A DNA stretch of 64,000 bases from Clostridia bacterium (GTDB taxonomy: Bacteria; Bacillota; Clostridia; Oscillospirales; Acutalibacteraceae): positions 4,895 through 68,894 of the forward strand of contig JAFQKF010000021.1 in NCBI GenBank assembly GCA_017397105.1, written 5' to 3'. Under the pieces are notes generated by a model, which searched no databases, was not told where the DNA came from, and saw nothing but the letters and a program-made list of their open reading frames with translations. This document shows, in pieces, positions 1 to 64,000 of this stretch (positions within the stretch are counted from its first letter, which is position 1; each line of letters begins with the position of its first letter). The translations under genes and the position numbers were made by a program.

Positions 1-709
1 CACCCATTGCAAGCAGACGGCATTGCTGAGAAATGCTGTTTGCGGTCCATGCTGAAACAAGCAGACCGTTTTTGTGAAGAATCTGAGTTACACAATCTGT
101 CGCATTTTCATAATGGGTATTAAGACCTATTGCACCGAGACTTTTGATTTTATCGGCAAGCTCCTGCGCATACGCGGGGTCATTGCGTCTGTTTTTATCC
201 GTTTTATAATTGAGGAAATACGGAATATCCGAATTTGCGCTGACGTCAGGCACCCAATCTTCAAAAACGCCCGTATAGAATACTCTTTCAAAAAGTCCGT
301 ATTCCTTTACAAGACGGTCAACCGCAGGAAGATTTGAGCGTGATTTTAAATCAAGATTCATCTGACAGTCCGGACTCTTGGCAACCTCTGCAAGAATTTT
401 TGAAAGCTCAACACCTGCTCCGAATTTCGGATTTGAGGCATGAATAACACAGGGTGTACCGTCCGGCCAGAAGGTAACGTCAACCTCTACAACCTTTGCA
501 CCGTGCTCAAGCGCTATAATAACGGATTCGGGAGTATTGTCGGTTGTTTTAAGCGCACCCGAATGGTACGTTACCGTAAAACCGTCAGGAAGACTGTTAA
601 TCCCCTCAGGGAAATTGCGGCGAATCTTCTTTGCCGCAGAGAAATCCGCTATCCTTTCAAGCGATACGGAAACCTTGCTGGATAAATTATCTTTAAAATA
701 TGACACCAA
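1..709 (-). CDS. Glycerophosphodiester phosphodiesterase (GDPD) family protein, 3' end runs off the window
   Basis: Not in the ORF track. Manual minus-strand translation from TTG at 709 (or GTG at 706) after an AAGGGGG RBS gives ...TVTYHSGALKTTDNTPES...VVEVDVTFWPDGTPCVIH...MNLDLK...VSAWTAN...LLAMG, open to the edge. These match GDPD motifs (H-x-G, E-x-DV, H, WT-x-N). Confidence 0.8.
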   Translation of the reverse strand, partial: MVSYFKDNLSSKVSVSLERIADFSAAKKIRRNFPEGINSLPDGFTVTYHSGALKTTDNTPESVIIALEHGAKVVEVDVTFWPDGTPCVIHASNPKFGAGVELSKILAEVAKSPDCQMNLDLKSRSNLPAVDRLVKEYGLFERVFYTGVFEDWVPDVSANSDIPYFLNYKTDKNRRNDPAYAQELADKIKSLGAIGLNTHYENATDCVTQILHKNGLLVSAWTANSISQQCRLLAMG

Positions 710-727
710 ATCGCCCCCTTTTGCTTG

Positions 728-756
728 ATTATTGCACCGAATCCTAACTTTGTCAA
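728..756 (-). promoter_or_regulatory. Putative sigmaA promoter of the GDPD gene
   Basis: TTGACA-17 bp-AATAAT on the minus strand, with TG before the -10. Confidence 0.5.
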
Positions 757-840
757 CTTTTTATTTAATTTAAGTATTGCAATTTATTGTATTTTATTAT
801 AAATTATTATAGTTAATTTGTATGTTGCCACAAAAATGTT

Positions 841-889
841 TTACTGTGCTAATATGGTAATTGACTAAATCGCTAAACCGTGCTATAAT
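841..889 (+). promoter_or_regulatory. sigmaA promoter of the his operon, overlapped by a putative tandem operator
   Basis: TTGACT (861-866)-17 bp-TATAAT (884-889) with extended TG. TTAC/STAA half-sites at 841, 849, 857, 865 and 873. Confidence 0.75.
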
Positions 890-933
890 GGCACCATTGT
901 ATAATTAGATTATTATGTGACAGGAGTATCAGC

Positions 934-2055
934 ATGAAGCATATACCTGATTTTTTCTCAAAGGAAGATAATCTTTCAATCGCCCTGCCCGAGCTTTTTG
1001 AACGCTGGGGATATAAAAAATACCGTATGTCAAAGTTTGAGGAATTCAGCTTTTACAGTGACAACAGGAACTTCCTTTCAAACTCAGAAATAATTGCCTT
1101 CAACAATGCTGACGGCAGACTTATGGCTCTCAAGCCCGACATTACTCTTTCCATAGTCAAAAACGCAAAGCTCAGCGAAAAGCTTACAAAGCTTTACTAT
1201 AATGAAAGCGTTTTCAGAATGTCATCGGGTTCAAGGGATTTCAAGGAAATCAAGCAGTGCGGCGTTGAGGTGCTCGGCGAAATCGACAATTATCTTACAA
1301 GCGAAATCATAATGCTTGCCGCAGAAAGCCTTGCAATGATAGATGAGAACTACGTTCTTTCCGTTTCTCACAATGCACTTCTGCTCTCCCTTATCGAAGA
1401 ATTCAACGTAACGTTAGCTGTCAAAAAGCAGCTTATATCCTGCATCGGCGGCAAAAACATCCACGATTTCAAGCGTCTGTGCGTAAACTATTCCGTTCCC
1501 GATGAAATGACGGAAAAGGTTTGCCGCCTTGCCGGCATTGAGGGAAAAATCAACGACGTGCTCGGCGACGTCAAAGCACTGTGCACTTCAGAAAAAATGC
1601 TTGATGCTGTGGCTGAGCTTGAGTTTGTTTGCAGCGCTCTTTCCGCCTGCGGACTTTCCGATAAGATTCACATTGACCTTTCGGTAACTCAGCATATCGA
1701 TTATTACACCGGTATAGTTTTCAGGGGCTACGTTGAGAAGGCTCCCAACGCTGTTCTTTCAGGCGGCAGATATGACCGCCTTGCAAGAAAAATCAGGGAC
1801 AATATCGGAGCAGTCGGCTTCGCCGTTTACCTTGATAATCTCAACCTTTATTACAGAAAGGCTGCTGAGTTTGACGCTGACCTGCTCGTAATCTGCAAGG
1901 ACACGGAAAACTCAGAAAAGCTTCTCGGTTTACTTATGGAGCACACCCGCAACGGCTTATGTGTAAGAGTTGAACGCTCCTGCCCCGAGGCTTTCAGAGC
2001 CCGTAAAACCGCTGTTTTCGAAAACGGCGAACTCAAGGAGGCACAAATATGCTGA
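934..2055 (+). CDS. hisZ: ATP phosphoribosyltransferase regulatory subunit
   Basis: HisRS-like motifs (LKPDITLSI, YYTGIVF, SGGRYD, AVGFA); directly upstream of short-form hisG. Confidence 0.93.
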   Translation: MKHIPDFFSKEDNLSIALPELFERWGYKKYRMSKFEEFSFYSDNRNFLSNSEIIAFNNADGRLMALKPDITLSIVKNAKLSEKLTKLYYNESVFRMSSGSRDFKEIKQCGVEVLGEIDNYLTSEIIMLAAESLAMIDENYVLSVSHNALLLSLIEEFNVTLAVKKQLISCIGGKNIHDFKRLCVNYSVPDEMTEKVCRLAGIEGKINDVLGDVKALCTSEKMLDAVAELEFVCSALSACGLSDKIHIDLSVTQHIDYYTGIVFRGYVEKAPNAVLSGGRYDRLARKIRDNIGAVGFAVYLDNLNLYYRKAAEFDADLLVICKDTENSEKLLGLLMEHTRNGLCVRVERSCPEAFRARKTAVFENGELKEAQIC

Positions 2056-2678
2056 ATATTGCCTTACCCAAAGGACGCCTTGGCGACAAGGTTTACTCGC
2101 TGCTTGCAAAAATCGGCTACGATTGCAGCGAAATATACGCAGACAACAGAAAGCTTATATTTGAAAGCGTTGAAAACTCCGTACGCTATCTTCTCGTTAA
2201 GCCCTCTGACGTTGCAATTTACATCTCTCACGGTGCCGCAGATATCGGCATTGTAGGAAAAGATATTCTTGAAGAGGACAGTTTTGATTTATTCGAGCTG
2301 CTCGATCTCAACCTCGGTAAATGCAATATGTGCGTTGCCGCTCCCGTTGATTTTGTTGAGGACCTTGACCGTCCCCTCAGAGTTGCAACCAAATTCACAA
2401 ACATTGCAAAGAATTATTATCTTTCCCTTAACCGTGAAATTGAAATAATCAAGCTCAACGGCTCAATTGAGCTTGCTCCCCTGCTCGGTCTGTCCGACGT
2501 TATTGTTGATATCGTCGAAACAGGTACCACCTTAAAAGAAAACAACCTTAAGGTTTATGAAAAGATTATGCCGATAAGCGCAAGACTTATTGCAAACAAA
2601 TCTTCCTACAAATTCAAAACCGCAGAAATTGAAGAGCTTTTGGCAAAGCTTGAAAAGGAGCTCAAAAATAATGATTAA
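2049..2678 (+). CDS. hisG: ATP phosphoribosyltransferase, short form
   Basis: IALPKGRL, ADIGIVGKD, VATKF, GSIELAPLLGLSDVIVDIVETGTTL; 209 aa. Confidence 0.97.
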   Translation: MLNIALPKGRLGDKVYSLLAKIGYDCSEIYADNRKLIFESVENSVRYLLVKPSDVAIYISHGAADIGIVGKDILEEDSFDLFELLDLNLGKCNMCVAAPVDFVEDLDRPLRVATKFTNIAKNYYLSLNREIEIIKLNGSIELAPLLGLSDVIVDIVETGTTLKENNLKVYEKIMPISARLIANKSSYKFKTAEIEELLAKLEKELKNND

Positions 2679-3948
2679 GATTATTGATATAAGCAACGCA
2701 AAAACGGAAGATATCCTTACAAGAGATATCAAGCTTGAAAGCGGCGTTGAAGAAATCGTTGCAGGTATTATTGAAAACGTTCGCAAAAACGGCGACTCTG
2801 CTTTGCTTGACTATGCTGAAAAGTTTGACGGCGCAAGACCCGAAAATCTCGTAGTAAGCGATGAGGAAATAGAAGAGGCGTTTGCAAGCGTACCTCAGGC
2901 ACTCATTGAAACAATTGAAGAAGCAAAAGAAAACATATGGGAATACCACAAGCATCAGGTGCGTGACGATTTTGAAATCAACAAGGGTAACGGCATTATT
3001 CTGGGTCAGAAAATCACACCCATCGAAAAAGCCGGCGTATACGTCCCCGGCGGCACTGCAAGCTACCCCTCCACAGTCCTTATGGACGTTATTCCCGCTA
3101 AAATCGCAGGAGTAAAAGAGATTGTTATGACCACTCCCTGTGGTAAAAACGGCAAGATTGCGCCTGCAATCCTCGCCGCCGCAAAGATAGCCGGAGTTAC
3201 AAAAATCATAAAATCGGGCGGTGCGCAGGCTGTTGCCGCTCTCGCTTACGGCACCGAAAGCGTTCCCAAGGTTGACAAAATCGTAGGCCCCGGCAACGTG
3301 TTTGTTGCCACGGCAAAGAGAATGGTTTTCGGTATGGTTGATATTGATATGATTGCAGGGCCGAGCGAAATCCTCGTGCTTGCCGACAATACCTGCAGAG
3401 CAAAGGACGTTGCCGCAGACCTTCTTTCACAGGCTGAGCACGACAAACTTGCCTCCGCCGTACTTGTTACCGACAGTGAAGAATTTGCAAACGAAGTCAG
3501 TGCCGAAATCGAAAGGCAGCTTCCTCTTCTTGAAAGAGCGGAAATCGCAAGGGCTTCCATTGACACAAACGGTAAAATCATTGTTGCCGAAAGTATTGAA
3601 AGCGGAATTGAAATTGCAAACATCATAGCTCCCGAGCATCTTGAGGTCTGCGTTGACAAGCCCTTTGAATTGCTCGGCAAAATCAAGCACGCAGGTTCAA
3701 TATTCCTCGGTAAGAATACCCCCGAGGCTCTCGGCGATTACCTTGCAGGCCCCAACCACACTCTGCCCACCTCGGGCACGGCACGCTTCAGCTCTGCGCT
3801 GAGTGTTGACGATTTCGTTAAAAAATCACAGTACCTTTACTATGAAAAAGAAGCACTTGAAAAGGTAAAGGATAAAGTAGTCCTCTTTGCCGAAACAGAG
3901 GGTCTTACGGCTCACGCTCAGAGCGCGGCAATCAGATTTGAGGATTGA
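2671..3948 (+). CDS. hisD: Histidinol dehydrogenase
   Basis: YVPGG, IDMIAGPSE, DLLSQAEHD, APEHL, GDYLAGPNHTLPT. Start moved to ATG 2671 (AAGGAG upstream). Confidence 0.97.
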   Translation: MIKIIDISNAKTEDILTRDIKLESGVEEIVAGIIENVRKNGDSALLDYAEKFDGARPENLVVSDEEIEEAFASVPQALIETIEEAKENIWEYHKHQVRDDFEINKGNGIILGQKITPIEKAGVYVPGGTASYPSTVLMDVIPAKIAGVKEIVMTTPCGKNGKIAPAILAAAKIAGVTKIIKSGGAQAVAALAYGTESVPKVDKIVGPGNVFVATAKRMVFGMVDIDMIAGPSEILVLADNTCRAKDVAADLLSQAEHDKLASAVLVTDSEEFANEVSAEIERQLPLLERAEIARASIDTNGKIIVAESIESGIEIANIIAPEHLEVCVDKPFELLGKIKHAGSIFLGKNTPEALGDYLAGPNHTLPTSGTARFSSALSVDDFVKKSQYLYYEKEALEKVKDKVVLFAETEGLTAHAQSAAIRFED

Positions 3949-3960
3949 GGAGATATTCAA

Positions 3961-5028
3961 ATGAGCAGATTTCTCTCTGAAAACTACAGTAAATTAATTC
4001 CGTATACACCCGGCGAGCAGCTTAACGAAAAAGTTATAAAGCTCAATACAAACGAGTCACCTTTCCCTCCCTCACCGAGTGTAAAGCAGGTTGTAACCGA
4101 CGATTTGCTTGACAGACTCAAGCTTTATTCCGACCCAGAGGTAAAGCAGCTCAGGAATGCAATAGCTGAGCAATTCGGTCTTGAGGCGGAAAACGTATTT
4201 GTAGGAAACGGCTCCGATGACGTGCTCGCATTCTCAATTATGGGATTCTGCGGCGCAGGCGGCAAGCTCTGCTGCCCCGATATTTCTTACGGTTTTTACC
4301 CCGTTTATGCCGATTTATTCGGTGTTGAGCTTGAGCAGATTAAACTCAAGGATGATTTTTCAATTGATATAAACGATTACATCGGCAAGGGCTGTAATAT
4401 CGTTATCGCCAACCCCAACGCTCCTACGGGACTTGCACTTACGGTTGACGAGGTTGAAAAAATCGTTGCATCAAACCCCGATAACATCATTATAATGGAC
4501 GAGGCTTACATGGCCTTCTGCAAGCAAAGCTGCGTTGAGCTTCTTAAGAAATACGACAATCTTATGGTTGTAAGAACTTTCTCAAAGAGCCATTCTCTTG
4601 CAGGCCTCAGAGTCGGATTCGGACTTGCTTCAAAGGAAATAATTGAAGATTTAAACAAACTTAAGTATTCGTTCAATCCTTATAATATGAACTCCGTTTC
4701 CATTGCGGCGGCATCCGCAGCGATAGCTGATAACGAATACTATAACAAAAATATTGACGAAATAATCAGAGTGCGCGAGCTTACCAAAGACCTCCTCAGC
4801 TCACTCGGCTTTACCGGTACGGACTCCAAGGCAAACTTCCTTTTTGTTACTCATCCCGAATTTTCTGCCGAGGAGCTTTATAAGGAACTGAGAAAAAGAG
4901 GCATCCTTGTGCGTTATTTCTCAAAGCCGAGAATTGACAGATATCTCAGAATAACCGTCGGCTCTGCTGAAGAGATGCAGGCTCTTACCGACACCCTTGC
5001 TCAAATCATAAAGGAAGTGAAAGAATGA
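3961..5028 (+). CDS. hisC: Histidinol-phosphate aminotransferase
   Basis: KLNTNESP, GNGSDD, NPNAPTG, DEAY, RTFSKSHSLAGLRVG (PLP lysine). Confidence 0.96.
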   Translation: MSRFLSENYSKLIPYTPGEQLNEKVIKLNTNESPFPPSPSVKQVVTDDLLDRLKLYSDPEVKQLRNAIAEQFGLEAENVFVGNGSDDVLAFSIMGFCGAGGKLCCPDISYGFYPVYADLFGVELEQIKLKDDFSIDINDYIGKGCNIVIANPNAPTGLALTVDEVEKIVASNPDNIIIMDEAYMAFCKQSCVELLKKYDNLMVVRTFSKSHSLAGLRVGFGLASKEIIEDLNKLKYSFNPYNMNSVSIAAASAAIADNEYYNKNIDEIIRVRELTKDLLSSLGFTGTDSKANFLFVTHPEFSAEELYKELRKRGILVRYFSKPRIDRYLRITVGSAEEMQALTDTLAQIIKEVKE

Positions 5029-5612
5029 GAAGCGCTCAGATAAAAAGAAAGACAAACGAAACGGATATCGAGCTTTTCCTTGACCTTGACGGAAAAGGTA
5101 CAAGCGAAATCGATACAGGCTGCGGTTTCCTTGACCATATGCTTGAGCTCTTTGCCCGCCACGGCAGAATGGAGCTTAAAGTCAAGTGCGTAGGCGATAC
5201 ACACGTTGATTATCACCACTCTGTTGAAGACGTCGGAATCGTTCTCGGCCAGGCTTTTGCCAAGGCTATAGGCGAAAAAAGAGGAATCTCCCGCTACGGA
5301 AGCGTTGTTATTCCCATGGATGAAACACTTATCCTTGCAAGCATCGATATAAGCGGCAGAGCGCATCTCAATTACGACGTATCAATCCCCACTCCTCAGG
5401 TTGGCGGAATGGATACCGAGCTTGTTGAAGAATTCTTCATCTCTTTCGTGCGCAATGCAAACATCACACTGCACATAAAACAGTTCTACGGCAAAAACAG
5501 TCACCACATCATTGAATGCATCTTCAAGGCTGTTTCAAGAGCTCTGTGCAAAGCTGTTTTTGAGGATTTGACCCTCGGCGGTGAAATCCCCTCCACCAAA
5601 GGTTTATTATAA
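5025..5612 (+). CDS. hisB: Imidazoleglycerol-phosphate dehydratase (monofunctional)
   Basis: RKTNETDI, FLDHML, DYHHSVED, PMDE, NSHHIIE, PSTKG. Confidence 0.97.
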   Translation: MRSAQIKRKTNETDIELFLDLDGKGTSEIDTGCGFLDHMLELFARHGRMELKVKCVGDTHVDYHHSVEDVGIVLGQAFAKAIGEKRGISRYGSVVIPMDETLILASIDISGRAHLNYDVSIPTPQVGGMDTELVEEFFISFVRNANITLHIKQFYGKNSHHIIECIFKAVSRALCKAVFEDLTLGGEIPSTKGLL

Positions 5613-5627
5613 TAAAGGAGCGGTCCT

Positions 5628-6236
5628 ATGATTGCAATTGTAGACTACGGCTGCGGAAATCTTTTCTCCCTCTCCTGCTCACTCAACTTCCTCGGAATCG
5701 AGTGCAAAATCACGGGTGACAAGGAAGAAATTGCCGCCGCTGATAAAATTATTCTCCCCGGTGTCGGCGCATTTGCCGATGCAATTAAAAAGCTTCGTGA
5801 CTGCGATATGGTTGATTTGCTCCGTTCACTTGCAGCCGAGGGTAAACCCATTCTCGGTATCTGTCTCGGTATGCAGCTGCTTTTTGAAAAGAGCTTCGAA
5901 TACGGTGCTCATATGGGTCTCGGTCTTATAAAAGGCTACGTGGGCGCTCTTGAGGGCAACATCCCCGAAGAGCTCAAAATCCCTCATATGGGCTGGAATA
6001 AGCTGAATTTCGCTAAGGCTGACCCGATTTTCAAATATATCGAGCCCGGCGATTATATGTATTTTGTTCACTCTTTTTATGCAAAGGGCTGTGTTGAAAA
6101 CACCCTTGCTTTTGCAGAATACGGTGCAGCCGTGCCTGCCGTTGTAAAAAGCGGCTCGGTTTACGGAATGCAGTTCCATCCCGAAAAGAGCGGCGAAAAA
6201 GGTCTTGCTTTGCTCAAGGCTTTTGCCGAGTTATAA
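5628..6236 (+). CDS. hisH: IGP synthase glutaminase subunit
   Basis: DYGCGN, LPGVGAF, GICLGMQ, PHMGWN, YFVHSF, QFHPEKS. Confidence 0.97.
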   Translation: MIAIVDYGCGNLFSLSCSLNFLGIECKITGDKEEIAAADKIILPGVGAFADAIKKLRDCDMVDLLRSLAAEGKPILGICLGMQLLFEKSFEYGAHMGLGLIKGYVGALEGNIPEELKIPHMGWNKLNFAKADPIFKYIEPGDYMYFVHSFYAKGCVENTLAFAEYGAAVPAVVKSGSVYGMQFHPEKSGEKGLALLKAFAEL

Positions 6237-6246
6237 GGAGTAATTT

Positions 6247-6975
6247 ATGCAGATTTTTCCCGCAACAGATATATTGGGCGGTAAGGTTGTCCGCCTGACA
6301 AAAGGCGATTACGATGCCGTTAAAATCTATGCCGATTCGCCCTATGAAATGGCTCAGCAGTTCATTAAAGCAGGTGCAGTCAATCTTCATATGGTTGACC
6401 TTGACGGCGCCAAGGACGGCACTCCCGTAAACTTTGAAGCTATCCGTGAAGCCGCAAAAATCAAAGACCTTTTCATCGAGGTCGGCGGCGGAATCCGCGA
6501 CGAAGCAAGGATAGAGGCTTATCTTGAGCTCGGAGTCAAGCGTGTTATTCTCGGCACGGCGGCTGTTAAGAATTATCCGTTTGTTGAAAGTGCGGTTAAG
6601 AAATACGGCGATGCTATCGCTGTTGGCGTTGATGCAAAAAACGGATTGGTTGCAATAAACGGCTGGCTTGAAACTACAGACGTAAGCTCGGTTGATTTTT
6701 GCAAAAAGCTGCGTGACAGCGGAGTTAAAACCGTTATTTATACCGACATTTCAAAGGACGGTATGTTAAGCGGCACAAACCTTGAGGTCTACGCTCAGCT
6801 TTCGCAGATAGAAGGGCTCGATATTGTAGCCTCGGGCGGCATCACTTTTGAAGATGAAATCAAAGCACTCAGGGATATGAATATTTACGGCGCAATAGTA
6901 GGCAAGGCAGTCTACGAAAACAAGCTGGACCTTGAGCGCGTTATAAAAATTGCCAACGGAGGTGACACACTTTGA
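6247..6975 (+). CDS. hisA: ProFAR isomerase
   Basis: VVRLTKGD, HMVDLDGA, VGGGIR, YTDISKDGML, ASGG. Confidence 0.96.
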   Translation: MQIFPATDILGGKVVRLTKGDYDAVKIYADSPYEMAQQFIKAGAVNLHMVDLDGAKDGTPVNFEAIREAAKIKDLFIEVGGGIRDEARIEAYLELGVKRVILGTAAVKNYPFVESAVKKYGDAIAVGVDAKNGLVAINGWLETTDVSSVDFCKKLRDSGVKTVIYTDISKDGMLSGTNLEVYAQLSQIEGLDIVASGGITFEDEIKALRDMNIYGAIVGKAVYENKLDLERVIKIANGGDTL

Positions 6976-7727
6976 TAACTCACAGAATTATCCCCTGCCT
7001 TGACGTAAGAAACGGCAGAGTCGTAAAAGGTGTTAATTTTGAAGGAATACAGGACGTTGCCTCACCTGTTGAAATGGCTCGCTTTTATAACGAATGCGGC
7101 GCCGACGAGCTTGTGTTTTACGATATAACCGCATCCTATGAAAACAGAGGTCTTTTCACAGATATCCTCAAAGAAACCGCAAAGGAGATTTTTATTCCTC
7201 TTACGGTAGGCGGCGGAATCAATACTCTCGACGATTTTGACAGAGTTTTAAAATGCGGTGCAGACAAGGTTTCGGTAAACTCGGGAGCAATCAAGAATCC
7301 CGACCTTATCCCCCAGGCTGCAAGAAAGTACGGCGACCAGTGCGTTGTGCTTTCAATGGACGTAAAGCGAGTTGACGGTCAGTTCAAAATTTTCAAAAAC
7401 GGCGGCAGAATCGACACGGGCATTGATGCTCTTGAATGGGCGGTAAGCGGCGAAAAGAACGGCGCAGGCGAGCTTGTTGTTAACAGCATTGATACTGACG
7501 GAGTTAAAAACGGCTTCGACATTGAAATGCTCAAGGAAATATCACGCCTTGTTTCAATCCCCGTTATAGCAAGCGGCGGTGCAGGCAAAAAAGAGGATTT
7601 CCTTGATTTATTCAACGCAGGCTGTGCCGATGCAGGCCTTGCGGCATCAATTTTCCATTTCAAGCAGGTAAACATAATGGATTTAAAAAAATACCTGCGT
7701 GACAATAACATAGAAATGAGGATTTAA
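6972..7727 (+). CDS. hisF: IGP synthase cyclase subunit
   Basis: [48 protein letters not shown]; TTG start. Confidence 0.97.
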
Positions 7728-7729
7728 CT

Positions 7730-8365
7730 ATGACAGAGCTTAAATATAACAGTGACGGACTTATCCCTGCAATAGTACAGGATCATTACACAAAAAAGGT
7801 ACTTATGCTCGCTTATATGAACGAGGAAAGCCTTAAAATCAGCATTGAGGAAGGCAAAACCTGCTTCTTCAGCCGCAGCCGTCAGCAGCTCTGGCGCAAG
7901 GGCGAAACCTCAGGCAACACCCAGGAAATCGTTTCAATAAGAACCGATTGCGACAAGGACACTCTTCTTATCGACGTTATCAAAAACGGTCCTGCCTGCC
8001 ACACAGGCGAGGAAAGCTGCTTCTTTGAAACAGTTACCGATAACGGCGATGAAAGCTTCTCTTACGAAAATCTTTATAAAATGCTCCTCGGCAGAAAGAT
8101 TGAGAAGAAAGAAGGCTCCTACACAACTTACCTTTTTGAAAAGGGAATTGATAAAATCCTTAAAAAGGTCGGTGAAGAGTGCACAGAGGTTATTGTGGCT
8201 GCCAAGGGTAACGACAAGGAGGAAACAATTTTTGAAATTGCAGACCTTCTCTATCACGTAACCGTGCTTATGATTGAAATGGGCATTTCCATTGACGACG
8301 TAACTTCTGAGCTTGCCAAGCGTCACATCGTTGACCACAAGGTAAAGCAGGAAAAAATGCAGTAA
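7730..8365 (+). CDS. hisIE: Bifunctional phosphoribosyl-AMP cyclohydrolase / phosphoribosyl-ATP pyrophosphatase
   Basis: [32 protein letters not shown], then [20 protein letters not shown]. Confidence 0.96.
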
Positions 8366-8433
8366 TCCGCCGTTCAATACAATATATACAAAACACATAT
8401 ATAAATTTTATCTTTTTTCTAACGGTCTTTGCG

Positions 8434-8482
8434 TTGACAAAGGCCGTTATTTATTGTATTATATTATGTAATAAATTACATA
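8434..8482 (+). promoter_or_regulatory. sigmaA promoter of the pyr operon, with a palindrome over the start site
   Basis: TTGACA (8434-8439)-17 bp-TATTAT (8457-8462). Perfect inverted repeat TATGTAAT-AA-ATTACATA at 8465-8482. Confidence 0.7.
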
Positions 8483-8502
8483 GATGCAGGAGGACAAAAG
8501 CT

Positions 8503-9771
8503 TTGAAAACTCTCATTAAAAACGCAAAAGTTTTTTCAAACGGACTTTTCATTGACTCTGATATCCTTGTTTGCGATTCTATAATCACCCGTATTGCTCC
8601 CGATATTTCGGAGGGCGGATGCACTGTTTTTGATTTTAATAACTGTCATATTCTCCCCGGTCTTGTTGATGTTCATGTTCATCTTCGAGAGCCGGGTTTT
8701 TCATACAAGGAAACAATCAAAAGCGGCACTCTTGCGGCGGCTCACGGCGGCTACACTGACGTATGCGCAATGCCCAACCTCAAGCCTGTGCCTGACAGTA
8801 AAGAAAACCTTGCCATTCAGCTTGAGCTTATAAAAGAATCCGCAGCAATAAACGTTTACCCCTATGCGGCTATAACCGTAGAAGAAAAAGGCGAAGCTTT
8901 GAGCGATATGAAGTCTATGGCTGAAAATGCCGTTGCTTTTTCGGATGACGGCAAAGGCGTGCAGACCGATTCTATGATGAAAGAGGCTATGCAGAATGCT
9001 GCCGCTATGGGCAAAATAATCGCCGCACACTGCGAGGTAAACGATTTACTTGAGGGCGGATATATTCACAAGGGTGAATATGCCGCAAAGCACTCTCACA
9101 AGGGCATATGCTCCGAGAGCGAATGGAAGCAGATTGAAAGAGACATTGCTCTTGCAAAGGAAACGGGTGTCAAATACCACGTATGCCACATTTCAACAAA
9201 AGAAAGCGTTGAGCTTATAAGAAACGCTCAGGCTCAGGGAATAGACGTAACCTGCGAAACCGGCCCGCATTATCTTACCTTATGCGATGCCGACCTTCAG
9301 GAGGACGGACGCTTTAAGATGAACCCGCCTCTCAGAAGTGCGGATGATAAAAAAGCGCTTATCGAAGGTGTTGTTGACGGCACAATCACAATGATTGCAA
9401 CCGACCACGCCCCCCACTCCGCCGAGGAAAAAGCAAAAGGTCTCAAGGACAGTCTTATGGGCATAACGGGGCTTGAATGCGCTTTTTCGGTCATGTATAC
9501 ACACCTTGTAAAAACAGGTGTAATCACTCTCGAAAAGCTCGTAGAGCTTATGCACACCAATCCTGCCAGGCGTTTCGGTATCGGCACTCCCCTTGCCGAG
9601 GGTCAGAAGGCAAATTTCACCGTATTCAACCTTAACGAAAAGTACACCGTAGATACGGACAAGTTCTTTTCACAGGGCAAAAGCACACCCTTTGCAGGCG
9701 AAGAGCTCTACGCAAAATGCCTCATGACGGTGGCTAACGGAAATATCGTATGGAAAGAGGAAGATGTATGA
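8503..9771 (+). CDS. pyrC: Dihydroorotase
   Basis: DVHVHLREPG, AMPN, FSDDG, HCE, FKMNPPLR, ATDHAPH. Start moved to TTG 8503 after AGGAGG. Confidence 0.95.
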   Translation: MKTLIKNAKVFSNGLFIDSDILVCDSIITRIAPDISEGGCTVFDFNNCHILPGLVDVHVHLREPGFSYKETIKSGTLAAAHGGYTDVCAMPNLKPVPDSKENLAIQLELIKESAAINVYPYAAITVEEKGEALSDMKSMAENAVAFSDDGKGVQTDSMMKEAMQNAAAMGKIIAAHCEVNDLLEGGYIHKGEYAAKHSHKGICSESEWKQIERDIALAKETGVKYHVCHISTKESVELIRNAQAQGIDVTCETGPHYLTLCDADLQEDGRFKMNPPLRSADDKKALIEGVVDGTITMIATDHAPHSAEEKAKGLKDSLMGITGLECAFSVMYTHLVKTGVITLEKLVELMHTNPARRFGIGTPLAEGQKANFTVFNLNEKYTVDTDKFFSQGKSTPFAGEELYAKCLMTVANGNIVWKEEDV

Positions 9772-10508
9772 GAGAATTAAAAGAACTTCTCACCGTTGTT
9801 TCCAATGAAAAAATAGCGGTAAACACATATAAAATGGTGCTCTCAGGCTGCACCAAAGAAATAACCGTACCCGGTCAGTTTATCAACATTGCGCTTGACG
9901 GTTTTTATCTCAGACGCCCCATTTCAGTATGCGACTGGGACGAAAATACGGTTACAATAATCTACAAAGCAGTAGGTAACGGCACCGAGCTTATGGCCAC
10001 TCTTAAGGCAGGCGCTCAGCTTGACACTCTTATGGGCCTTGGCAACGGATTTGATACCTCCAAAAGCGGCAACGCTCCCCTGCTTATCGGCGGCGGCGCA
10101 GGCGTACCTCCCATGTATGCTCTTGCAAAGAAGCTTATAAGCGAAGGCAAAAAGCCCGTAGTTATCCTCGGATTCAATACGGAAAGCGAAGTTTTCTTCG
10201 CAGAAGAATTCAAGGCTCTCGGCATTGAAACCTACGTTTCAACCGCTGACGGTTCCGTCGGCACAAAGGGCTTTGTAACTGACGTTATCGCAAAACTTGA
10301 GGGATATACCTACTTCTACACCTGCGGACCCGAGCCCATGCTCAAGGCTATCTACAACGCAACCGAGGCAAGTGGCCAGTTAAGCTTTGAGGAGCGTATG
10401 GGTTGCGGCTTCGGCGCTTGCATGGGTTGCTCATGCAAAACAAAATACGGCAACAAGAGAATCTGCAAAGACGGTCCCGTACTCGAAAAGGAGGAGATTA
10501 TATGGTAA
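9768..10508 (+). CDS. pyrK: Dihydroorotate dehydrogenase electron transfer subunit
   Basis: PGQF, LRRPISV, GGGAGVPP, CGPEPML, MGCGFGACMGC...ICKDGPV (2Fe-2S). Confidence 0.95.
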   Translation: MRELKELLTVVSNEKIAVNTYKMVLSGCTKEITVPGQFINIALDGFYLRRPISVCDWDENTVTIIYKAVGNGTELMATLKAGAQLDTLMGLGNGFDTSKSGNAPLLIGGGAGVPPMYALAKKLISEGKKPVVILGFNTESEVFFAEEFKALGIETYVSTADGSVGTKGFVTDVIAKLEGYTYFYTCGPEPMLKAIYNATEASGQLSFEERMGCGFGACMGCSCKTKYGNKRICKDGPVLEKEEIIW

Positions 10509-11413
10509 GCACAAAGGTTAAACTCTGCTCTCTCGAGCTTGACAATCCTGTAATCCCCGCAAGCGGTACCTTCGGCTTCGGCTACGAATTTGCAGAACTT
10601 TACGATATCAACATCTTAGGTTCAATATCATTGAAGGGCACTACCGCACAGCCCAGATTCGGCAACCCCACCCCCAGAATAGCGGAATGCCCTGCAGGAA
10701 TGATAAACTCCGTAGGTCTGCAGAATCCCGGAATAGATGCGGTTATCTCTCAGGAGCTTCCGAAGCTTGCAGAATGCTTCAGCAAGCCTGCAATCGCCAA
10801 CATAAGCGGTTTTTCCGTTGAAGAATACGTTGAATGCTGCTCAAAGGCTGACAAGGCAGAGCAAATCGGAATTCTTGAGGTAAACGTAAGCTGCCCCAAC
10901 GTACACAACGGCGGTATGAGCTTCGGCACATCCCCTGAAGCGGCGGCAGAAATCACAAGGGCTGTAAAAGCGGTTACAACAAAGCCTGTCTTTATCAAAC
11001 TTACCCCCAACGTAACCGATATAGTCAGCATTGCAAAGGCTTGCGAGGAAGCAGGAGCTGACGGTCTCAGCCTCATAAACACCATGCTCGGCATGAGAAT
11101 TAATCTCAAAACCAAAAAGCCCGTTATAGCAAACAAAATGGGCGGTTTCTCAGGCAGCGCAATTTTCCCCGTAGCGCTGAGAATGGTTTATCAGGTATAT
11201 GAAGCGGTTAAAATCCCGATTATCGGCATGGGCGGCGTATCAAGCGCTCAGGACGTTATAGAAATGATGCTTGCAGGTGCTACCGCGGTACAAATCGGTG
11301 CCCAGAATCTCGTTGACCCCTACGCCTGCAAAAATATAATCGAATCCCTTCCCGGGGTAATGCAAGAGTATTCAATAAATAATCTTGAAGATATAATAGG
11401 AGGAGCACACTAA
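10502..11413 (+). CDS. pyrD: Dihydroorotate dehydrogenase 1B catalytic subunit
   Basis: [42 protein letters not shown]; ATG 10502 after GGAGGAG. Confidence 0.96.
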
Positions 11414-12111
11414 TGGGTAAAGACGTAATCATCGCTTGCGATTTCAGCAGCAAAAAGGACTGCATGGATTTTCTTGCAAAGTTCACAGAGGAAAAGCCCT
11501 TTGTTAAAATCGGCATGGAGCTTTTCTATGCAGAAGGTCCCCAGATTGTTAAGGAAATCAAAGAAAGAGGCCACAAGATTTTCCTTGATTTAAAGCTTCA
11601 CGATATCCCCAACACCGTAAAGAAGGCTATGAGCGTTCTTTCAAATCTTGACGTTGATATGTGCAACCTGCACGCAAGCGGCACCATCGCCATGATGGAA
11701 GCTGCTCTTGAAGGACTTATGAGAGAAGACGGCACAAGACCCATTCTCCTTGCCGTAACTCAGCTTACATCCACCAGCCAGGAGCGCATGACCTCCGATC
11801 TTCTTATCGACAGACCCATTGAAGAGGTTGTTGTTAAATATGCTCAGAACGCTCAGACTGCAGGGCTTGACGGCGTTGTTTGCTCTCCCCTTGAGGCTTC
11901 AAGTGTTAAGGAAGCCTGCGGCAAGCAGTTCTACACCGTTACTCCCGGCGTAAGATTTGCGGACGGTGACATCGGCGACCAGGTAAGAGTTACCACCCCC
12001 GAAAAGGCTAAGGAAATCGGCTCTGACTATATCGTAGTAGGCAGACCCATTACCGCCGCAGCAGACCCCGTAGCAGCATACCGCCGCTGCTGCGCAGAAT
12101 TCATCGGTTAA
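11413..12111 (+). CDS. pyrF: Orotidine-5'-phosphate decarboxylase
   Basis: [43 protein letters not shown]. Confidence 0.97.
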
Positions 12112-12148
12112 AATTTAAGCTTTATATACAGAAAGGAAGAATGCAATT

Positions 12149-12793
12149 ATGGAAATCCAGAAAAACACAGCTAAAGCTCTCCTCACAATAGGTGCGGTTT
12201 TCTTCCGTCCCCAGGAGCCCTTTACCTGGGCAAGCGGCATCAAAAGCCCCGTTTATTGCGACAACAGACTTATCCTCTCCGCTCCTGCTCAGAGAAAAAT
12301 CGTTGAACAGTACATTGCCGACACAGTAAAGGCAAATTATCCCGAGTGCGAAATGCTTATGGGCACCAGCACCGCAGGTATCGCTCATGCAGCAATCGCC
12401 GCTCATCTTATGGACATCCCCATGGGCTACGTTCGCTCAGGCGCTAAGGATCACGGCAGACAAAATCAGATCGAAGGCAAAATGGAGCCCGGCACCAAGG
12501 TTGTTGTTATTGAAGATCTTATTTCAACAGGCGGCAGCGTTATCGAGGTTGTTGACGCTCTCAGAAATGCAGGCGCAGAAGTTCTCGGCATCGTAAGCAT
12601 CTTCACCTACAATATGCAGAAAGGTCTTGACAGACTTGCAGCTGCAAACGTTAAAAACGTAAGCCTTACAAACTTCGACGTTATCGCTGAAGTTGCCGCA
12701 GAAGAAGGCTACATTGAAAAAGAAGACATCGCAAGGCTCATTGCTTTCCGTAACAATCCGAGCGATGAAAGCTGGATCGGAGGCACTAAATGA
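12149..12793 (+). CDS. pyrE: Orotate phosphoribosyltransferase
   Basis: [38 protein letters not shown]. Confidence 0.97.
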
Positions 12794-13701
12794 GGCATCT
12801 TATAGATATTCTTGATTTATCTACTCAGGAAATTGATGAACTCATCGCCACTGCAAACGATATAATCGCAAATCCCGATAAATACCGTGAAAAGTGCAAG
12901 TATAAAAAGCTTGCAACGCTTTTCTACGAGCCCTCAACCAGAACCCGTCTCAGCTTTGAAGCAGCTATGTATGAGCTCGGCGGCAACGTTCTCGGATTTT
13001 CGGAGGCTACAAGCAGCTCTGCATCAAAGGGTGAAAGCGTTTCGGACACCGCAAGAATCATAGGCGGTTACGCTGACATTATTGCAATGCGCCACCCCAA
13101 GGAAGGCGCTCCCCTTGTTGCATCCTACAAAGCAGGCATCCCTGTTATCAACGCAGGCGACGGCGGTCACAATCATCCCACACAGACCCTTACCGACCTT
13201 CTTACAATTATGCGCAAGAAGAACCGTTTTGACGGTCTTACGGTAGGTCTTTGCGGCGACCTTAAATTCGGCAGAACAGTCCATTCCCTTATGGGCGCTC
13301 TTGCGAGATACAAGAACGTACGCTTCATTCTTATCTCACCTCCCGAGCTTAAAATCCCTGAGTATCTCAGAACAGACATGCTCGAAAAGGGTGTTTCCAT
13401 TTATGAAACAACTGAGCTTAGCAAGGTAATGCCTGAGCTTGATATTCTTTATATGACAAGAGTTCAGCGCGAGCGTTTCTTCAACGAGGCTGACTATATC
13501 AGACTTAAGGACAGTTACATTTTAACCCTTGAAAAGCTCCAGAATGCCAAGGATGACCTTTGCATCCTTCATCCCCTGCCCAGAGTAAACGAAATCGCCG
13601 TTGAGGTTGACGATGACAGCAGAGCTTGCTATTTTGAACAGGCGGCAAACGGCAAATACATAAGAATGGCACTTATTCTCAAGCTGCTTGAGATTGACTG
13701 A
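12790..13701 (+). CDS. pyrB: Aspartate carbamoyltransferase catalytic subunit
   Basis: [41 protein letters not shown]. Confidence 0.97.
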
Positions 13702-13715
13702 GAGGAGTAAGAACT

Positions 13716-14138
13716 ATGCAGATAAATCCTATCACAAACGGCGTTGTGCTTGATCATATCACGGCCGGCAAAATCATGGAGCTTTACAGAGTTCTTAACC
13801 TTGATGAGCTTGAGTGCTCCGTTGCCATTATAAAGAATGCAGACAGTAAAAGAATGGGCAAAAAGGATATCCTTAAGATTGATGCCGCTATTGACCTTAA
13901 CCTTGACGTTGTAGGTTATATCGACCCAGGTATCACCGTGAACATCATCAAAGACGGCGTTGTAATCAAAAGGAAAAAGCTCGGCTTGCCTGAAAAGGTT
14001 ACCAACGTAATCAAGTGCAAGAATCCACGCTGCATCACTTCAATCGAGCAGGAGCTTCCCCACGTTTTCAAGCTCACAGACCGTGAGACCAAAACCTACC
14101 GCTGCATCTACTGCGAATCAAAAGCTAAAAACATATAA
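13716..14138 (+). CDS. pyrI: Aspartate carbamoyltransferase regulatory chain
   Basis: NGVVLDHITAG, KKDILK, zinc site CKNPRCIT...YRCIYCE. Confidence 0.95.
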   Translation: MQINPITNGVVLDHITAGKIMELYRVLNLDELECSVAIIKNADSKRMGKKDILKIDAAIDLNLDVVGYIDPGITVNIIKDGVVIKRKKLGLPEKVTNVIKCKNPRCITSIEQELPHVFKLTDRETKTYRCIYCESKAKNI

Positions 14139-14146
14139 TTTAATCG

Positions 14147-14186
14147 AAAAACGGGCTGTCTCGCTTACCGAAACAGCCCGTTCTTT
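14147..14186. terminator. Probable bidirectional intrinsic terminator
   Basis: AACGGGCTGT...ACAGCCCGTT stem with A and T tails, between convergent genes. Confidence 0.8.
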
Positions 14187-14191
14187 ATAGC

Positions 14192-14749
14192 TTAAAACTG
14201 CGAATCCGAATAATATTTTGCCTGCCGCTCAACGAACTCACCCAACTCAAGTCCGTCTATGCAAGCTCCGATAACTTTCATTTCCCCTTTGTAGACTTTA
14301 ATCTCCACGTATCCCTCATAAGGCTCGCCCTGACGCAACCAGAAATCCTCACTTTCAAACGGTACCTGCATTATATCCTCGCCATAGAACGCAGGACAAT
14401 CCGATTCATAAAACAGATACAGATTCCATTCAAAAAACTGCCCTGTGCGTCTGAAAGGATTTTCAACGTAATTATCACCGTCGGGCTTTTTATCTGTGAA
14501 TACAGGCTTTGTCATACCGTTTTCATCCGTTGTAAGCTCACAGTACCTTCCAACACCGTGAAACTCACGCGCTTCACTGAAATACGCCTGATCTCCAAGC
14601 CAGCAGGCGCTGTCTACGGGAATTTTATAAAGCGCTGTACTTTCCTCGAAGTTGCGGTTAAATAAGCTTGTATGGGCAATAAAACCCAAAATAACGGCAA
14701 TCTGCACAGCAACAGCAAGGCATACGGCAATCATGCGTTTATTCTTCAT
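14192..14749 (-). CDS. Membrane-anchored hypothetical protein (in the position of GDYXXLXY-family partners of DUF2157 proteins)
   Basis: N-terminal transmembrane segment (AVAVQIAVILGFI), overlap with the upstream gene, C-terminal YVEIKVYKGE...IDG. The GDYxxLxY motif itself is not visible. Confidence 0.6.
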   Translation of the reverse strand: MKNKRMIAVCLAVAVQIAVILGFIAHTSLFNRNFEESTALYKIPVDSACWLGDQAYFSEAREFHGVGRYCELTTDENGMTKPVFTDKKPDGDNYVENPFRRTGQFFEWNLYLFYESDCPAFYGEDIMQVPFESEDFWLRQGEPYEGYVEIKVYKGEMKVIGACIDGLELGEFVERQAKYYSDSQF

Positions 14750-16172
14750 TATTATCGCCCTCCTTTTCAGCCTTAAGGCGGCGCATCTTGCGCGAAAGAA
14801 TAAAGTTAATCAGAAGCAGCAGCGCACCCAACGCTGAGCAAAGCAAGCCGTAGCCGATTACTTCAAACTCAAACGCAACAGTAATGGAAATAACGGTTGA
14901 AAAAATCATCAGCATACCGAGATTGAGCGGTGCGAATCTGTTTTCCGTTGCACCCTGCGCTATAAGCGAGCCTGCCTGCACAAAAACTGCGGCAATTGCT
15001 ATAACGCAAAGCAAAACAGAATCGTTTAAAGACAGTATATCTCCAACGCATGAACACACAGCGCAAACAGATGCGCTTATGCAGAAAATGAGCTTGAGCT
15101 TATTCTCCTTGAGAGTTTTTCTGCCAAGGAAAAGTCCGCCTGCAAGTATTACCGCCGCAAGCACAACGCCCGTATAAGCAAGAGGCTCGTTTGAATAGGA
15201 AAAGCCGTCGTACCATTCGGGATTAATAAGCACGCTTATCACAACAGACGTGACGGATGAGCCAAGCAAGCCCAGATATCTGAAAGGCAGAAGCCCGCTC
15301 TCTTTGGTATCAAAGGCATACATAGCAACAAAGCACGCAGCAATAAGGGCAACAAAACCTATCTCCACACCGAAGCCCATAAGAATAACGTAAACAAATG
15401 CGGCCATCACTGAAATCCAGAGAGAATACACTACGCGCAAATCCTTGGCTTTCTTTTTGTGATTTTTATATCCGCAATACGCAAATCCCAGAAGCAGCAA
15501 GAAGAATGTAAGAAGAAAGTAGAGTGGATTTCCCGTATCCGTAACCTCAATATAGCCGTAAAAGATTACCGCCGCATAATATGCCGCAATAGGTGCCACT
15601 GCATCAAGCAGAATAAAAATCGGCAATATCATAAGAGCATCGGCAAGCAGGCATTCTTCAAAACTCAGGCGCAGTGCAAACATACTCTCCGCAAGAGCGA
15701 GCGTTGCCGCAAATCCAAGGCACCACGCAATACTCACACCCTCACGCCACGGTATACTGTTGCGTTTTTTAACAACAGCAAAAACACCTAACCCCTGCCC
15801 TATAAGCAAGGGAATAAACGAGAGTAGCTTCTTGAACAAATCCGGAAATTCCTGCCAGCCCTGAACAAAAACGACCGCAACGCCAACGCTGAGTAAAAGA
15901 CTTCCTAACACAGCAAATACAACGCTCAGGATTTTATAAGGTGCTATTTTATTCTCTTTCTCCGTTTTTCTCTTTTTACCGTAAATCAGCTCTTCAATTT
16001 CAACAGAAAAGATTTTTGCAAGTAAATCAAGAGTTTCTATATCCGGCTGCGTCCTGCCGTTTTCCCAGCCTGAAACAGTCTGGCGCGTAACAAACAGCTC
16101 GCTTGCAAGCGCCTCCTGAGTCATACCCTTTTCCATACGCAGGCGCTTTATGCTTTTGGCAACTTTAGTCAT
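14739..16172 (-). CDS. XRE-family HTH fused to a multi-pass membrane domain (DUF2157-like)
   Basis: IKRLRMEKGMTQEALASELFVTRQTVSGWENGRTQPD, then many hydrophobic helices (LGSLLLSVGV...GWQEFP). Start set to ATG 16172 after GAGGTG. Confidence 0.8.
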   Translation of the reverse strand: MTKVAKSIKRLRMEKGMTQEALASELFVTRQTVSGWENGRTQPDIETLDLLAKIFSVEIEELIYGKKRKTEKENKIAPYKILSVVFAVLGSLLLSVGVAVVFVQGWQEFPDLFKKLLSFIPLLIGQGLGVFAVVKKRNSIPWREGVSIAWCLGFAATLALAESMFALRLSFEECLLADALMILPIFILLDAVAPIAAYYAAVIFYGYIEVTDTGNPLYFLLTFFLLLLGFAYCGYKNHKKKAKDLRVVYSLWISVMAAFVYVILMGFGVEIGFVALIAACFVAMYAFDTKESGLLPFRYLGLLGSSVTSVVISVLINPEWYDGFSYSNEPLAYTGVVLAAVILAGGLFLGRKTLKENKLKLIFCISASVCAVCSCVGDILSLNDSVLLCVIAIAAVFVQAGSLIAQGATENRFAPLNLGMLMIFSTVISITVAFEFEVIGYGLLCSALGALLLLINFILSRKMRRLKAEKEGDNNEE

Positions 16173-16190
16173 AGTCATCACCTCAAGCCC

Positions 16191-16219
16191 ATTGTATAAC
16201 AGGAATATCACTTTGTCAT
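16191..16219 (-). promoter_or_regulatory. Putative promoter of the HTH-membrane gene
   Basis: ATGACA-17 bp-TACAAT on the minus strand; the spacer contains AGTGATATT. Confidence 0.5.
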
Positions 16220-16308
16220 TACTTTTCTGTAAATTTTTAGCGCTTCATTTTGTTGCACCCTTATACATCAAGGGTTTCAGGATTCAGCAATAACAAAACC
16301 GCCCCATA

Positions 16309-16507
16309 GGCGTTGTACCCGCAAGGATACAACGCCGGTTTTATTCGCCATACGGCGAGTTGTATTGCTACACAGTTTTATTGTGCTTCGCACAGTGTTA
16401 TTCGCTTCGCGAGTTTATTGCGAATAAAATAACACTGAATCCGAAGGATTCAATAACACTATTGTCCGGGACAATAATATCACTCTGCCGCAAGGCAGAA
16501 TATCACT
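16309..16507. repeat. Structured non-coding element: two oppositely oriented arrays of a 9-bp motif, separated by mini-hairpins
   Basis: RGTKKTATT-like copies at 16337, 16358, 16374, 16394 and 16412 (8 nt). AATAWCACT at 16428, 16452, 16476 and 16499. Spacers are palindromic. Confidence 0.8.
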
Positions 16508-16533
16508 TAAACTGACCGAAAAAAAAGAAATGC

Positions 16534-16602
16534 GCACTTACTCACCACCAAAGGTGCAAGTGCTAAAAAATGAGAGGTAATACGGATGTCCGTATTACCT
16601 CT
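16534..16602. repeat. Two inverted repeats; possible terminator(s) for minus-strand transcripts from tyrS
   Basis: GCACTT...AAGTGC (16534-16563) next to an A-run. Perfect 14-bp IR AGAGGTAATACGGA-TG-TCCGTATTACCTCT (16573-16602). Confidence 0.65.
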
Positions 16603-16805
16603 TTGTATTTATCATACCGTTATAAACAGGAAAAAGTATATAGCATATTATACCCTTCAAGAGTACCAATAAACCTTAACCTCACTCACAATTCGTAGCT
16701 GCCTGTGGGGCAACAAGTCGAGCGATAAAAAGTGTCTTAAAACTTTCCTTAACAGTACGGCTCCTACGGAGCGGTTTGTTTTTTAGAATATTTCTATTTC
16801 CTTAA

Positions 16806-18032
16806 TTATTCAGCGAGAATCTTGTGGTAAACCTTCTTACCTTTTTTGATAACTGCGGGGTTTGCAAGAAGCTCTTCCTTTGAAAGAGAGAGGGTGAAAT
16901 CGGTTACCTTTTCATCATTGAGAGAAACGCCGCCCTGCTCAACAAGTCTTCTGCCTTCGCCTCTTGACTTGGCAATGCCGCTCTTTACAAGCATAGTGAG
17001 AATATCAGCCTTGCCGTCACGGTAATCTTCATCAGAGAGAACGGTTGAAGGCATATCGGAGCTGTCTGCTCCGCCGCCGAAGAGTGCCTTTGCGGTAGCC
17101 TGAGCCTTTTCTGCCTCTTCTTCGCCGTGAACAAGCTTTGTAAGCTCGTAAGCAAGGATTTCCTTTGCCTTATTGAGCTGACTGCCTTCCCAGGAATCCA
17201 TTGCATCAATCTCTTCAAGAGGAAGGAAAGTAAGCATACGGATGCACTTGAGAACGTCACCGTCAGCAACGTTGCGCCAGTACTGATAGAAATCGTAAGG
17301 AGAAGTCTTTTTGGGATCAAGCCATACTGCACCCGAAGCGGTCTTACCCATCTTCTTGCCCTCGGAGTTGAGGAGAAGAGTAATAGTCATAGCATAGGCG
17401 TCCTTGCCGAGCTTCTTTCTGATAAGCTCAGTACCGCCGAGCATATTGGACCACTGATCATCGCCGCCGAACTGCATATTGCAGCCGTAGTGCTTGTAGA
17501 GATGATAGAAATCGTAGCTCTGCATAATCATATAGTTGAACTCAAGGAAGCTCAAGCCCTTTTCCATTCTCTGCTTATAGCACTCAGCTCTGAGCATATT
17601 GTTAACAGAGAAGCAAGCGCCGACCTCTCTGAGAACGTCAACGTAATTGAGGCTCATAAGCCAATCTGCATTATTAACAATCTGAGCCTTGCCCTCGCCG
17701 AACTCGATAAAGCGTGACATCTGCTCCTTGAAGCAGTTGATATTGTGCTCAATCGTTTCTTTGGTCATCATCTGGCGCATATCGGTTCTGCCTGAAGGGT
17801 CACCTATCATACCGGTTCCGCCGCCGAGAAGAGCGATGGGACGGTTGCCTGCCATCTGAAGTCTTTTCATAAGGCAAAGTGCCATGAAATGACCTACGTG
17901 AAGGCTGTCAGCCGTGGGGTCAAAGCCGATGTAGAAAACAGCATTGCCGTTGTTGATAAGATTTTTAATCTCATCTTCGTCTGTTACCTGCGCAATAAGT
18001 CCTCTTGCAACAAGTTCATCATAAATCTGCAT
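16806..18032 (-). CDS. tyrS: Tyrosyl-tRNA synthetase
   Basis: YIGFDPTADSLHVGH (HIGH), QFGGDDQWSN, KMGKT (KMSKS), C-terminal S4 domain. Confidence 0.98.
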   Translation of the reverse strand: MQIYDELVARGLIAQVTDEDEIKNLINNGNAVFYIGFDPTADSLHVGHFMALCLMKRLQMAGNRPIALLGGGTGMIGDPSGRTDMRQMMTKETIEHNINCFKEQMSRFIEFGEGKAQIVNNADWLMSLNYVDVLREVGACFSVNNMLRAECYKQRMEKGLSFLEFNYMIMQSYDFYHLYKHYGCNMQFGGDDQWSNMLGGTELIRKKLGKDAYAMTITLLLNSEGKKMGKTASGAVWLDPKKTSPYDFYQYWRNVADGDVLKCIRMLTFLPLEEIDAMDSWEGSQLNKAKEILAYELTKLVHGEEEAEKAQATAKALFGGGADSSDMPSTVLSDEDYRDGKADILTMLVKSGIAKSRGEGRRLVEQGGVSLNDEKVTDFTLSLSKEELLANPAVIKKGKKVYHKILAE

Positions 18033-18061
18033 TATTAAAACATCCTTTCGGTAGCATTTAC

Positions 18062-18108
18062 ATTATAACATTCATTAAAATATACATTATAAATCAACGT
18101 TTTGTCAA
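18062..18108 (-). promoter_or_regulatory. Putative tyrS promoter elements, no T-box
   Basis: TTGACA overlaps the upstream stop codon; TGtTATAAT lies about 30 nt before the ATG. Confidence 0.5.
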
Positions 18109-18833
18109 GTTGATTTTTCAACCGCTTTAAGCCACTCCTCAGCTATAAGCATATGGCCCGCTATGCTGGGGTGAGTTCCGTCCCACATAAGATACTCCAT
18201 TCTGGTCTTTTGAGCAACAGCGTTGATTTTATCAAACAGCGGCACAAAAATGCATCCGAAATCCTCGGCAATCACAGATGCCGCCGCACGGATTTTTTTA
18301 TTAACCTCTATACGGTAAGTAACGGAATCCGCAGGGTCGTTACTGTCAGGACGGTTGAAAGGCTTTTCAACACCGTCAGGGTGAGGAGAAAAGCGGTAAG
18401 AACGGTCCGTTTCATCAAGAGGACAGTAAAACGGCTCACACAGGATTATTTTTATATCCCCGAGTTTCCTGCGTGTAAACTCAAGAATCGCTCTTAGATT
18501 TGTTTCATAGCGCTCCAACGCTTCATCGGGAGTAAGATTATTGAAATATCCGTAGCCTCCCTCGTTAACACCAACAAGAATACTCAGAACAGTGGGTTTA
18601 TTGGCAATCACGTCTTCCTGCCATTTTCCGAGCAAATCAACGGCATTTTCTCCCGAGTAGCCTTTATTTATAAATTTCGGTCTGCTTTCGCAATTATCGA
18701 GCGCCAGCCTTGAGGCAACTATATAATGATATCCGTGGCCCATGATATGGTTACAGTCCATTGAATGCCCTCTGCCGCCGTCGGTTATGGAATCGCCCGA
18801 AAACAGAACAACGTCCTTTTCCGTAAGCTTCAA
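18105..18833 (-). CDS. SGNH/GDSL-family hydrolase
   Basis: GDSITD, NKGYSG, GVN and DGTHP blocks. Confidence 0.88.
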   Translation of the reverse strand: MKLTEKDVVLFSGDSITDGGRGHSMDCNHIMGHGYHYIVASRLALDNCESRPKFINKGYSGENAVDLLGKWQEDVIANKPTVLSILVGVNEGGYGYFNNLTPDEALERYETNLRAILEFTRRKLGDIKIILCEPFYCPLDETDRSYRFSPHPDGVEKPFNRPDSNDPADSVTYRIEVNKKIRAAASVIAEDFGCIFVPLFDKINAVAQKTRMEYLMWDGTHPSIAGHMLIAEEWLKAVEKST

Positions 18834-18848
18834 ATTAAAGCGCCCCCT

Positions 18849-19646
18849 TTACGCATCAAGCGCCGACAATGCGTCTTTGAGCACTTTAAGACTCTGAGGT
18901 GCTTGAGCATCAAAATCGGTGCACGCCGCCTCAACCGCACACCTGCCGCACTGTGCAACAAGAGCATTGCTGAGGAAGGGTTTCTGGTCGTAACCGTCAC
19001 CCTCAAGAGGGAAAATCCTTTTATGCTCGGGGTCAAACGGATTTGACGTATGAGTATGCACAAGCAAGCCCTCAAGCTCTTTAAGATACTCAAAGCTCTC
19101 ATCCACACAAACCATATGATAAAGATCAGCAAGCACTTTAAGATTAGCGCTGCCCGTTTCTTTTACAACTTCCACCGCTTCGTGCACGGAATTGAGAATA
19201 TTTGTTTCCTCATACCTGAGCGGCTCGAGTGCGATTAAAATACCGTACTGTTCAGCCATGGGGCAGATTATTTCCTTGAGCTTTCTTACAAGGGTTGCCC
19301 TGCCCTGCTCTGCACTGACACCCTCAGGGATACGCCTTGCACCACCCGAGCCGAAAACTATTGTATCAATGCCGAGTTTTTTCGCTCTTGGCAGAAGCAC
19401 CGAAAGATAATCAACAGTAATTTTATCGTCACTTTCGGGGTCCGAAACCCTTGTTTCACCGGGCAAAAAGCAATTTGCGGTAAGAACGGGAATACCGATT
19501 TCTTTGGATTTTGCAAGACACACTTCAAAATCCTCATCACTCATTGAGGCAATGCCGCCGCAGTTGCTCTCAACAAAATCATAGCCCATAGCCTTGCACT
19601 TTTCGTACTTTGCAACGTCTGTTCCGCAACACATTCCTATTTTCAT
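18849..19646 (-). CDS. Sugar-phosphate isomerase/epimerase family (xylose isomerase-like TIM barrel)
   Basis: GYDFVE, VFGSGGAR, ALEPL, ADLYHM, HTH, AVE metal-ligand pattern. Confidence 0.85.
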   Translation of the reverse strand: MKIGMCCGTDVAKYEKCKAMGYDFVESNCGGIASMSDEDFEVCLAKSKEIGIPVLTANCFLPGETRVSDPESDDKITVDYLSVLLPRAKKLGIDTIVFGSGGARRIPEGVSAEQGRATLVRKLKEIICPMAEQYGILIALEPLRYEETNILNSVHEAVEVVKETGSANLKVLADLYHMVCVDESFEYLKELEGLLVHTHTSNPFDPEHKRIFPLEGDGYDQKPFLSNALVAQCGRCAVEAACTDFDAQAPQSLKVLKDALSALDA

Positions 19647-19661
19647 TTACGGCACCTCGCT

Positions 19662-21332
19662 TTAATTCTTAATACCTGCAGCATTAAGAAGCTCTTCAGC
19701 AGATTCAAGCTGCAACGAAGTTGCTTCAAGGCCGCTCATAATACGCGCAAGCTCGTACTTTCTCTGTTCAAAATCAAGCACGCTGACCTGCGTATAAGTT
19801 TTATTATCTTCAACAGATTTACTTATTTTCAGGTGAGAATCAGCCCCTGCGGCAATCTGAGCCAGATGCGTAACACAAATGACCTGCCTGCCGTCGGAAA
19901 CCTCCTTAAGCTTCAGAGCAATTTTCTGAGCAGCTCTGCCGCTTACTCCCGCATCAACCTCGTCAAAAATCAGGGTTGCTATATCATCCTTTGCGGAAAT
20001 GACGTTCTTAATAGCAAGCATAGTTCTTGAAAGCTCACCGCCTGAAGCAATCTTTGCAAGAGGCTTCGGAGTTTCACCCGCATTTGCGCTTATCAGGAAT
20101 TCAACCGTATCTGCGCCCTTTGAAGAATAGGATGCAGGTCTGATATCAACAATAAATCTGACGTTTGGCATATCGAGAAAGCTGAGTTCTTCGCAAACCC
20201 TTTTCTCAAACATCCTTGCAGCTGTTTTTCTGCTGTCGGTAAGCTTTGCTGCAAGCTCCTTGAGATTCTCGGACAGCTCAACCAGCCTCACCTCAAGCTC
20301 CTGCGCTTTTTCGTCACAGTGAACTATCTTTTCACGCTCAAGCTTCATTGCCTCAAGATTGGCAAGCACGGTCGCTTCATCGGCACCGTACTTATGAGTA
20401 AGCCTGAAAATAATATCCAGCCTTTCATCAATCTCGGCAAGCATTTCGGGATTGTAATCAAAAGAATCGCGCAAAGAACGAACCTGCGCAGAAAGGTCGG
20501 CAAGCCCGTAATAAAGCTCCTTTGCACTTTTTGCGGCACTCTCCGCCTCGGGTGAAATTTTAGCTGCATTTTCAAGCAACTGCGCACAGCTCTGGAGCGC
20601 ATCCACCGCCCCTGCACCGTCATCCGCTCCCAAAAGAGCGGCATATGCGGCATTGTATGCTTTAAGCACCTTCTGCGAATTCAGACACAGATTCTTCTTA
20701 ACGACAAGTTCATCTCTCTCCCCCGCCCGTAAAGCTGCTTTTTCGATTTCATCAATCTGAAAATCAAGCAGCTCAAGCTTTGCCGCCTTTTCATCCTCAT
20801 TGGTATAAAGAGCCTCGAGCTCCTTTTTAACCCTGACAAGCTGAGAAAAACAGCTTTTATACTCATCCCTCAGAGCGCCGTTTTCAGCAATGGAATCAAT
20901 AAATCCGCAATGCTTATCGGGAGCAAGAAGCGCCTGACTGTCATGCTGACCGTGAATATTAACAAGGCGTTCTCCGATTTTTTTAAGCATCGAAACCGTA
21001 GCAGGCGCACCGTTTATGCGGCAGGTGTTTTTGGAATCGCTTATTACTCTTGTAAGAATCAGCGTTGAATCCTCACAGGATGCGCCGATTTCTTCAACAG
21101 CATCCTTTACCTGCTGAGAAACGTTCTCAAACACAGCGGTGACGCGCGCACTCTGAGCACCCGAACGGATAAGCTCCCTTGAGGTGCGTTCACCGAGAAC
21201 AGCATTGATTGAATCAATGATTATCGATTTACCGGCACCCGTTTCACCAGTGAGCACGTTAAGCCCCGGGCTGAAAGAAATTTCCGCCTGCTCGATTATT
21301 GCGATATTTTCAATTTTGAGGCTGTAAAGCAT
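19662..21332 (-). CDS. recN: DNA repair protein RecN
   Basis: TGETGAGKS, IHGQH, coiled coil, ASGGELSR, FDEVDAGVSG, VTHLAQIA. Confidence 0.97.
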   Translation of the reverse strand: MLYSLKIENIAIIEQAEISFSPGLNVLTGETGAGKSIIIDSINAVLGERTSRELIRSGAQSARVTAVFENVSQQVKDAVEEIGASCEDSTLILTRVISDSKNTCRINGAPATVSMLKKIGERLVNIHGQHDSQALLAPDKHCGFIDSIAENGALRDEYKSCFSQLVRVKKELEALYTNEDEKAAKLELLDFQIDEIEKAALRAGERDELVVKKNLCLNSQKVLKAYNAAYAALLGADDGAGAVDALQSCAQLLENAAKISPEAESAAKSAKELYYGLADLSAQVRSLRDSFDYNPEMLAEIDERLDIIFRLTHKYGADEATVLANLEAMKLEREKIVHCDEKAQELEVRLVELSENLKELAAKLTDSRKTAARMFEKRVCEELSFLDMPNVRFIVDIRPASYSSKGADTVEFLISANAGETPKPLAKIASGGELSRTMLAIKNVISAKDDIATLIFDEVDAGVSGRAAQKIALKLKEVSDGRQVICVTHLAQIAAGADSHLKISKSVEDNKTYTQVSVLDFEQRKYELARIMSGLEATSLQLESAEELLNAAGIKN

Positions 21333-21353
21333 AACTTAAACCTCTTCAGTTAA

Positions 21354-21806
21354 TTATTTTGAAAGAATTTCGTTGATGGCGTCCTTCATTTTTGAGGAAG
21401 CCTCCTCGGTTTTGCAAAGGGCAAAAATCGTATCGTCACCTGCAATTGTGCCTACAAGCCCTTCCCAGTGCATGGAATCAAGAGCCGCGCACGCAGCCTG
21501 AGCCATACCTACGTAACATTTTACGGCAAGCATATTGCCTGCATTATCCGCAGAAACAACGGAGTGTTCAAAAATGCTCCTGTACTTACCTACAAGCTCG
21601 GTTGAGTCACCCATATCCACGGCATAACGGCTCACTCCGCTTTCGTCAACCTTTTTGACGAGGCGAAGCTCTTTGATATCCCTGGAAACGGTAGCCTGAG
21701 TTGCGTCAAATCCGCACTCCCTGAGCTTTTCAAGTAAATCTGCCTGAGTGGAAAGAGAATTTTCCTCGATGAGCTTGAGAATCAGTTCATGTCTTTTCTT
21801 TTTCAC
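21354..21806 (-). CDS. argR: Arginine repressor
   Basis: TQATVSRDIKEL, GTIAGDDT. Confidence 0.95.
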   Translation of the reverse strand: MKKKRHELILKLIEENSLSTQADLLEKLRECGFDATQATVSRDIKELRLVKKVDESGVSRYAVDMGDSTELVGKYRSIFEHSVVSADNAGNMLAVKCYVGMAQAACAALDSMHWEGLVGTIAGDDTIFALCKTEEASSKMKDAINEILSK

Positions 21807-22664
21807 TTAGCGTACATCCTTTCTGTGTGCAAGCTTTGCGCCTAAAATATCTATAAAATTATCGGATTTAATCCGAATAAATTCCGCTTTGTATTCTGCC
21901 TTTGAAATTACCGCCCTGCTGTCAGGCTCAATATCAAGAGTTTCTCTGCCGTCAAGCAAAACACGCAGAGGATTACTTGATGCGGATGAAACCGTAAGCA
22001 CGGCATCGGGTCTGAGAATCAAAGGACGATCAAAAAGAGAATGTGAGCAAACCGGAGTAAGCAAAATACTTTCAAGCTCAGGGTCAACGACAGAGCCGCC
22101 GGCAGAGAGTGAATATGCCGTTGAGCCCGTTGGTGTTGCCGCAAGCACTCCGTCGCAAAGATAACTGCTGATAAGACGGTCTCCGAGGTGAACGTTTATA
22201 CTCTCCATACGAAGCCCTGTATTGCGTGAAATGTAAGCATCGTTTACGCAGTAGTTACAGCTTATCTGCTCATCCCCACGCATAACGCACGCCTTGAGCA
22301 TCAGCCTTCTGTCCACAGTGTATTCTCCGCTGATAAGCCTTTCAAGCAAATCAAGCTCGTTTTCTTCAAGACCTGCCATAAACGCAAGCCTTCCTGCGTT
22401 TATTCCGAGTACAGGTTTACCGACGGAAGCGGATTTTTTGGCGGCATGGATAATTGTTGCATCACCGCCGACGGCAATTACGGCATCACTTTTAATGATT
22501 GCATCGCTTATTGCCTTGCCGTATTCATCGGACAGAATATCACCGCTCTCCCCCTGAATTGGTAAAAGACACTGCGCTCCGAGTTGGGAGAGTTTGTCAC
22601 AGATTCTGTTGGTTAAAGCCTTTGCACCCTCACGGGAATAGTTAGGCAAAACAGTAAATATCAC
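21807..22664 (-). CDS. nadK: NAD kinase
   Basis: GGDAT (variant of GGDGT), GINAGRLAF, ND, DGVLAATPTGSTAYSLSAGG; conserved position between tlyA and argR. Confidence 0.92.
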   Translation of the reverse strand: MIFTVLPNYSREGAKALTNRICDKLSQLGAQCLLPIQGESGDILSDEYGKAISDAIIKSDAVIAVGGDATIIHAAKKSASVGKPVLGINAGRLAFMAGLEENELDLLERLISGEYTVDRRLMLKACVMRGDEQISCNYCVNDAYISRNTGLRMESINVHLGDRLISSYLCDGVLAATPTGSTAYSLSAGGSVVDPELESILLTPVCSHSLFDRPLILRPDAVLTVSSASSNPLRVLLDGRETLDIEPDSRAVISKAEYKAEFIRIKSDNFIDILGAKLAHRKDVR

Positions 22665-22676
22665 CCTGACACCCCC

Positions 22677-23489
22677 TTACTCTTTATCAAGCGCCCGATG
22701 AGAGGCGTCAGACAGCCCGTTTGCGCCGCCTTCCCATATAAACTGAGGATTTTCTGATTTTTCAATATACAACAGGTATTCAATATTACCCTCGGGTCCT
22801 TTTACGGGAGAAAAATCTGCCGCAATAACGTCAAATCCCGATTCAAGAGCAAAATTGCAGATTTCATCAATAACTCTGGCGTGTACGTCTTTATCTTTAA
22901 CAACACCTTTTTTGTTAAGATGCTCCCTGCCTGCTTCAAACTGCGGCTTGATAAGGCACACAGCCCTGCCGTTTGCCTTAAGGAGCTCACGCATCACAGG
23001 CAGAATTATTTTAAGCGAAATAAACGAAACGTCCACGCTTGCGAAATCAATTTCCTCGGGAATCTGCTCCCTTGTGCAATAGCGGAAATTCGTTCTTTCA
23101 AGATTTACAACACGCTCGTCACAGCGCAATTTCCACGCAAGCTGACCGTATCCAACGTCAATGGCATAAACTTTAACTGCGCCGTTCTGAAGCATACAAT
23201 CCGTAAATCCGCCCGTAGAAGCACCTATATCCATGCACCTGAAGCCGTCAAGCTTAATGCCAAAGCTCGACATCGCCTTGGCAAGCTTTAATCCTCCGCG
23301 GCTTACGTAGGGATTAACCGCTCCCCTGACTTCAATAACGTCCTCAGCTTTAACGGATGCGCCGCCCTTAAGAGCCTTCATGCCGTTAACGTAGACGCTG
23401 CCTGCCATAACAAGCGCCTTTGCTTTTTCTCTTGTTTCGGCAAAACCCCGCTCAAAAACAGCAACGTCAAGCCTTACTTTATCACTCAC
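22677..23489 (-). CDS. tlyA: TlyA-family rRNA methyltransferase
   Basis: S4 domain, YVSRGGLKL, DIGASTGGFTD, DVSFISL, IKPQFE, GNIEY. Start is GTG 23489 or 23498. Confidence 0.95.
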   Translation of the reverse strand: MSDKVRLDVAVFERGFAETREKAKALVMAGSVYVNGMKALKGGASVKAEDVIEVRGAVNPYVSRGGLKLAKAMSSFGIKLDGFRCMDIGASTGGFTDCMLQNGAVKVYAIDVGYGQLAWKLRCDERVVNLERTNFRYCTREQIPEEIDFASVDVSFISLKIILPVMRELLKANGRAVCLIKPQFEAGREHLNKKGVVKDKDVHARVIDEICNFALESGFDVIAADFSPVKGPEGNIEYLLYIEKSENPQFIWEGGANGLSDASHRALDKE

Positions 23490-25362
23490 AGCAGTCACCT
23501 ACCGTATCAAAATCATTCTTTATAAATTCAACCATAGCATCGCAGTCAAGACCGCAACGCTCAAGCTGTTGAGATACACTTTCATGCGGTACAAATCTGT
23601 TTTCCACCGCACGAAGGCAGAACCTTCCTTTGTATCCCTTTTCAAGAAGCATAAGCGCAAAGCCCTCGCCTGCACCGCCGCTTCTTACACCCTCTTCATA
23701 AAAATATATTCTGCCGCAATCCGCAACGCTCTGCACACACTCTTCATCAAGAGGTTTTATAACATTAAGCTTCACGGCTTTAATATCAATCCCTTGTTGC
23801 ACAAGTCTGTCAACCGCCTCGCACGCAAACGAAAACATTCTGCCGTAGGTTACGATTGCCGCCGATGCATCCGCATGGGGATATACGTCATAAACCGATT
23901 TCTTTTCAATACCATCGGGAATCCGGAGCTCACCGGAGCGAGGATAACGTATCACAACAACACAGTCATCTTTGTAAAATGCGTTGTAAAGCGCATTGCC
24001 GAGCTCCTGATAGGTGCACGGAGAATAAATCTTTACGTTCGGGACACCCGAAAGCATTGAAACATCATAAATACCCTGATGTGTTTCACCGTCGTTCCCT
24101 ACAAATCCGGCTCTGTCAACGGCTATTATCATTTTTCTGCCCTGAAGAGCAGCATCGTGCACAACCTGATCGTAACAACGCTGAAAGAAGGTGGAATACA
24201 CCGCAAAAACAGGGATAAATCCGCCTGCGGCAAGACCTGAACAGAAAGTCAAGGCGTGCTCCTCAGCAATTCCTACGTCAAAAAATCTTTCAGGGAATTC
24301 AGCGGCAAAGCGTTCAAGACCCGTGCCGATTCCCATAGCCGCCGTCACGGCACAGATACGCTTATCCTTGGCTGCAAAAGCCGAAAGCAACTCGCCGAAT
24401 TTTTCAGAAAAAGAATCCCCTGCAATAGTCGATTCACCCGTACGGGTATCGAAACGTGAAACACCGTGAAATTTCTCAGGTGAATTCTCCGCAAAATCAT
24501 AACCCTTGCCCTTAAGGGTGTTTACGTGGAGCAAAACGGGCTGATTTACAAGCTTTGCGGCATCCATTGCTTCACAAAGCTGAGTTATGTTGTGACCGTC
24601 AACAGGTCCGATATAACGAAAACCCAGATCCTCAAAAAACGAGCTTGAGTAAATGAGATTTTTCAACGCAGTTTTAAGCTTGAATATATGGTTACTCACA
24701 GCTTTTCCCACAAGCGGAATTCTGTTGAGTGTTTTTTCCGTGCCCGCTTTGAAACGGTAATACTCAGGCTTTGCGCGCACAACCGCAAGATGCCTTGCAA
24801 GAGAGCCGACATTTTCGGAAATGGACATTTCATTATCGTTAAGCACAACTATAAGGCGGCTGAACTTTGAGCCTGCCGCATCAAGTGCTTCATACACCAT
24901 CCCGTTGGTAAACGAGCCGTCACCTATAACGGCAACAGCATAATTCTTATTGCCCTTTAACGCATTTACCGCCGCTACGCCTGCCGCCTGAGATACGGAA
25001 ACGCCTGCGTGACCCGAATAAAACAGATCGTGCTCGCTTTCATCAGGTCTGGTAAAGCCCGAAATTCCGTCCTTCTGACGAAGGGTTGAAAAACGGGAAT
25101 ACCTGCCCGTAAGAAGCTTGTGAGTATAGCTCTGGTGGCCGACGTCCCATATAACGGAATCTTCGGGGGAATTAAAGGATTTATGCAACGCAACAGTCAG
25201 CTCAACCGTGCCGAGATTTGACGCAAGATGACCGCCCGTAACAGAAACGGTTTCAATCAGCTTTGCCCTTATCTGAGAACAAAGGATTTCGAGCTCCTGC
25301 TCGCTCATCCCTCGCACGTCGGCAGGGCATTTTATATTCTTAAGAAGTTCGTAATTTTCCAT
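23482..25362 (-). CDS. dxs: 1-deoxy-D-xylulose-5-phosphate synthase
   Basis: GGHLASNLG, WDVGHQSY, GDG...NDNEMSI, GIAEEHA, YSTF, DRAG, DGETHQG, RYPR. Confidence 0.97.
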   Translation of the reverse strand: MENYELLKNIKCPADVRGMSEQELEILCSQIRAKLIETVSVTGGHLASNLGTVELTVALHKSFNSPEDSVIWDVGHQSYTHKLLTGRYSRFSTLRQKDGISGFTRPDESEHDLFYSGHAGVSVSQAAGVAAVNALKGNKNYAVAVIGDGSFTNGMVYEALDAAGSKFSRLIVVLNDNEMSISENVGSLARHLAVVRAKPEYYRFKAGTEKTLNRIPLVGKAVSNHIFKLKTALKNLIYSSSFFEDLGFRYIGPVDGHNITQLCEAMDAAKLVNQPVLLHVNTLKGKGYDFAENSPEKFHGVSRFDTRTGESTIAGDSFSEKFGELLSAFAAKDKRICAVTAAMGIGTGLERFAAEFPERFFDVGIAEEHALTFCSGLAAGGFIPVFAVYSTFFQRCYDQVVHDAALQGRKMIIAVDRAGFVGNDGETHQGIYDVSMLSGVPNVKIYSPCTYQELGNALYNAFYKDDCVVVIRYPRSGELRIPDGIEKKSVYDVYPHADASAAIVTYGRMFSFACEAVDRLVQQGIDIKAVKLNVIKPLDEECVQSVADCGRIYFYEEGVRSGGAGEGFALMLLEKGYKGRFCLRAVENRFVPHESVSQQLERCGLDCDAMVEFIKNDFDTVGDCCE

Positions 25363-25368
25363 GTTTAT

Positions 25369-26271
25369 TTAATTGCTCCTGCCGCAAAGTTCATCCGCAA
25401 GCTGCACAAGAAACTGAGAATTTTCAAATCCGCTCACAGCAGCCTTAGCTTTTTCGGTAAGCTCGGCGGCATAGCGCTTTGACTCCTCAAGCCCGAGGCA
25501 TGAAACGTAGGTGGATTTATTCTTATCGGCATCACTGCCGATAGGTTTACCGAGCTCTTCTTTATCGCCCGTAACGTCAAGAATATCGTCAACAATCTGG
25601 AACGCAAGACCTATCGCCTCGCAGTATTCACAAGCCTTTGAAAGCTGTTCATCGCTTGCGCCTGCCGCAATACAGCCCATAACCGCACTCACCCTGATGA
25701 GCTCGCCGGTTTTGCGTTTATCGGTTTCGGCTATATCGGTAAGAGCAGCCTGTCTGCCTTCGTTTGCAAGGTCCATAACCTGACCTGCAATCATGCCCGA
25801 TGCTCCTGCCGCTTTTGCAAGTTCAAGAGCCGCTTTCACTCTGACTGAAAAATCAAGAGAAGAATCAGACAAAGCAGTTTCAAACGCAAGAGTAAGAAGA
25901 GCATCGCCTGCAAGTAAAGCATTTGCATAACCGAACTTCACGTGGCTTGACGGTTTGCCGCGGCGCATATCGTCATCATCCATACACGGCAAATCATCAT
26001 GTATGAGCGAATAGGTATGAATCATCTCAACCGCACAGGCAAGAGATACCGCAGACACTGCATCACCCGAAAAAAGGCGGCAGAATTCAAGTACAAGCAC
26101 GGGACGGATTCTTTTTCCGCCGTTACTCAGTGAATATTCCATTGCCTCAAGCATTGCCGAAAGGCCCTCGGATTCTCTGCCTGCAAAAGAAGATTCCGAT
26201 ACATATAAAGCAAGCTTTTCGTTAATCAGCGCCACGTCGGCATTGAGTATGCTTTTAAAATCAGTCATCAC
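25369..26271 (-). CDS. ispA: Geranyltranstransferase / FPP synthase
   Basis: GGKRIRP, LIHDDLPCMDDDDMRRG, GQ, KT, FQIVDDILD. Confidence 0.95.
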   Translation of the reverse strand: MMTDFKSILNADVALINEKLALYVSESSFAGRESEGLSAMLEAMEYSLSNGGKRIRPVLVLEFCRLFSGDAVSAVSLACAVEMIHTYSLIHDDLPCMDDDDMRRGKPSSHVKFGYANALLAGDALLTLAFETALSDSSLDFSVRVKAALELAKAAGASGMIAGQVMDLANEGRQAALTDIAETDKRKTGELIRVSAVMGCIAAGASDEQLSKACEYCEAIGLAFQIVDDILDVTGDKEELGKPIGSDADKNKSTYVSCLGLEESKRYAAELTEKAKAAVSGFENSQFLVQLADELCGRSN

Positions 26272-26464
26272 CCTGCTCTCCCTTCAGGGAAAAGCTGGTG
26301 ATTTTAAGCTCTGCTTCATCAAGAGCCTTTGAGCATTTAGCGGCAAGGGAAGTGCCTTCCTCATAAAGCTTCATCATTTCCTCAAGGGAAAGCTCGGAGT
26401 TTTCAAGCTTGTGTGCAATCTCTTCAAGTCTGTTTACCGCTTTTTCATAATTGAACTTTTCCAT
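26261..26464 (-). CDS. xseB: Exodeoxyribonuclease VII small subunit
   Basis: YEKAVNRLEEI...LSLEE...YEEG...AELKI; ATG overlaps the xseA stop. Confidence 0.93.
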   Translation of the reverse strand: MEKFNYEKAVNRLEEIAHKLENSELSLEEMMKLYEEGTSLAAKCSKALDEAELKITSFSLKGEQGDD

Positions 26465-27669
26465 CAGTTTTCCTTTCCCGTAACTCGGCACTCAAGAGTA
26501 CCGTGAGCAATTCTGACATTTATTAAATCGCCGTCACACACGTCGGAGGTATTTTTGATTATTTTGCCTTCCTTTGATGCAACCGCAAAGCCTCTTGAAA
26601 GAATTTTGAGAGGACTCATTGCATCAAGCTTTGCGCACAGGGAGGCAAGTTTTACGTTCTTTTGAGCCAAATCGGCTTTCACCGCCGAATCCATAGCCAT
26701 GATTGCCGTATCACACTTTACACGCAAATCCGATATGTGCATAGCCGGAGAATTTTTTTCAATTTTTGCCGTGAGCAAAGCAACTGCGTGCTTCTGCTCA
26801 GAAAAACGGGAGTTAATGCCCGAGCGCAATCGGGCAAGATACTTATAGATAAACTCCTTTTGCATTGCCGCATCCGGCACGGCAAGCTCCGCCGCCGCAG
26901 ACGGCGTTGGCGCTCTCAAATCCGCCACAAAATCGCAAATGGTAAAATCCGTTTCATGACCGACTGCCGAAATAACGGGGATTTCGCTTGCATAAACGGC
27001 TCTTGCCACTATTTCTTCATTAAAAGCCCATAAATCCTCTATGGAGCCGCCGCCCCTGCCGAGGATTATAACGTCCGCCGCTTTGTGTGCGTTCATCGCA
27101 TTGAGCGCCTGAACTATTTCGGGCGCCGCACGGTCACCCTGCACGGTAACCGGACAAAACACCATTTCCGCTGCCGGGAAGCGCCTTGAAAGCACGTTTA
27201 TGATATCCCTTACCGCCGCTCCCGTAGGTGACGTTATAACACCTACCCTTGAGGGGCAGAAGGGTATTTCTTTTTTATTTTCAGCATCAAACAGTCCCTG
27301 TGCCTCAAGCCTTGCCTTCAGCTGCTCAAAAGCAACGCTCAACGCACCTGCACCGTCAGGCTGCATATCGTCAATATAAAGCTGATACTGCCCGTCACGT
27401 TCAAAAACGGACACCCTGCCCTTTACGATAACTCTCATGTTGTTCTCAGGTGTGAACTTAAGACGTTCATTTGCAGAGCGGAACATCACCGCTTTTATTG
27501 CGGCAGTTTCATCTTTAAGGGTCATGTAATAGTGACCTGTTTTATAGTGATTTGTAAAATTGGAGATTTCACCGCAGACAAATACGCTCTGCAGATTGAA
27601 ATCGCCGTCAATCAAAGATTTTATATACCTGTTAAGCTGACTTACGCTGAGAACAGCAGAAGTGCTCAT
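26464..27669 (-). CDS. xseA: Exodeoxyribonuclease VII large subunit
   Basis: GEISN, TSPTGAAVRD, RGGGSIEDLWAFN, SAVGHETD, APTPSAAAE. Confidence 0.97.
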   Translation of the reverse strand: MSTSAVLSVSQLNRYIKSLIDGDFNLQSVFVCGEISNFTNHYKTGHYYMTLKDETAAIKAVMFRSANERLKFTPENNMRVIVKGRVSVFERDGQYQLYIDDMQPDGAGALSVAFEQLKARLEAQGLFDAENKKEIPFCPSRVGVITSPTGAAVRDIINVLSRRFPAAEMVFCPVTVQGDRAAPEIVQALNAMNAHKAADVIILGRGGGSIEDLWAFNEEIVARAVYASEIPVISAVGHETDFTICDFVADLRAPTPSAAAELAVPDAAMQKEFIYKYLARLRSGINSRFSEQKHAVALLTAKIEKNSPAMHISDLRVKCDTAIMAMDSAVKADLAQKNVKLASLCAKLDAMSPLKILSRGFAVASKEGKIIKNTSDVCDGDLINVRIAHGTLECRVTGKEN

Positions 27670-28604
27670 TGCTTTTTTCTCCTCTCATAAGCAAGCAGAG
27701 CGGTACCTGCGGCATTGTCGCAGGAAAATTCGGGCGCAGCAAAAAATCCCGAATACTTCTTCACAAGCTCGTTTCTGATTATGGAATCGGACACAACTCC
27801 CCCGGCATACAGCAGAGGAAGCTTGCCGTATTTTTCAATTGCAAAGGCGGTCATTTTATCAAGCGCAGCCGTTATGCAGTCAATGCAGAATCTTGCGATA
27901 TCACATTGATTCTCTCCACCGTCAAGCATCTTTTTGCACTGATTCTCAACACCTGACAAGCTGCAGCAACCGTCCTTAAAATAGACCTTGGGCTTGTACT
28001 TTTTATCACTTTGCAATGCGAGTTTCTCAAGATGCACTCCGCACGGAAACGGCAAACCCATAAGAACTCCCGCACGGTCAACAGCCTGCCCTGCATTAAG
28101 GTCAAGCGTTTTGCCGATAATTTCAGCGTTGAAGCCGTCACGGTCATCGGGAGTTACAAACAGCATTTCGGTAGTACCGCCCGACACGTGAAAGGCTATA
28201 AATTCACTTTTATGAAGCTCTTCAAACTTGCCGCAGGAATAAAGCGCCGCCGCTATATGACCGCACTGGTGCGAGAATCCGTAAACAGGCACACCGCTTG
28301 CAGCCGCAATGCAATGAGCAGCATTAACACCTACGGAAAAACAAGGCATATAAGAGCCCTGAGCATTCCTCGGCTTTACGGAAACACCAACAGCATCAAC
28401 CGCTCCGGGTGAAACGGCAAAAAGCTCCTCCACAAGCTCCCAAAGCTGAACAGTATGATGAAAAACCGCATCACTCTGGCGAAGCCCTTTTTCGCCGCTC
28501 TTTACAGGCAGCAGTTTTTTACGCTGAATCAGCTCTCCGCTCTCACTGTCATAAAGAGCGGCAGAGGTGGTGTAATTGCTTGTATCAATACCAAGTATAC
28601 GCAT
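27666..28604 (-). CDS. TsaD/Kae1-like (peptidase M22 family) paralog
   Basis: GIDTSNYTTS, HQCGH, SGGTTE, AGQAVDR, AGGV, DNA. Canonical TsaD GIETSCDET and GGVVPE are absent. Confidence 0.85.
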   Translation of the reverse strand: MRILGIDTSNYTTSAALYDSESGELIQRKKLLPVKSGEKGLRQSDAVFHHTVQLWELVEELFAVSPGAVDAVGVSVKPRNAQGSYMPCFSVGVNAAHCIAAASGVPVYGFSHQCGHIAAALYSCGKFEELHKSEFIAFHVSGGTTEMLFVTPDDRDGFNAEIIGKTLDLNAGQAVDRAGVLMGLPFPCGVHLEKLALQSDKKYKPKVYFKDGCCSLSGVENQCKKMLDGGENQCDIARFCIDCITAALDKMTAFAIEKYGKLPLLYAGGVVSDSIIRNELVKKYSGFFAAPEFSCDNAAGTALLAYERRKKQ

Positions 28605-29014
28605 TATTCAACGGCACTTTCGATATTTCTTGCCACCGTGCCGAGGATACCGTTAACGAAAGAATACTCCTCTTCCGAAGCATACTTACGGCAAAGCTCA
28701 ACCGCTTCGTTTATGGAAACGCTTGCAGGAATATCCTCTCTGCACAGCATTTCACATATAGCAAGGCGAAGAACGGCAAGGGATACTCTTGAAATTCTGT
28801 TTTTACGCCAACCGATTGCATATTTTTCAATCAAAGCGTCAATTTCCTCAAGCTTGTCCCACGCCTGAATCGCAAGAGAATTTGCAAACTCATCATCTTC
28901 GATGGTGCCGAATTCGATATTCATATCAATTATTTCTTTCATGCTGTTATCTGCATGAAAGGATTTTTCAAACAGCAGAGCAAAAGCCTGCTCTCTGGCT
29001 TCTCTTCTTGTCAT
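28604..29014 (-). CDS. nusB: Transcription antitermination factor NusB
   Basis: MTRREAREQA, W...RI, LRLA, INEAVEL, FVNGIL; ATG 29014 after GGAGGG. Confidence 0.95.
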   Translation of the reverse strand: MTRREAREQAFALLFEKSFHADNSMKEIIDMNIEFGTIEDDEFANSLAIQAWDKLEEIDALIEKYAIGWRKNRISRVSLAVLRLAICEMLCREDIPASVSINEAVELCRKYASEEEYSFVNGILGTVARNIESAVE

Positions 29015-29038
29015 AAAGCCCTCCGTCACATATAAATC

Positions 29039-29127
29039 CACAGCGCAAAAGCCGATGACACCCCCTACGGAGCATCATCAGCGCCGCTGTGCTCATTATA
29101 TTATAACATAAATTTTAAAATACTCAA
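29039..29127 (-). promoter_or_regulatory. Promoter and long 5' leader hairpin upstream of nusB
   Basis: TTGAGT-16 bp-TATAAT with extended TG (29100-29127), followed by a stem-loop at 29039-29091. Confidence 0.6.
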
Positions 29128-29687
29128 CTGTTTAATTCAATAATTGTAATATTTTTACTGTCAAAACCCGTCTGACTGAGCATAATCTCCTGAATCTGCA
29201 CCGCTCCTGCAGAATCAAGCTTACCTTTTTCCACAATAACCTGTGCCGCATCACCGTTGATTGTTACTATGGTTTCGCAGTTAAGCTTAGCCGTTATAAG
29301 ATTTTCCGTGTCCCCCTCGAGCACAAGATTTTCCGCAAGTTCATTGAGCTTTTCGGTTGCATCTTTGACCGCCTGAGCATCGGAATCCGCAGAACCGATA
29401 ACTGCATTGAGCATCTCCGCCGCTTCGTCGTGAGCACTCTGACGCTTAAGCCTTGCACCTGCAAAATACTCGGCAGTTTTGTTATCCGCCTCAGTCACCT
29501 CTGACGAAATAACGTACCTTGCTTCACCGAGCTTTGCGGATTCCTCGTCTGTTTCGGTTGCTGTAACGCTCACTTCAACCCCTGTTGACAGACTCTCGGG
29601 TTTTGTGTAGTACCAATTGACAAACACCGCCGCTCCGAGTGCCACAATAAGAGTTGCCATAAGAAGCTGCCTTTTTTTGATAATCAT
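29124..29687 (-). CDS. spoIIIAH: Stage III sporulation protein AH
   Basis: N-terminal TM, YFAGARLKR, ENLITAK; last gene of the eight-gene operon. Confidence 0.9.
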   Translation of the reverse strand: MIIKKRQLLMATLIVALGAAVFVNWYYTKPESLSTGVEVSVTATETDEESAKLGEARYVISSEVTEADNKTAEYFAGARLKRQSAHDEAAEMLNAVIGSADSDAQAVKDATEKLNELAENLVLEGDTENLITAKLNCETIVTINGDAAQVIVEKGKLDSAGAVQIQEIMLSQTGFDSKNITIIELNS

Positions 29688-29709
29688 AACTGTTTCCTCC
29701 GTTTACAAT

Positions 29710-30270
29710 TTATCTTTTCATCTGCGCCACACTTACCCGTGCCGCACTTATGCCAAGCACCGCAGTTACAGCCTGCACAATGCTCTGCTTTACCGTAAAA
29801 TCATTGCCGCCCTCGCACACCACGGCAACACCCCGTATTTCAGGCTCAACGGTCTTGACCCTGACCGCCTGACCGTCAACAATAACGTAATCACTTTTTT
29901 CCTTTATGCTTTTATCGCCGTCAGCTTCATTATCGAACGAAGAATCCGAATCTCTTGCAAAGACCTGCTCTTCTCCGCTTTCAAGAGTAACCATAACCTT
30001 CACCACCCCTGCACCCTCGATTTCAGAAAGAAGCTTACAAAGTCTGCTTTCAATTTCAGCTGCATATTCTGTGGGGGCGCCGTAATTGTCCGAAGCTTTT
30101 TCAGGCAACTCCCCCTCTTTTTTCTCATCCGTAAAAGTGCTTGCAACAAGTGCTGCCACCGCACACAGCGCAAGAATGATGACCGGAATAAGCCTTGTAT
30201 CGATTTTGCATCTGCCGCTGAGTTTTGAAAGAATTTCTTTGGTTTTTTCACGCGCCGACTGCAGATTCAC
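29710..30270 (-). CDS. spoIIIAG: Stage III sporulation protein AG
   Basis: LSEIEGAGVVKVMVTL, PEIRGVAVVCEGG. Confidence 0.9.
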   Translation of the reverse strand: MNLQSAREKTKEILSKLSGRCKIDTRLIPVIILALCAVAALVASTFTDEKKEGELPEKASDNYGAPTEYAAEIESRLCKLLSEIEGAGVVKVMVTLESGEEQVFARDSDSSFDNEADGDKSIKEKSDYVIVDGQAVRVKTVEPEIRGVAVVCEGGNDFTVKQSIVQAVTAVLGISAARVSVAQMKR

Positions 30271-30746
30271 TTTATTTTCACCTCCACGGGAATTCCTGTT
30301 TTTTGCTCAACGGCATTCTTAACAGCATCAGATAAAAGAGAATACTCATCTTCCAAAAATATACACACTGAATTTATATTTATGCATCCGCTTTTCTGTA
30401 CGGCAGCCGCAACGCTGATGCTGTGCGTCTGCACACCAAGCCCTTCAAGAGCACCGTCTACAATCCGTGTCACCTCATCATTCAGCGCCCGTTCATACTG
30501 TGAGCTCACAAGCGAAGAGAGTTCTTCGTTTTCTACGGATTCGCCAAAAGAGATATCAGCAAAACCATCATATATATCAACGCTTTCAGCATTCAGAAAA
30601 GGAGTAATTGCCACACAGCATATGAACAGCCCGACCACCGTGCGCACCGTCTTTTCCATGTTACCGGAAGGCACCGCAAGCCACAGTATCCCACCCACTG
30701 CACATGATACCGCAAGAGCCGCAACAGCCTCTTTTATACTCTCCAT
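30267..30746 (-). CDS. spoIIIAF: Stage III sporulation protein AF
   Basis: VPSGNMEKTVRTVVGL...ITP; operon position. Confidence 0.85.
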   Translation of the reverse strand: MESIKEAVAALAVSCAVGGILWLAVPSGNMEKTVRTVVGLFICCVAITPFLNAESVDIYDGFADISFGESVENEELSSLVSSQYERALNDEVTRIVDGALEGLGVQTHSISVAAAVQKSGCININSVCIFLEDEYSLLSDAVKNAVEQKTGIPVEVKIK

Positions 30747-30747
30747 T

Positions 30748-31881
30748 TTAATTCTCCGTTCTCAGCGCAAGAACAATTGCGCATGAAATAATAAACACTG
30801 TCATGCAATAAATTATCAGCACGTTAATCATGGAAACAGTGTCACCTATACATTTGAGAAGTGCCGCCTGCTGCTCCTGACCCATTACCCGTGCAACAGC
30901 TTCGCCGAGTCTTAATGCAACAATCCACATAATCAGTTGTAAAATCGCAGGAGCATTTATCATAAAAACTGCCGATATCCCGAAAACTCCCAATGCAGAG
31001 TTGAGTACGGAAAGACTGCCTGCAACCGTTGAATATGCATCACTGAGCGCTCCGCCCACAACAGGCACCGCACTGCTTACAACAAGCTTTATCCCCTTAG
31101 CGGTCAGACTGTCCGCTGAGCGTGCAAGAACGCCTTTCAGCGCAAGCACGGAGGAAAACATCGCTGCTGCGAAAGACAGCACGTTTTTAACAGTTTTTGC
31201 AAGAGTTTCACACAGACCTCCGAACTTAAAATCAGGAGATACCGCAGCAGTTATACCAAGCGAAAGGCACGCTCCGCTTGCAGGAAGAATTACGGCTTTT
31301 GCAAGCTGCTCAACGCCTTGTGCCGCAGCAAGTGCAAACCCGGAATATGAAAGGGCAAGGGCGGGATTTCCGCTTGCCGTAACTGTAGCGGCAAAAGCAG
31401 GAATCAGCGCAAGCTCGAATCCTGCTGTAAGACTTATACAGGAAACACCTGCCTTGACAGCCGTATAAAGCTGAGCAAAAATGCCTATTATCAAAAAGCA
31501 GCCCGAAATAATATTGAGAATACTCCTGCTTCTTGCATCACCCGTAAAAAAGCATTGAACCAGACTGAGCAAAACAATACTTCCCACCGTTGTCAGAAAT
31601 GCATTGAGCGGCTGACGCAATCCGTTTTTAACCATAGACACCAGGCAATCAAAAATTGCTTCGGGTGAAAAATCAAGGAGCGCTCCGAAGTCAACCGTGT
31701 CAATACCTGCAAGCTCCATATATTCCTTTGCCTGTTCGGGCAACGAATCAAAAATCTCATCCGCTCCCACAGCTTCAAGCTGTTCATTATAATAATTCTC
31801 CTGCACCGCACAGGCGGTAACAGGCATCAGAACAACGGCACATAAAACGATTACAGTTTTTATAATATTGTGTTTTTTCAT
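30748..31881 (-). CDS. spoIIIAE: Stage III sporulation protein AE
   Basis: Multi-pass membrane protein, VPVVGGALSDA. Confidence 0.9.
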   Translation of the reverse strand: MKKHNIIKTVIVLCAVVLMPVTACAVQENYYNEQLEAVGADEIFDSLPEQAKEYMELAGIDTVDFGALLDFSPEAIFDCLVSMVKNGLRQPLNAFLTTVGSIVLLSLVQCFFTGDARSRSILNIISGCFLIIGIFAQLYTAVKAGVSCISLTAGFELALIPAFAATVTASGNPALALSYSGFALAAAQGVEQLAKAVILPASGACLSLGITAAVSPDFKFGGLCETLAKTVKNVLSFAAAMFSSVLALKGVLARSADSLTAKGIKLVVSSAVPVVGGALSDAYSTVAGSLSVLNSALGVFGISAVFMINAPAILQLIMWIVALRLGEAVARVMGQEQQAALLKCIGDTVSMINVLIIYCMTVFIISCAIVLALRTEN

Positions 31882-32267
31882 CAGTCAATCAATCCCAGAG
31901 CCAGCAAGGCTACTTCTTTTATCATCGGCAGCGCTGCGGCAACGGCCGAAATTTTACCTGCAAGCTCTGCCGCACCTGCAAGAGTTACCGCACCCATATC
32001 ACGGCACAAATCCGCCGCAATCTGGGCAACAACGCAAATAACCGTTGCCTTAAGCAAAATTTTCACATAGTAAACGGAAACACCTGCATCAGCCATAAGC
32101 GACTGCGCCCCGGACGTAATATCCGCTGCCCCCTGCACACACGCAGACAGCACAACCGCTCCGCCTCCTATGAGCAGAAGCGGCGCAAACTCGGGCTTTA
32201 TCTGTTTTACTATCACGTACAGTAACCCTGACGCTACTGCAACGGCCACGGTTTTCAGTATATCCAT
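31881..32267 (-). CDS. spoIIIAD: Stage III sporulation protein AD
   Basis: KPEFA, ILLKA, ADLCRD, ELAGK. Confidence 0.9.
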   Translation of the reverse strand: MDILKTVAVAVASGLLYVIVKQIKPEFAPLLLIGGGAVVLSACVQGAADITSGAQSLMADAGVSVYYVKILLKATVICVVAQIAADLCRDMGAVTLAGAAELAGKISAVAAALPMIKEVALLALGLID

Positions 32268-32270
32268 AGG

Positions 32271-32465
32271 CTAAAAATCAAGAATCGTGCCTGCACTTTC
32301 AAGTAAAGTTACAAGCTGAGGAAGCAGCATCATAAGCACGGCGGCTATACCTGCAAGCGCCACTATCATTGCATAATCATCCCTGCCCGAGCGTGAAAGT
32401 ATGGAATTAAGTATAGCCACCAGGATTCCGACGGCCGCAATCTTTATAACAACCGTAATATCCAA
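32271..32465 (-). CDS. spoIIIAC: Stage III sporulation protein AC
   Basis: MDITVVIKIAAVGILVAILNSILSRSGRDDYA; TTG start, about 64 aa. Confidence 0.9.
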   Translation of the reverse strand: MDITVVIKIAAVGILVAILNSILSRSGRDDYAMIVALAGIAAVLMMLLPQLVTLLESAGTILDF

Positions 32466-32478
32466 CAAACCGCCCCTT

Positions 32479-32991
32479 TCAAACGATAAAAATTGCCGCC
32501 GCAAGCCCTGCAAAAAATCCGAGCGGCATATACAGCCCGGAATTCTTTTCAGCTGCTTTTCCGACTCTTTCAAGCTCGGAAGAAAACATTGTTTCATAAA
32601 GCGTGCACGAGGCAAGCTGACCCTCCAGATCCGTTGCTCCAAGCCCCCTGCCAAAGCCCGAAAGCTTCTGTGCATTCTCCCGACTCAGACTACTTTCTCT
32701 GTATTTTTCCTTTAAAGCATTCTCCCACGCATCCGGAAAAGCCTCCCCTTGCTCGCATCTGTTTTTACATTCACTCAGAAAAACAAGAGATGAAAATCCC
32801 GTATCAGAGCAAAGCTTTATCAGAATATCTCCGACAGGAGGACAGGTGAAGCCGAGCATAGATTTTATATCGGAGAACATTTTTACCAGCGCTTCAAGTG
32901 TTCTTACTTCATCCTTCTGATGCAGCGCCGCATATCTGCCAAGCATTGCCGCTGCCGCCACTGTCAGCATTGCCGCCACGTATTTCATCAT
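32479..32991 (-). CDS. spoIIIAB: Stage III sporulation protein AB
   Basis: N- and C-terminal TMs, FGRGLGATDLEGQ; ATG after GGAG. Confidence 0.88.
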   Translation of the reverse strand: MMKYVAAMLTVAAAAMLGRYAALHQKDEVRTLEALVKMFSDIKSMLGFTCPPVGDILIKLCSDTGFSSLVFLSECKNRCEQGEAFPDAWENALKEKYRESSLSRENAQKLSGFGRGLGATDLEGQLASCTLYETMFSSELERVGKAAEKNSGLYMPLGFFAGLAAAIFIV

Positions 32992-33931
32992 AAAGCTCCT
33001 TTGTTTTGAAATATTTTTCACTCCGGTCTGAAGCATCAAGCAGAACAACGTCCGAAAACGCTCCCGTTTCTATCAACCGTCTTACCTGCATTCTGGAGCA
33101 GAGTTCTTTCCTGCTTGAAGCGTGAACACTCACAATGAAAGAAACGCCGGAATTAAGACCCGACTCTATGGCACGTGTTTCCTCTTCACTGCCTGTTTCA
33201 TCACAGATTATGACCTGAGGTGAAAACGAACGCAAAGCAATCAATATCCCCTCACCCTTAGGGTATGACGTCAGGACGTCGCAATTTATACCAACGTCGT
33301 TCGCAGGCACTCCGTTATGCACGGCGGCAATCTCGCCACGTTCATCGCAAATAACCGTTCTTATAAACCTGCCCCTTTGCTCGCCCGAAAGCTGACGGGC
33401 AAGGTCACGCAGAACCGTTGTTTTGCCGGAAGACGGCGCACCTGCAACTATCACCCCGGGTAATGAATGAGCAAAAAGAGCCGAATAAATCCCGTTGGCA
33501 CTCCCTTTAATCTGCCTTGAGATGCGTATGTTAATACAGTTTATATCCCTTACGGAACAAACGTCATCCCCCTCTCTCATAGCCGTACCGCACACTCCTG
33601 CCCTGTGACCGCCCTCAACAGTTACGTAGCCGCTGTTTATTGAGGTACGGTGGCTGTGAACGGAATAACCGCAAATCCTTTTGAAGGTTTCATCAAGCTG
33701 TAAAGAGCTCACTTTCAACGCGCTTTGGGAATACACAGGGCTTAACCGTGAGCCGTAAACAAACATAGCACCCTGCGCACAGGTAAGCACAATGGGCATT
33801 TCGCTCCTCATGCGAATCTCAGTTACGAGATTCTGTTGATCCGGCGGCAAAGAACGCAACGCATCCCTCAACTCTGCACATAGGCAGTCTGTTGCCTGCA
33901 GAAAACGGCTGTTGTTGATATCCTCTTTCAT
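32909..33931 (-). CDS. spoIIIAA: Stage III sporulation ATPase AA
   Basis: EIRMR, GYVTVEGGHRAG, GAPSSGKTTVLRD, DERGEIA, SPQVIICDE. Confidence 0.93.
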   Translation of the reverse strand: MKEDINNSRFLQATDCLCAELRDALRSLPPDQQNLVTEIRMRSEMPIVLTCAQGAMFVYGSRLSPVYSQSALKVSSLQLDETFKRICGYSVHSHRTSINSGYVTVEGGHRAGVCGTAMREGDDVCSVRDINCINIRISRQIKGSANGIYSALFAHSLPGVIVAGAPSSGKTTVLRDLARQLSGEQRGRFIRTVICDERGEIAAVHNGVPANDVGINCDVLTSYPKGEGILIALRSFSPQVIICDETGSEEETRAIESGLNSGVSFIVSVHASSRKELCSRMQVRRLIETGAFSDVVLLDASDRSEKYFKTKELYDEIRGGNADSGGSGNAWQICGAASEG

Positions 33932-33951
33932 TCCCGTCCCCCTTTTTGTAA

Positions 33952-33980
33952 AGTGTATGATACCTTGTCCCCGCTTAGAA
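33952..33980 (-). promoter_or_regulatory. Putative sigmaE (mother-cell) promoter of spoIIIA
   Basis: TTCTAAG-14 bp-CATACACT matches the sigmaE -10 CATACAnT. spoIIIA is sigmaE-controlled in Bacillus subtilis and clostridia. Confidence 0.7.
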
Positions 33981-34003
33981 CTCAGTTTTCACAGATTGTT
34001 CAC

Positions 34004-34032
34004 TTGAAATATATTCCTTAATATGATATATT
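34004..34032 (+). promoter_or_regulatory. Putative sigmaA promoter of the YfhO-family gene
   Basis: TTGAAA-17 bp-TATATT with extended TG. Confidence 0.55.
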
Positions 34033-34083
34033 TTTAATATTAACTGCATCAGTTGCTATTTTTCTTGACACGGAGGTTTATAT

Positions 34084-36966
34084 ATGGACATATCTAAAGG
34101 CACTGCCCTGAAGAAAAAGACGCTGTTTGAAAAGATTTTTTCCGATAACTCATACAGCTGGCTTGCGGCAATATGCACGGGCTGTATCGCCCTGCTTATC
34201 GCTTACTGCTTTGAAATGATTCCTTTCGGAGACGTTACTATACTGCGAATGGATATGTATCACCAGTATTGCCCTTTGTTCGCAGAGCTTTATGACAGAG
34301 TTACGGGGCTTCAGAGCTTCCTCTACTCATGGCAAGCAGGTCTCGGCTCATCGTTTATAGGTAATTTTTACAACTATCTTTCCAGCCCCTCCGCCATATT
34401 CGTGCTGCTCTTCGGTCACGAAAACGTTCCCGAAGCCATTGCAGCCATGATTTTTTCAAAATCAGCCCTCGCAAGCGCAGCTTTTACCTATTACATCAAG
34501 AAGACCTTCGGTAAAGCTGACCAGGCAAGCGCGGCGTTCGGTATATTGTACGCAATGTGCGGCTGGTTTATCGCATACTACTGGGACGTTATGTGGGTTG
34601 ATGCAATGGTTTTCTTCCCCTTCATAATCCTCGGCATTGAAAAAATCATTGATTCACGCAGACCCGCCATGTATATGGCTGCGCTGTTCCTCACCATATT
34701 CACAAACTACTACATGGGCTACATGACGTGCCTTTTCTCGGTAATTTATTTCCTTATTTACTTTTTCTCCAAGTATGATTTCGGCGCTCTTGACGGAAAA
34801 GAATACTACTGGCAGGATTCCGCAACAAAAAGAAGCGTTCCTTTCGGCGAAAAAATCAAGCACTCCGTTTTCCTTAAAAGCGGATTCACCTTTGCAGGCG
34901 CAAGCATTGCCGCAGCGGCACTGTGCGCATTTGCACTTGTACCCGTTTATTTCATTTTGCAGACAAGCTATGCGGTAGACGATGCTTTCCCTGAAAACTG
35001 GAACTCATATTTCACTATTTTCGATTTCCTCGCAAACCATCTGGGCAGCCTTGAACCCACAATCAGAAGCAGCGGTGACGTTGTACTCCCCAACATCTTT
35101 TCGGGCGTGGGAACAATAATGCTTGTTTCTCTTTATCTTTTCACCAAAGCAATCCCCGTTAAAGAGAAAATCGCAAACGTTGCCTTGCTCGGGATTATGT
35201 TTGCAAGCTTCAATCTCAACACCATAAGCTTTATCTGGCACGGCTTCCATTACCCCAGCGATCTGCCTTACAGATTCTCGTTTATGTATTCATTCGTTCT
35301 GCTTGTCACCGCATATAAAGCGTTTATAAACATCAAAGAATTCACGGGCAGGCAGATTCTCGGCACAGGCGTTGCTCTCATAGGCTTTATCGTTCTCGTT
35401 CAGGAGCTCGGCTCCAAGAACGCGGAAGACATAGCAATAATCCTCAGCATTGTTTTTGCAGTAACCTATACTATAGTTTTCAACGTTGCAAGAAGCGGAA
35501 AATATCAGCAGACCGCTGTTGCCGTTTTACTGCTTTGCTGCATCGTGGGAGAGGTTGTTTGCTGCAACACACAGCATTACGATATCGACCAGACAAAGAC
35601 AAATTTCGCAGGCGATTATCACGATTACAAGGCTTTGCAGACAAGGCTTGATATTGAGGAAGAGGGCGAATTCTACCGCTCCGAACTCACCTACAACAGA
35701 GCAAGAATGGACCCCGCATGGTACGGCTACAACGGCATTTCCACCTTCACCTCAATGGCTTACGAATCCCTCTCAAAGCTTGAAAAATCCCTCGGCCTTG
35801 CAGGCAACAACGTAAACAGCTACACCTATTACCTGCAGACCCCCGTTTACAATGCCATGCACGCACTCAAGTACGTTATCGACAACGATGAAAAAGTAAC
35901 GGTTGAAACGGACTATTTCACCGTTTCCGATTCCGTCGGAAAATTCACGGCATACAAGAACAACTACTCCCTTCCCATCGCATTCAGCGTAAAAGAAGAT
36001 CTTGCACAGTGGTACACCGAGGGCGGAGATCCGTTCATTGTTCAGGGTCAGTGGTTTGAGCTTGCAACAGGCGTTTCTGACGTGTTTGAAAGAATGGAGA
36101 TAAGCGACATTGCTTATTACAACGTTGACGAAATCACCTCAGGCCTTGCAAACGGCAATATGTATTTCAACAAAACCACCTACGGCGAAGACGGAGAAAT
36201 AACCTTCTCCCTCTCCGTACCCGAAACAAGGCACTGTTATTTGTACGTTTACTCAAACACCTTTGATTCCGTTCAGATAAACAACGGCGATGACGCAACC
36301 GTAACCCAGTCAACGGATGAGCCTTACATTTACGACCTCGGCATTTGCGAGGCAGGCGAAAACGTGACCGTCCTTATTCCCATTGACGATTCACACGATT
36401 ACGGAAGCATTGAATTCCAGCCCTACGCCATGAATGACGAAGCGTTCATCAAAGGTTACAACATCCTTAACCGCAACGCAATCAGCATCGATTCCTTTGA
36501 AGACACCTCGATCAAGGGCACTGTAACCGTGCCTGCCGCATCCATGATTTATACATCAATCCCCTATGATGAAGGCTGGAGTGTCAAGCTCAACGGAGCA
36601 AAGGTTGCCCCCGAAAACATCATAGCTGCAGGCGAAGGCTTCCTTTGCGTAAAGGCTGAGCCCGGCGATTATACAATCGAATTCAGCTTTGTCCCCAAGG
36701 GTCTTTACATCGGCTGCGCAATCTCGGCGGCAACTGCCGTTATCCTGCTTGTAATATTCCTTATATGGAAGAAAAAGCAAAAAGAAAATCAGCCCGAACA
36801 AGCGCAGGCTGAAGAACTTCCCGTACAGGCAGATGAAGATTTTACCGAAACGCAGAATCCGATTGAAATCGAGCTTGACGAAAAAATCAAAAATGCGGAC
36901 GACATATTTATAAACGATTTCAAGCCCGAGGAAAAGGATCAGAACTCCCCTGAAAACAACGAATAA
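34084..36966 (+). CDS. YfhO-family membrane protein (putative GT-C glycosyltransferase)
   Basis: DMYHQY, YSWQAGLG, YYLSSP-like, NYYMGYM, WHGFHYP...YRFSF, SIPYDEGW, C-terminal TM; 960 aa. Confidence 0.88.
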   Translation: MDISKGTALKKKTLFEKIFSDNSYSWLAAICTGCIALLIAYCFEMIPFGDVTILRMDMYHQYCPLFAELYDRVTGLQSFLYSWQAGLGSSFIGNFYNYLSSPSAIFVLLFGHENVPEAIAAMIFSKSALASAAFTYYIKKTFGKADQASAAFGILYAMCGWFIAYYWDVMWVDAMVFFPFIILGIEKIIDSRRPAMYMAALFLTIFTNYYMGYMTCLFSVIYFLIYFFSKYDFGALDGKEYYWQDSATKRSVPFGEKIKHSVFLKSGFTFAGASIAAAALCAFALVPVYFILQTSYAVDDAFPENWNSYFTIFDFLANHLGSLEPTIRSSGDVVLPNIFSGVGTIMLVSLYLFTKAIPVKEKIANVALLGIMFASFNLNTISFIWHGFHYPSDLPYRFSFMYSFVLLVTAYKAFINIKEFTGRQILGTGVALIGFIVLVQELGSKNAEDIAIILSIVFAVTYTIVFNVARSGKYQQTAVAVLLLCCIVGEVVCCNTQHYDIDQTKTNFAGDYHDYKALQTRLDIEEEGEFYRSELTYNRARMDPAWYGYNGISTFTSMAYESLSKLEKSLGLAGNNVNSYTYYLQTPVYNAMHALKYVIDNDEKVTVETDYFTVSDSVGKFTAYKNNYSLPIAFSVKEDLAQWYTEGGDPFIVQGQWFELATGVSDVFERMEISDIAYYNVDEITSGLANGNMYFNKTTYGEDGEITFSLSVPETRHCYLYVYSNTFDSVQINNGDDATVTQSTDEPYIYDLGICEAGENVTVLIPIDDSHDYGSIEFQPYAMNDEAFIKGYNILNRNAISIDSFEDTSIKGTVTVPAASMIYTSIPYDEGWSVKLNGAKVAPENIIAAGEGFLCVKAEPGDYTIEFSFVPKGLYIGCAISAATAVILLVIFLIWKKKQKENQPEQAQAEELPVQADEDFTETQNPIEIELDEKIKNADDIFINDFKPEEKDQNSPENNE

Positions 36967-36974
36967 CAACAAGA

Positions 36975-37020
36975 AACGCACCGTAAAAGTCCAAAAGCTT
37001 TTACGGTGCGTTATTTTATT
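36975..37020. terminator. Bidirectional terminator between the yfhO-like gene and uvrA
   Basis: AACGCACCGTAAAAG...CTTTTACGGTGCGTT, a perfect 15-bp stem. Confidence 0.85.
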
Positions 37021-37022
37021 AA

Positions 37023-39845
37023 TCAAAGAACTTTGGCAAGATACTTACCGGTGTATGATTCAGGCACCCTTGCAACCTCCTCAGGTGTGCCGCAGGCAAC
37101 AATGTTGCCGCCAAGGTCGCCGCCCTCAGGACCCAAATCAATTATATGGTCCGCACTCTTGATAACGTCAAGATTATGCTCAATAACCACCACGGTATTG
37201 CCCGCATCAACAAGTCTTTCAAGCACGCCGATGAGGCAATGAACGTCCGCCGTGTGCAGACCCGTTGTAGGCTCGTCAAGTATATAGAGAGTTTTACCCG
37301 TTGCGTAGCGTGAAAGCTCCGTTGCAAGCTTTACCCTCTGCGCTTCGCCGCCCGAAAGAGTGGTTGCGGGCTGACCGAGTTTTACGTAACCCAGACCTAC
37401 ATCGTAAAGAGTTTGCAGTTTCTTGCTGATTTTCTGCTGATTCTCAAAGAATGAAACAGCCTCTTCAACAGTCATCTCAAGCACGTCACGTATACTCTTG
37501 CCCTTGAATTTAACCTCAAGCGTTTCTTTATTATATCTTGCGCCCTTGCAGACCTCGCAGGGCACGTAGATATCCGCAAGGAAATGCATCTCGATTTTCA
37601 CGATTCCGTCGCCCTGACAGGCTTCACATCTGCCGCCCTTGACGTTAAAAGAAAACCTGTTTGCCTTATAGCCTTTCTTTTTGGAATCGGAAAGGGATGC
37701 AAAGAGATCACGGATATCATTAAAAACGCCCGTATACGTGGCAGGATTCGAACGGGGAGTTCTGCCGATGGGAGACTGGTCTATGCAGATAACCTTATCA
37801 AGGTTTTCTATACCGAGCATATCCTTGTGTTTACCCGAAACTCTTCTTGCTCCGTTGAGTTCGCAGGCAAGACGTTTATGGATAATCTCATTTACAAGCG
37901 ACGATTTGCCCGAGCCCGAAACACCCGTAACGCAGACAAACTCACCCAAAGGAATTCTTACGTCAATATTTTTAAGATTGTTCTCGCTTGCGCCTATAAT
38001 CTTAAGTTCTTTGCCGTTACCTTTGCGTCTTTCTTCAGGTACGGGAATTTTCTTTCTGCCGCTGAGGTACTGACCCGTAAGCGACTGCTCACAGTTCATT
38101 ATATCCTCAACACTTCCGCAGCAAACAAGCTCACCGCCGTGAATTCCCGCTTTCGGTCCGATATCAACGATATAATCGGCACTGAGCATGGTTTCTTCAT
38201 CGTGCTCAACAACGATAAGAGTGTTACCCATATCACGCAATCCCTTAAGGGTTGCAATGAGTTTTTCGTTATCCCTCTGATGCAGGCCGATGCTCGGCTC
38301 ATCGAGGATATACATAACGCCCATAAGCGATGAGCCTATCTGAGTGGCAAGCCTGATTCGCTGGCTTTCACCGCCCGAAAGGGTTCCCGACGAACGGGAA
38401 AGGGAGAGATAATCAAGCCCCACATTCGAAAGAAATTCCATACGGTTACGTATTTCCTTGATAATTAGGTCCGCAATCATGGTATCTCTCTGCGAAAGAT
38501 TAAGCTCATCAAGGAATTTAAGACCGTCTTTTATAGACTTTTTTGTAAATTCGTCAATATTTATTCCGCCGACAGTAACGGCAAGAGCTTCCTTTTTAAG
38601 CCTTGCGCCGTTACATTCAGGGCATTTTACCGTTGACATAAGCGGCTCAATCTGCGCCCTTGAAGCTTCACTTGCGCTGGTTGTATAACGGCGCTCAAGG
38701 TTGGTTATAACACCTTCAAAATCACTCATATATGAACCGAAGCCGTATTCACTGCGGCGCTCAAGCTTTATCTTCTTACCCTTTGTACCGTAGAAAATCA
38801 CGTCCTTGGCTGTGGCGGAAAGCTCTCCGAACGGAGTGTCCAGAGAGAATCCGTAAGCCTCGGCAAGACCCTCAAAATACATCTGGGCAATCGTGCCGCC
38901 GTCAGAAGTTGACCAACCGGACGCCTTTATCGCACCCTCTTTTATTGAAAGAGATTTATCGGGTACTATCAAATCCTCATCAGGCTTCATGAACACACTC
39001 AGACCCGAGCAAACGGGGCAAGCGCCGAACGGATTGTTAAAAGAAAACGATCTCGGCTCAAGCTCCTCAATATTGACCCCGTGCTCAGGGCAGGCATAGT
39101 TGAGCGAAAACAGCTCCTCTTTGCCGTCTATTACGTCTATCAGAATCAGACCGTCCGAAAGATGCGCCGCCGTTTCAACAGATTCCGCAACTCTTGAGCG
39201 GATTGATTCCTTAACAACAAGGCGGTCCACCACCACTTCAATGTTATGCTTTATATTCTTTTCAAGCTTTATGGTTTCGGACAAATCGTAAATAACTCCG
39301 TCAACACGCACCCTGACGAAGCCGCTTTTGCGTATGCTTTCAAGCTCTTTTACAAACTCACCCTTTTTGCCCCTTGCAATGGGTGACATAACCTGAATTT
39401 TCGTGCCTTCCTCAAACTTCATAATTGCATCGGCAACGTCATCCACGGTCTGCTTTGCTATCTCTCTGCCGCAAACCGTACAGTGAGGCACACCGATTCT
39501 GGCATAAAGAAGCCTGAGATAATCGTAGATTTCCGTTACCGTACCGACGGTAGAGCGTGGATTTTTTGAGGTTGTTTTCTGGTCAATGGAAATCGCAGGC
39601 GAAAGACCCTCGATGTATTCAACATTGGGCTTTTCCATCTGACCGAGGAACTGCCTTGCATAGGAAGAAAGCGATTCCACGTAGCGTCTTTGTCCCTCTG
39701 CATAGATTGTATCAAATGCAAGGGAGGATTTTCCCGAGCCTGAAAGTCCCGTAAAAACGGTAAGACTGTCCCTCGGGATTTTTACGTCTATATTTTTAAG
39801 ATTGTGCTCTTTAGCACCTTTAACAGTAAGGTATTTCTGTGCCAT
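37023..39845 (-). CDS. uvrA: Excinuclease ABC subunit A
   Basis: [14 protein letters not shown], two ABC modules, zinc fingers, LSGGE, LDEP. Confidence 0.98.
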
Positions 39846-39846
39846 T

Positions 39847-41805
39847 TCAGCCCTTCCTCAGTTTTTCAATTCTGTCTCTCAGATATGCCGCATGCTCGAA
39901 TTCAAGAATCTTAGCCGCCGCTTTCATTTCAGCCGTCAGCTTGACTATAAGCGCCTCTCGCTCCTTCTTGCTCATGCGGGATACGGGTTTCTCTTTACCG
40001 TCCTCTTTAGAGGTAATCTCAATAATATCACGAACGTCCTTTACAATCGTTTTAGGTACGATTGAATGAAGCTCGTTATATTTCATCTGTTTTTCTCTTC
40101 TGCGGTTGGTTTCCGTTATAGCCCTTTCCATGGACGGAGTTACCGAATCCGCATACATAATTACTTCGCCGTTTGCGTTTCGCGCCGCTCTGCCCACAGT
40201 CTGAATAAGCGACGTTTCCGAGCGGAGAAAGCCCTCCTTGTCAGCATCAAGAATAACAACCAACGAAACCTCGGGAATATCAAGACCCTCTCTTAAAAGG
40301 TTGATACCTACGAGCACGTCGAATTCACCGAGTCTTAATCCTCTTATTATTTCCATTCGCTCAATCGTATCGATATCGTGATGCATATAGCGCACTTTGA
40401 TGCCGAGATTTTCCATGTAATCAGTCAAATCCTCGGCCATTTTTTTGGTAAGCGTTGTAACGAGTACACGCTCCTTGCGCTCAACTCTTATATTGATTTC
40501 GGACACAAGGTCGTCAATCTGACCGTCGGTGGGTCGCACACTGATAAGAGGATCAAGCAAGCCGGTAGGTCTGATTATCTGCTCCGCAATCTGAACGCTT
40601 TTATCTTTTTCAAACTCACCCGGAGTAGCGCTTACAAAGATTTTCTGCCCTACCCTCGAATAGAATTCGTCAAAGGTAAGCGGTCTGTTATCGTAAGCAG
40701 ACGGAAGTCTGAATCCGAATTCCACAAGACTGTCCTTCCTTGAGCGGTCGCCGCCGTGCATACCCCTTACCTGAGGCAGAGTAACGTGCGATTCATCAAC
40801 GAAAAGAAGGAAATCATCAGGGAAATAATTGAGCAAAGTAAAAGGTGCTGAGCCCGCAGGTCTGCCTGACATTACTCTCGAATAGTTCTCGATTCCTTTG
40901 CAGAACCCCGTTTCCCTGAGCATTTCAATATCATACTGAGTACGCTGCCTTATACGCTGAGCCTCAAGAAGTTTACCCTGACTCTCAAACCATGCCACTC
41001 TCTCAAGCATTTCATCATAAATAGCGGATATGGATTTTTCCATTTTATCTGACGATACAACGTAATGTGACGCAGGATAAACGGCAACGTGAGAAAGCAC
41101 TCCCTTTACTTCGCCCGTAAGAGCGTTAATCTCGCTAATTCTGTCAACTTCGTCGCCAAAGAATTCAACACGTATCGCGTTTTCGTTTGAGTAAACGGGG
41201 AAAATTTCAACCACGTCGCCCCTTACCCTGAACTTATTACGCATGAAGTTGACGTCGTTTCTTTCATACTGAATAGATACAAGCTTGTCAATAAGCTCGT
41301 CACGGGATTTCTGCATCCCCGGTCGCAACGATATAACCATACTGCGGTAATCAATGGGGTCACCAAGAGTGTATATACAAGAAACACTGGCAACAATTAT
41401 AACGTCACGCCTTTCGGAAAGGGCGGAGGTTGCCGAGTGACGCAGTTTATCTATTTCATCGTTGACTGCAGAGTCTTTTTCTATATAAGTATCGGTTGTG
41501 GCAATATATGCCTCAGGCTGATAATAATCGTAATACGAAACGAAATATTCAACTGCATTATTCGGGAAAAACTCACGGAATTCAGAGCACAGCTGCGCCG
41601 CAAGAGTCTTATTGTGAGCAAGCACAAGAGTAGGTCTGTTAAGTCTTTCAATCACGTTTGCCATGGTAAAGGTTTTACCTGAGCCCGTAACACCCAGAAG
41701 TGTCTGCTCCATACAACCGTCTTTGACACCCTGCACAAGCTTTTCTATTGCTTCAGGCTGGTCACCCGTCGGTTTGTATTTTGATACAAGTTCAAATCTG
41801 TCCAC
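39847..41805 (-). CDS. uvrB: Excinuclease ABC subunit B
   Basis: [34 protein letters not shown]-terminal UVR domain. Confidence 0.98.
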
Positions 41806-41970
41806 GCGTTTCTCCCTCCTGTCAGTTCAAAATACATCAAAACATAATTAAGTATAACACATCATTTTAAAAAATAAAAGATAAAAGAATATTTTGTGAA
41901 ATTTACTTTTAAATGCAGACAATTTATGATAAAATGATTTATAATCATCAATGCCGAAAGGGGCAGCAGT

Positions 41971-43515
41971 ATGTATATCCTTACTTCAAAGCAGATGTTT
42001 GAAGCCGAAAAGCAAGCCGTCAACAGGCTCGGAATAACCTTTTGCGAGCTTATGGAGCGTGCCGGTTGCTCAAGCGCCGATATTATCATGAAAACAAACA
42101 GTTCAGGTAAAAACGCCGTTATCGTATGCGGTAAGGGCAAAAACGGCGGTGACGGATTTGTTATTGCAAGAAAGCTGCTTGAAAACGGATACGGCGTAAA
42201 TATCATACTCACTCACGGCGACCCGAAGCCCGAGGATGCCGTTGAGATGTTCGGCAGAACAGACACTCAAAAAGCCGTGATTTACAGATATGATAATCTT
42301 GAAAATATCACCCACGTTATTGACTCAGCAGATATTATAATCGACTGCATTTTCGGCACGGGATTCAGCGGTAAGCTTGATGAAAAAACCGCCGCCCTCG
42401 TCAGCTATATCAACTGTTCAGGTGCAAAAACATATGCAATAGACGTCCCTTCCGGCGCTTGCTGCGATTCTCCCGAAATAAACGGCGAATGTATAAAAGC
42501 TGATATTACGGTTGCGATTTCTGCATATAAATTCATCCACATAATAAAGCCTTACAGCGAAATCTGCGGCAAAACAATCATTGCCGACATAGGTATAACC
42601 AACGCGGATTACCTCGCCTCAAAGGTCGGAATCTTCACTCATGATTCATCAGAAATTCTGCCGATACTGCCTGAGAGAAAAAGCGTTTCCAACAAAGGAA
42701 GCTACGGTCATGCCCTGAGCATCTGCTCAAGCAAAGCTATGCAGGGAGCATCGGTTCTTGCCGCAAAAGGCGCTCTGCGTATGGGAGCAGGGCTTCTCAC
42801 TGTTGCAATCCCCGACGACGCATACTGCGCCGTGGTGCCCAAGCTTACCGAGCCGCTTATGCTTCCGCTCCCGTGCGATGAAAAGGGCTTCATGAGCGCT
42901 GACGCAGTACCCGTTCTCCTTGAAGCTCAGAAGCGTGCCTCCGCATCCCTCATCGGCTGCGGTATCGGTCTTACGGACGGCACGAAAGAGGTTGTATATT
43001 CATTCATCAAAAATGCAACAAAGCCCTTGATAATTGATGCCGACGGAATAAATGCGGTTGCCTGCAATATAGATATATTGAAAGCAGCCAAGGCGCCGAT
43101 TGTTATGACTCCTCATCCGGGAGAAATGAGCAGGCTTTGCGGCAAAGAAATATGTGAAATCCTTGAAAACCCCATTGAAACAGCACTCCGTTTTGCAACC
43201 GAAAATTCAGTTACTCTCGTTTTAAAAACCGCCAACACGGTTGTTTGTTCCTCTGACGGCAGAGTTTACATAAACAAAACGGGAAACAACGGGCTTTCAA
43301 AAGGCGGAAGCGGAGATTTGCTTGCGGGTATGCTTCTTTCGCTTCTTGCTCAGGGTGTTTCAACGTTTGACAGTGCCGTATGTGCGGTTTATCTTCACGG
43401 CCTCGTTGCAGATGAATACGCAAAAACGCACTCAACAAGAAGTTTTCTGCCCTCTGACCTTGCCGATTATCTGCCCCGCCTGCTTTCAGATTTTGAACAG
43501 CAGGTGATAAATTGA
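41971..43515 (+). CDS. nnr: Bifunctional NAD(P)H-hydrate epimerase/dehydratase (YjeF/Nnr)
   Basis: LMERAG, GKGKNGGDG, DCIFGTG, DVPSG, NKGSYG, DADG, TPHPGEM, GGSGDLLAG. Confidence 0.95.
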   Translation: MYILTSKQMFEAEKQAVNRLGITFCELMERAGCSSADIIMKTNSSGKNAVIVCGKGKNGGDGFVIARKLLENGYGVNIILTHGDPKPEDAVEMFGRTDTQKAVIYRYDNLENITHVIDSADIIIDCIFGTGFSGKLDEKTAALVSYINCSGAKTYAIDVPSGACCDSPEINGECIKADITVAISAYKFIHIIKPYSEICGKTIIADIGITNADYLASKVGIFTHDSSEILPILPERKSVSNKGSYGHALSICSSKAMQGASVLAAKGALRMGAGLLTVAIPDDAYCAVVPKLTEPLMLPLPCDEKGFMSADAVPVLLEAQKRASASLIGCGIGLTDGTKEVVYSFIKNATKPLIIDADGINAVACNIDILKAAKAPIVMTPHPGEMSRLCGKEICEILENPIETALRFATENSVTLVLKTANTVVCSSDGRVYINKTGNNGLSKGGSGDLLAGMLLSLLAQGVSTFDSAVCAVYLHGLVADEYAKTHSTRSFLPSDLADYLPRLLSDFEQQVIN

Positions 43516-44033
43516 AATCAAAATTTTTAACCGTTTTCCTATTAATTCTTTTACTTTTTTCGGGCTGCACTTCCGGCTTTGATAAAGCGGAGGTGCCGCC
43601 CTCTTTGCTTTGCGCAAAAGAGTTGCAGGCAAAGGTATCCTCCCCGTCTTTTTCAGGGAATGCCGTCTATTCAATCCTTGATGACGGCACACAAAAAGTT
43701 AGGATAGTTTCTCCCGATGAAGCCGCAGGACTCGCTCTGATTTACAATAACGGGGAAGCCTCTGTTTCTTTTGATACTCTTGAGGTTGAGAATTCCGAAG
43801 CCTATCTTCCCGAGAACTTTTTCGCCCTGATTTTATGTGATGCAGCCGAAAGAGTTATGAAATGCTCTCAGGTGCCGCAAAAAGAGGGTGATTTCTGGAT
43901 TTTCCGCATCTCGGAAGGCGAAAATTCCGACGTTCTGAGAGTCACCCGCTCAGGGCTGCTTCATTCATTTGAATCACCGAAAAACAACCTTCACATAGAG
44001 TTTACCGACACCAACTCACAGCTAACGGAATAA
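43512..44033 (+). CDS. Putative lipoprotein
   Basis: Lipobox LFSGC after a hydrophobic leader. Sits where the YdcC-like lipoprotein of the nnr/alr/mazEF locus usually is. Confidence 0.7.
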   Translation: MKSKFLTVFLLILLLFSGCTSGFDKAEVPPSLLCAKELQAKVSSPSFSGNAVYSILDDGTQKVRIVSPDEAAGLALIYNNGEASVSFDTLEVENSEAYLPENFFALILCDAAERVMKCSQVPQKEGDFWIFRISEGENSDVLRVTRSGLLHSFESPKNNLHIEFTDTNSQLTE

Positions 44034-44040
44034 ACTGCTA

Positions 44041-44089
44041 TGGGATAAGCCGCCCCATCTCCCCTGACGGCGGCAAGCCCACATTTTTT
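44041..44089 (+). terminator. Putative terminator upstream of mazF
   Basis: TGGG-GCCGCC...GGCGGC-CCCA followed by T6. Confidence 0.55.
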
Positions 44090-44162
44090 ATTGACGATGT
44101 TTATTTGCCCGCCATAACGTCAACAATAGAAATGCGAATCAAAATTATGGGAGTGATTCCGT

Positions 44163-44525
44163 TTGAATGTTAAAAGGGGAGAAATTTATTACGCAGATTT
44201 AAGTCCCGTTGTAGGTTCCGAGCAAGGAGGAACCCGACCTGTACTTATTGTTCAGAACGATGTGGGGAATAAATTCAGCCCAACGGTAATAGCCGCCGCC
44301 ATTACCAGCCGCAGATTCAAAACCGAGCTGCCCACACACATAAGAGTAAACGCCGTTGAAAGCGGACTTGCAAAGGATTCGATTGTTCTTCTGGAGCAGG
44401 TGCGCACCATTGATAAACGCCGCTTGCGCGAAAAAATGGGCACTCTTGACAACACGGATATGGCGCGCATTAACCGTGCGCTTTCCGTAAGCCTCGGCAT
44501 TGACGAAACAGACTCCGTCGAATAA
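44163..44525 (+). CDS. mazF: PemK/MazF-family endoribonuclease toxin (EndoA-like)
   Basis: KRGEIYYADLSPVVGSEQGGTRPVLIVQNDVGNKFSPTVIAAAIT, LLEQVRTIDK; TTG start after GGGAGTG. Confidence 0.95.
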   Translation: MNVKRGEIYYADLSPVVGSEQGGTRPVLIVQNDVGNKFSPTVIAAAITSRRFKTELPTHIRVNAVESGLAKDSIVLLEQVRTIDKRRLREKMGTLDNTDMARINRALSVSLGIDETDSVE

Positions 44526-44540
44526 AACGGGGTCTGTTTC
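44505..44540 (+). terminator. Stem-loop over the mazF stop codon
   Basis: GAAACAGACTCCGT...ACGGGGTCTGTTTC. Confidence 0.6.
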
Positions 44541-44701
44541 TCATATTAACAAACCTTATCCGCCGTACGCATTTCATCAGATTTGCGGCAGCATTTTTAA
44601 TTTTCTTACATATTTTTATTGTTAAAATAGACAAAATGCATCATTACAGTTAGTACATATCTGTCAAATCAACATTTTTAAAAAAGCTTGTGCTTATGCG
44701 C

Positions 44702-44730
44702 TTGACTTGTGAATTGTAATAAGGTATTAT
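44702..44730 (+). promoter_or_regulatory. sigmaA promoter of the leuA-like/acyl-CoA synthetase/ilvE/vor operon
   Basis: TTGACT-17 bp-TATTAT, about 70 nt before the ATG. Confidence 0.7.
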
Positions 44731-44802
44731 ATTTTGTAATCTTTTTAATTATAAGTGTTAAATTGATTAAAGCATTCATTTTTTGTAAGGGAGAAAAAAC
44801 GC

Positions 44803-46218
44803 ATGAAGAAAATTGCAATTGCAGACGTTACTCTTCGTGAAGGTGTCTGCAGAAGCGACATTTCGCTCAGTTTCAAAGAAAAGCTTGAAGTTGCAAAACT
44901 TCTCGACAAGCTCGGTGTAAACGTTATCGAAACAGCACCGATTATTGACGAAAAAACCGACACTCTGGTTCTTCGTACACTATGCTCCCTACTCAAAACA
45001 AGCATACTTTCCTGCCCCACGGGCCTTACCGTAGAAGGTGTTGACAGAGCATGGAAGGCAATCAGCGGCGCCGCAAAGTCAAGACTTTTTGTCTGCGCCC
45101 CTGTTTCCGCAGTGCAGATGGAATATCTCTGCCACAAAAAACCCGCCGCTATGCTTGATACAATCTCCGCTGTTGTAAGCCACGCTGCTTCACTTTGCGC
45201 AGACGTTGAATTCGCGGCTCAGGATGCAACAAGAAGTGAAAAGAGCTTCCTCTTCAGCGCAATCAAAACCGCTATTGATGCCGGAGCAAAAACAGTTACG
45301 GTATGTGACACATCAGGAATTATGCTCCCCGATGAATTTGCTCAGCTTATCACTGAAATTTACGAAGCTGTTCCCGAACTTTCAAACGTAGCCCTCAGCG
45401 TTGAATGCAGCAACGCCATGGATATGGCAAACGCCTGCGTTTTCGCCTGCATCAAGAACGGCGCTGTACAGATAAAAACAAACATCGGCGGCAACTCCTC
45501 ACCCTCAACCGATTCTCTTGCGAACGCAATCAGAATCAAAGGCGACTCACTGGGAGTTTCCTGTGACGTAAACACCATGGCAATCAGCCATACCGTACCC
45601 AAAATTCTCAGAATGACCACTTCTGATAAATCCGTTTACGCTGACGATTTCACCGCTACGTCATTTGAATCACGCAACGCCAGCGTTCTGCTTGATGCAA
45701 GTGCAGAGCTTTCTCAGGTAAGCAAGGCTGTTGTTGAGCTCGGCTACGACCTTAGCGATGACGATATCCTTAAGGTTTACGAAGCATTCAAAGTTGTTGC
45801 AGCAAAAAAACAGGTTGGCACCAAGGAGCTCGATTCAATCGTTGCAAGCGAAGCAAACCAGGTTCCCCCTACTTACAAGCTTGTCAACTACGTTATAAAC
45901 AGCGGTAACATTATGACTTCAACTGCCAACATCGTTCTCTCCAAAAACGGCAGAGAGCTCAGCGCAGTCGAAATGGGTGACGGCCCCATTGATGCCGCTT
46001 TCCTTACCATTGAGCAGATACTCGGCTGCCATTACGAGCTTGACGATTTTGAAATCCAGGCTGTTACCGAGGGAAGAACAGCTCTCGGCGAAGCGCTTGT
46101 TAAACTGCGCAGCAACGGCAAGATTTATTCAGGAAGAGGCATTTCAACCGATATAATCGGCGCAAGCATCCACGCTTACATAAATGCCCTCAACAAAATA
46201 GTTTATGAGGAGAATTAA
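44803..46218 (+). CDS. 2-isopropylmalate synthase (LeuA) homolog with a degenerate active site and an intact C-terminal regulatory domain
   Basis: DVTLREG, KLGVNVIE, DATRS, DTSG; C-terminal GDGPIDA...AVTEG...ALGE...GRGISTDIIGASIHAYINALN. Confidence 0.85.
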   Translation: MKKIAIADVTLREGVCRSDISLSFKEKLEVAKLLDKLGVNVIETAPIIDEKTDTLVLRTLCSLLKTSILSCPTGLTVEGVDRAWKAISGAAKSRLFVCAPVSAVQMEYLCHKKPAAMLDTISAVVSHAASLCADVEFAAQDATRSEKSFLFSAIKTAIDAGAKTVTVCDTSGIMLPDEFAQLITEIYEAVPELSNVALSVECSNAMDMANACVFACIKNGAVQIKTNIGGNSSPSTDSLANAIRIKGDSLGVSCDVNTMAISHTVPKILRMTTSDKSVYADDFTATSFESRNASVLLDASAELSQVSKAVVELGYDLSDDDILKVYEAFKVVAAKKQVGTKELDSIVASEANQVPPTYKLVNYVINSGNIMTSTANIVLSKNGRELSAVEMGDGPIDAAFLTIEQILGCHYELDDFEIQAVTEGRTALGEALVKLRSNGKIYSGRGISTDIIGASIHAYINALNKIVYEEN

Positions 46219-46221
46219 AAT

Positions 46222-48729
46222 ATGAAGCTGTCCTTTTCAACCAACGGCTGGCACAGCTTCGGCTGGAGCGATTTCACAGCCATGGCGTGCGAGCTCGGTT
46301 TCAACGGAATCGAAGTGCATGACATTCTGAGCGATTCCATGAGTGCGGCTGATGCACCTTTCGAAAGCTCTAAAATTTCTTCAACAACCCGCAAGCTTGC
46401 GGAGCAGGGATTATGCATCCCCTGCATCGACACAGTATGCAACATTGCAGACTCCTCAAAAATCGATGAAAGCTGTGAGGAAATTGAGAATTATATTGAC
46501 CGCGCTTCAAAGCTCGGCTGTCCCTACGTAAGAATCCACGCAACCGCCACAGTCCAGACCCCCAGAGAGGATGACGAAACGGTAGTAACCGTGGTAGGCA
46601 GAGTGGTTTCCAAAGCCGAAAAAGCAGGAATTACTCTTCTGATTGAAACAAGCGGCATTTTTGCCGACACTTCAAGACTGCGTGACATTCTTAACATCTT
46701 CGCCTGCGACAACGTTGCGGCACTCTGGGATTTCAACCATCCCTACCGCTTCTTTAACGAAGACCCCGACACCACAATAAAGAATCTCGGCGCTTACGTT
46801 AAGCACGTTCACATCAAGGATTCAAAGGTTGTTGACTCCAAAGTCAAATACTGCATCCTCGGCGACGGTGACCTTCCCATTGCTGAGATGTTCGGCGCCT
46901 TACGTTCAGTAGGTTACAGCGGATTCATTTCACTTGAATGTAATCCTGCTTTACTTGACGACTTTTCGGATAAGGATATCATCTTCCCCCATTTCGTCAA
47001 TTACATCACAATTTACGACGTTCAGGAAGAGGAATTCGGTCTTTACTGGAACAGAGCAAAAACAGGCAGATACGTGTGGAAAAAAGAAGAGCTTATAAAC
47101 AAAACGTTCTCCGAAGTGCTTGACACCATGGTTGAGCTTTTCCCCGACCAGTACGTATTCAAATACACAACCCTCGATTACACAAGAACTTACTCACAGT
47201 TCCGTGATGACGTTGATACCTTCGCCCGTTCACTTATTGCTATGGGCGTAAAGCCCGGCGACAAGGTTGCCGTATGGCTTACTAACCTGCCCCAATGGTT
47301 CATCGCTTTCTGGGCAACGGTAAAAATCGGCGCCGTTCTCGTTACGGTAAACACCGCTTATAAAATTCACGAGATTGAGTATCTTCTCAGGCAGTCCGAT
47401 ACTCACACTCTTATCACCATTGAATCCTGCCTCGATTCAAACTACGCTCAGTCAATCGCTGAGCTTTGCCCCGAGCTTGAATTCACCCCCGCAGGAAGCC
47501 CTCTCCACTGCAGACGGCTCCCCTTCCTTCGTAACATAATCACAGTAGGTTACCGCCAGAAGGGCTGCCTTACATGGGAAGAAGCTATGGATATGTCCGT
47601 AAGAGTTCCCGTGGAGGAGGTTTACCGCAGAGCAGCAGCCGTTGATTGCCACGACGTTGCAAATATGCAGTACACCTCGGGCACAACAGGCTTCCCCAAG
47701 GGCGTTATGCTCACTCACTACAACATCGTTAATAACGGCAAGTGCATCGGTGACAGAATGGATATGTCCACCGCTGACCGTATGATGATTCAGGTTCCCA
47801 TGTTCCATTGCTTCGGTATGGTTCTTTCAATGACATCTATGATGACTCACGGCGGCACCCTCTGTCCTCTCCCCTATTTCTCCGCAAAATCATCACTTGC
47901 CTGCATAAACCTTGAACGCATAACCTGCTTCAACGGTGTTCCCACCATGTTCATTGCGATGTTCCAGCACGACGACTTCGCCACAACCGATTTCTCATAC
48001 ATGAGAACAGGTATCATGGCCGGCGCCAACTGCCCGCCTGACCTTATGAAGCGCGCTGCAGCCGAAATGAACATGACTGAAATCCTCAGCGTTTACGGCG
48101 AAACAGAGGCATCCCCCGGTTGTACAATGGGCGAGGTAAATGAATCCCTTGCTGACAGAACCGAAACCGTAGGAAGCGCCTTCCCCCACGTTGAATGCAA
48201 GATTATTGACCCCGAAACAGGCGAAGACCTGCCGGACGGCGAAAACGGCGAGTTCGTTGCAAGGGGCTACAATATCATGAAGGGCTACTACAAAATGCCC
48301 AAGGCAACCGAAGCCGCTATCGACAAGGACGGCTGGCTTCACAGCGGTGACATTGCCTGCAGACGCCCTGACGGTTACTATCTCATCACCGGCAGACTCA
48401 AGGATATGATAATCCGAGGCGGCGAAAACATTTATCCCCGTGAGATTGAAGAATTCATTTTCACTCACAATTACGTTCAGGACGTTCAGGTTATCGGCGT
48501 ACCCGACAAAAGATACGGTGAAGAAATTATGGCCTGCATTATCCTTAAAGAAGGCTGTGATATGACCGTGGAGGAAATGAAGGAATACATTCAGTCCCAC
48601 ATGGCAAGGCACAAGGTTCCCCGCTACATTGAATTTGTTGAAGACTTCCCCAAAAATGCGGCCGGCAAGATTCTCAAGTATAAAATGAGAGAAGAATTCG
48701 CTCAGAAGCTCGGCCTTACAAAGAATTAA
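46222..48729 (+). CDS. Fusion of a xylose-isomerase-like TIM barrel (about aa 1-265) and an AMP-forming acyl-CoA synthetase
   Basis: N-terminal GFNGIE, LLIET, LWDFNH, HVHIKD, GFISLE. C-terminal YTSGTTGFPKG, YGETE, GWLHSGD, GRLKDMIIRGGENIYPREIE, PKNAAGKI. Confidence 0.9.
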   Translation: MKLSFSTNGWHSFGWSDFTAMACELGFNGIEVHDILSDSMSAADAPFESSKISSTTRKLAEQGLCIPCIDTVCNIADSSKIDESCEEIENYIDRASKLGCPYVRIHATATVQTPREDDETVVTVVGRVVSKAEKAGITLLIETSGIFADTSRLRDILNIFACDNVAALWDFNHPYRFFNEDPDTTIKNLGAYVKHVHIKDSKVVDSKVKYCILGDGDLPIAEMFGALRSVGYSGFISLECNPALLDDFSDKDIIFPHFVNYITIYDVQEEEFGLYWNRAKTGRYVWKKEELINKTFSEVLDTMVELFPDQYVFKYTTLDYTRTYSQFRDDVDTFARSLIAMGVKPGDKVAVWLTNLPQWFIAFWATVKIGAVLVTVNTAYKIHEIEYLLRQSDTHTLITIESCLDSNYAQSIAELCPELEFTPAGSPLHCRRLPFLRNIITVGYRQKGCLTWEEAMDMSVRVPVEEVYRRAAAVDCHDVANMQYTSGTTGFPKGVMLTHYNIVNNGKCIGDRMDMSTADRMMIQVPMFHCFGMVLSMTSMMTHGGTLCPLPYFSAKSSLACINLERITCFNGVPTMFIAMFQHDDFATTDFSYMRTGIMAGANCPPDLMKRAAAEMNMTEILSVYGETEASPGCTMGEVNESLADRTETVGSAFPHVECKIIDPETGEDLPDGENGEFVARGYNIMKGYYKMPKATEAAIDKDGWLHSGDIACRRPDGYYLITGRLKDMIIRGGENIYPREIEEFIFTHNYVQDVQVIGVPDKRYGEEIMACIILKEGCDMTVEEMKEYIQSHMARHKVPRYIEFVEDFPKNAAGKILKYKMREEFAQKLGLTKN

Positions 48730-48741
48730 ACTACTGAAAGG

Positions 48742-49812
48742 GTGTTAAATATGTTAAATATCAAAATTGAAAAAACAACCGCTCCCAAGGCAAAACCCGA
48801 AGGCAAGCTCGGCTTCGGCAAAATCTTCACTGACCATATGTTCATCATGAACTACACAGAGGGCCAGGGCTGGCACGATGCAAGAATCGTTCCTTACGGC
48901 GATCTTTCCTTCTCCCCTGCCTGCATGGTTTTCCACTACGGTCAGGAAATGTTTGAAGGTCTTAAGGCTTACAGAGGCACTGACGGCACTCCCAGACTCT
49001 TCAGACCCGACATGAACGCAAAAAGAACAAACGATACAAACAAAAGACTTTGCATCCCCGAGCTTCCCGTTGAGGATTTCGTTCAGGCTGTAAGCGCTGT
49101 TGTTGACGTTGACCGTGATTGGATCCCCTCAGACCCCGGCACCTCACTTTACATCCGTCCCTTCATCATCGCTACCGATGCTTTCCTCGGCGTTGCTCCC
49201 TCAAAGACATACCTCTTCATAATCATCCTCTCCCCCAGCGGTGCTTACTATGAAAGCGGACTTGCTCCCGTTGGCATCTGGATTGAAGATGACTACGTAA
49301 GAGCAGTAAGAGGCGGCATGGGCTTTGCAAAGACAGGCGGCAACTACGCAGCAAGCCTTGCAGCTCAGGTTAAGGCTCACGATGACGGTTATTCACAGGT
49401 CCTCTGGCTTGACGGCGTTGAGAGAAAGTACATAGAAGAAGTTGGCGCTATGAACATTTTCTTCAAGATTGACGGCAAAATCGTCACTCCCATGCTCAAC
49501 GGCTCAATCCTTCCCGGCATCACCCGTAACTCCGTAATCGAGCTTTGCAAGAGCTGGGGTCTTGACGTTGAAGAGCGCAAGATTTCCGTTGACGAGCTCC
49601 TCGAGGCTCAGGCAACAGGCAAGCTTGAGGAATGCTTCGGCACAGGTACCGCCGCAGTTATTTCTCCCGTTGGCAAGCTTCGCTACAAGGACGACGTTAT
49701 GACCATCAACGGCGGTAACATCGGTGAAATCAGCCAGAAGCTTTACGATACCGTTACAGGCATTCAGTGCGGCAGCGTTGAAGATAAATTCGGCTGGGTT
49801 GTAACCCTTTAA
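48742..49812 (+). CDS. ilvE: Branched-chain amino acid aminotransferase
   Basis: FGKIFTDHM, HYGQEMFEGLKAY, LYIRP, KTGGNY, EEVGAMN, LPGITR, GTAAVISP. The start may be 48751. Confidence 0.96.
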   Translation: MLNMLNIKIEKTTAPKAKPEGKLGFGKIFTDHMFIMNYTEGQGWHDARIVPYGDLSFSPACMVFHYGQEMFEGLKAYRGTDGTPRLFRPDMNAKRTNDTNKRLCIPELPVEDFVQAVSAVVDVDRDWIPSDPGTSLYIRPFIIATDAFLGVAPSKTYLFIIILSPSGAYYESGLAPVGIWIEDDYVRAVRGGMGFAKTGGNYAASLAAQVKAHDDGYSQVLWLDGVERKYIEEVGAMNIFFKIDGKIVTPMLNGSILPGITRNSVIELCKSWGLDVEERKISVDELLEAQATGKLEECFGTGTAAVISPVGKLRYKDDVMTINGGNIGEISQKLYDTVTGIQCGSVEDKFGWVVTL

Positions 49813-49818
49813 TCAACT

Positions 49819-50505
49819 ATGGAATTTAAAAGAATCACTCTTTTTTGCGGACATTACGGCAGCGGCAAAACCAACATCGCCGTAAACTGTGCCATAAAGC
49901 TCAAGAAGGACTATAAAAAAGTTGCAATAGCTGACCTTGATATAGTAAACCCCTATTTCAGAACGAAGGACAGCGAAAAAACTCTTGAAGCACATTCGAT
50001 AAAGCTTATATCTTCCGAATACGCAGGCTCCAACGTTGACGTGCCTGCTCTGCCGTCCCAGGCATATTCACTCTTTGATAACAAAGAGCTCAAAGCTGTA
50101 ATCGACGTAGGCGGTGATGACAGAGGCGCTCTCGCTCTGGGCAGATACGCACCTCTTCTCAAGGAAGAAAACGATTACGATATGCTTCTTGTAATCAACA
50201 AATTCAGACCTCTTACCCCCGATGCAGAAAGCACGGTTGAAGTAATGCGTGAAATTGAACAGGCCTGCGGTATTCAGTTCACGGGAATTGTAAACAACTC
50301 AAATCTCGGTGACGAAACCTGTGCGCAGGACGTTCTTTCAAGCATTGATTATGCCCGTGAAGTAGCTGAGGTTACAAATCTTCCCGTTAAAATGACAACG
50401 GTAAGGGAAGAACTTTACGGCGAACTCAGCGATAAAATTGATAATCTTATGCCCATAAGACTGTACGTTAAACAGTCCTGGACTATACAGGAGGAAAAAC
50501 ACTAA
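49819..50505 (+). CDS. P-loop NTPase of unknown function, associated with 2-oxoacid oxidoreductase genes
   Basis: GHYGSGKT, ADLDIVNPYFR, DVGGDDRGA. Confidence 0.8.
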   Translation: MEFKRITLFCGHYGSGKTNIAVNCAIKLKKDYKKVAIADLDIVNPYFRTKDSEKTLEAHSIKLISSEYAGSNVDVPALPSQAYSLFDNKELKAVIDVGGDDRGALALGRYAPLLKEENDYDMLLVINKFRPLTPDAESTVEVMREIEQACGIQFTGIVNNSNLGDETCAQDVLSSIDYAREVAEVTNLPVKMTTVREELYGELSDKIDNLMPIRLYVKQSWTIQEEKH

Positions 50506-50711
50506 TGGCAAAGGTAACTTTTAAAACCGATTTATGTAAGGGCTGCGGTCTTTGCGTTGGCGCTTGCCCTAAAGGAATCGTTGCTCTGCTTGACGACGTT
50601 ATTAACGCAAAAGGCTATCACCCCGCAGGTATTACAGACCAGGAAAAGTGCATCGGCTGTGCTTTCTGCGCAACCATGTGCCCCGATTGCGTAATCAAGG
50701 TAGAAAAGTAA
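50505..50711 (+). CDS. 2[4Fe-4S] ferredoxin (delta subunit)
   Basis: CKGCGLCVGACP and CIGCAFCATMCP. Confidence 0.95.
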   Translation: MAKVTFKTDLCKGCGLCVGACPKGIVALLDDVINAKGYHPAGITDQEKCIGCAFCATMCPDCVIKVEK

Positions 50712-50726
50712 GGAAGGAGAGTTAAA

Positions 50727-51797
50727 ATGGCTGAAAAAGTATTAATGAAGGGTAACGAAGCGCTTGCAGAAGCTGCTATCATGGCAGGCTGCCGCCACTA
50801 TTTCGGTTACCCCATCACCCCTCAGACTGAAATCGCTGCTTATATGGCAAAGAGAATGCCCAAAATCGGCGGCACATTCCTTCAGGCTGAAAGCGAAATC
50901 GCCGCTATCAACATGGTTTACGGCGCAGCAGCAGCAGGCAAAAGAGCTATGACTTCAAGCTCAAGCCCCGGAATTGCTCTTAAGAGCGAAGGTCTCTCCT
51001 ACCTTGCAGGCTCTGACCTTCCCGCACTTATCATCAACGTTCAGAGAGGCGGCCCCGGTCTCGGCGGCATCCAGCCCTCACAGTCTGACTATTTCCACGC
51101 AACAAGAGGCGCAGGCCACGGCGACTTCCATATGATCGTTCTCGCTCCCGCTTCCGTTCAGGAAATGGTTGACCTCACCTTCAAGGGCTTTGACCTTGCT
51201 GACAAATACCGCTCCCCCGTTATGCTCCTTTCAGACGGTACAATGGGTCAGATGATGGAGCCCGTAAGCCTTGATATGGGCGAAGTTAAGGAATATGATA
51301 AATCCTCATGGGCTACAAACGGCACAAAGTGCGAAAGAGAGCACAACGTTGTAAACTCCCTTTTCATCCAGCCCGACGAGCTTGAAAGATACAACTTTGA
51401 GCGTTATGAGCGCTATGCTCACATCGAGGCAAACGAAGTTATGTATTCCGAATACTGCATGGATGATGCAGAAATCTGCATAGTTGCTTACGGCGTTGCT
51501 GCAAGAGTTTCACAGAACGCTGTTGACAAAGCACGCGAGCAGGGAATCAAAGTAGGTATGATAAGACCCATCACCCTCTGGCCCTTCCCCAAGGCTGTTC
51601 TTAATGCTGCTGCCGATAAGGTTAAGGCGTTTATCAGCGTTGAGCTTTCCATGGGTCAGCTTATCGAGGACGTTCAGCTTGCTACAAGCTGCAAGAAGCC
51701 CGTTCTTCTTTGCAACCGTACAGGCGGCATGATCCCCACTACCGAGGATGTTCTTGCATCCATTAACAAAGCAAACTCTGTCGGAGGTGACAAATAA
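50727..51797 (+). CDS. vorB: 2-oxoacid:ferredoxin oxidoreductase alpha subunit (VorB-like, 3-methyl-2-oxobutanoate type)
   Basis: MKGNEA, FGYPITPQ, QAESE, TSSSSPG, RGGPGLGGIQP. Confidence 0.85.
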   Translation: MAEKVLMKGNEALAEAAIMAGCRHYFGYPITPQTEIAAYMAKRMPKIGGTFLQAESEIAAINMVYGAAAAGKRAMTSSSSPGIALKSEGLSYLAGSDLPALIINVQRGGPGLGGIQPSQSDYFHATRGAGHGDFHMIVLAPASVQEMVDLTFKGFDLADKYRSPVMLLSDGTMGQMMEPVSLDMGEVKEYDKSSWATNGTKCEREHNVVNSLFIQPDELERYNFERYERYAHIEANEVMYSEYCMDDAEICIVAYGVAARVSQNAVDKAREQGIKVGMIRPITLWPFPKAVLNAAADKVKAFISVELSMGQLIEDVQLATSCKKPVLLCNRTGGMIPTTEDVLASINKANSVGGDK

Positions 51798-52546
51798 TGA
51801 TAGTTTTTGATAAACCCAAGGCTCTCGCCGACGTACCCCTTCATTATTGCCCCGGCTGCACTCACGGCATCGTTCACCGTCTTGTTGCAGAGGTTATTGA
51901 TGAACTCGGCATCGAAGGCAAAACAGTAGGCGTCGCTCCTGTTGGCTGCTCCGTTTTTGCTTACAATTATTTTAACTGCGATATGATTGAGGCTGCTCAC
52001 GGCCGTGCTCCCGCTGTTGCTACCGGCGTTAAAAGAGCCGACCCCGACAATATCGTATTCACCTATCAGGGTGACGGCGACCTCGCTTCAATCGGCACCT
52101 GTGAAACCGTTCACGCTGCCGCAAGAAACGAAAACATCACCATTATCTTTATCAACAACACAATTTACGGCATGACCGGCGGCCAGATGGCTCCCACCTC
52201 ACTTCCCGGCCAGATTACCCAGACCTCTCCCTACGGCAGAGACGTAAACACCGTAGGTCTTCCCATCAAGGTTTGCGAAATGCTTTCACAGGTTGACGGC
52301 GCTTCCTACCTTGAAAGAGTTGCCGTAAACAACGTTAAGAACGTAAGAAATGCCAAGAAGGCTATCAAGCGTGCTTTCCAGAACCAGCTTGAAGGCAAGG
52401 GCTTCTCCCTTATAGAAGTTCTTTCCACCTGCCCCACAAACTGGGGTCTTACACCCGATAAGGCTCTCAAGTGGCTTGAGGAAAACATGATTCCTTATTA
52501 CCCTCTCGGCGTATACAAGGATAAGTACAGCGAGGAGGGCAAATAA
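51797..52546 (+). CDS. 2-oxoacid:ferredoxin oxidoreductase beta (TPP-binding) subunit
   Basis: YCPGCTHG, PVGC, AHGR, YQGDGD, NN..YGMTGGQ, CPTNW. Confidence 0.92.
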   Translation: MIVFDKPKALADVPLHYCPGCTHGIVHRLVAEVIDELGIEGKTVGVAPVGCSVFAYNYFNCDMIEAAHGRAPAVATGVKRADPDNIVFTYQGDGDLASIGTCETVHAAARNENITIIFINNTIYGMTGGQMAPTSLPGQITQTSPYGRDVNTVGLPIKVCEMLSQVDGASYLERVAVNNVKNVRNAKKAIKRAFQNQLEGKGFSLIEVLSTCPTNWGLTPDKALKWLEENMIPYYPLGVYKDKYSEEGK

Positions 52547-52547
52547 T

Positions 52548-53075
52548 ATGACAAAATCAATTCTTCTTGCAGGCTTCGGCGGCCAGGGCATTCTTTTCAG
52601 CGGAAAGTTCCTTGCTTACAAAGGTCTTATTGAAGGCAACGAGGTAAGCTGGCTTCCCTCATACGGCCCTGAGATGAGAGGCGGCACCTGCAACTGCAGC
52701 GTCATCCTCAGTGACAGACAGATCGGTTCCCCCATCGTTACCAATCCCGATATCCTTATTGCTATGAACCTCCCCTCGCTTGATAAGTTTGAAAACGCAG
52801 TTGTTCCCGGCGGTCAGATTTTCGTTGACAGCACTCTTATTGAGCGCAAGGTTAACAGAGATGACGTTGACGTTTTCTATATCCCCGCTACAAGACTTGC
52901 AAGCGAAAACGGTTTCCAGACTCTTGCAAACATGGTTATGATAGGTCACCTTCTCAGCAAGGGCGACTTTACCCGTGACAATATCGACACAGCTATGGGT
53001 AAAATCGTTTCCGCAAAGCGTCAGAATCTTCTTGATTCCAACATCGCTGCCGTTGAGCTTGGTTATAACTATTAA
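52548..53075 (+). CDS. 2-oxoacid:ferredoxin oxidoreductase gamma subunit
   Basis: [24 protein letters not shown]. Confidence 0.92.
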
Positions 53076-53105
53076 TCATCATTCCATCAGGAGAGGATAA
53101 TCAGT

Positions 53106-53657
53106 ATGACGTACGAACTCAAAGAAATCGGCAAAAGACTTTCCGTCTTGCGCGATATCAACGATATTACCGCAGAAGAAATGGCATCAAAGCTCAATAT
53201 GAGCACCGAAAATTACCTTGCCTGCGAAAAGGGAGAAGCGGATTTTTCATTCAGCTTTATCCTCAATGCGGCGGTAATTCTCGGCATTGACGTACTTGAA
53301 ATCATAAGCGGAGTCAGCCCCAAGCTTTCCACCTGCACGGTTGTTAAAAAAGGTCACGGCTTCCCCATCAACCGCAACACGGGTAACGATTACAGACATC
53401 TTGCCCATACTTTCAGGGATGCAAAAGCTGACCCCCTGCTTGTTACCGTTTCTCCCAGCGATGATCCGCCTGTTATGCACGATCACGAAGGTCAGGAATT
53501 CAACTACGTGCTTCACGGCAATATGAAATTCTACATCGGCGACATCTGCTATGAGCTCGGCAAGGGTGACAGCGTTTATTTTGATTCAAGCATTCCCCAT
53601 GCTGAAAAAGCAGTAGGCGGTAAGGATTTGCAGTTCCTTGCAATAGTTTTAAAGTAA
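53106..53657 (+). CDS. XRE-HTH plus cupin transcriptional regulator
   Basis: IGKRL...HTH, then cupin HDHEGQEFNYV...GDSVYFDSSIPH. Confidence 0.9.
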   Translation: MTYELKEIGKRLSVLRDINDITAEEMASKLNMSTENYLACEKGEADFSFSFILNAAVILGIDVLEIISGVSPKLSTCTVVKKGHGFPINRNTGNDYRHLAHTFRDAKADPLLVTVSPSDDPPVMHDHEGQEFNYVLHGNMKFYIGDICYELGKGDSVYFDSSIPHAEKAVGGKDLQFLAIVLK

Positions 53658-53670
53658 AATAACGTTTTTT

Positions 53671-53700
53671 AATCCGCTCATTTTTATGGGCGGATTTTTA
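53671..53700 (+). terminator. Intrinsic terminator of the operon
   Basis: AATCCGCTCAT...ATGGGCGGATT followed by a T-run. Confidence 0.8.
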
Positions 53701-53729
53701 TTGAAATGAGTATGCCTGTATGATATAAT
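53701..53729 (+). promoter_or_regulatory. sigmaA promoter of the GH95 gene
   Basis: TTGAAA-17 bp-TATAAT with extended TG. Confidence 0.75.
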
Positions 53730-53763
53730 GAAAATAATATTATCCCGAAAGGATGTTGAATAT

Positions 53764-56067
53764 ATGAAGCAGTTTGATTCTCTTTTGTGGTACAGCCAGC
53801 CCTCAAAGGCATGGACCCAGAGCCTTCCCATCGGTAACGGCACTCTCGGCGCCATGATTTACGGCACCGTTGGCAGTGAGCTTCTTTCTCTTAACCACGA
53901 TGAACTGTGGACAGGCTATCCCGAAGATACCAACTACGTCAAAAACGCCCCCGAAGCCCTCAGAAAGACCCGTGAGCTCATAATGCAGGGAAAGTTCGCA
54001 GAGGGTCAGAAAGTCTGCGAAGAAGGCTTCCAGAGCCGTTGGAGTCAGGCTTATATGCCTTTGGGCGATATTAAAATAGATTTCACCTCCTGCAAGCGTG
54101 CACGCAGCTATAAAAGAAGCCTCGATATCGCAAATGCCATTGCAAGCGTTGAATATACTCAGGACGGTGTTGAATTCAGAAGAGAATACTTTGCTTCTTA
54201 TCCTGACAAGGTTATAGCCGCTAAAATCACCGCAAGCAAGCCTGCGCTCAACTTCACTCTTACTCTCACAAGCAAGCTTAAATCTTTTGTTTTCACTCGT
54301 AACGATGTGCTCTGGCTTGACGGTGAGTGCCCCTCTGATAATTGCGAAAACATGGAAACGGGCAAAAACCGCTACATTGATGATGACGAATGCAGAGGAA
54401 TTCAGTTCAGAGCAGGCGTTAAGCTTACCGCGGACGGTAAGGTAACCTATTCTGATGACGGAATCACCGTAGCCGACGCAAGCGAAGTAACCTTTTTCTT
54501 CACCTGCGTTACAAGCTTTAACAGCTACGATAAAAAGCCTTATCTTGAAGGCAAGGAATACAAAAAGCCCTGCGCTGATATTCTTGAGAATATTTCGGAT
54601 TATGAAACCGTCAAGAAAAATCACCTCGCCGACTATACCGGCATTTACAACAGAGTAAGCCTCGACCTTGGCGAAAGCGAGCACTCCTCACTTCCAACGG
54701 ACAAAAGACTAAAAAAATTCGCAACCGCAAAAAAAGACCCTTCGCTTATATCTCTTATATATAATTACGGCAGATATCTTGCCATTTCATCCTCACGCGA
54801 AGGCTCTCAGCCCTCAACCCTTCAGGGCATATGGAATCACCGTGTAAATCCCCCCTGGAATTCAAACTATACCGTAAACATCAACACCGAAATGAACTAC
54901 TGGCCCGTGCTTATGTGCCGTATGCCTGAGGTAAACCTTCCGCTTGTAAAAATGGTTGAAGAGCTTTCGGTAAAGGGCGAAAAGACCGCAAAGGTATTCT
55001 ATGATGCTCCCGGTTTCGTAAGCCACCACAATGTTGACCTCTGGCGTCTTACCACCCCCGTGCCCGGCTGTGCTTCCTGGAGCTTCTGGCCCGGCTCTTC
55101 CGGCTGGTTGTGCCGCCATCTGTTTGAGCATTACGAGTATACAACGGACATTGAATTCCTCAGAAATACCGCTTATCCCGTTATGAAAAAGGCTGCGGAA
55201 TTCTATCTTTCACAGCTCGCCGATAACGGCAACGGCAAGCTTATTTTCCCCGCAGGAACTTCACCCGAAAATCTTTTTGTTCAGGGTAAAGACAACTGCG
55301 CAATAGGCAAAACCTCCACTATGACAATGAGCATCATCAAGGATTTGTTTACCTCCTGCGTTAAGGCAAGCAAAATTCTTAAAGCTGACGGCGAATTTGC
55401 CGCAAAGCTTCAGAATGCGCTCGATAATATGCTCGGCTTTGAAATCGGCTCAAAAGGTCAGCTCCTTGAATGGGATGATGAATATATTGAAGAAGACCCT
55501 CACCACCGCCACGTTTCGCATCTCTATGCTCTGCACCCTGCAAGCCTCATCACCGCTGACGGCACACCTGACCTCGCAGCCGCCTGCAGAAAGACTCTGG
55601 AAGGCAGAGGCGATAACGGCACAGGCTGGAGCCTTGGCTGGAAAATCAACTTCTGGGCAAGACTTTTTGACGGAGACCACGCTCTCAAGCTTATCGAAAT
55701 GCAGCTTCGCCCCGTTAAGAGCATCGGCATAAAATACAGCAGAGGCGGCGGAACATACGAAAATCTTTTCGACGCTCATCCTCCTTTCCAGATTGACGGT
55801 AACTTCGGCGCAACAAGCGGTATAACCGAAATGCTCATGCAGTCGCGCGACGGTAAAATCTACCTTCTCCCCGCCCTGCCCTCCTCATGGAAAAACGGAG
55901 AAATCAAGGGTCTGCTTGCAAAGGGCAATATCATAGTTGATATTGTTTGGGAAAACGGCAAACTCAAGAATTATACCCTCAACGGCAAGGGCGATATAAC
56001 GGTTGTATACAACGGCGAAGAAAAGAAAATCACGCTTTCTTCAAAGCCCGAAACCTTTGATGCATAA
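53764..56067 (+). CDS. Glycoside hydrolase family 95 (alpha-L-fucosidase-like)
   Basis: [64 protein letters not shown]. Start moved to ATG 53764. No signal peptide. Confidence 0.93.
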
Positions 56068-56654
56068 TGAAATACGACCTTTATGATTTTGATCTGACCG
56101 CCTTTCCGTACGACTGCGAAACCGTTTTTCTGTTTGAAACAATGCTCACTCACCCATGGCTGTTTTTCCTGATTCCTTACCAGTTGGTGTGCATAACGCT
56201 TTATTTTCTCGGCTTCGGCGGCAAATACAAAGGAAAGTGCTTTATTTTCTTGAAATTTGTAGACGGCGAAAAGCTCGTTAAAAAATTCTGGAAACGCCAC
56301 GAAAAGCTGATTTATCCCCTTTTTTATAAAGAAAACAGGAATTTCCCGAGCGTTGTTTGCTCCGCTTCTCCCGAATTTCTTATAACTCCCATCTGCAAAA
56401 AACACGGAATTGACGTAGTTATCGCAACACGCATGGATATAAGAAACGGAAGAATCATAGGAAAGAACTGCAAGGATAAAGAAAAAATCAAGCGGATTAA
56501 GGAAAAATTGCCCGATGCCGTTTTCAGAAACGTATATTCTGACGATTTGAAAAGCGATATTCACATTTTTCGCCTTGGTGAAAAATGCTTCAAGGCAAAG
56601 CGCGGCACTTTAACCGAAATGACTCTTGAAGAAATTGAAAACGCCATAAAATAA
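56067..56654 (+). CDS. HAD-superfamily hydrolase
   Basis: YDFDLT (DxDxT), SASP, GKNC..EK, YSD...D. Confidence 0.8.
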   Translation: MKYDLYDFDLTAFPYDCETVFLFETMLTHPWLFFLIPYQLVCITLYFLGFGGKYKGKCFIFLKFVDGEKLVKKFWKRHEKLIYPLFYKENRNFPSVVCSASPEFLITPICKKHGIDVVIATRMDIRNGRIIGKNCKDKEKIKRIKEKLPDAVFRNVYSDDLKSDIHIFRLGEKCFKAKRGTLTEMTLEEIENAIK

Positions 56655-56704
56655 GCTCAGCCTGCGCCAAAAGGTGCAGGCTGTAAATTCAAGGAACGGT
56701 AAAA

Positions 56705-57448
56705 ATGAACGAAGAATTACAGTTAAAAAACAGATTCACTGAGCTTAGTGAACGCTCATATTCAAGAGGGTGCTACACTTACACGGAGTTTCTCACTCTT
56801 GCCGAGCAGGATATCCTCACGAAAACTCTGCCAAAAAACAGGTATATCCTCTATGGCGGCATCAAGGATGCTCAAAGAAAAATCGCCTGCTTCGGAAATG
56901 AAGATATCTGCGGCTACGAAGAAACACCGCCTGTTTCAATAATCAGAATCTCTCCTGTTTCAATGAGATTTGCCGACAATCTTACTCACCGTGACTTTCT
57001 CGGCTCACTCATGGGGCTTGGAATACGCAGGGAGGTGCTCGGCGATATTCTGACCGATGAGAACACGGCGTATCTTTTCTGCCTTGATAATATTACCGCT
57101 TATATCACGGAAAATCTGACGCAGGTAAAGCATACAACCGTAAAATGTACCGTTGAAAACGAGTTGCCTGAAATCTGCATTACCGAACCCGATGCACAGG
57201 AGTTTGTTGTGGCAAGTGAAAGATGCGATGCAATTATTGCCGCCGTTTACTCACTCTCAAGGGCAAACAGCCAAAAGCTCTTTGCTCAAAAGCTTGTTTT
57301 CATCAACAGCTCTCTTTGTGAGAATCCGGAAGCATCTCTTAAATCGGAAGATATTGTAAGCGTGCGAGGCCACGGAAGATTCATTTACAAAGGAATAAAA
57401 CTGCAGACCAAAAAAGGCAAAAACCGCATCCTGGCGGCAGTTTATTAA
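56705..57448 (+). CDS. ylmH: YlmH-like RNA-binding S4 protein
   Basis: TEFL, LTHRDFLGSLMGLGIRREVLGDI, SERCDA, SVRGHGR, TKKG. Confidence 0.85.
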   Translation: MNEELQLKNRFTELSERSYSRGCYTYTEFLTLAEQDILTKTLPKNRYILYGGIKDAQRKIACFGNEDICGYEETPPVSIIRISPVSMRFADNLTHRDFLGSLMGLGIRREVLGDILTDENTAYLFCLDNITAYITENLTQVKHTTVKCTVENELPEICITEPDAQEFVVASERCDAIIAAVYSLSRANSQKLFAQKLVFINSSLCENPEASLKSEDIVSVRGHGRFIYKGIKLQTKKGKNRILAAVY

Positions 57449-57453
57449 AAGAT

Positions 57454-57494
57454 AAAAAGAGGACAGTTCACAATGAACTGTCCTCTGATTTTTT
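57454..57494. terminator. Bidirectional terminator
   Basis: AGAGGACAGTTCA-CAA-TGAACTGTCCTCT with A and T tails, between convergent genes. Confidence 0.85.
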
Positions 57495-58830
57495 ATTCTT
57501 CGCTTTTATTCTCGCTCTGTTCAATTTCATCGAGTTTTACGGTTTCTTCTGCTATGGGTGAAGGTTCAGTTACAGCAGCAGGTGCAGCCGAGCTCTTTTT
57601 CTTCTTGATAATCACAACTGCCGCTACCGCCGCAATAGCTGCCAGAACAACAACGGCAATAAAAATGTAGCGAAGGTTGTTATTTTCCGAATCTGAATCA
57701 ACCTCTTCCTCAGCGGTTGTAAGCTCAACGGTATTCTGAACCACGGGAAGCGACTGCTCCGAAAAAGCATAGCCCATGCTGTTTGCAAAGGTTTCCGCTA
57801 CTGAACCCGCCTTACCATATATTATAAAATCCTTATCAACGTTACTGAAGGTTGATTCTTCAATAGAAACAACGCATTCGGGAATAACAGCGCTTTTTGC
57901 CGTAACTTCCTGGAATGCACGGGCACCAAGATGAGTAACGGGCTTTGAGTCAATCTCAGGAGGGATTACAACATCTGACTCTCCGCCGATATAGTAAGTA
58001 ATCATAACCGTTTTGCCTTCAACTATCTGGTAATAGAAGGTTCCCTCGTGGATATATATCGTATCGCTTATCTCAATATCCTTGGTTGTAGAGGTTATTC
58101 CCGCATCAGGCAGTGCTGTTACGGTAACGGGTCTTGTTGTAAACGTATTTCGTTTCGTAGTAGTGGGCTTTTTCTTGGTTGTTGACTGGGCCGAAGTGCT
58201 CTGAGTCTGCTCTTCTGTACTCTGCTGAGATTCTTCAACAGGATACGTAGTGCTCTGTTCAGCTGTTGTGCCCTGCGAAGCCTGCTCGGATGTGCTCGTT
58301 TCATCAGGAGCGGTAGCGGTGGTGGTTTCGGTGGTTGTTGCAGTGGTGGTCGTAGTGGTAGTAGTCAATGCTGCAGCTCCGTTTTCCCACTCGCAGATAT
58401 AAGCACATTTTTCTTCGTCCGTGCCTGTAACCCAGTCACCGCTTTTACCGTTGATTTTAGCGTATACATCATCCGTTGCGGCAGGAGCGTTACCCGATGC
58501 CCATTTTGAATACTCAATAACCGGGCCGTATTCGCCCCAGGTCCAGGTAGTGTTTCTTTCATTAACGGCGCCAATCCAGCAGTAACCGGAAACGTTCTTT
58601 AAAAGGAACTCCTGCTCTGACGCACTTTCTATATATACAAGATGACCCGACAGTTTTTCACAGTGCTCCTGCGCGTCATCTCTTTTTTCTGCATCAGTAA
58701 AAACATAATAAGCATTATTGCCGAAAACAAGTGCATCCGCAGGCACCTGAGCCTGGCTTACGGTTGCGCCTGCAAACATTGCGCAAATCATTACAATTGC
58801 GCAAGCTAAAGCTTTCATTCTCTTTTTCAT
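57493..58830 (-). CDS. Cell-surface protein: signal peptide, C-type lectin-like domain, Thr/Ser-rich stalk, short BspA-like LRR module, C-terminal TM anchor
   Basis: FGNNAYYVF...AQEHCEKLSGHLVYIESASEQ...WIG...YSKW...YICEW; poly-Thr; IPPEIDSKPVTHLGARAF...IPECVVSIEESTF; TM followed by KKKK. Confidence 0.82.
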   Translation of the reverse strand: MKKRMKALACAIVMICAMFAGATVSQAQVPADALVFGNNAYYVFTDAEKRDDAQEHCEKLSGHLVYIESASEQEFLLKNVSGYCWIGAVNERNTTWTWGEYGPVIEYSKWASGNAPAATDDVYAKINGKSGDWVTGTDEEKCAYICEWENGAAALTTTTTTTTATTTETTTATAPDETSTSEQASQGTTAEQSTTYPVEESQQSTEEQTQSTSAQSTTKKKPTTTKRNTFTTRPVTVTALPDAGITSTTKDIEISDTIYIHEGTFYYQIVEGKTVMITYYIGGESDVVIPPEIDSKPVTHLGARAFQEVTAKSAVIPECVVSIEESTFSNVDKDFIIYGKAGSVAETFANSMGYAFSEQSLPVVQNTVELTTAEEEVDSDSENNNLRYIFIAVVVLAAIAAVAAVVIIKKKKSSAAPAAVTEPSPIAEETVKLDEIEQSENKSEE

Positions 58831-58859
58831 TCTTATTCCTCCGATAATTAGTCCCCATC

Positions 58860-58888
58860 ATTATAGATTCAAAACAACCCAAGGTCAA
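58860..58888 (-). promoter_or_regulatory. sigmaA promoter of the lectin-domain gene
   Basis: TTGACC-17 bp-TATAAT on the minus strand. Confidence 0.7.
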
Positions 58889-58934
58889 CCGATAATTGGC
58901 GATTTTTGATTATTTAATAATTATTTAACATTTT

Positions 58935-58962
58935 AACAGCCCGTGCTTGCACACAGGCTGTT
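58935..58962 (-). terminator. Stem-loop after the ABC permease
   Basis: AACAGCC...GGCTGTT; weak U-tail. Confidence 0.5.
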
Positions 58963-58976
58963 TTAAACTACGGTTT

Positions 58977-59987
58977 TCAGCGCTCCTCGCGGAAATAAGC
59001 AAGTCCGAGAGCTGAAGGAGGCTGATTCTCTTTTTTCTTATGAACGCTTGAGATTATAAGAACAATAATTGTTACAAGATAAGGCACAGCTTCAAGCAAT
59101 GAGCTCTGCGCAGAGGTCATCTTGATACCGAAAACAACAATGTAATTATAAAGCCAATAGCAAAGGCCGAAAATAAATGAACCCCAGATGAGATTGATAG
59201 GACGCCATACAGCGAAGATTACAAGCGCTACCGCGAGCCAACCGAGTGCCTGCAAACCGCCTGCAGCACCCGTGGACCAGCCGCCGTAGTTATAATCAAG
59301 GATATAATACGCGCCGCCGAGACCTGCAATACCCGCACCGATTGAAGTGGCAAGATACTTATACTTTGAAACGTTGATGCCTGCGGCGTCTGCTGTTGCC
59401 GGGTTTTCACCAACTGCCCTGAGGTTAAGGCCTGCCTTGGTTTTCTTAAGGAAGAAAGCCATCACAACAGCAATGATTATTGCAAGATAAAGCATAAATC
59501 CGTGAGAGCAAAGGAATGCCTCAGCAATCTGTGCCGCTGTGCTTTCGCCGAAATCAAGAGGAATGGTTTTGCAGAAGAGGCTGTTTGCATAAGTAGCCTT
59601 GACGGTAACAACACCTTCAGGAATAATGAAAGTTCCGAAAAACTTCGCAAGACCTGTTCCGAAAATGGTCATTGCAAGGCCCGTAACGTTCTGATTTGCC
59701 CTGAGAGTTGTGGTAAGGAAGCAGAAAAGCATTCCTGCCAGAGCAGAGAAAAAGAATGCACAGAAAAGCGCAATGGCTATAGTAAGAACAGGGTTAGGAT
59801 TTTCTATGTTCATTTCATAAAGATAGGTGCAGCCAAATCCGAAAGCACCGCCAATGCACATGATACCGGGAGTTCCGAGGTTCATATTACCTGATTTTTC
59901 GGTAAGTGTTTCACCCAGAGAGCCGTACATGATAACAGCGCCGAAAAGGATGGCTCTTACTATCCATGACAGTACGGTACTAAGCAT
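58977..59987 (-). CDS. Nucleoside/sugar (CUT2-type) ABC transporter permease
   Basis: GETLTEKSG.NLG, ANQNVTG, LRAVGENP..ADAAGI, GWLAVALV, PYLVTI; start ATG 59987. Confidence 0.9.
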   Translation of the reverse strand: MLSTVLSWIVRAILFGAVIMYGSLGETLTEKSGNMNLGTPGIMCIGGAFGFGCTYLYEMNIENPNPVLTIAIALFCAFFFSALAGMLFCFLTTTLRANQNVTGLAMTIFGTGLAKFFGTFIIPEGVVTVKATYANSLFCKTIPLDFGESTAAQIAEAFLCSHGFMLYLAIIIAVVMAFFLKKTKAGLNLRAVGENPATADAAGINVSKYKYLATSIGAGIAGLGGAYYILDYNYGGWSTGAAGGLQALGWLAVALVIFAVWRPINLIWGSFIFGLCYWLYNYIVVFGIKMTSAQSSLLEAVPYLVTIIVLIISSVHKKKENQPPSALGLAYFREER

Positions 59988-61167
59988 TCTGCGCACCTCC
60001 CTTGGCTGATTTTTTCCTGAAGATATTCTTAACCGCATCGCAGAAAACAAGGCGGTAATTGAGGAAGAATGCACCGCCAATGATGCAGAAAAGAACAATG
60101 CCTATCATTACGTTACCTGCGCCGACTGAAAATTCAGGGAAGCTGTTACCAAGCTGACCGGTTCCTTTTTCAAGGAAGAGGATAAGCAACGAAATGAAAA
60201 TCATACCGATTGTATTGAAGTTTGCAAGCCATGCAACGATGATTGCGGTAAAGCCGTAACCGTTTGTAACAGTGTGCACAGCCTCGGCTGAATAGGCAAT
60301 GGAATGATTCTGAGCCGCAACGGTAAGACCGCCGCAAAGGCCGCAGATTGCACCGGAAATGGCCATTGTTCTGATAATAACCTTTTTAACGTTGATGCCT
60401 GCATACCTTGCGGTATTTGCAGAGTCACCGATAACAGAGATTTCATAGCCGTGCTTTGTCTTCTTAAGATAGAAGTACATTATGAAAGCAAGAGCCACAA
60501 AAATTATAATATTCCAGGTATAGCTGTGATCGAGCAGCGAAGGGAACCAGGTTTCTTTATCAAACGTGGGAAGTGCCGAAAGCTTACCCTTCCACATATT
60601 GTAGAAATAGTCCATTATCTTCATTGCAACGTAATTCATCATAAGCGTGAAAAGAGTTTCATTTGTGCCGAAATACGCTTTGAAAACAGCAGGAATAATG
60701 CCCCACACCGCACCTGCGATAATGCAAACGGTAATCATAACAACAAGCATCATTGGCTTTGACATACTGCCTGCATAATCGTGCATGATAATTGCGGTTG
60801 CAAGGCCGCCGATTACAACCTGCCCCTCAGCGCCGATATTCCAGAATTTCATTTTGAATGCGGGAGTAAGAGCAACCGAGATACAAAGAAGCTTAGCGGC
60901 ATAAATTGCGGTATCCCACATCATGATACGCATACTTCTTTCGTTGCCCGGAATACCGAAAGTACCGTTCCACATCTGACTGAGAGCTTCACCGATTGAG
61001 ATTTCACCCTTGCCGACAATAAGTATGTATGCCGAGCAGATAAGAAGCGCCGCAAGAAGCGAGCCGGCTCTTACCGCTACGGAGCGTTTACGGGAAGGAG
61101 TTCCCTTTTTGACAATGCGCACAAAAGGCTCACGGTTAGCATCCTCATGTTTTTTTGCTTTAGCCAT
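59980..61167 (-). CDS. Nucleoside/sugar (CUT2-type) ABC transporter permease
   Basis: WNIGAEGQ, NETLFTLMMNY, ARYAGI, GYGFTAIIVAWL. Confidence 0.9.
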   Translation of the reverse strand: MAKAKKHEDANREPFVRIVKKGTPSRKRSVAVRAGSLLAALLICSAYILIVGKGEISIGEALSQMWNGTFGIPGNERSMRIMMWDTAIYAAKLLCISVALTPAFKMKFWNIGAEGQVVIGGLATAIIMHDYAGSMSKPMMLVVMITVCIIAGAVWGIIPAVFKAYFGTNETLFTLMMNYVAMKIMDYFYNMWKGKLSALPTFDKETWFPSLLDHSYTWNIIIFVALAFIMYFYLKKTKHGYEISVIGDSANTARYAGINVKKVIIRTMAISGAICGLCGGLTVAAQNHSIAYSAEAVHTVTNGYGFTAIIVAWLANFNTIGMIFISLLILFLEKGTGQLGNSFPEFSVGAGNVMIGIVLFCIIGGAFFLNYRLVFCDAVKNIFRKKSAKGGAQNA

Positions 61168-62713
61168 TAAGAGTCTCCTCCTCTCTCATATTAGTCATAA
61201 GCAGACCGATTTCTGCCTTTGTGGCAGTTCTTGCGTCAACAATTCCGTTTACCTTGCCTGCGCAAAGAACCATAATTTTATCAGCAAATGCAAGCAGAAC
61301 GTCAAGGTCCTCGCCTACAAAAATAACTGCAACGCCTTTTTTCTTCTGCTCATCAAGAAGATGATAGATAGTAAGTGAGGTGTTGATATCAAGACCTCTT
61401 ACCGCATAGGCGGTCATAAGTACGCTGGGAGTCGCAGCAATCTCTCTGCCTATGAGCACCTTCTGAACGTTGCCGCCGGAAAGATTCCTTATGGGAGTAT
61501 CGATGCCGGGAGTTACAACTTCGAGTTCTTCCTTGATCTCATTGGCAAGCTTACGTGAGTATTTTTTATCCGCAAAAATGCCCTTGCCGCGCTTATAATA
61601 ACGAAGCATCATATTTTCGGTCATACCCATAGAGCCTACAAGACCCATGCCGAGTCTGTCCTCAGGCACGAACGAAAGAGCAACACCGAGCTCACGGATT
61701 TTTCTGGGGGATTTGCCAATGAGTTCCTTGGCTTTTGTGCTTCCCTCAGGGTAATAGGTTATGCTTGAACCGGGTGCAGCAGTCTGCAAGCCGGCAATAG
61801 CTTCAAGCAATTCCTTCTGGCCACAGCCTGAAATACCTGCAATGCCAAGCACCTCGCCGCTGTTAGCGGTAAAGGAAATGTTATCAAGCACGGATATACC
61901 ATCCGCATTCTTACAGGTAAGGTTCTTTACTATAAGTCTGGGCTTGGGGTCAACAGGCTCGGAGCGTTCAATATCAAGATCAACCTTCTGACCTACCATC
62001 ATCTCGGTAAGCGACATTTCGGTTGCATCCTTGGTTTCAACCGTGCCTGCAAGCTCGCCCTTGCGAAGGATCGTTACTCTGTCCGAAACAGAAAGCACTT
62101 CATTGAGCTTATGGGTAATGATGATTATGCTCTTACCGTCATCACGCATATTGCGAATAACCTTGAAAAGCCTTTCCGCTTCCTGAGGAGTAAGAACGGC
62201 TGTGGGTTCATCGAGAATAAGGATATCCGCTCCCCTGTAAAGCACTTTTATAATCTCAAGCGTCTGCTTCTGCGAAACGCTCATATTATAAACCTTCTGC
62301 TCAGGGTCAAGATCAAAGCCGTACTTATCGCATATATCTTTAATTCTGGCGGCAACAGCCTTAAGACTGTATTTGCCCTTTTCATTCATAGCAAGGGCTA
62401 CGTTCTCCACCGCCGTGAAAATATCTACCAATTTAAAATGCTGGTGAATCATTCCGATGCCGTTTTCAAAAGCATCCTTTGGAGAGCGAATAGAAACCTG
62501 CTCACCTTTGATTAAGATTTCACCCTTATCGGGGAAATAAATGCCTGAAAGCATATTCATAAGGGTTGTTTTACCGCTGCCGTTTTCGCCCAGCAGTGAG
62601 AGGATTTCACCCTTATAAGTAATAAAATCTACATCCTTATTGGCAACAACTGAGCCGAAGGTTTTGGTGATGTTGCGCATTTCGACTGCAATTTGCTTTT
62701 GTTTTTGCTCCAT
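61160..62713 (-). CDS. ABC transporter ATP-binding protein (two nucleotide-binding domains, CUT2)
   Basis: GENGSGKTT, HQHF, LDEPT, ITHKL, PEDR, LSGGNVQK. Confidence 0.93.
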   Translation of the reverse strand: MEQKQKQIAVEMRNITKTFGSVVANKDVDFITYKGEILSLLGENGSGKTTLMNMLSGIYFPDKGEILIKGEQVSIRSPKDAFENGIGMIHQHFKLVDIFTAVENVALAMNEKGKYSLKAVAARIKDICDKYGFDLDPEQKVYNMSVSQKQTLEIIKVLYRGADILILDEPTAVLTPQEAERLFKVIRNMRDDGKSIIIITHKLNEVLSVSDRVTILRKGELAGTVETKDATEMSLTEMMVGQKVDLDIERSEPVDPKPRLIVKNLTCKNADGISVLDNISFTANSGEVLGIAGISGCGQKELLEAIAGLQTAAPGSSITYYPEGSTKAKELIGKSPRKIRELGVALSFVPEDRLGMGLVGSMGMTENMMLRYYKRGKGIFADKKYSRKLANEIKEELEVVTPGIDTPIRNLSGGNVQKVLIGREIAATPSVLMTAYAVRGLDINTSLTIYHLLDEQKKKGVAVIFVGEDLDVLLAFADKIMVLCAGKVNGIVDARTATKAEIGLLMTNMREEETLNG

Positions 62714-62759
62714 ATTCTTCCCTCACATCAGTGCTTTTGCAATACTGTTAATCCAAAAG

Positions 62760-62787
62760 AGGGAAGCCTCCGCCTGAAGGCTTCCCT
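62760..62787 (-). terminator. Intra-operon stem-loop after the BMP gene
   Basis: AGGGAAGCCT...AGGCTTCCCT followed by CTTTT on the minus strand. Confidence 0.65.
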
Positions 62788-62807
62788 GCGTGTAGTAAAA
62801 TCAAACC

Positions 62808-64000
62808 TTATTCAGCTTCGTAATCGGAAGCGATTTCGGTGATGCCGTCGATACGGATATCGAAATAGGGTGCGGAACGAAGAACAGACTCATCAAAATA
62901 GGTAACTCCGTTTTCAGTCTTGATGCACTCTGCGCCGTTCATGCCGTAAGCTGCGGTGTAAGTGGTGAGATTCTTGCCGTCTACGGTAAACTTGGAGCAG
63001 TCAAATACCTTAAGAGAACCGTCCTTGATAGCAGCGATAGCAGCATCAGCAGCTTCCTTGGTGCCTTCTGCGCAGGCAACGCCGAGCTCTGTGCAGCAAA
63101 CTGCATCTTCACTGTAGCCTTCAGACCAATCCTGAGGAACCTGCTTGCCTTCAAGAACTGCTCTGAAGAGAGTTTCGTAATAAGCTTCCCAATTGTTGGA
63201 AGCAGATGTAAGAGCTACGTCGGGAGCAACGTCAAGCATGGATACGTTGTAACCAACGGAGAAGCACATGGTGTTTGTGCCTGCTGCATGTGCCTTCTGA
63301 ACAGCTGCGGGAGCACCTGTTGAGTCAGCGTGCTGGCCGATGATTACGCAACCCTGCTCAAGGAGATATTCGCCAACAGCAGCTTCTCTCTCCTCGCTGA
63401 ACCAGGAGTTTGTGTACTTAACAATCATTTCAACGTTTTCAACAACGCTCTTTATGCCAAGATAAAATGCGGTATAGCCGGAAACAACTTCTGCATAGTT
63501 GAATGCACCTACATAACCAACCTTGATAGCACCGTTCTCGGTATAAGCGTTGGGATAATCGTCAGCGTTGAGGTCGCCCGAATCAAGGAGAGCCTTAAGC
63601 TTTGTACCTGCGATAACACCGGAGATATATCTTGACTCATAAACGTCTGTGAATGCGTTTACATAGTTGGGAAGACCTGCACTTGCTGCAAGGTCACCGG
63701 TCATGGAAACGAAGGTAATGTCGGGGTTATCCTCAATAACGGTACCCATGTTGAACTGATGACCGTAAGAGTTTGTGATGATGATATCACATCCGCTTGC
63801 GATAAGGTTGTTTGCGTTAGTTTCAACGGAGGTATCCTCGGGAATCTTCTTCTTGTACTCAATGGTAACTGTTGCGCCCTCAGCTTCAAGAGCTGCTGCA
63901 GCTGCCTCAATGCCGTTCATGTGAGCGAGAGTGTAACCCTCGGTTTCGTCACCGATAAGGATAGCGCCAACCTTGAGTGATGATGCGCCTGTGTTTTCGC
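62808..64000 (-). CDS. BMP/Bmp-family nucleoside-binding protein, 5' end outside the window
   Basis: Frame stays open to the edge (ENTGASSLKVGAILIGDETEGYTLAHMNG); NSYGH, YESRYISG, AFYLG, SWF, QHADS. Confidence 0.88.
   Translation of the reverse strand, partial: ENTGASSLKVGAILIGDETEGYTLAHMNGIEAAAAALEAEGATVTIEYKKKIPEDTSVETNANNLIASGCDIIITNSYGHQFNMGTVIEDNPDITFVSMTGDLAASAGLPNYVNAFTDVYESRYISGVIAGTKLKALLDSGDLNADDYPNAYTENGAIKVGYVGAFNYAEVVSGYTAFYLGIKSVVENVEMIVKYTNSWFSEEREAAVGEYLLEQGCVIIGQHADSTGAPAAVQKAHAAGTNTMCFSVGYNVSMLDVAPDVALTSASNNWEAYYETLFRAVLEGKQVPQDWSEGYSEDAVCCTELGVACAEGTKEAADAAIAAIKDGSLKVFDCSKFTVDGKNLTTYTAAYGMNGAECIKTENGVTYFDESVLRSAPYFDIRIDGITEIASDYEAE

Follow-up and report, generated by a model that had tools for sequence, protein, structure and literature searches.

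A nine-gene Clostridia locus that probably makes leucine from isovalerate by CO2 fixation, with a LeuA pseudoenzyme as its putative sensor

We analyzed a 64-kb stretch of Clostridia DNA (hereafter the window) and found an operon that probably makes leucine from isovalerate by CO2 fixation, with a dead LeuA as its putative sensor. In the proposed route, a ligase fused to a TIM barrel would convert isovalerate to isovaleryl-CoA, a four-subunit Vor would add CO2 to the latter, driven by reduced ferredoxin, and IlvE would add the amino group to give leucine. The dead LeuA would sense leucine and restrain the ligase, and a P-loop NTPase would act in Vor assembly or maturation. Vor and IlvE would form a core common to several branched-chain routes; they would also process 2-methylbutyryl-CoA made by an unlinked XRE-cupin ligase behind an Ile T-box on another contig (C37), and probably isobutyryl-CoA from the same ligase. 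The window operon holds the entry step for leucine together with this common Vor/IlvE core. Comparison with relatives makes the anabolic direction highly probable.

Nine open reading frames occupy positions 44803-53657 of the forward strand, with spacings of -1 to 30 nt. They encode, in order, a LeuA pseudoenzyme of 471 aa (44803-46218; HMGL-like and LeuA_dimer), the predicted leucine sensor; an 835-aa fusion of a xylose-isomerase-like TIM barrel to an AMP-forming acyl-CoA ligase (46222-48729; AP_endonuc_2 and AMP-binding); the branched-chain aminotransferase IlvE (48742-49812; above the NF009897 and TIGR01123 cut-offs); a SIMIBI-class P-loop NTPase, a Vor-linked accessory (49819-50505; weak CbiA/ParA match); a 2x[4Fe-4S] protein of 68 aa, likely Vor delta (50505-50711; delta-subunit NCBIfam matches below cut-off); Vor alpha of the 2-oxoisovalerate:ferredoxin oxidoreductase family (50727-51797; NF005507); TPP-binding Vor beta (51797-52546; PF02775, with beta-subunit models below cut-off); Vor gamma (52548-53075; PF01558, with TIGR02175 below cut-off); and an HTH-cupin protein of a stand-alone clade (53106-53657), in which Pfam scored only Cupin_2. 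Profile scores largely upheld the gene identities proposed in an earlier note on this DNA, with the ferredoxin reassigned to the likely Vor delta subunit. In a neighborhood survey, which that note had called for, the eight-gene order recurred in 13 of 108 loci of relatives, and the XRE gene was also present in 11 of the 13.

The nine genes are packed as the note had described, but its one promoter and one terminator correspond to matches of a kind present at near chance frequency. A sigma-70-like promoter match (TTGACT-17-TATTAT; 44702-44730, forward strand) fits at 10 of 12 positions, near chance level, and is also conserved in the two closest relatives. A terminator-like hairpin of 11 bp with a T tail (53671-53696, forward strand) overlaps the promoter region of the next gene. 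Promoter-like matches numbered 23 in the sequence versus 13.8 +/- 4.1 in shuffles, and terminator-like matches 18 versus 14.7 +/- 3.5. Because such matches are common by chance, it is from gene spacing that we infer a single transcript for the nine genes. An RNA run, used as contigs only, covered 0.13 of words; contig pieces with 89-96% identity span the P-loop NTPase to Vor alpha, Vor beta to gamma, and the XRE gene to a downstream fucosidase. They were set aside as evidence of co-transcription, since a contig cannot prove a single transcript.

The first gene product shares the TIM barrel, subdomain II and the C-terminal allosteric domain with its GxGP and STD motifs (PF08502, 109.7 bits) with LeuA (TIGR00973; PDB 3EWB, 3RMJ), and it scored below all LeuA cut-offs (292.5 versus 598.7 bits for TIGR00973). 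It is about 30-32% identical to the true LeuA of relatives, and about 40% in the C-terminal part. Unlike true LeuA, it has lost the metal ligands, the GERAGN motif and the subdomain I segment, always precedes the ligase, and occurs mostly in genomes without leuB. D13, H201, H203, the GER of GERAGN and the FAHESGIHQHG segment were retained in none of 103 family members, and G392, G394, G424, G444, Y459 and N464 of the allosteric domain were invariant in all of them. The barrel is whole, with K225 in 99/103 and D8, T10, S102, D141, R144 and D169 near-invariant. At all 106 loci that extended far enough to show it, the TIM::ligase gene lay directly 3' of dead LeuA. Dead LeuA was called by full-length matches with E < 1e-90, with a score gap from 1e-96 to 1e-38.

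A complex of dead LeuA with the TIM domain was predicted using ligase residues 1-290 only and 62 of the 86 available pairs. Its ipSAE was 0.33 versus 0.01 for the best control, contacts agreed by at least 67% between runs, and partner pLDDT was at least 80. The benchmark mark was reached by 116/157 solved complexes and 2/215 mismatches; at scores of 0.60 or below, only 18 of the 157 solved complexes reach it, together with both mismatches. The modeling lends weak support to the complex, and we judge the chances that dead LeuA senses leucine via contact with the ligase to be evenly balanced. Since the fused ligase occurs without dead LeuA in 18 genomes, all of them leuB+, the putative leucine sensor is dispensable there.

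The ligase part of the fusion (PF00501 and PF13193) has a YTSGTTGFPKG loop that was invariant in 62 aligned sequences, and the matches listed by a Foldseek search with the fused protein were all ligases. Its best PDB match had an E value of 4e-76, it fell below all listed NCBIfam cut-offs, and 3ETC was not among its best 60 PDB matches; to judge from its sequence, it is without a characterized close relative. The leucine T-boxes of relatives and the exclusion of leuB (see below) suggest that it is likely an isovalerate:CoA ligase, and we are reasonably confident that isovalerate is the substrate. Phenylacetate is disfavored as a substrate because none of the 151 T-boxes examined had a Phe specifier; nor was any other non-BCAA specifier found among them.

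The TIM domain of the window protein (PF01261 type) retains E142, D170, H173, H197, D200 and E239. The Glu-Asp-His-Glu metal site was invariant in 19/19 ligases without dead LeuA, and in dead-LeuA carriers it decays (E142 in 61/91, D170 in 64/91, E239 in 73/91), so the site is not obligatory in the carriers. The dead-LeuA-linked ligases formed one clade in a FastTree tree (support 0.999), and shorter ligases had a separate TIM gene in both cases retrieved. For the TIM domain and for the P-loop protein, the matches from PDB-profile, Atlas and fold searches reached no further than superfamily level. Two roles for the TIM domain were rejected: an obligatory C3-epimerase for an isoleucine precursor, since the catalytic glutamates are unconserved in carriers and the T-box is Leu, and a dock solely for dead LeuA, since the fusion occurs without it in the 18 genomes above.

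Four adjacent genes carry POR_N, TPP_enzyme_C, POR and Fer4 domains, which is the make-up of a Vor. Vor alpha scored 545 bits versus the NF005507 cut-off of 399, Vor beta and gamma fell below equivalog cut-offs, and IlvE scored 498 versus 307 and 409 versus 250 bits. In methanogens, Vor with a neighboring ligase has an anabolic role. At 61 of 62 Vor loci, the gene immediately preceding delta was that of the P-loop NTPase. This protein has a SIMIBI fold nearest to FlhF/SRP GTPases (Z 16.4, rmsd 2.9, 174 aligned), with ApbC lower at Z 12.9; when compared with ApbC/Mrp Fe-S carriers and CooC-type maturases, it matched NF041136 weakly (20 versus 450 bits) and had no invariant Cys. We tentatively propose that it may be a Vor assembly or maturation factor. 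The 4Fe-4S protein is probably the Vor delta subunit, and its N-terminus, MAKV, matches the opening of the primer given for the C. thermocellum kor3 cluster in an excerpt of PMC8072342. As far as that excerpt describes it, kor3 (Clo1313_1353-1356; Vor/Kor, EC 1.2.7.7) has the same four subunits and delta-first start; unlike kor3-type Vor, the window Vor is linked to a ligase, IlvE and a P-loop NTPase.

T-boxes are induced by starvation for their own amino acid. Among the 103 loci whose sequence reached far enough upstream of dead LeuA, 86 had a T-box motif there, and Rfam found RF00230 in 6/6 submitted loci. The specifiers ahead of dead LeuA were Leu in 85 of the 87 read (CUC 54, CUG 31), and those ahead of XRE-cupin ligases were Ile (40/64) or Val (24/64). 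Loci with the same gene order as the window had a Leu T-box in 9/13 cases. Where the fused ligase occurred without dead LeuA, 8 of 18 loci had a T-box; all read CUC or CUG by eye, and six of these Leu T-boxes were confirmed by Rfam. As a control, the frame used to read the specifiers was applied by eye to the host leaders of pheS, valS, cysE, trpB and alaS, genes that we take to be so named from their N-termini, and it yielded the expected codon. The window operon itself had neither an RF00230 match nor a T-box motif upstream of its first gene, and the T-box is also missing from the closest relatives of this copy; the direction is therefore borrowed from orthologues. The relatives carry canonical Leu, Ile and Val T-boxes as do the T-box ilv-leu operons of Bacillota (RF00230). 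Unlike in those operons, the cargo would be a salvage route rather than de novo synthesis, and the window copy has no T-box.

The earlier note had called the operon a candidate complete one, and this did not hold: the Ile-type XRE-cupin ligase of the host follows an Ile T-box on contig C37, unlinked to the operon, and the XRE gene of the window lacks its usual ligase partner. The latter gene falls, in a FastTree tree, within a clade whose members are usually followed by a stand-alone ligase, and no such ligase was found in the assembly (75.9% complete), and no operator for the XRE protein was evident in a leader alignment. The C37 ligase, 24% identical to the window ligase, has an HTH-cupin fusion. 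Its best PDB match is the medium-chain acyl-CoA synthetase of Methanosarcina acetivorans (3ETC, E 1e-196), with which it shares the GWGK motif and which prefers 2-methylbutyrate. Unlike 3ETC and S. aureus MbcS, the window ligase is of a different family and carries the TIM-barrel fusion, and the C37 ligase carries the HTH-cupin fusion. The variable residue of the TGW(G/A)K motif tracked the T-box, being G in 34/35 Ile ligases and A in 24/24 Val ligases.

The family sample comprised 150 genomes, each from a different genus and at least 90% complete; 28 of them carried dead LeuA. The carriers had leuB in 1/28 genomes versus 92/122 of the others, ilvC in 3/28 versus 84/122, and Vor in 28/28 versus 51/122. 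IlvD was called above about 400 bits, and six genomes with only weaker matches were set aside; with these six included, the split was 8/28 versus 87/122. Exactly one of dead LeuA and leuB was found in 75 of the 79 Vor+ genomes. All eight leuB+ genomes without ilvCD had Vor, as did each of the 46 genomes that encode the fused ligase. Across the class, dead LeuA was present in 62 of 348 Clostridia genomes, in 18 families (two genomes left unscored), with leuB in 9/62 carriers versus 186/286 others; six genera contained carriers beside leuB genomes. Because the dead-LeuA-linked ligases form one clade, the genomes are not independent and Fisher P values overstate these contrasts. Vor was rejected as a marker of ilv/leu loss, since ilvC (42/79 Vor+ and 45/71 Vor- genomes) and leuB (49/79 and 44/71) were similarly common with or without it. 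The earlier note had suggested a test for anticorrelation with ilvCD/leuBCD; the dead-LeuA module showed it for ilvCD and leuB, and Vor did not.

The note had seen no ilvBNCD or leuBCD genes in the operon. In the whole host assembly (75.9% complete, so that gene absence there is no proof), no IlvD, IlvC C-domain, or above-cut-off AHAS or LeuB was found. The aconitase family was represented by a single 655-aa frame, and dead LeuA was the sole HMGL-like gene. IlvC, IlvD and LeuB also had no match above cut-off in a congener (98% complete). The host assembly further had no BrnQ, LivFG or above-cut-off butyrate kinase.

AMP-forming ligases favor activation, which argues against an oxidative operon in which IlvE and Vor degrade BCAAs to acyl-CoAs and acids in peptide-fermenter style. 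The starvation-induced T-boxes ahead of relatives' ligases and the lack of an above-cut-off butyrate kinase in the host assembly argue likewise, and catabolism leaves the replacement of leuB by the module unexplained. We therefore regard this reading as very unlikely, even though the window copy lacks a T-box, Vor lacks an anticorrelation with ilvC and leuB, and excerpts of PMC8072342 describe Vor enzymes as reversible and as oxidative during C. thermocellum isobutanol formation. It is also highly improbable that the ligase mainly primes branched membrane lipids, with amino acids secondary. MbcS supports the formation of branched fatty acids from acids of this kind (excerpts of PMC10026030 and PMC11167679), and ruminococci incorporate branched chains in lipids (excerpt of PMC7709123). 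However, the leucine T-box, the linkage to Vor and IlvE, and the leuB exclusion point to leucine supply, none of the nine genes is for fatty-acid synthesis, and the two uses can coexist.

A further reading, also anabolic, assigns a new catalytic or purely structural role, perhaps on another acid, to either the LeuA copy or the TIM domain, so that dead LeuA would be no leucine sensor; it seems unlikely. The whole LeuA barrel with its near-invariant residues, the TIM site kept in the window and in every ligase without dead LeuA, and the predicted LeuA-TIM complex, a weak pass, are in keeping with such a role. Against it stand the loss of catalytic motifs and metal ligands in all 103 LeuA copies that keep the allosteric motifs, the decay of the TIM site in carriers, and the lack of Phe or other non-BCAA specifiers. 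The anabolic sequence from acid to acyl-CoA, 2-oxoacid and amino acid, as first proposed in the note, is strongly supported by the T-boxes in relatives, the leuB/ilvCD exclusion and the ligase-Vor co-occurrence, and it appears to be the direction of the operon.

Rumen anaerobes reductively carboxylate isovalerate, 2-methylbutyrate and isobutyrate to give Leu, Ile and Val (Allison and co-workers, 1962-1971, as cited in an excerpt of PMC7356843), and the chemistry of acid activation, CO2 addition and amination described there is the same as that proposed here. Unlike the rumen work, which was based on physiology and labeling, our analysis offers individual genes, three ligases within the family that are each specific to one amino acid, and candidate sensors. 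An excerpt of a 2020 paper still calls the EC 1.2.7.7 route unproven in its own organism (PMC7709123). The chemistry of the route is known, and the gene set and sensors are new as far as our literature search reached, in which no paper on either was found; the note had put the operon forward as a candidate undescribed system, and this stands for the gene set and sensors but does not extend to the chemistry. That rumen and gut anaerobes need branched short-chain acids has been known since labeling work of the 1960s, and our search found no paper assigning a gene set or control logic to this need in Clostridia.

A broader reading is speculative and somewhat doubtful: that in many gut Clostridia CO2-fixing salvage replaced de novo BCAA synthesis, with a separate sensor for each entry ligase. 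The leucine sensor would be a LeuA corpse docked on the ligase TIM barrel, and it would have superseded the metal site of that barrel, which site then decayed; the Ile and Val sensors would be fused HTH-cupin domains sorted by amino acid, with one pocket residue setting acid size. If so, a pathway that was lost would live on through its first enzyme, kept as a regulatory subunit of the replacement pathway. If the sensor reading is true, this is a clear instance of a pseudoenzyme that regulates the pathway by which its own was displaced. Dead LeuA is a genomic marker, found mostly without leuB, that would alter auxotrophy and cross-feeding calls from genomes, and the operon supplies enzymes for expression and assay. 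The route would use CO2 and reduced ferredoxin, which is relevant to rumen hydrogen disposal. Relatives of the host live in animal guts.

The block spans 44803-53657 on the + strand and consists of nine ORFs with intergenic gaps of -1 to 30 nt, in agreement with the nine tightly spaced genes claimed in the earlier note. ORF calls, together with domain and profile matches, gave the order: LeuA-like gene (44803-46218), TIM barrel fused to an AMP-forming acyl-CoA ligase (TIM::ligase, 46222-48729), IlvE, P-loop protein, 68-aa 2x[4Fe-4S] protein, oxidoreductase alpha, beta, and gamma subunits, and HTH-cupin (XRE-cupin) protein. The alpha subunit scored 545 bits against the NF005507 profile of 2-oxoisovalerate:ferredoxin oxidoreductase (Vor, EC 1.2.7.7; cut-off 399 bits), and the 68-aa protein is the likely Vor delta. 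A motif scan placed a promoter-like match at 44702-44730, 5' of the block, and a terminator-like hairpin was located at 53671-53696, 3' of it; the single promoter and terminator previously proposed thus have matches on both sides, but such matches arise at about chance level. The closest named records were Acutalibacteraceae MAGs with 94-95% protein identity. Immediately 5' of the operon lies a PemK/MazF-family toxin gene (44163-44525), also found in the three closest relatives, with no antitoxin ORF of at least 50 aa evident beside it. A GH95 glycosidase gene (53701-56067) directly follows the operon, and its promoter match (11/12) begins 5 nt past the operon's terminator stem.

The operon is real and conserved. 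In the neighbourhood survey that had been proposed, TIM::ligase was directly 3' of the LeuA-like gene at all 106 loci with room (two of the 108 loci stop at a contig edge and were left out of this count), and the P-loop gene was directly 5' of the 4Fe-4S gene at 61 of 62 Vor loci. The fetched stretch included Vor at 57/108 loci. The window's eight-gene order was found again at 13/108 loci, with the XRE gene added in 11. This modular recurrence indicates that the operon is an assembly of modules, namely dead LeuA (the LeuA-like product, its catalytic residues lost) with the ligase, the P-loop protein with Vor, IlvE, and the XRE-cupin ligases.

The LeuA copy was compared with six true LeuA proteins from relatives across 103 family members, with a pairwise view against 3EWB. 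D13, H201, H203, and the GER of GERAGN were kept in 0/103 members, and the FAHESGIHQHG segment was missing from all 103. Given these losses and established knowledge of the LeuA family, the copy appears to be a pseudoenzyme that has lost synthase activity. The allosteric-domain residues G392, G394, G424, G444, Y459, and N464 were invariant in the 103 members, and the protein would be expected to bind leucine. A wider search returned at least 7989 matches at E < 1e-60 (7989/8000 among the matches listed), a count of homologues in general rather than of the dead-LeuA family; the names among the matches listed were hypothetical or LeuA-like only.

We then compared genomes carrying dead LeuA (carriers) with non-carriers in a family sample of 150 genomes (one per genus, completeness of at least 90%). 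Dead LeuA occurred in 28/150. leuB over cut-off was present in 1/28 carriers versus 92/122 non-carriers, ilvC in 3/28 versus 84/122, and strong ilvD in 3/28 versus 86/122 (any ilvD match, 8/28 versus 87/122). Vor was present in 28/28 carriers (one a partial match below cut-off) versus 51/122 non-carriers. Among the 79 Vor-positive genomes, 27 had dead LeuA alone, 48 leuB alone, one both, and three neither. The suggested anticorrelation with ilvCD and leuB therefore holds for dead LeuA and fails for Vor, as ilvC was found in 42/79 Vor-positive versus 45/71 Vor-negative genomes and leuB in 49/79 versus 44/71. Eight leuB-positive genomes lacked ilvCD (G001, G007, G025, G037, G067, G090, G097, and G136); Vor was found in all eight, which fits a supply of 2-oxoisovalerate from isobutyrate through Vor, and leucine synthesis by this means is possible in them. 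In a class sample, dead LeuA was found in 62/348 genomes from 18 families, with leuB in 9/62 carriers versus 186/286 non-carriers, and six genera (g77, g162, g169, g172, g186, and g224) held a leuB-negative carrier alongside a leuB-positive non-carrier. P values for the family and class contrasts overstate, since genomes of kin do not count independently and the dead-LeuA-linked ligases form one clade. Six genomes (G010, G011, G024, G052, G075, and G089), five with dead LeuA, had only an IlvD-family match below 377 bits, of a weaker subtype, possibly sugar-acid dehydratases.

A T-box motif was detected 5' of dead LeuA at 86/103 loci and 5' of XRE-cupin genes at 65/86, and Rfam confirmed RF00230 at 6/6 loci submitted. 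In the alignment, the specifier before dead LeuA was Leu in 85/87 (of the remainder, one was unreadable and one misaligned), and that before XRE-cupin genes was Ile in 40/64 and Val in 24/64. Read in this register, five other leaders of the window's genome, with genes named from their N-termini, showed the codons expected. No T-box was found at the window's operon or in its closest relatives; a Leu T-box was present at 9/13 loci sharing its gene order. In the relatives' loci L018-L021 and L049, no T-box but a conserved palindrome, GTGAAAGTTTTCAC, lies just 5' of the dead-LeuA start and 3' of the -10 box; it is absent from the window. We take it to resemble a Rex-type operator, in which case the operon of that lineage would be tied to redox state.

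Read from their leaders, the T-boxes of relatives indicate the direction of the route: the ligase would convert isovalerate to isovaleryl-CoA, Vor (by family assignment) would combine this with CO2 and reduced ferredoxin to give 2-oxoisocaproate, and IlvE (by family assignment) would yield leucine, with dead LeuA as the predicted route for leucine feedback. The relatives' Leu T-boxes and the near-exclusion of leuB support this leucine branch of the acid to acyl-CoA to 2-oxoacid to amino acid scheme. Kor/Vor enzymes are active in both degradation and biosynthesis, according to PMC8072342. An oxidative operon that breaks down amino acids is very improbable beside the leucine specifiers of relatives. 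It is also highly unlikely that the ligase mainly supplies primers for lipids. The window-type ligase occurred in 59/150 family genomes (fused in 28 carriers and 18 non-carriers, shorter in 12; one distant match, the 59th genome, was set aside), and Vor accompanied it in 46/46 fused-ligase and 12/12 shorter-ligase genomes. leuB was present in all 18 non-carriers with the fused ligase. Eight of these 18 had a T-box, with a Leu specifier in all as read by eye; Rfam confirmed six (10 loci submitted), one was sub-threshold, and one was not submitted.

Somewhat less improbable, but still unlikely, is that the LeuA copy or the TIM domain has taken on a new role, catalytic or structural. TIM residues E31, R33, R104, E142, D170, H172, H173, H197, D200, and E239 were invariant in 19/19 non-carrier ligases, and the site decays in carriers (E142 kept in 61/91, D170 in 64/91, E239 in 73/91). 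Root-to-tip distances in carriers versus non-carriers were 2.46 versus 1.2 for the TIM domain, which evolves faster in carriers, and 0.66 versus 0.48 for the ligase, which is hardly accelerated. The window's TIM domain keeps most of the site, with H33 and N172 instead. The predicted complex of dead LeuA with ligase residues 1-290 was weakly supported, scoring 0.33 versus 0.01 for the best control, with contact agreement of at least 67% and partner pLDDT of at least 80. In calibration, 116/157 solved complexes and 2/215 mismatches reached the mark, but only 18 of the 157, and both mismatches, did so at or below 0.60. These data hint that dead LeuA may dock on the TIM domain and have taken over its sensing role. 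At L146:5857-8379 and L147:6663-9150, the ligase and TIM barrel are separate adjoining genes, ligase first, so their pairing needs neither fusion nor dead LeuA.

On contig C37 of the window's assembly (L124:7131-9467, - strand), an Ile T-box precedes a fused HTH-cupin::acyl-CoA ligase. Its best PDB match was 3ETC (E 1e-196), which we take to prefer 2-methylbutyrate, and it is likely the isoleucine entry of the same route. T-boxes were read for 59 fused XRE-cupin ligases (loci in L013-L124). Their Ile/Val labels needed a single change on the tree of HTH-cupin domains and three on that of ligase domains (shuffles, about 19), and diagnostic columns numbered 7/192 and 1/572, respectively; the HTH-cupin domains separate the two amino acids more sharply than the ligase domains do. 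The sole ligase column, in TGW(G/A)K, is G in 34/35 Ile and A in 24/24 Val enzymes; its counterpart in an acetyl-CoA synthetase is the Ile of GWITGH, a residue of the acyl pocket. The XRE gene of the window falls in another clade, whose members are followed by a stand-alone ligase carrying M or L here. Neither such a partner (best 51%) nor a Val-type ligase was found in the assembly, and the ligase on C37 may act on the Ile and the Val precursor alike. With the Ile-type ligase on C37 and the XRE gene lacking its ligase, the operon comprises the leucine entry plus the shared core and not all three entries, in contrast to the complete operon proposed earlier.

In fold, the P-loop protein is of the SIMIBI class and nearest FlhF/SRP GTPases (Z 16.4, rmsd 2.9, 174 aligned; ApbC, Z 12.9); it matched no named family and has no invariant cysteine. 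Its fixed place before Vor delta, also seen in genomes without dead LeuA, suggests an assembly or maturation factor.

In methanogens, an anabolic Vor has a neighbouring ligase. Rumen microbes form Leu, Ile, and Val from branched acids, as stated in PMC7356843, with the 1962-1971 work cited therein, and PMC7709123 terms the reverse route through EC 1.2.7.7 unproven. The C. thermocellum kor3 forward primer starts with MAKV codons, as does the window's delta gene (PMC8072342). A literature search, judged mostly on titles and abstracts and largely without subscription journals or supplements, found no paper on the gene set, T-box triad, or pseudoenzyme. The chemistry is long known; what is absent from the literature searched, and survives of the claim to an undescribed system, is the gene-level solution, leucine pseudoenzyme, and sensor logic.

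Consistent with the missing ilv and leu genes noted earlier, no IlvD, IlvC, AHAS, or LeuB over cut-off and no HMGL-like gene besides dead LeuA were found in the assembly, which is 75.9% complete; a marginal KARI_N match had no accompanying C-domain match. The assembly also encodes another, distant 2-oxoacid oxidoreductase (contig C49, 3789-6105), with identity of about 25%, and one more ligase (contig C32, 58265-59965), which shares about 45% identity with the Ile/Val type.
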